Shown: in pieces, positions 1 to 8,411 of the stretch
Position numbering within the stretch: the first letter of the stretch is position 1
Layout: each line of letters opens with the position of its first letter
DNA from: a plasmid
DNA length: 8,411 nt
Strand: one strand, 5' to 3'
Sequence record: NZ_CP082907.1
Program-made: the position numbers and the translations under genes
The notes under the pieces: model-generated
What the model was told of the DNA's origin: nothing
Databases searched by the model: none
The model's input: only the letters and a program-made list of their open reading frames with translations

Positions 1-151
1 ACGAACTCCCCGTTTAGTCCGACTACCACGCCTGTTCAGGTAACTGTTCACTTGATTCCAACCCTGACAGACACGACAAAGCGCCACTGGCGGTAGCCAC
101 TGGTAACGGTTTACGGAGCGAAGTTTGTATAGCGGACTATACACAGAGTTC

Positions 152-181
152 TTGAAGTGTGAGCCCAACTACAGCTACACT
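152..181 (+). promoter_or_regulatory. RNA I promoter (-35 TTGAAG, -10 TACACT).
   Basis: TTGAAG at 152-157 and TACACT at 176-181, 18 bp apart; the same arrangement as pMB1 (gttcttgaagtgg...ggctacactagaag). Confidence 0.55.
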
Positions 182-187
182 GAAAGG

Positions 188-295
188 ACAGTTTTGGTTA
201 CTGCGCTCCGTTTAAGCCAGTTACCTTCGGAAGGAAGAGTTGGTAGCTCTAAATTCCGGCAAACGAACCACCGTTGGTAGCGGTGGTTTTTTTGT
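188..295 (+). ncRNA. RNAI: Antisense copy-number control RNA I (~108 nt).
   Basis: acagttttggttactgcgctccgtttaagccagttaccttcggaaggaagagttggtagctctaaattccggcaaacgaaccaccgttggtagcggtggttttttt parallels pMB1 RNA I. The terminator hairpin accaccgttggtagcggtgg is followed by T7 at 266-293. Confidence 0.8.
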
Positions 296-307
296 TTACA
301 GGATATG

Positions 308-336
308 AGATTACGCGCAGAGGAAAATTATCTCAA
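308..336 (-). promoter_or_regulatory. RNA II promoter.
   Basis: Minus-strand TTGAGA (336..331), a 17-bp spacer, then TAATCT (313..308). Confidence 0.7.
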
Positions 337-541
337 GAAGATCATTTTGGTAGAACTACCAAATTATTGATTTAGTGTGTAGTGGAGTTTTTGAGGTGCA
401 TCTATGGCTCCCATCTCCGTACACTTTCACACAAGTGCTGGGACTGAAAGAGTTGTCCGTAACGTTAAAAGTACTGCCGGTCATCAGCGTTACCACCCCA
501 TGTCAAAACTGATTTTTTAGATAAAGCCGCAACAAAATACA

Positions 542-569
542 TTTACATATTTAAATGCATAAATATAAT
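542..569 (+). promoter_or_regulatory. Near-consensus sigma70 promoter for the OYE/ArsR operon.
   Basis: TTTACA (542-547), a 16-bp spacer, then TATAAT (564-569). RBS-like aggat at 590-594, ATG at 602. The spacer contains ttaaatgcat. Confidence 0.6.
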
Positions 570-601
570 ATCCCTTTCTCTCATCTTTTAGGATATTCGT
601 T

Positions 602-1720
602 ATGAGTTCGCTTTTTAGTCCGTTAAATCTTGGCGGTTTCAAACTAAGAAACCGTATTGCTCTACCGCCGCTGACTCGCTGCCGCAGCAATCAGCCAGGC
701 AACATTCCTGGTGATCTGATGGTTGAATACTATAGGCAACGTGCCAGTGCGGGTTTTATGATCACTGAAGGTACACAGATTGAGCCTCGAGGTCAGGGAT
801 ATGCCTGGACACCAGGAATCCATAGCGAAGCACAGATCGCAGGTTGGAAAAAAGTGACTGATGCCGTCCATCAGGAAAATGGGACAATTTTTTGCCAACT
901 CTGGCACGTCGGCCGTGTATCACATAATGCCCTTCAACCAGGAATGGCTCCCCCGGTTGCACCTTCGGCAATTACCGCAACCGGGGTAAGAGTATTTATT
1001 GAAACGGGTCCTGGAGAAGGCATTCTGACAGCACCCAGCGAACCACGGGAGCTCTCAACCCAAGAAGTGAAAGATATTGTAGAGCTTTATCGTGTCGCAG
1101 CGGAGAATGCGAAAAAGGCTGGTTTTGACGGTGTAGAACTACATTCAGCCAACGGATATCTGATAAACCAGTTTATTTCTGAACATACTAACTTCCGTAA
1201 AGATGAATATGGTGGCTCACTCGATAACCGACTGCGTTTCCTACGCGAAATAACCGAAGCTGTTAGTTCAGTATTTGGTAGCCATCGAGTTGGAGTACGC
1301 TTTGCCCCCTTATTTTCGAGCACAGATGAAGATAGAGTTTATCTTGGTCTTGTTGAAAAAGACCCTCATGATACTTATATACGTGCAGCAAAAATTCTGA
1401 ACGATCTCGGAGTAGGTTATCTTTCAATCGCCGAAGCTGACTGGGATAATAGCCCAGAGATGCCTGAAAGTTTCCGTGTTGCCCTACGTAAAACGTTCCA
1501 ATCTCCGATTATGTATTCTGGTCTTTATACTCAGGAAAAAGCTGAACGTATTTTAGAAAAAGGCCTGGGTGATTTGTTCGGTTTTGGACGTTCATTTATT
1601 GCTAACCCAGACCTCCCTGAGAGGTTCAAAGCCGGTTATCCATTAAATAGTACTGACAGATCCTCTCTATATGGTGGTACTGAGAAAGGATATACTGATT
1701 ATCCTGTTTATTATCCCTAA
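602..1720 (+). CDS. nemA: Old Yellow Enzyme family NADH:flavin oxidoreductase (N-ethylmaleimide reductase-like alkene reductase), 372 aa.
   Basis: The translation aligns along its full length with E. coli NemA as recalled from memory (LFSPLNLGGFKLRNRIALPPLTRCRS, YYRQRASAGFMITEGTQI, HSANGYLINQF, GFGRSFIANPDLPERF, GYTDYP). Stop TAA at 1718-1720. Confidence 0.9.
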   Translation: MSSLFSPLNLGGFKLRNRIALPPLTRCRSNQPGNIPGDLMVEYYRQRASAGFMITEGTQIEPRGQGYAWTPGIHSEAQIAGWKKVTDAVHQENGTIFCQLWHVGRVSHNALQPGMAPPVAPSAITATGVRVFIETGPGEGILTAPSEPRELSTQEVKDIVELYRVAAENAKKAGFDGVELHSANGYLINQFISEHTNFRKDEYGGSLDNRLRFLREITEAVSSVFGSHRVGVRFAPLFSSTDEDRVYLGLVEKDPHDTYIRAAKILNDLGVGYLSIAEADWDNSPEMPESFRVALRKTFQSPIMYSGLYTQEKAERILEKGLGDLFGFGRSFIANPDLPERFKAGYPLNSTDRSSLYGGTEKGYTDYPVYYP

Positions 1721-1734
1721 TTTTGTGAGGCAGC

Positions 1735-2049
1735 ATGTCACCGGAAAATGCCATTAAGTTACTAGGTAACCCTACTCGGGTTTCTATCCTAAAATGGCTG
1801 AAAAATCCAGAAGAGGAATTTGCTGATTATTCTCAGCTTTTTCCTTTCGAAAAATATGGTGTCTGTGCCAGTCTCATTCAGGACAAGGCGGGTTTATCAC
1901 AACCCGCAACCTCGCTATGCCTAAAAAGTTTGCATGATGCTGGACTACTTGAAGCGATAAAGGTGGGTAAATGGACTTATTACCGCCGCAGCGAATTTCG
2001 CATAAAAAAGATGACAGATGCTGTCATTATATCTCTACAGCAGTTATAA
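1735..2049 (+). CDS. ArsR/SmtB-family winged-helix transcriptional regulator (104 aa), probably co-transcribed with the OYE gene.
   Basis: LGNPTRVSILKWL...GLSQPATSLCLKSLHDAGLL fits the ArsR-family HTH. Only a partial CVC metal motif (GVCAS). RBS gagg at 1727-1730, 14 bp from the nemA stop. The terminator follows. Confidence 0.8.
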   Translation: MSPENAIKLLGNPTRVSILKWLKNPEEEFADYSQLFPFEKYGVCASLIQDKAGLSQPATSLCLKSLHDAGLLEAIKVGKWTYYRRSEFRIKKMTDAVIISLQQL

Positions 2050-2078
2050 AACGGAAAGAAGATGCTACAAATATTCAT

Positions 2079-2097
2079 ATTTACCATAACATCCCTG
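2079..2097 (+). other. Xer-like half site A: XerD-arm-like ATTTACCATAA plus CATCCCTG; no convincing XerC arm.
   Basis: atttaccataacatccctg is identical (18/19) to the XerD arm plus central region of the cer-like site at 4710. Confidence 0.45.
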
Positions 2098-2141
2098 TTG
2101 TGATCTGACCTGTTATGGGTGCACCGCCACACAGAACATCT

Positions 2142-2173
2142 AAAAAAAATCCCGCTATCGCGGGCTTTTTTTT
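2142..2173. terminator. Bidirectional rho-independent terminator.
   Basis: aaaaaaaat-cccgc-tatc-gcggg-cttttttttt: a 5-bp GC stem with an A-run on one side and a T-run on the other. It ends the ArsR-like gene on the plus strand and the 146-aa gene on the minus strand. Confidence 0.8.
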
Positions 2174-2612
2174 AGATGTTTACGGCTTTTTTGCAGTTTT
2201 TAAAGGTAGTTGCATGCATTTTGCCATAGTAATCCTGTCGGTCATCGTCCCATGCCCATGAAATGAGATAAGCATCTGATGAGCCACTAACAGTCCTGAT
2301 TCGACGAGTCAGACCTGACCATACTCCTGTCAGATCAGCAACATCCACTTCGAGTTCAGATGCGAGATCTTCACACCAGAAACCGTTTGAGCTGTCACTG
2401 TTTTCAAGGATAGCCTTCAGTACAGAACGTGATTTACTGCTCAGGCCTCGAACAAGCTTTTCCGCTTGGAGCGATGATAAATCGGTAGGGCCTTCACCGT
2501 TTTCTTCAAAAACATCCTCATCCACGCCCTCAGCAATAAGGGCTAGAACTTCGCTGCGTGCGCCAGCTGAAAGCTTTTGCAAATCGATCAATGACAAAAA
2601 AATTCCACTCAT
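2172..2612 (-). CDS. Acidic hypothetical protein, 146 aa. Start chosen at the second Met, which has the RBS GAGGAG; the ORF could extend to 2651.
   Basis: Minus strand reads aacGAGGAGaagtcagacATGagtggaatt. The ORF is intact, D/E rich (ENGEGPTDL, WAWDDDRQDYYG), and abuts the terminator. No family recognised. Confidence 0.65.
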   Translation of the reverse strand: MSGIFLSLIDLQKLSAGARSEVLALIAEGVDEDVFEENGEGPTDLSSLQAEKLVRGLSSKSRSVLKAILENSDSSNGFWCEDLASELEVDVADLTGVWSGLTRRIRTVSGSSDAYLISWAWDDDRQDYYGKMHATTFKNCKKAVNI

Positions 2613-2781
2613 GTCTGACTTCTCCTCGTTGATTTGAAGAAAGACTAACACAGACTAAGCGTTTGACGATACTTAAATGCATTAAACGATAAGGCAAACA
2701 TCTACTAAGCAAGGCTTATCTCAAATTATGCATTTTTGCTTTGATAATTTCTCTTAAGGTGAACATAAAACCCATCCCTGA

Positions 2782-2809
2782 TTTGAGGTTGATTTACCAT
2801 AACATCTCT
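2782..2809 (+). other. Xer-like site B: XerD arm ATTTACCATAA, central CATCTC, putative XerC arm tgtagcgcatc.
   Basis: The reverse complement reads GATGCGCTACA-GAGATG-TTATGGTAAAT. The XerC arm matches the dif XerC arm GGTGCGCATAA at 7 of 11. Confidence 0.45.
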
Positions 2810-2914
2810 GTAGCGCATCAAACCGAACCCTGACATATCAGAACACGCCGTTCTTTTAAAAGGATTTTTATGGTAATACTGGATAACCATCCATTTTACT
2901 GACCCGAAGCTGTG

Positions 2915-3091
2915 ATGACACCTGACAAACCCGACAGGGAGCTCCCTCTCCTTGCTACAGAAGAATGGCTTACACCGAACCACAGTACGCAGCAGGATAA
3001 AAACAGCGACTGGATTTCATCTCTGGAGAGAGAACTGGAGGAAATCTCACAAAAATGGCCCTTCCCGCGTAGTTTTACATGACGTTGCTTT
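2915..3091 (+). CDS. Possible small ORF (58 aa, MTPDKPDRELPLLATEEWLT...); weak RBS.
   Basis: An open frame with protein-like composition sits in otherwise non-coding spacer. It falls under the ORF-track length cutoff. Speculative. Confidence 0.2.
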
Positions 3092-3284
3092 TTCACATGC
3101 TCGCGTAACCCAGGCTCAGACTGTGGCAGCCGCATAAAAAAGCCCGTATGCATGAGGCTTCCACCACAACTTCGTCAGTTGGCGTCAAAAAAACCCTTCC
3201 TTTGCAGCGTTAAACGTTGCACTACCGGCAGCGCCTATTATAACTACAGTTCATTAACACGCATTAATTTAAAAGGACAGGATA

Positions 3285-3464
3285 ATGTATCAGCTATTTT
3301 TTCGCTGCCCTGAATGCGGGAACCTAAAGTTTATATACACTACCCGGAACGAAAAGCGGGAGACTCCTCACGGTGCTGTATGCAGCCGGTGCGGCACGCG
3401 CCTTACGGTTGCCTCCTGTCTGTTATCCGGAAAGCCCCCTCCTCCAAGCCAGACCCGTGACTGA
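3285..3464 (+). CDS. Small zinc-ribbon protein, 59 aa (C-x2-C ... C-x2-C).
   Basis: aaaaggacaggataATG gives a good RBS. MYQLFFRCPECGNLKF...GAVCSRCGTRLTV has four Cys in a CPxCG-type ribbon pattern. A possible TTGCAC-16-TATAAC promoter lies at 3217-3250. Confidence 0.5.
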   Translation: MYQLFFRCPECGNLKFIYTTRNEKRETPHGAVCSRCGTRLTVASCLLSGKPPPPSQTRD

Positions 3465-3656
3465 CTAACGGCTCGCAGGTTTATACGGGCGTGCTATAAA
3501 AGGTGGTACATCAGCTGTTATGGCTGGAGATCCGGGTTCAACTCCAGTAGCCCGTTCCATTTCCTTCTACGTCACGTCAAAAGCGTTTCCCAGGTACAGG
3601 TCTCACCTCAGGAATAACCAGCTTCATTTAAAATAAAAGTGCTTTTGCGCAGGCCA

Positions 3657-3678
3657 TTAAAAAGCCCGCAATGCGGGC
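3657..3678 (-). terminator. Rho-independent terminator for the yciG-like gene; may also act weakly on the plus strand.
   Basis: gcccgcaatgcgggc hairpin, followed on the minus strand by TTTTT. Confidence 0.6.
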
Positions 3679-3693
3679 TTTCTTCATAGCGGT

Positions 3694-3879
3694 TCAGGAT
3701 ACCGATTTTCTAGAAGGCCCTCTCCGGCTGATTTGGCCTCCTTTTCTCCCTGCTTCCTTTGCACGCTCCGGGTTGTTCTTGAAGTTACCTCCGCTTACGC
3801 GACCGCCTCGCTGTCCAACTTCTGCAGCCCGCTCCGGATTTTCGGCAAAATTGCTGGCACCACCACGACGTACTGACAT
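3694..3879 (-). CDS. yciG: YciG-like KGG-repeat general stress protein, 61 aa.
   Basis: MSVRRGGASNFAENPERAAEVGQRGGRVSGGNFKNNPERAKEAGRKGGQ is collinear with E. coli YciG as recalled from memory (GGSGNFAEDREKASDAGRKGGQHSGGNFKND...). RBS gggggt. Confidence 0.8.
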   Translation of the reverse strand: MSVRRGGASNFAENPERAAEVGQRGGRVSGGNFKNNPERAKEAGRKGGQISRRGPSRKSVS

Positions 3880-3961
3880 AAAACCCCCAGTTTGAGTTAA
3901 GTTCCATCATCCCAAAGCATAGGAGACATTATTCTACCGGTAGGTTTTTAACAGGGACTTG

Positions 3962-3987
3962 TGAAGCTGGCAAAAAAAACGGCGCCG
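3962..3987 (-). terminator. Strong minus-strand rho-independent terminator with no obvious upstream CDS; may end an sRNA.
   Basis: Minus strand reads acggcgc-tacg-gcgccgt followed by T8-9. Confidence 0.65.
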
Positions 3988-4093
3988 TAGCGCCGTGAGA
4001 ATCAGTTTTTAGTGTGCAGAATCCCCGGGTGAGGGCTACATGTTTATCGGCTTTGCACAGTGAACATTTATTAAAATACCTCCTCCCCGGATA

Positions 4094-4120
4094 CAAAAAA
4101 ACCCCGCCATCTTGCGCGGG
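4094..4120 (-). terminator. Minus-strand rho-independent terminator.
   Basis: Minus strand reads ccccgcgcaagatggcgggg followed by T7. Confidence 0.6.
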
Positions 4121-4435
4121 GTGAATAAAGAAGAATCCAAACGTACTCTCGGTAAACGGAACCAGCAGGAACCGTCACCTCTTAAGCCTGGTAAAGAACG
4201 ATCCGTTACTCAAGCGAAGCCAGGCACCCGCAGCCGGCGTTGTCGTACCGGATCCCCCCAGGCATATTTAACATAACAGTACTGTTAAGCATGCGGCTGT
4301 AGGCTAAGCGCTTATCTTAAAGATGCATCTGATAAATACCTTTTGTGCTCCTTCCCTGCCGGAGCGACAGTTTTAACGTATCCTGTAGGCTTCGCCTGCC
4401 GTACGGGTAGAGCTTTCACAGCAAGAAGGTCACGC

Positions 4436-4675
4436 ATGTACAGAAACGAAGACGAAAAGCTGTCTGACATAATAATGGGCGAAGCCGTCCTCGAGCTGCT
4501 AGATGAAATTGCGCCTGTCACAACCAGCTCGCTGCTACTCAAGTTGCAGGCTTTCCTGCTCAGGGAAGAAAACGCAAACAAAGAAAAAGCTATCCGTCAC
4601 GCCATTGACGAGGTGAAAGCGGCAACTGAGCGGTACAGCAGCGCCACCCTGGTAGATGCGGCGATAAGGCACTGA
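4436..4675 (+). CDS. Hypothetical helical protein, 79 aa. Start at the internal Met with RBS gaagg; the ORF could begin at 4343.
   Basis: gcaagaaggtcacgcATG. MYRNEDEKLSDIIMGEAVLELLDEIAPV...; the ORF ends 35 bp before the cer-like core. No family recognised. Confidence 0.45.
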   Translation: MYRNEDEKLSDIIMGEAVLELLDEIAPVTTSSLLLKLQAFLLREENANKEKAIRHAIDEVKAATERYSSATLVDAAIRH

Positions 4676-4709
4676 TGCAGTTTCCTGATCACCTTTGCCA
4701 GCCGCTCGG

Positions 4710-4737
4710 ATTTACCATAACATCCCTTGGGCGCACC
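4710..4737 (-). other. cer: cer/psi-like XerCD site-specific recombination core (plasmid multimer resolution site).
   Basis: The reverse complement reads GGTGCGCCCAA-GGGATG-TTATGGTAAAT, against ColE1 cer GGTGCGTACAA-TTAAGGGA-TTATGGTAAAT as recalled from memory. The XerD arm is identical and the XerC arm matches at 9 of 11. Confidence 0.7.
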
Positions 4738-4940
4738 CCTGCAGAGCCCCTCAGCGCGATTCTGCCGCGTCCGGGCCAGAATCCAGCCCTTTCCCTGCCC
4801 GGAACCGCGAAAATCCGCCCTGATAATTTCTGACCGGCTGCATGGCTATGCACGCAGGTGAATAGCGGGCGGTTTCACGCGTATGTTGTCACTAAGCCCC
4901 GTTTTCCGGCGCTTAACTCCTCTGATAACGGTGAACGGGC
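4738..4940 (-). other. Probable cer accessory sequences (PepA/ArgR side), including an ARG-box-like palindrome at 4838-4854.
   Basis: GC-rich non-coding sequence on the XerC side of the core. cTGCATggctATGCAcg resembles the ARG-box half sites TGAAT/ATTCA, ~110 bp from the core, roughly where the ARG box sits in cer as recalled from memory. Confidence 0.4.
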
Positions 4941-5055
4941 GCGCAGTTTACTGTGCGGCCGTGAGGCGTTGGCCAAGCCGCCAGGCGCGGCAGAAAACAG
5001 ATGGTGCCATTCGCTACCACTTTGCGAATCCTGCCCTCCGTCTGAATCGCAGAAA

Positions 5056-5075
5056 AATTTTGTACGTACGAAATT
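5056..5075. promoter_or_regulatory. 20-bp near-perfect palindrome AATTTTGTACGTACGAAATT (18 of 20), an AT-rich island in GC-rich spacer ~190 bp upstream of the 213-aa gene; candidate operator.
   Basis: Palindrome checked base by base against its reverse complement; two symmetric mismatches. Confidence 0.3.
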
Positions 5076-5264
5076 CAGGGTATTGGGCTGTGCCTGAGCG
5101 GCTGGCTTCTGGTACGCCAGCTCCTTACGCTGGCAGGGGACTGAATGACAAAATCAGATCCGTTTAAAACGATAATCCGGACGCTTTAAAGATAAGTTTT
5201 CGTTTACGAAAAGTGGCTCTGCCTGATATTTTTCAGACTGGTATAACAGACGGTAAGAGAATTA

Positions 5265-5906
5265 ATGGACGCAAAAACACTCGCCGTATCGGTTGCTGAT
5301 GGTATTGCTTCACTTCCGATGGATTTTTACCTGGGTATTGAACGAACCTTTCAGGATCTCAGCCTGTCAGATGGCGGCAGAAACATTCAGCGTCGTAACT
5401 TCGGTGATGATGAGAGGATGTACCGCGCTTTAAATAAGCTCTTCCGTAACAGAGCCATTCTGGGGCAGGTCGCGGAGATGATAATCAAAGACGCTTTATC
5501 ATATCTTCCGGATCCTGCCCTGAAAAAAATCACAGATAAACTCATCGGAGCAGCGACTTCACTGGGTTCAAGACAGTCAATGCAGCTGGCCATTACAGGT
5601 TATCTTGGCTCAAAAGTTGTTGGCGGAATGATGGCCAGCACAATAACGAAGTTATCACTGAGATTATGGACAGGCTCCCTTGTGGGCGGCATCGTTTTAC
5701 AGGGGGTGCTTTCGCGTGCTTCTGCAGCTTCCCGGCGTTTAAGGCATAAAAACCCCGAATTATGGTCAAAGCTTTATATCCTTGATTTTGATATGCTTTA
5801 CTTCCTCTTTGAAGAACCTTTAGCTAATTACATCGAGCTTGGTGAGACTCTTCGTAAAAACCCTTTGAAAACGGAGCAATTTCTGGGTGCAATCGAGAAT
5901 CTTTAG
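5265..5906 (+). CDS. Hypothetical 213-aa protein whose central segment is small-residue-rich, amphipathic and glycine-zipper-like; candidate membrane-active toxin or effector.
   Basis: A TGgTATAAC extended -10 at 5239-5247 and aagaga four nucleotides before the ATG. AITGYLGSKVVGGMMASTITKLSLRLWTGSLVGGIVLQG carries GxxxG-type repeats. Lower GC than the flanks. No family recognised. Confidence 0.6.
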   Translation: MDAKTLAVSVADGIASLPMDFYLGIERTFQDLSLSDGGRNIQRRNFGDDERMYRALNKLFRNRAILGQVAEMIIKDALSYLPDPALKKITDKLIGAATSLGSRQSMQLAITGYLGSKVVGGMMASTITKLSLRLWTGSLVGGIVLQGVLSRASAASRRLRHKNPELWSKLYILDFDMLYFLFEEPLANYIELGETLRKNPLKTEQFLGAIENL

Positions 5907-6096
5907 ACTAATCAGAAAAGTCGTTTCTGAGTTATCCGGGGCGGTGGTTATCAGCGCCGTAGTTATAGGAATTTTCATCGCAATTTTTGCGAATGAAGGG
6001 ATTATGCGCGTTATCGCTCCCGTTCTCGTCTTTATCGCAGGCCTGGTTCTTTACTGGTTAGCCTGGATGATTTCATCAAAAGAAGATCGGAAATAG
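5887..6096 (+). CDS. Small two-TM membrane protein, 69 aa, overlapping the end of the 213-aa gene by 20 nt (GTG start); candidate immunity or partner protein.
   Basis: ggag lies 9 nt before the GTG. Two hydrophobic helices (GAVVISAVVIGIFIAIFA; VIAPVLVFIAGLVLYWLAWMI) with basic termini. Confidence 0.5.
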   Translation: MQSRIFRLIRKVVSELSGAVVISAVVIGIFIAIFANEGIMRVIAPVLVFIAGLVLYWLAWMISSKEDRK

Positions 6097-6130
6097 GCAA
6101 CTCAAAAAAGCATTACTGTGGGCAACATTG

Positions 6131-6364
6131 TCACCGTATGGGCGTCAAAGGCTGCAGTGACAGTAATCCCTGTAAAGACAGGTCCTCATTCAGTTCACTC
6201 CAGTGAATGCCGCGCGGACTCAGCTCAAAACTTGCCAGCTGTTCAGCGCTGGCATTCTGCAGCGCAGGAAAGTACGTCAGAGGCACGCCCAGCACGCGAC
6301 CATCGCTCAGCTGCAGCCACATGTTGTAGGGATCAAATTTTGCCGATTTGATGGATACGCTCAT
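6131..6364 (-). CDS. DUF2442-family protein, 77 aa.
   Basis: MSVSIKSAKFDPYNMWLQLSDGRVLGVPLTYFPALQNASAEQLASFELSPRGIHWSELNEDLSLQGLL matches the DUF2442 pattern (DGR..PL..FP.L..A..EQ......G.GIHWP.LDEDLS..GLL). The minus strand reads ccGGAGGtcgtgATG. Confidence 0.75.
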   Translation of the reverse strand: MSVSIKSAKFDPYNMWLQLSDGRVLGVPLTYFPALQNASAEQLASFELSPRGIHWSELNEDLSLQGLLSLQPLTPIR

Positions 6365-6594
6365 CACGACCTCCGGTTGACCGTCACGAATTTACGTTGA
6401 TAGTATGCCCGGGTAGTCCTGTCGTCCATGACGACCACCAATGATCCCACGGCCTGAGAGGATCGCCTTCGGGTGGCTGTACAGAACACTCCCGCAGCCT
6501 GAAAGGGAGAACGCAAAGCGTGGTACATCTGCCCGCCCCTGGAAGCAGATATCGTCACAAACAGCGCACCTACGACGCGACGATGAGGGTACAT
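6364..6594 (-). CDS. Hypothetical ORF of 76 aa whose stop overlaps the DUF2442 start codon (TGATG); an alternative start at 6528 gives 54 aa after an AGGGG RBS. It does not look like DUF4160, the usual DUF2442 partner.
   Basis: The frame stays open up to a one-nucleotide stop/start overlap with the downstream gene. Basic and Arg-rich (TATRRRSSQAV...YYQRKFVTVNRRS). The sequence region is GC rich, so a chance ORF is possible. Confidence 0.35.
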   Translation of the reverse strand: MYPHRRVVGALFVTISASRGGQMYHALRSPFQAAGVFCTATRRRSSQAVGSLVVVMDDRTTRAYYQRKFVTVNRRS

Positions 6595-7160
6595 TTCACA
6601 ATGCAGTGACCGGCACCGACCGTCCTGTCATCCGCTGCCGGCAGTCATAACCACGACAGCCCGCTACACCCTGCGATCACCATTACGTCTTCCGGAAAGC
6701 ACCTGTTTGCAGAGGCAAACGCGCCTCCGGACTGAACGGCGTCACTTTGGTTCGAGTGAAACGAGAACAAAGTGACGCGTGAAAAAACCACGCTGCAGCC
6801 CCTGCGGTACAACGCCTGACAGCGATTTCCACAATCTGACGTGCACGTATTACGTGTTTTCATGCGCCCTGAACGGGCTTTTAACCACAACGCTGCCGGC
6901 GCGACCGCAGGCAGGTTTCATTAAGAAAGGAAAAAGAACGGCTCGGTATCGATGGCGACACCAGGAGACTGGTGTGTGGAGGGAGTCTGACGCAAGTCAG
7001 CCCGGCGTAAGCCGCGAACAGGTCAGCGACCTGGGGAAACCTCGCAAGAACTCAACAATTCGTCACCCCGATGCACAGATACCAGCCGGGACGCAGGAAG
7101 CGCAAAAGCAACCGCGCCGTCGGGGCCAGAATTACCGGAAAAGCAGGTGCTGTCAGCCGG

Positions 7161-7562
7161 CTATTTCCAGAACTGCCACCATTTGCCAGCAGGCAAAACG
7201 GGCAGTGCTGTCTCTTTTTTATGTTCGAGGAGATGCAGGGACTGCTTAAGGCTGTCGATATGCGACTCCTGAGCAGAAACCAGTGTACGGAGGTGTTCAA
7301 CTTCCTGTTTCAGGCTATGAACGAGTTGTTCATTAGCTGTATAAGACACTGTAACACGCTGTCCAGATACTTGTTCTTCTGGCTGTTCAACCGTAGTTGA
7401 AGAGATATCGCCGAAAACACGAATAAGCTCTGATATGTCTATCATTTTTGAGTTGCGTACACCTGCGCAGGTAGACAGTTCACCTGTTTTTATAAGCCTG
7501 TGCAGCGTTGTCCTGCTTTTACCTGTAAGCCTGGCGGCCTCACTGATAGATACTTTCGCCAT
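7161..7562 (-). CDS. HTH_17/excisionase-like DNA-binding protein with a C-terminal coiled coil, 133 aa.
   Basis: MAKVSISEAARLTGKSRTTLHRLIKTGEL fits the Xis/MerR-like HTH_17 pattern. EQLVHSLKQEVEHLRTLVSAQESHIDSLKQSLHLLEHKKE is a heptad-like helix. Starts 10 nt after the rop stop. Confidence 0.65.
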   Translation of the reverse strand: MAKVSISEAARLTGKSRTTLHRLIKTGELSTCAGVRNSKMIDISELIRVFGDISSTTVEQPEEQVSGQRVTVSYTANEQLVHSLKQEVEHLRTLVSAQESHIDSLKQSLHLLEHKKETALPVLPAGKWWQFWK

Positions 7563-7572
7563 GCGGATACCG

Positions 7573-7752
7573 TTATTCCTGATTTAACTTTGCCAGAAGG
7601 CAGGCATGAAGGCGCTCGGCATCCTCATGAAGCCGTTCGCACATGTCCGCTTCCGTATCCAGGTCCAGCTCGTTGAGCTTCTCCAGCAGAAGCAGGCTTT
7701 GCCCCTGAATGAATTTTGCCATGTTCAGCGCAGTTTTTTGCTGTTTCGTCAT
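7573..7752 (-). CDS. rop: Rop/Rom RNA I-RNA II kissing-complex modulator protein, 59 aa.
   Basis: MTKQQKTALNMAKFIQGQSLLLLEKLNELDLDTEADMCERLHEDAERLHACLLAKL against pMB1 Rop as recalled from memory, MTKQEKTALNMARFIRSQTLTLLEKLNELDADEQADICESLHDHADELYRSCLARF. DNA-level homology is also evident. RBS ggag. Confidence 0.9.
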   Translation of the reverse strand: MTKQQKTALNMAKFIQGQSLLLLEKLNELDLDTEADMCERLHEDAERLHACLLAKLNQE

Positions 7753-7882
7753 CAGACGCTCCGTTGCGTACGTACCATATGCTGAAAACAGGTGAAATGA
7801 CGCTTCCTCGGTTCCCCTGGCTGCGCCAGACGAACACTGCGGCGAGCGTTACCGGCTAACGACGAAAAGGCTTAGGCTTGCT

Positions 7883-8095
7883 CTAGGTAAACTCAGCAGC
7901 CTGACGTTCTTCAGCCCGTGCCTGTTTAGCGGCTTTCGCTTCACGTTGTCCCAGCAGCTGCTCACGGGCAACACGCAACACCTCTTTTTTTTCCGGCCCG
8001 GACAGCTTTTTGCCTTTTGCCCGTTCCGCTGCAAAGACAGCATCATCAAGGAACTGCTTTTCAGTCTTAGATACAACATGCAGGCGACCAGCCAT
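7883..8095 (-). CDS. Probable ribbon-helix-helix (CopG/Arc/ParD-like) small DNA-binding protein, 70 aa, immediately downstream of ori in the RNA II direction.
   Basis: The minus strand reads ctGGAGGatttATG. RLHVVSKTEKQFLDDAVFAAERAKGKKLSGPEKKEVLRVAREQLLG has a beta-alpha-alpha RHH-like pattern and a charged tail. No adjacent toxin ORF. Confidence 0.5.
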   Translation of the reverse strand: MAGRLHVVSKTEKQFLDDAVFAAERAKGKKLSGPEKKEVLRVAREQLLGQREAKAAKQARAEERQAAEFT

Positions 8096-8154
8096 AAATC
8101 CTCCAGGTCAATGTCAACAGCGCCCCCCTTTCCCCCCGAGCCTGGTCCCCGGAA

Positions 8155-8175
8155 CCCCGGTTTTCCATAGGCTCC
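8155..8175. other. ori: Replication origin (primer RNA/DNA transition region) of the ColE1-type replicon.
   Basis: ggttttccataggctccgcc corresponds to the pMB1 ori point ggcgtttttccataggctcc. Confidence 0.6.
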
Positions 8176-8411
8176 GCCCTCCTGACGAGCATCACAGAAA
8201 TCTGCCGATTCCCGGTGCTCAAATCAGAAGGGGCGAAACCCGACAGGACTTAAAGATACCGGACGTTTCCATCCGGTGGCTCCCTCGTGCGCTCTCCTGT
8301 TCCCACCTTACAGCTTAGCCCGTGTCTTTCCGCTGTTATGGCCGCGTTTTCTCATACCACGCCTGACACTGGGTGCTGCTTAGGTGGTTCGCTCCAAGCT
8401 GGACTATATGC
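8163..8411 (-). ncRNA. RNAII: RNA II 3' portion, ending at the RNA-DNA transition (ori).
   Basis: 8161-8411 aligns with pMB1 tttttccataggctccgcccccctgacgagc...gttcgctccaagctgg. The total length from ~300 to ~8163 around the circle is ~550 nt, matching the ~555-nt ColE1 primer. Confidence 0.7.

Follow-up and report, generated by a model that had tools for sequence, protein, structure and literature searches.

Among the main vehicles of accessory and resistance genes are small multicopy ColE1-like plasmids, and how these gain cargo without a transposase or integrase is only partly understood. Small plasmids with several Xer sites that bound modules are usually regarded as an Acinetobacter speciality. 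For small enterobacterial plasmids, the current view is of a single Xer site with accessory sequences (PMC11724359, PMC11705084), and in a survey of enterobacterial plasmids the xrs of small plasmids were all associated with accessory sequences (PMC11724359). Xer sites are already known as exchange points in ColE1-like plasmids: as summarized in PMC6764390, PMC8683028 and PMC10454011, Xer and oriT sites have been proposed in this role for the qnrB19 plasmids (Tran et al. 2012), pECL18/pKPN2 (Zakharova et al. 2002) and the pCERC7/NTP16 group (Moran and Hall 2017). These summaries give precedent to the statement, made in a first-pass annotation of the DNA studied here, that Xer sites are implicated in gene capture by ColE1-like plasmids.

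We analyzed an 8,411-nt stretch (record NZ_CP082907.1, hereafter the window), which is an entire ColE1-type plasmid. As in the summarized accounts of Xer/oriT-evolved plasmids, variable DNA abuts an Xer site, the proposed crossover point of the mosaic. Whereas those models, in the same summaries, combine one Xer site with oriT as the second crossover, the window and its relatives have up to four or five direct sites bounding recurring single-gene units, and the second crossover of a recent exchange lies in ori. The Xer boundary of the oriT/Xer exchange model is present and the oriT boundary was not encountered; no mob genes or nic-region sequence were found in the window, and a nic-like 'TAAGCCAGTATACACTCC' occurs in other loci only. 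Direct arrays of accessory-less sites that bound discrete cassettes appear to be new for enterobacterial small plasmids.

Three further systems invite comparison. In the Rep_3 plasmids of Acinetobacter, several 28-bp accessory-less pdif sites per small plasmid likewise delimit recurring modules. The replicon (Rep_3 versus ColE1) and hosts differ, and the plasmids here have one full accessory-sequence site each; pdif modules are reported to lie between inverted sites (Blackwell and Hall 2017), whereas all five sites in the window share one orientation. The inverted flanks of an Acinetobacter-type pdif module were found neither in the window nor in 17 multi-site loci. Phages integrating at dif (IMEX: CTX, VGJ, TLC) use host XerCD without an element-encoded recombinase and lie between direct hybrid sites once integrated, and the units here would share with them a single XerC exchange tolerating non-identical centres. 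Here, however, the target would be a plasmid cer-type site and not chromosomal dif, and the units are gene cassettes of 0.7-1.1 kb that lack phage functions. Integron arrays have a comparable fixed primary site, beside which small units of one or two genes, every one with a recombination end of its own, accumulate in a single orientation. Unlike integrons, the window has no integrase and no attC hairpin, its cassettes have their own promoters and terminators, and the recombinase would be host XerCD. Classification as an integron cassette array was rejected: no IntI or other recombinase or integrase gene is present among the window ORFs, and the cassettes come with a terminator and upstream region of their own.

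Replicon and main Xer site

The RNAI of the ColE1-type replicon (Rfam RF00106, 61.7 bits) lies on the + strand at 189-295, so RNAII runs leftward. Homology to the ori, common to many ColE1-like plasmids, covers 8157-8411 plus 1-345; because RNAII and ori cross the window ends leftward, the window represents the whole circular plasmid.

Site C (4710-4737, +; ATTTACCATAA CATCCC TTGGGCGCACC) is a full 28-bp cer-type core that scores 21/22 in the scan described below. As in the cer/mwr/psi class, its XerD arm is identical to that of cer, its 6-bp centre is within the 6-8 bp range (although cer itself has 8 bp), and its XerC arm is good, matching at 10/11 positions the best of the dif, cer and psi arms. 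Accessory sequences are also on the XerC side (4738-5097, +), where ~290-390 bp are conserved in at least 16 relatives (16 main sites aligned), against the ~180 bp or more expected of the class. At 4839-4852, 102 bp from the XerC arm and close to the ~100 bp typical of the ArgR (or ArcA) box in the class, a palindrome (TGCATGGCTATGCA) is nearly invariant across the aligned main sites; its ARG-box-like sequence makes it a putative ArgR box. For leftward RNAII read-through, the accessory region (4738 onward) precedes the core (4737-4710), and this orientation relative to ori fits the rule of fixed orientation reported for ColE1-like plasmids (PMC2831885). The arm, the conserved flank and the palindrome bear out the first-pass description of 4710 as a good cer/psi-like core with accessory sequence. 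Unlike other members of the class, the plasmid adds four partial direct-repeat sites without accessory sequences; among the three copies of the 19-mer described below, site C is predicted to be the only complete multimer-resolution site. Of 33 loci compared, 12 have a homology boundary at site C, and the backbone homology of relatives begins at 4703-4711.

Direct repeats and the units between them

The 19-mer ATTTACCATAACATCYCTK has exactly three copies, all on the + strand (2079-2097, 2792-2810 and 4710-4728), against a chance expectation of ~0.01 matches; three copies arose in 0 of 200 shuffles. It corresponds to the ColE1-cer XerD arm plus the 6-bp centre: on the opposite strand, its bases 1-11 read TTATGGTAAAT, the XerD arm of ColE1 cer as tabulated in PMC2410131. 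To the left of the copies there is no shared identity, and to the right identity stops past the 6-bp centre. Of the earlier claim of three same-orientation repeats at 2079, 2782 and 4710 whose identity breaks within the central region, the exact copies and the shared strand stand, the middle position is 2792 (2782 being a typographical error), and the break, still an Xer-type footprint, falls at the boundary between centre and XerC arm. As judged from sequence, the 19-mers are the XerD half of a cer-type site, marking the exact joints of cassettes swapped among relatives.

Searching for a XerD arm, a spacer of 6-8 bp and a XerC arm (maximum score 22) gave five + strand sites, each with a spacer of 6 bp: 4710 (21/22), 2792 (18), 3626 (18), 4266 (17) and 2079 (16). 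Shuffled sequences gave 0.49 sites at a score of at least 16 and 0.05 at one of at least 17. The three sites counted previously are thereby joined by two degenerate sites on the same strand, at 3626 and 4266.

The ori-proximal cargo (602-2095, +) encodes an alkene reductase of the OYE family (602-1720; Pfam PF00724, E=6e-81) together with an ArsR-like regulator (1735-2049; a weak HTH_5 match). At the end of this nemA-arsR block, and travelling with it, are the site A XerD arm and centre (2079-2095). Site A (2079-2106, +; ATTTACCATAA CATCCC TGTTGTGATCT) leads into the acidic-protein cassette (2096-2808). In order, the cassette consists of its XerC side (TGTTGTGATCT...), a bidirectional intrinsic terminator (2151-2164, predicted on both strands) at the 3′ end of the gene, the gene itself (2172-2612, -; 146 aa, pI 4.55, with residues ~45-145 forming a predicted winged-helix domain), a promoter region and its own ATTTACCATAA CATCTC, in agreement with the initial reading of 2079-2800 as carrying one self-contained gene. 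An orphan XerC-arm-like decamer, TGGGTGCACC (2116-2125, +; 9/10 versus TGGGCGCACC of site C), lies 20 nt past the site A centre; the window has only two such decamers, and this one is kept in all cassette copies, whatever the context.

Site B (2792-2819, +; ATTTACCATAA CATCTC TGTAGCGCATC) combines the XerD arm and centre of the acidic cassette with the XerC side of the next unit (2809-3642). This second unit contains a small zinc-ribbon ORF (3285-3464, +; NCBIfam NF047912, E=1.7e-8, under the family cutoff) with unique DNA around it, and its last element is the XerD arm plus centre of site D. Site D (3626-3653, +; ATTTAAAATAA AAGTGC TTTTGCGCAGG) combines a degenerate XerD arm and a 6-bp centre with the XerC arm that opens the KGG cassette (3643-4726). 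That cassette starts with the XerC arm TTTTGCGCAGG and a terminator, encodes a KGG-stress-protein (3694-3879, -; Pfam KGG, E=1e-11) and a 79-aa ORF (4436-4675, +), and extends through the site C XerD arm and centre, which form its right end; its interior at 3902-4349 is specific to the window. Site E (4266-4293, +; ATTTAACATAA CAGTAC TGTTAAGCATG; 17/22) has an exact dif XerD arm and a poor XerC arm, and since no homology breakpoint was mapped at it, we list it as a candidate only.

The XerD arms of sites A and B are exact matches to cer, and that of site D matches the dif arm at 10/11 positions. Their XerC arms score 5/11 (A), 7/11 (B) and 8/11 (D, whose inner TGCGCAAAA is close to TGCGCATAA), consistent with the earlier view that A and B retain XerD arm and spacer and have weak XerC arms. 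Despite these scores, crossovers map exactly to the inner edge of the XerC arms of A, B and D. None of the three has accessory-region similarity or an ARG-box-like palindrome at the proper distance; a single further weak palindrome, at 2880, is no better than expected by chance.

Recurrence of the units in related plasmids

The acidic-protein cassette recurs in seven other contexts (L133-L136 and L138-L140) with 90.6-99.3% identity, from 2076/2080 to 2808/2817, so that identity runs from site A to site B and the surroundings are unrelated. Its left junction is always at |TGTTGTGATCT, directly after the centre, and upstream of it are four XerD-arm-plus-centre variants, including ATTTAACATAA GAGTTC, ATTGAACATCA AATCCC and ATTTACCATAA GATCTC, and seven different flanks. 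On the right, the junction always follows the cassette's own ATTTACCATAA CATCYC, and the XerC sides found beyond it are of at least six kinds, of which three belong to complete main sites that include accessory DNA. Site A, the left cassette end in the seven contexts, is also the junction relative to locus L020.

Within 1655-2100 the window is 99.3% identical to L020/L035, with identity ending past the site A centre and unrelated sequence beyond; a Pantoea eucrina plasmid shows 99% identity as far as the site A centre and is then unrelated. At the other end of the block shared with L020/L035, identity fades gradually inside ori, indicating that the second crossover of the nemA-arsR block was clearly homologous. 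The 2079-2810 unit is absent in L020/L035, and 2811-4709 is absent in L134/L138, L139, L140 and L002, with L134/L138 resembling the window minus 2811-4709. Relatives with and without each segment had been predicted, and both kinds were found; the contrary scenario, 19-mers inside longer conserved blocks, was not found in the compared relatives. The segment first delimited as 2800-4710 is thus missing from relatives as 2811-4709, but it is made up of at least two units, split at 3626.

The other units show similar distributions. Sequence ~72% identical to 3241-3560 is present in L020, L035 and L105, again with Xer-like sites on both sides. L020 has two KGG-type units delimited by Xer-like sites and L003 also has such a unit; they obey the same junction rule as the acidic cassette: the positional homologs of site D (2095 in L003; 425 and 1885 in L020) have the same XerC arm and all the sequence rightward, but differ in XerD arm and centre.

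Across 34 non-redundant ColE1-like loci, homology breakpoints coincided with 27/30 main sites and 15/33 secondary sites, compared to 24% of random 28-mers. In 140 site pairs the XerC side is the same and the upstream DNA unrelated, and none of the 17 multi-site loci has sites on both strands (29 orientation choices). The association between centre and XerD arm in this sample is inflated by the way the loci were gathered.

Possible exchange pathway and alternatives

We consider it likely that the accessory-less sites A, B and D are Xer crossover junctions and that the cargo is an array of units. The junctions would result from site-specific crossovers at the plasmid Xer site, each joining the XerD arm and centre of the left DNA to the XerC side of the right DNA, and such joining would make the cargo an array of self-contained units. 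Each unit would start with its own XerC-arm-like end, usually weak and often directly followed by a terminator, and end with its own XerD arm and centre, with units stacking on the XerD side of the backbone's fixed 'XerC arm plus accessory sequence'. Host XerC/XerD is most likely the recombinase making the swaps, and we strongly infer that the 2079-2810 unit is Xer-mobilised.

The fixed left junction, its varying partners and the L020 breakpoint suggest that the crossovers map to the XerC cleavage point; because they fall at the boundary between centre and XerC arm and the centres differ, a single pair of XerC strand exchanges may be responsible. We hypothesize that the Holliday junction is then processed without XerD exchange, for example by replication. 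Recombination by a single XerC exchange without XerD exchange has been described for cer and also for certain phages that exploit Xer. The data fit two modes of unit movement, as excised circles or by cointegrate formation at one site and resolution at another. The very poor XerC arms (5/11 in site A, with several partner sites also poor, including at usually conserved innermost positions) mean that recognition by XerC is not obvious. In enterobacteria, recombination at accessory-sequence sites is reported to be intramolecular only (PMC11705084), so integration must be rare or use another mode. Having no accessory sequences, the secondary sites should stay out of a PepA/ArgR-dependent resolution synapse with site C, which may account for the stability of the array.

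One alternative is that RecA-dependent or short-homology recombination, and not Xer catalysis, acted over the 17-19 bp common to cer-like sites, the repeats being the sole sequence common to otherwise unrelated plasmids. Where both partners have ATTTACCATAACATCYC, as at site A versus L020, the crossover cannot be placed inside the shared 17 bp, and the homologous second crossover of the nemA-arsR block in ori is in line with this explanation. However, the left junction of the acidic cassette falls on the same nucleotide with each of the upstream variants given above, which have little in common with the cassette's own ATTTACCATAA CATCTC, a junction fixed in the same way is seen for the KGG cassette, and all sites have one orientation. 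Moreover, 17 bp is below the usual minimal processing length of RecA, and we regard this explanation as very improbable. A slim chance also attaches to another site-specific factor working with or instead of XerCD, either a host tyrosine recombinase or a plasmid helper such as the HTH_17 (excisionase-type) protein encoded in the backbone at 7161-7562. This would account for the tolerance of very weak XerC arms; the XerC sides of secondary sites are highly variable in sequence, the HTH_17 protein is conserved beside rop in the plasmid group, and mobile-element factors that activate Xer exist, such as XafT of the TLC phage (PMC9226527). On the other hand, the window encodes no recombinase, plasmids such as L129 have the cassette between sites although the HTH_17 gene is absent, the half of the site that is conserved matches a XerD arm exactly, and the main sites are built like canonical cer.

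The sites could also be inert scars of rare whole-plasmid cointegration at main cer sites followed by random deletions, in which case there would be no discrete mobile cassettes and the secondary sites would never have functioned on their own. Their weak XerC arms and missing accessory sequences are compatible with this, as is the orphan XerC arm 20 nt past site A, which resembles a decayed main site. Two metagenome scans revealed neither a circle junction nor a tandem junction of the cassette, and the xrs-flanked units of Acinetobacter have been shown to be non-excisable and to form cointegrates (PMC11705084). Yet random deletions would not yield the same two end points in seven contexts, and the joining of the weak XerC sides TGTTGTGATCT and TTTTGCGCAGG to several partners argues for repeated use of that boundary, making inert scars unlikely.

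Beyond Xer crossover as the origin of the junctions, a broader proposal falls somewhat short of probable: that ColE1-type plasmids of Erwiniaceae/Enterobacteriaceae host an integron-like cassette system with no recombinase gene of its own that works by a single XerC exchange at a cer-type site and is still operating. Each of its units (0.7-1.1 kb) would bring a promoter, a terminator, a minimal end on the XerC side and an XerD arm with centre, all its own; units would be inserted at the cer-type site and now and then exchanged, with tolerance of non-identical centres and very weak XerC arms, and ordered arrays would build up on the XerD side. Direct instead of inverted sites and a full accessory-sequence acceptor would set such a system apart from Acinetobacter dif modules. 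If the proposal is true, this is an active route of gene flow among small plasmids. The plasmid and its relatives offer exact recurrent boundaries at the XerC cleavage point and up to five direct sites, in E. coli-compatible replicons with a defined cassette, junctions, and donor and acceptor sites, and thus an easily testable system that bears on host XerCD as a general cassette integrase, on the minimal XerC-side need and on bypass of the cer topological filter. In more distant plasmids with the acidic-protein gene, the gene lies in a 699-bp unit flanked by two direct sites that have a different, 7-bp centre.

Xer-like sites and the ColE1-type backbone

The window contains exactly three copies of ATTTACCATAACATCYCTK, each on the + strand, starting at 2079, 2792 and 4710. 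The first-pass annotation had read them as three direct repeats marking Xer-mediated module boundaries; its position for the second copy, 2782, was a typographical error. Reverse-complemented, the first 11 bases of the repeat give the ColE1 cer XerD arm, TTATGGTAAAT. Using dif, cer and psi reference arms from a table quoted in PMC2410131, we scored the whole window for an XerD arm, a 6–8-bp spacer and an XerC arm. Five sites emerged. Each has a 6-bp spacer and lies on the + strand, and we refer to them as C (4710; score 21/22), B (2792; 18), D (3626; 18), E (4266; 17) and A (2079; 16). Sites A, B and C are those of the annotation, which missed D and E. Shuffled sequence yielded 0.49 sites at a score of at least 16 and 0.05 at 17 or more; these scores, together with an expectation of about 0.01 chance matches to ATTTACCATAACATCYCTK in the window, rule out a chance origin of the repeat.

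The window is a whole, circular ColE1-type plasmid, linearised within its origin. RNAI lies at 189-295 (+; Rfam match), the RNAII/ori region (8157-8411 and 1-345) is matched by hundreds of ColE1-like plasmids, and the Rop gene is at 7573-7752 (−). The best coverage of the window by any plasmid in PLSDB is at most 31%. The backbone common to its relatives comprises 4710-5097, 6179-8411 and 1-345, and the cargo spans from the RNAII promoter to position 4709. Backbone homology in these relatives starts at 4703-4711, a few bases from the outer edge of the site C XerD arm, and at least five unrelated sequences lie to the left of site C.

An alignment of main sites from relatives (16 sites, with 250 bp of XerC-side sequence each) bore out the earlier description of 4710 as a cer-like core with accessory sequence. 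The aligned side is conserved, and an ARG-box-like palindrome within it, TGCATGGCTATGCA (4839-4852), hardly varies; it lies 102 bp from the XerC arm. The orientation of site C relative to the origin obeys the rule for ColE1-like plasmids that RNAII read-through meets the accessory region first (PMC2831885). Sites A, B, D and E have neither an accessory region nor a TGCATGGCTATGCA-type palindrome. Two further matches, an ARG-box-like palindrome near site B (TGGATAACCATCCA at 2880) and a promoter-like sequence over site C (4695-4723), were rejected as chance-level, the former also lying at the wrong distance. In site E (4266-4293), the XerC arm is poor and the XerD arm, ATTTAACATAA, is an exact dif-type arm; the site sits in a window-specific stretch of about 450 bp of the KGG cassette (3902-4349) with two terminator-like hairpins. 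The per-site breakpoint test placed no homology breakpoint at site E, which we therefore keep as a candidate only.

Cassette junctions in related plasmids

Genes for the exact 146-aa acidic protein (2172-2612, −, in the window) are present on at least 23 public contigs, where their neighbors differ widely and include genes for a DUF4225 protein, a PAS/MCP chemoreceptor, a methyltransferase and a STAND ATPase. Seven of the contigs (L133, L134, L135, L136, L138, L139 and L140) share 90.6-99.3% DNA identity with the window from 2076-2080 to 2808-2817, and this identity does not extend beyond the interval bounded by sites A and B. On the left, the inner sequence is invariant and starts at TGTTGTGATCT GACCTGTTATGGGTGCACC in all contexts. 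The XerD arm and center preceding it vary (ATTTACCATAA CATCCC, CTTTACCATAA CATCCC, ATTTAACATAA GAGTTC, ATTTACCATAA GATCTC or ATTGAACATCA AATCCC), and there are seven different upstream flanks. At the right end, the cassette always carries its own ATTTACCATAA CATCTC (CATCCC in L134 and L138). The XerC side that follows takes at least six forms: TGTAGCGCATC (window), GCCCATGCCCT (L133, L135 and L137), AGTAACGAAGA (L136) and, each with accessory DNA, three distinct full main sites (L134/L138, L139 and L140). We looked for 19-mers embedded in longer conserved blocks, which would speak against recombination boundaries, and found none; the flanks differ in every context.

More diverged copies in Cronobacter pA84-3 (L001) and E. 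coli pLR-71-1_7 (L002) are built in the same way. Copies with 67% amino acid identity, on E. coli, Shigella and Enterobacter plasmids, form a 699-bp unit between two direct sites whose center differs and is 7 bp long, CGTCTCA CTACACGAACC and CGTCGCA TTACGCGCACC, the latter followed by accessory DNA.

Within the cassette, an orphan decamer, TGGGTGCACC, at 2116-2125 matches the site C XerC arm at nine of ten positions and is one of only two such decamers in the window. It begins 20 nt (TGTTGTGATCTGACCTGTTA) past the site A center, and in all contexts the entire 2096-2125 stretch stays with the cassette. This stretch resembles a once complete site that a short insertion or duplication has split.

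The relatives with and without individual segments that the annotation had proposed to seek do exist. In two of them, L134 and L138, the acidic cassette directly adjoins backbone 96% identical to window 4709-7232, an architecture that appears to be the window minus 2811-4709. Between the window and L134, the 28-bp core is identical, the sequence from 4738 to about 5010-5020 is only about 75-80% identical, and identity returns to about 100% from about 5020 on. The accessory region of L134/L138 is thus a diverged patch, and has itself been swapped, with the core again forming one edge.

A Pantoea eucrina contig (L020) has the same layout as the window, with arsR followed by a cassette, the zinc-ribbon unit, a KGG and 79-aa cassette, and the accessory region and backbone. 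The slot of the window's acidic cassette is filled by a KGG cassette. L020 425-2723 holds two diverged KGG and 79-aa copies (about 74-82% versus the window copy) in one array, each between Xer-like sites. The window matches L020, and the near-identical L035, at 99.3% identity over 1655-2100 and at 100% over about 110-430. Identity stops right after the site A center, where the window reads CATCCCT/GTTGTGATC and L020 reads CATCCCT/TTTGGGCAGG; at its other end, the near-identical block fades gradually inside the ori. One end of this recent exchange was therefore sharp and at the Xer site, and the other was homologous. Over window positions of about 110-2097, identity to L020/L035 is 97.6-100% across the RNAI/RNAII-promoter region and the reductase-ArsR cargo, compared to only 85-91% for the remaining backbone, indicating that the replication-control segment and its cargo were exchanged together.

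Site D (ATTTAAAATAA AAGTGC TTTTGCGCAGG) is the positional homolog of a site at 2095 in the related locus L003 (TTTTACCATAA CATCCC TTTTGCGCAGG) and of those at 425 and 1885 in L020. Among these sites, conservation covers the XerC arm and all the DNA rightward of it, comprising terminator, KGG gene and 79-aa gene; the XerD arm and center differ.

Generality and a model of exchange

Across 34 non-redundant ColE1-like loci, main sites are homology ends in 27/30 cases (p = 2e-14; on average 5.5 partner loci per site), and secondary sites in 15/33 cases (p = 0.005), against a baseline of 24% for random 28-mers. These per-site tests, with direct reading of junctions, replaced a global breakpoint enrichment that gave only a 3-fold signal because weak, fragmented HSPs make many spurious ends. 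Among site pairs, 140 share the XerC side with unrelated upstream DNA, 18 show the reverse pattern and only 7 match on the two sides at once. Two or more exact-arm sites occur in 17 loci, and in all 17 every site is on one strand (29 orientation choices); L020, L105, L044 and L119 contain arrays of four to five sites. Opposite-strand matches, ATTTACCATAT TAAGCCA GTATACACTCC, belong to the ColE1 nic/oriT region and were therefore excluded from the counts. A Fisher test of XerD-arm type versus center type is not used as primary evidence, as it is confounded by the many loci fetched with an ACC+CATCYC pattern. The statistics also leave out L008, a 25.5-kb Pantoea sp. CCBC3-3-1 plasmid (unnamed1) consisting of three tandem, slightly differing copies of an approximately 8.5-kb ColE1-like plasmid; it may be a genuine multimer or reflect an assembly artefact.

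The annotation had placed the end of identity inside the central region. The junctions lie after the center, at the center/XerC-arm boundary. The center moves with the XerD arm and the DNA on the left, the XerC arm moves with the DNA on the right, and partner sites may have different centers. We infer that this boundary is the point of XerC cleavage. An XerC exchange pathway of the kind outlined in PMC7399989 would need no branch migration through the center, which fits the mixed centers. New units would enter at the main site, as circles or by cointegrate formation at one site and resolution at another, two routes that are formally equivalent and inseparable with the present data. Each gain would leave the old XerD arm and center on the far side of the new unit, building an ordered array beside a fixed XerC arm and accessory region. 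As they have no accessory sequences, the secondary sites should stay out of a PepA/ArgR synapse with site C. If a second site were fully competent, the intervening DNA would be deleted, which may explain why only weak sites persist.

The repeats are confirmed and the Xer interpretation is both supported and sharpened: the repeats are probably halves of Xer sites marking site-specific crossover junctions. That the cassettes form a system active today is a more tentative proposal, which we hold to be somewhat less than an even chance. Sites with accessory sequences are reported to limit recombination to intramolecular events, and Acinetobacter xrs-flanked units did not excise when tested (PMC11705084); both count against the model, as does the very poor XerC arm of site A. 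Two pattern scans of public metagenomes turned up no circle or tandem junction of the acidic cassette, but given how rare the cassette is in those data, this empty result carries no weight either way.

Xer sites are established exchange points in ColE1-like plasmids, as cited in PMC6764390, PMC8683028 and PMC10454011 for qnrB19 plasmids, pECL18/pKPN2 and the pCERC7 group. In surveys, a single xrs per plasmid is expected, and the xrs of small enterobacterial plasmids all have accessory sequences (PMC11705084, PMC11724359). The well-known multi-site modular plasmids of Acinetobacter have inverted flanking sites, none with accessory sequences, whereas the sites of the window are direct and one has accessory sequences. 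The present case comprises direct arrays of accessory-less partial sites bounding discrete, recurring cassettes beside a full cer-type site, an arrangement part of which may already be described. Hosts of such ColE1 replicons include Pantoea, Erwinia, Cronobacter and Escherichia, among others.

Cassette products and other plasmid features

The acidic protein (pI 4.55) has no family match in Pfam, NCBIfam or PHROGs. Its predicted model is confident over residues ~45-145 (mean pLDDT 83), and a fold search suggests no more than a generic winged helix. Beside its XerC side, the cassette has a bidirectional terminator of its own. Other units encode a KGG-repeat stress protein, a 79-aa protein, an OYE alkene reductase with an ArsR-like regulator, and a small zinc-ribbon protein with a weak ECs_2282/Lar-like match.

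In E. cloacae pRHBSTW-00473_4 (L131), a Tn5403-family Tn3-like transposon (119-3773) directly follows ATTTACCATAA CGTCTCA CTA and therefore lies within the XerC arm of a secondary Xer-like site upstream of the acidic-protein gene. The case recalls reports of transposons inserted into Xer loci.

A 1.1-kb segment at 5098-6178, which is in L134 and missing from most backbone relatives, contains a 213-aa ORF (weak PHROG 26461 match) and an overlapping 69-aa membrane-like ORF; neither of its boundaries (5097 and 6179) carries an Xer-like site. A conserved backbone gene for a 133-aa HTH_17 (excisionase/MerR-type) protein (7161-7562, −) adjoins rop. Between it and a DUF2442 gene, the backbone holds two structured motifs with Rfam gathering-level matches, STAXI (75 bits) at 6420-6569 (+) and EFASI (90 bits) at 6938-7088 (+).

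Follow-up and report, generated by a model that had tools for sequence, protein, structure and literature searches.

The stretch of DNA analysed here, i.e., the whole of the 8,411 nucleotides of sequence record NZ_CP082907.1 (referred to below as the window), is a complete circular plasmid of the ColE1 type, whose homology to the Kosakonia cowanii plasmid L039 is continuous across the junction between positions 8411 and 1. This replicon is small, multicopy, and non-mobilizable, and has neither a partition system nor a classical toxin-antitoxin system. A contig of 2.1 kb with 98.8% identity (L031) is present in sample ERR11042535. On its plus strand, two overlapping genes are found, which share a stretch of 20 nt and encode proteins of 213 and 69 amino acids (Table 1), exactly as described in the initial annotation.

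Both ORFs are real genes under purifying selection. For the large ORF, dN/dS values of 0.07-0.13 were obtained in four comparisons with the orthologues from Pantoea and Brenneria, and for the small ORF, the three comparisons with orthologues from the same genera gave values of 0.11-0.15, with dS being saturated in the case of Brenneria. In the region of the small ORF, the remaining reading frames are closed.

The signals of expression found around the genes are of unequal quality. A GGAG motif, located 10 nt 5' of the GTG start codon, probably serves as the Shine-Dalgarno sequence of the small ORF. The large ORF is preceded by a possible extended -10 element and a weak candidate Shine-Dalgarno sequence, and this stretch (5239..5259), which falls inside the DNA co-inherited with the two genes, may tentatively be taken to contain its promoter and Shine-Dalgarno signals. 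The scans with consensus models returned no plus-strand promoter in positions 4900-6400 and no terminator around the cassette.

Table 1. Features of the 8,411-nt window that are discussed in the text, with their coordinates and strands.
Feature	Coordinates	Strand	Basis or remark
Ssp6-family effector gene, putatively pore-forming	5265..5906	+	ATG start, 213 aa; homology, dN/dS
Sip6-like candidate immunity gene	5887..6096	+	GTG start, 69 aa; two TM helices, layout
GGAG, candidate Shine-Dalgarno sequence of the small ORF, within the end of the large ORF	5873..5876	+	Sequence inspection
TGgTATAAC, possible extended -10 element of the large ORF	5239-5247	+	Sequence inspection
AAGAG, weak candidate Shine-Dalgarno sequence of the large ORF	5255-5259	+	Sequence inspection
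Effector/immunity cassette of about 1.0 kb	about 5117..6118	.	blastn borders
RNAI	189-295	+	ColE1-type replicon
Old-Yellow-Enzyme-type oxidoreductase and small ArsR-like HTH protein	602-2049	+	372 aa, PF00724, E=6e-81 (oxidoreductase)
ORF with no Pfam family	2172-2651	-	159 aa
KGG-repeat stress-protein ORF	3694-3879	-	61 aa, PF10685, E=1e-11
ORF with no Pfam family	4343-4675	+	110 aa
DUF2442 gene	6131-6367	-	Right flank of the cassette
STAXI RNA	6420-6569	+	Rfam, 75.4 bits, above the gathering score
EFASI RNA	6938-7088	+	Rfam, 90.5 bits, above the gathering score
Rop	7573-7752	-	ColE1-type replicon

The cassette and its flanks

The pair is lower in GC than its flanks, as had been pointed out from the start, with a content of 0.43-0.47 over positions 5250-6150, in comparison with 0.56-0.58 over 4500-5100 and 0.54-0.59 over 6150-7200. 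The suggestion that it constitutes an acquired cassette is borne out by the DNA comparisons. In the blastn searches, the similarity to the chromosomal and megaplasmid loci of Pantoea (L005, L006, L007, L009, and L032-37; 87-94% identity) is restricted to a segment that begins at approximately 5117, 5150, or 5194 and ends at 6107 or 6118. The homology of the backbone to the small plasmids L038-L040, in turn, stops at 5097 and restarts at 6161-6200, positions whose equivalents in the Cronobacter plasmid pA84-3 are only about 180 bp apart. Given both the limits of the Pantoea match and the gap in the backbone homology, the pair represents an insertion of approximately 1.0 kb, and, as the match already begins at around position 5117, this insertion brought with it some 150 bp of its own upstream DNA. 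The search for repeats at the borders of the cassette returned only short pairs at the level expected by chance.

The GC-rich flanks had also been considered to be non-coding, which does not hold for the right flank, where a DUF2442 gene and two Rfam RNA motifs are located. These motifs, STAXI and EFASI, are part of the conserved backbone, in which they lie between the DUF2442 and HTH_17 genes.

Assignment of the two proteins

Given that neither protein is covered by a model in Pfam, NCBIfam, or PADLOC, the pair looked like an orphan. The Pfam and NCBIfam scans of both proteins returned nothing above the cut-off, with no match to a glycine-zipper family in Pfam, and PADLOC retrieved 0 families and no defence or toxin-antitoxin component for either of them, while all the database homologues of the pair are named “hypothetical protein”. 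A role in phage defence, which had been raised as one of the possibilities, found nothing in its support, either in PADLOC or in the tblastn search against 50,697 phage genomes, which gave no match. In PHROGs, a single match was obtained (phrog_26461, E=4.6e-8), the function of which is unknown, and the holin family PF04550 appeared only below the threshold (E=0.12, 13.2 bits, for a cut-off of 25).

The size and the layout of the pair led to the consideration of Ssp6 of Serratia marcescens, the product of a 648-bp gene, which is a T6SS-secreted protein that opens cation-selective pores and causes the depolarisation of its target cells (Mariano et al. 2019, Nat Commun 10:5484; PMC6889166). Its partner, Sip6, is encoded by a 204-bp ORF that overlaps ssp6 by 4 nt, and has two predicted TM helices (PMC6889166). 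The scan of the genome contigs returned no Serratia Ssp6 locus, and the Ssp6 orthologues P0332 and P0333 were reached via P0225. The published primers for strain Db10 imply the termini MAKG...EKVSK for Ssp6 and ...KFHDGV for Sip6. P0332 and P0333 fit the termini implied for Ssp6, and six published Db10 primers could be placed in their loci, L029 and L030, with 0-1 mismatch. In these loci, the overlapping 204-bp ORF ends in KFHDGV.

When compared with P0333 by BLASTP, the window protein aligns over 192 aa with 28% identity (E=8e-14). The alignment of the clade of the window protein (A2) was matched by hhalign to that of the clade of Ssp6 proper (A3) with a probability of 99.8% (E=1.2e-28, 183 columns), with the motifs SRxxxASRxL, NPE(L/I)(W/Y), and D(M/L)LYFL(F/V)E being common to both clades.

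The published family itself, which was delimited by a HMMER search, includes relatives of this type. For example, the Ssp6 homologue of Cronobacter sakazakii (NZ_CP012254.1, 69047-69682) in Supplementary Data 1 of Mariano et al. 2019 (PMC6889166) is the gene recovered here as the tblastn match H43 (69107-69682, 33% identity, E=9e-19). The same list has a 642-bp gene of Pantoea vagans C9-1 (PMC6889166), which presumably corresponds, on the grounds of size and species only, to P0015, a 213-aa P. vagans protein that is 59% identical to the window protein. It also has 636-bp genes from the UMH strains of S. marcescens (PMC6889166), with which P0104 may be compared. Both P0104 and P0117 were rejected as candidates for Ssp6 itself, as they match the weak-scoring Serratia homologues and not the 648-bp ssp6. 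The window protein sits in the weak-scoring part of the published family, with HMMER scores of approximately 45-65.

These comparisons of sequences place the 213-aa protein clearly, if distantly, within the Ssp6 family, and the pair is a new and divergent representative, carried by a plasmid, of the Ssp6/Sip6 family, which had already been described. The initial view of an undescribed module with no recognisable family must thus be abandoned, given the homology of the large protein to a T6SS effector that was characterised in 2019. In both the window and S. marcescens Db10, the effectors are homologous and of almost the same length (213 vs. 215 aa), and consist of helices only, two of which form a moderately hydrophobic hairpin at the centre, with the C-terminal SRxxxASRxL, NPE, and DxLYFLxE motifs in common, while a small two-TM partner overlaps the 3' end of the effector gene. 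The orphan location is also shared, as ssp6 of Db10 lies away from the T6SS genes (PMC6889166). On the other hand, at 28% identity, the window protein belongs to a distant sub-clade, together with proteins from Pantoea, Brenneria, and Ewingella, the genes overlap by 20 nt (4 nt in Db10), the partner has no sequence similarity to Sip6, and the pair is located on a ColE1-type plasmid of 8.4 kb, whereas that of Db10 is chromosomal.

The glycine zipper that had been attributed to the large protein stands only in part. The segments GYLGSKVVGG and GSLVGGIVLQG are indeed present, and residues 95-150 include 10 G, 8 S, 5 T, and 4 A, with 10 small-xxx-small spacings, although a strict GxxxG is found only once. 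The glycines of the zipper are kept only within the close Pantoea clade, and G147 is the sole invariant position of this region in the wider Ssp6-like family, which makes the zipper a local trait of the Pantoea clade rather than a hallmark of the family. Strongly hydrophobic segments are absent from the protein, in which the G/S/T/A-rich stretch at approximately 95-150 is moderately hydrophobic. At its N-terminus (MDAKTLAVSVADG), residue 2 is acidic, and a hydrophobic core is lacking, as judged only by inspection of the Kyte-Doolittle values. Its 213 aa fall within the range of approximately 205-245 aa found in the stand-alone proteins of the Ssp6 family. In the AF2 model, which consists entirely of helices, H103-135 and H138-162 form a long hairpin (pLDDT 71.5, which is moderate), and the search for structural neighbours with this model found none, and no solved relative. 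Given the moderate confidence of the model and the lack of a structural neighbour, it is from the homology, and not from the structure, that a pore mechanism is proposed.

In the 69-aa protein, the hydropathy profile confirmed the two membrane helices that had been noticed earlier, at approximately 16-38 and 42-61. This protein follows the same plan as Sip6, in which a short N-terminus of basic character precedes TM1, a short acidic turn connects TM1 to TM2, and the tail is charged. The layout is also that of Sip6, with a length of about 67-75 aa, a pair of TM helices, and an overlap with the end of the effector gene. The comparison of the two sequences found no similarity (E=1.5), and divergence of the immunity proteins is common among the Ssp6 homologues, according to Mariano et al. 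2019 (PMC6889166). These authors found a small ORF 3' of every Ssp6 homologue (PMC6889166), and in the loci examined here, a two-helix partner of 69-80 aa, in an overlapping frame, is located 3' of every intact effector homologue. The homology to Ssp6 and the ssp6-sip6 layout support the operon-like pairing of a membrane-acting toxin with a two-helix membrane immunity protein that had been proposed originally.

The pair is similar in concept to the pore-forming colicins (E1, A, and Ia), in which a helical toxin with a hydrophobic hairpin depolarises the inner membrane and is accompanied by a small helical membrane immunity protein, often on plasmids of the ColE1 type. A released bacteriocin of the colicin or microcin type, together with its immunity protein, would be in keeping with a ColE1-type replicon (RNAI and Rop), as such pairs are typical of small ColE1 plasmids, and with an apparently membrane-acting toxin that is paired with a small membrane immunity protein. 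This explanation is highly improbable, however, given that the usual colicin signatures are absent, as had been recognised previously. There was no match at E<=1 to the colicin pore-forming, translocation, or receptor domains of Pfam, no lysis gene or third small lipoprotein ORF in the cassette according to the ORF list, and no LexA box upstream of position 5265, whereas the toxin is a protein of 213 aa, with no export signal evident on inspection, that is homologous to a contact-dependent T6SS effector. The Ssp6 homology and the ssp6-sip6 layout set the pair apart from the released colicin-like bacteriocins.

Distribution, carrier fusions, and decay of the effector

The homologues of the 213-aa protein formed 55 clusters when the search was based on the single sequence and 114 when it was based on a profile, while the full HMMER search with the A2 profile yielded 411 clusters at 50% identity. 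In the tblastn and protein searches, homologues were found in Pantoea, Brenneria, Ewingella, Serratia, Cronobacter, Klebsiella aerogenes, Salmonella, and Enterobacter, among others. Pantoea genomes contain at least three divergent Ssp6-like clades (the P0025, P0087, and P0344 types) in addition to that of the window. A 2,014-bp contig of Vagococcus sp. WN89Y (L020) also contains an Ssp6-like pair of the enterobacterial type, which is closely related to the Cronobacter/Klebsiella clade, although its presence in the assembly of a Firmicute is probably due to contamination rather than real carriage.

Many of the matches to the A2 profile are longer proteins, in which the Ssp6-like domain is C-terminal, and 20 of these proteins were covered by the Pfam scans. 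In P0201, the domain is found at the C-terminus of a VgrG (Phage_GPD and DUF2345), and in P0208, at that of a VgrG-PAAR (Phage_GPD, Phage_base_V, and PAAR), while eCIS_core (formerly DUF4157) lies upstream of the Ssp6-like domain in at least 11 of the 20 proteins, and some of the fusions also carry LysM or PG_binding_1. Further examples from outside the window include P0174, P0184, P0154, P0137, and P0146, among others. The fusions with VgrG, VgrG-PAAR, and eCIS_core identify the Ssp6-like domain as a toxic cargo of contractile injection systems, and the domain is, on the evidence of these architectures, a polymorphic-toxin module. The Ssp6 family was found only in Enterobacteriaceae by Mariano et al. 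2019 (PMC6889166), and the 411 clusters, together with the carrier fusions, point to a domain that is far more widely spread than in that description. The term Ssp6 is absent from the eCIS papers found by the literature search.

As most of the multidomain relatives contain eCIS_core and not VgrG, the module might use a route other than the T6SS, either as the cargo of an eCIS or a tailocin, or by acting inside the cell as a toxin-antitoxin, abortive-infection, or holin-like depolarising module. Its presence on plasmids, including a Cronobacter plasmid rich in phage genes, and beside P2-like prophages could be understood in this way, as could the match to phrog_26461 and the sub-threshold similarity to the holin family. 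A route of this kind is nevertheless distinctly unlikely for the window protein, which stands alone, with no eCIS_core domain, and for which PADLOC and the phage genomes gave nothing. In addition, the module stays at the same loci with or without the prophage (L026/L028 vs. L025), and the enterobacterial stand-alone homologues that have been tested are T6SS substrates (PMC6889166, and the available part of bioRxiv 10.64898/2026.08.01.741415). Given that Ssp6 is only mildly toxic from the cytoplasm (PMC6889166), a classical toxin-antitoxin function would also be a poor fit.

The neighbourhoods of the pair are unrelated to one another, and the pair recurs as a unit in many settings. It is found beside the repA gene of a plasmid, in a Cronobacter plasmid with many phage-type genes, between metabolic genes in the Pantoea megaplasmids, and at the mug-rpoD-dnaG hotspot of Serratia and Pantoea, with or without an adjoining P2-like prophage. 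At the latter site (L002, L025-L028, and L046-L050), the Ssp6-like pair is located in a variable region adjoining mug(UDG)-rpoD-dnaG in Serratia marcescens and Pantoea spp., where a P2-like prophage is inserted alongside in some strains, and a reverse-transcriptase gene in one case. This region appears to be an integration hotspot common to Serratia and Pantoea. The ORFs of the 8.4-kb plasmid include no T6SS gene, and none was found in the 10 kb on either side of the stand-alone relatives examined, which belong to the window clade and the neighbouring sub-clades.

A similar picture has been reported for Pantoea agglomerans, in which orphan effector/immunity pairs occupy variable hotspots on the chromosome, on megaplasmids, and on a plasmid, sometimes near prophages, according to the part of the preprint that is available (bioRxiv 10.64898/2026.08.01.741415). 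The same part describes the T6SS1-dependent secretion of Pse11a and Pse11b, two Ssp6 homologues, in P. agglomerans pv. betae (bioRxiv 10.64898/2026.08.01.741415). As far as this source goes, the settings of the Pse11a/b/c-Psi11 orphan pairs match the contexts observed here for the homologues of the window pair, and these Ssp6 homologues come from the genus of the closest relatives of the window protein, a likeness that applies at the level of the family. In the available text of the preprint, the terms “small plasmid” and “ColE1” have 0 occurrences each (bioRxiv 10.64898/2026.08.01.741415).

In L007 (10001-10842), L009 (10001-10833), L018 (10001-10833), and L019 (10001-10388), the effector gene is frameshifted or truncated, while the two-TM partner is intact. 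This pattern is typical of toxin/immunity pairs, and it looks like the decay of the toxin with the retention of the immunity gene, i.e., orphan immunity. The same loci lend some weight to a further explanation, in which the pair is kept mainly for the stabilisation of the plasmid or for defensive immunity, with the effector being poorly expressed or “silent”, and the gain consisting of resistance to the Ssp6-like toxins of neighbours, and possibly the kin killing of plasmid-free segregants. A precedent is found in Serratia, where SMDB11_0810, an Ssp6 paralogue, is “silent”, and the homologue pair SMDB11_0810/0809 is not expressed, its immunity protein being functional (PMC6889166). Orphan immunity genes are also common in the Pantoea hotspots, according to the available part of the preprint (bioRxiv 10.64898/2026.08.01.741415), and the scan provided no convincing promoter. 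However, the window has an intact effector gene, which purifying selection constrains as strongly as the immunity gene, and the co-inherited upstream DNA, of some 150 bp, suggests that a promoter has been retained, so that maintenance mainly for immunity or stabilisation seems rather improbable.

Proposed mode of action and role on the plasmid

The cassette is probably an antibacterial effector/immunity pair of the Ssp6/Sip6 type, composed of a pore former delivered by the T6SS and its protective partner. By analogy with the characterised homologue, the effector would be delivered through the T6SS of the plasmid's host and form pores, and the small protein would confer protection. In the case of delivery, the proposal is also based, indirectly, on the VgrG and VgrG-PAAR fusions and on the homologues of P. 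agglomerans secreted by T6SS1. The 213-aa protein, in which inspection reveals no signal peptide, would be a soluble cargo effector composed entirely of helices, which would most likely be loaded onto the type VI secretion apparatus of the host and injected into Gram-negative neighbours. Once there, the small-residue-rich, moderately hydrophobic hairpin (at approximately 103-162) would enter the inner membrane from its periplasmic face, and the inserted effector would oligomerise into an ion-selective pore, resulting in depolarisation and the arrest of growth. The translationally coupled 69-aa membrane protein, in turn, would bind the incoming toxin and shield both the producer and its plasmid-bearing kin. 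An ion-selective pore of this kind, with depolarisation in the absence of lysis, would be shared with Tse4, VasX, Tme, and the Tke5/BTH_I2691 family, which are unrelated to Ssp6 in sequence (PMC6889166).

As the loss of the plasmid would also mean the loss of immunity, the pair may contribute to the stability of the plasmid. A more elaborate scenario, in which the ColE1-type plasmid uses the chromosomal T6SS as a form of social addiction, with plasmid-free siblings being injected, the plasmid stabilised, and the host armed at a high gene dosage, is conceivable but doubtful.

With the assignment to the Ssp6/Sip6 family, a pair that was merely “hypothetical” can now be annotated as an Ssp6-like effector and a Sip6-like immunity protein, and a small plasmid of the ColE1 type joins the known carriers of orphan T6SS effector/immunity pairs. 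Carriage by such a plasmid bears on how orphan T6SS weapons spread, and might help to stabilise plasmids.

Finally, the related small plasmids have a common backbone of Rop, HTH_17, and DUF2442, with differing cargo, such as RelE/ParE, DUF262, and SIR2. In the window, a second cargo module is formed by the gene of an Old-Yellow-Enzyme-type NADH:flavin oxidoreductase, followed by that of a small ArsR-like HTH protein, which together show approximately 77% DNA identity to an “alkene reductase plus HTH regulator” pair on a 250-kb plasmid of Chimaeribacter arupi. The plasmid also contains a KGG-repeat stress-protein ORF and two ORFs with no Pfam family, of which the region of the 159-aa ORF has 80% DNA identity to a hypothetical gene of Cronobacter pA84-3.
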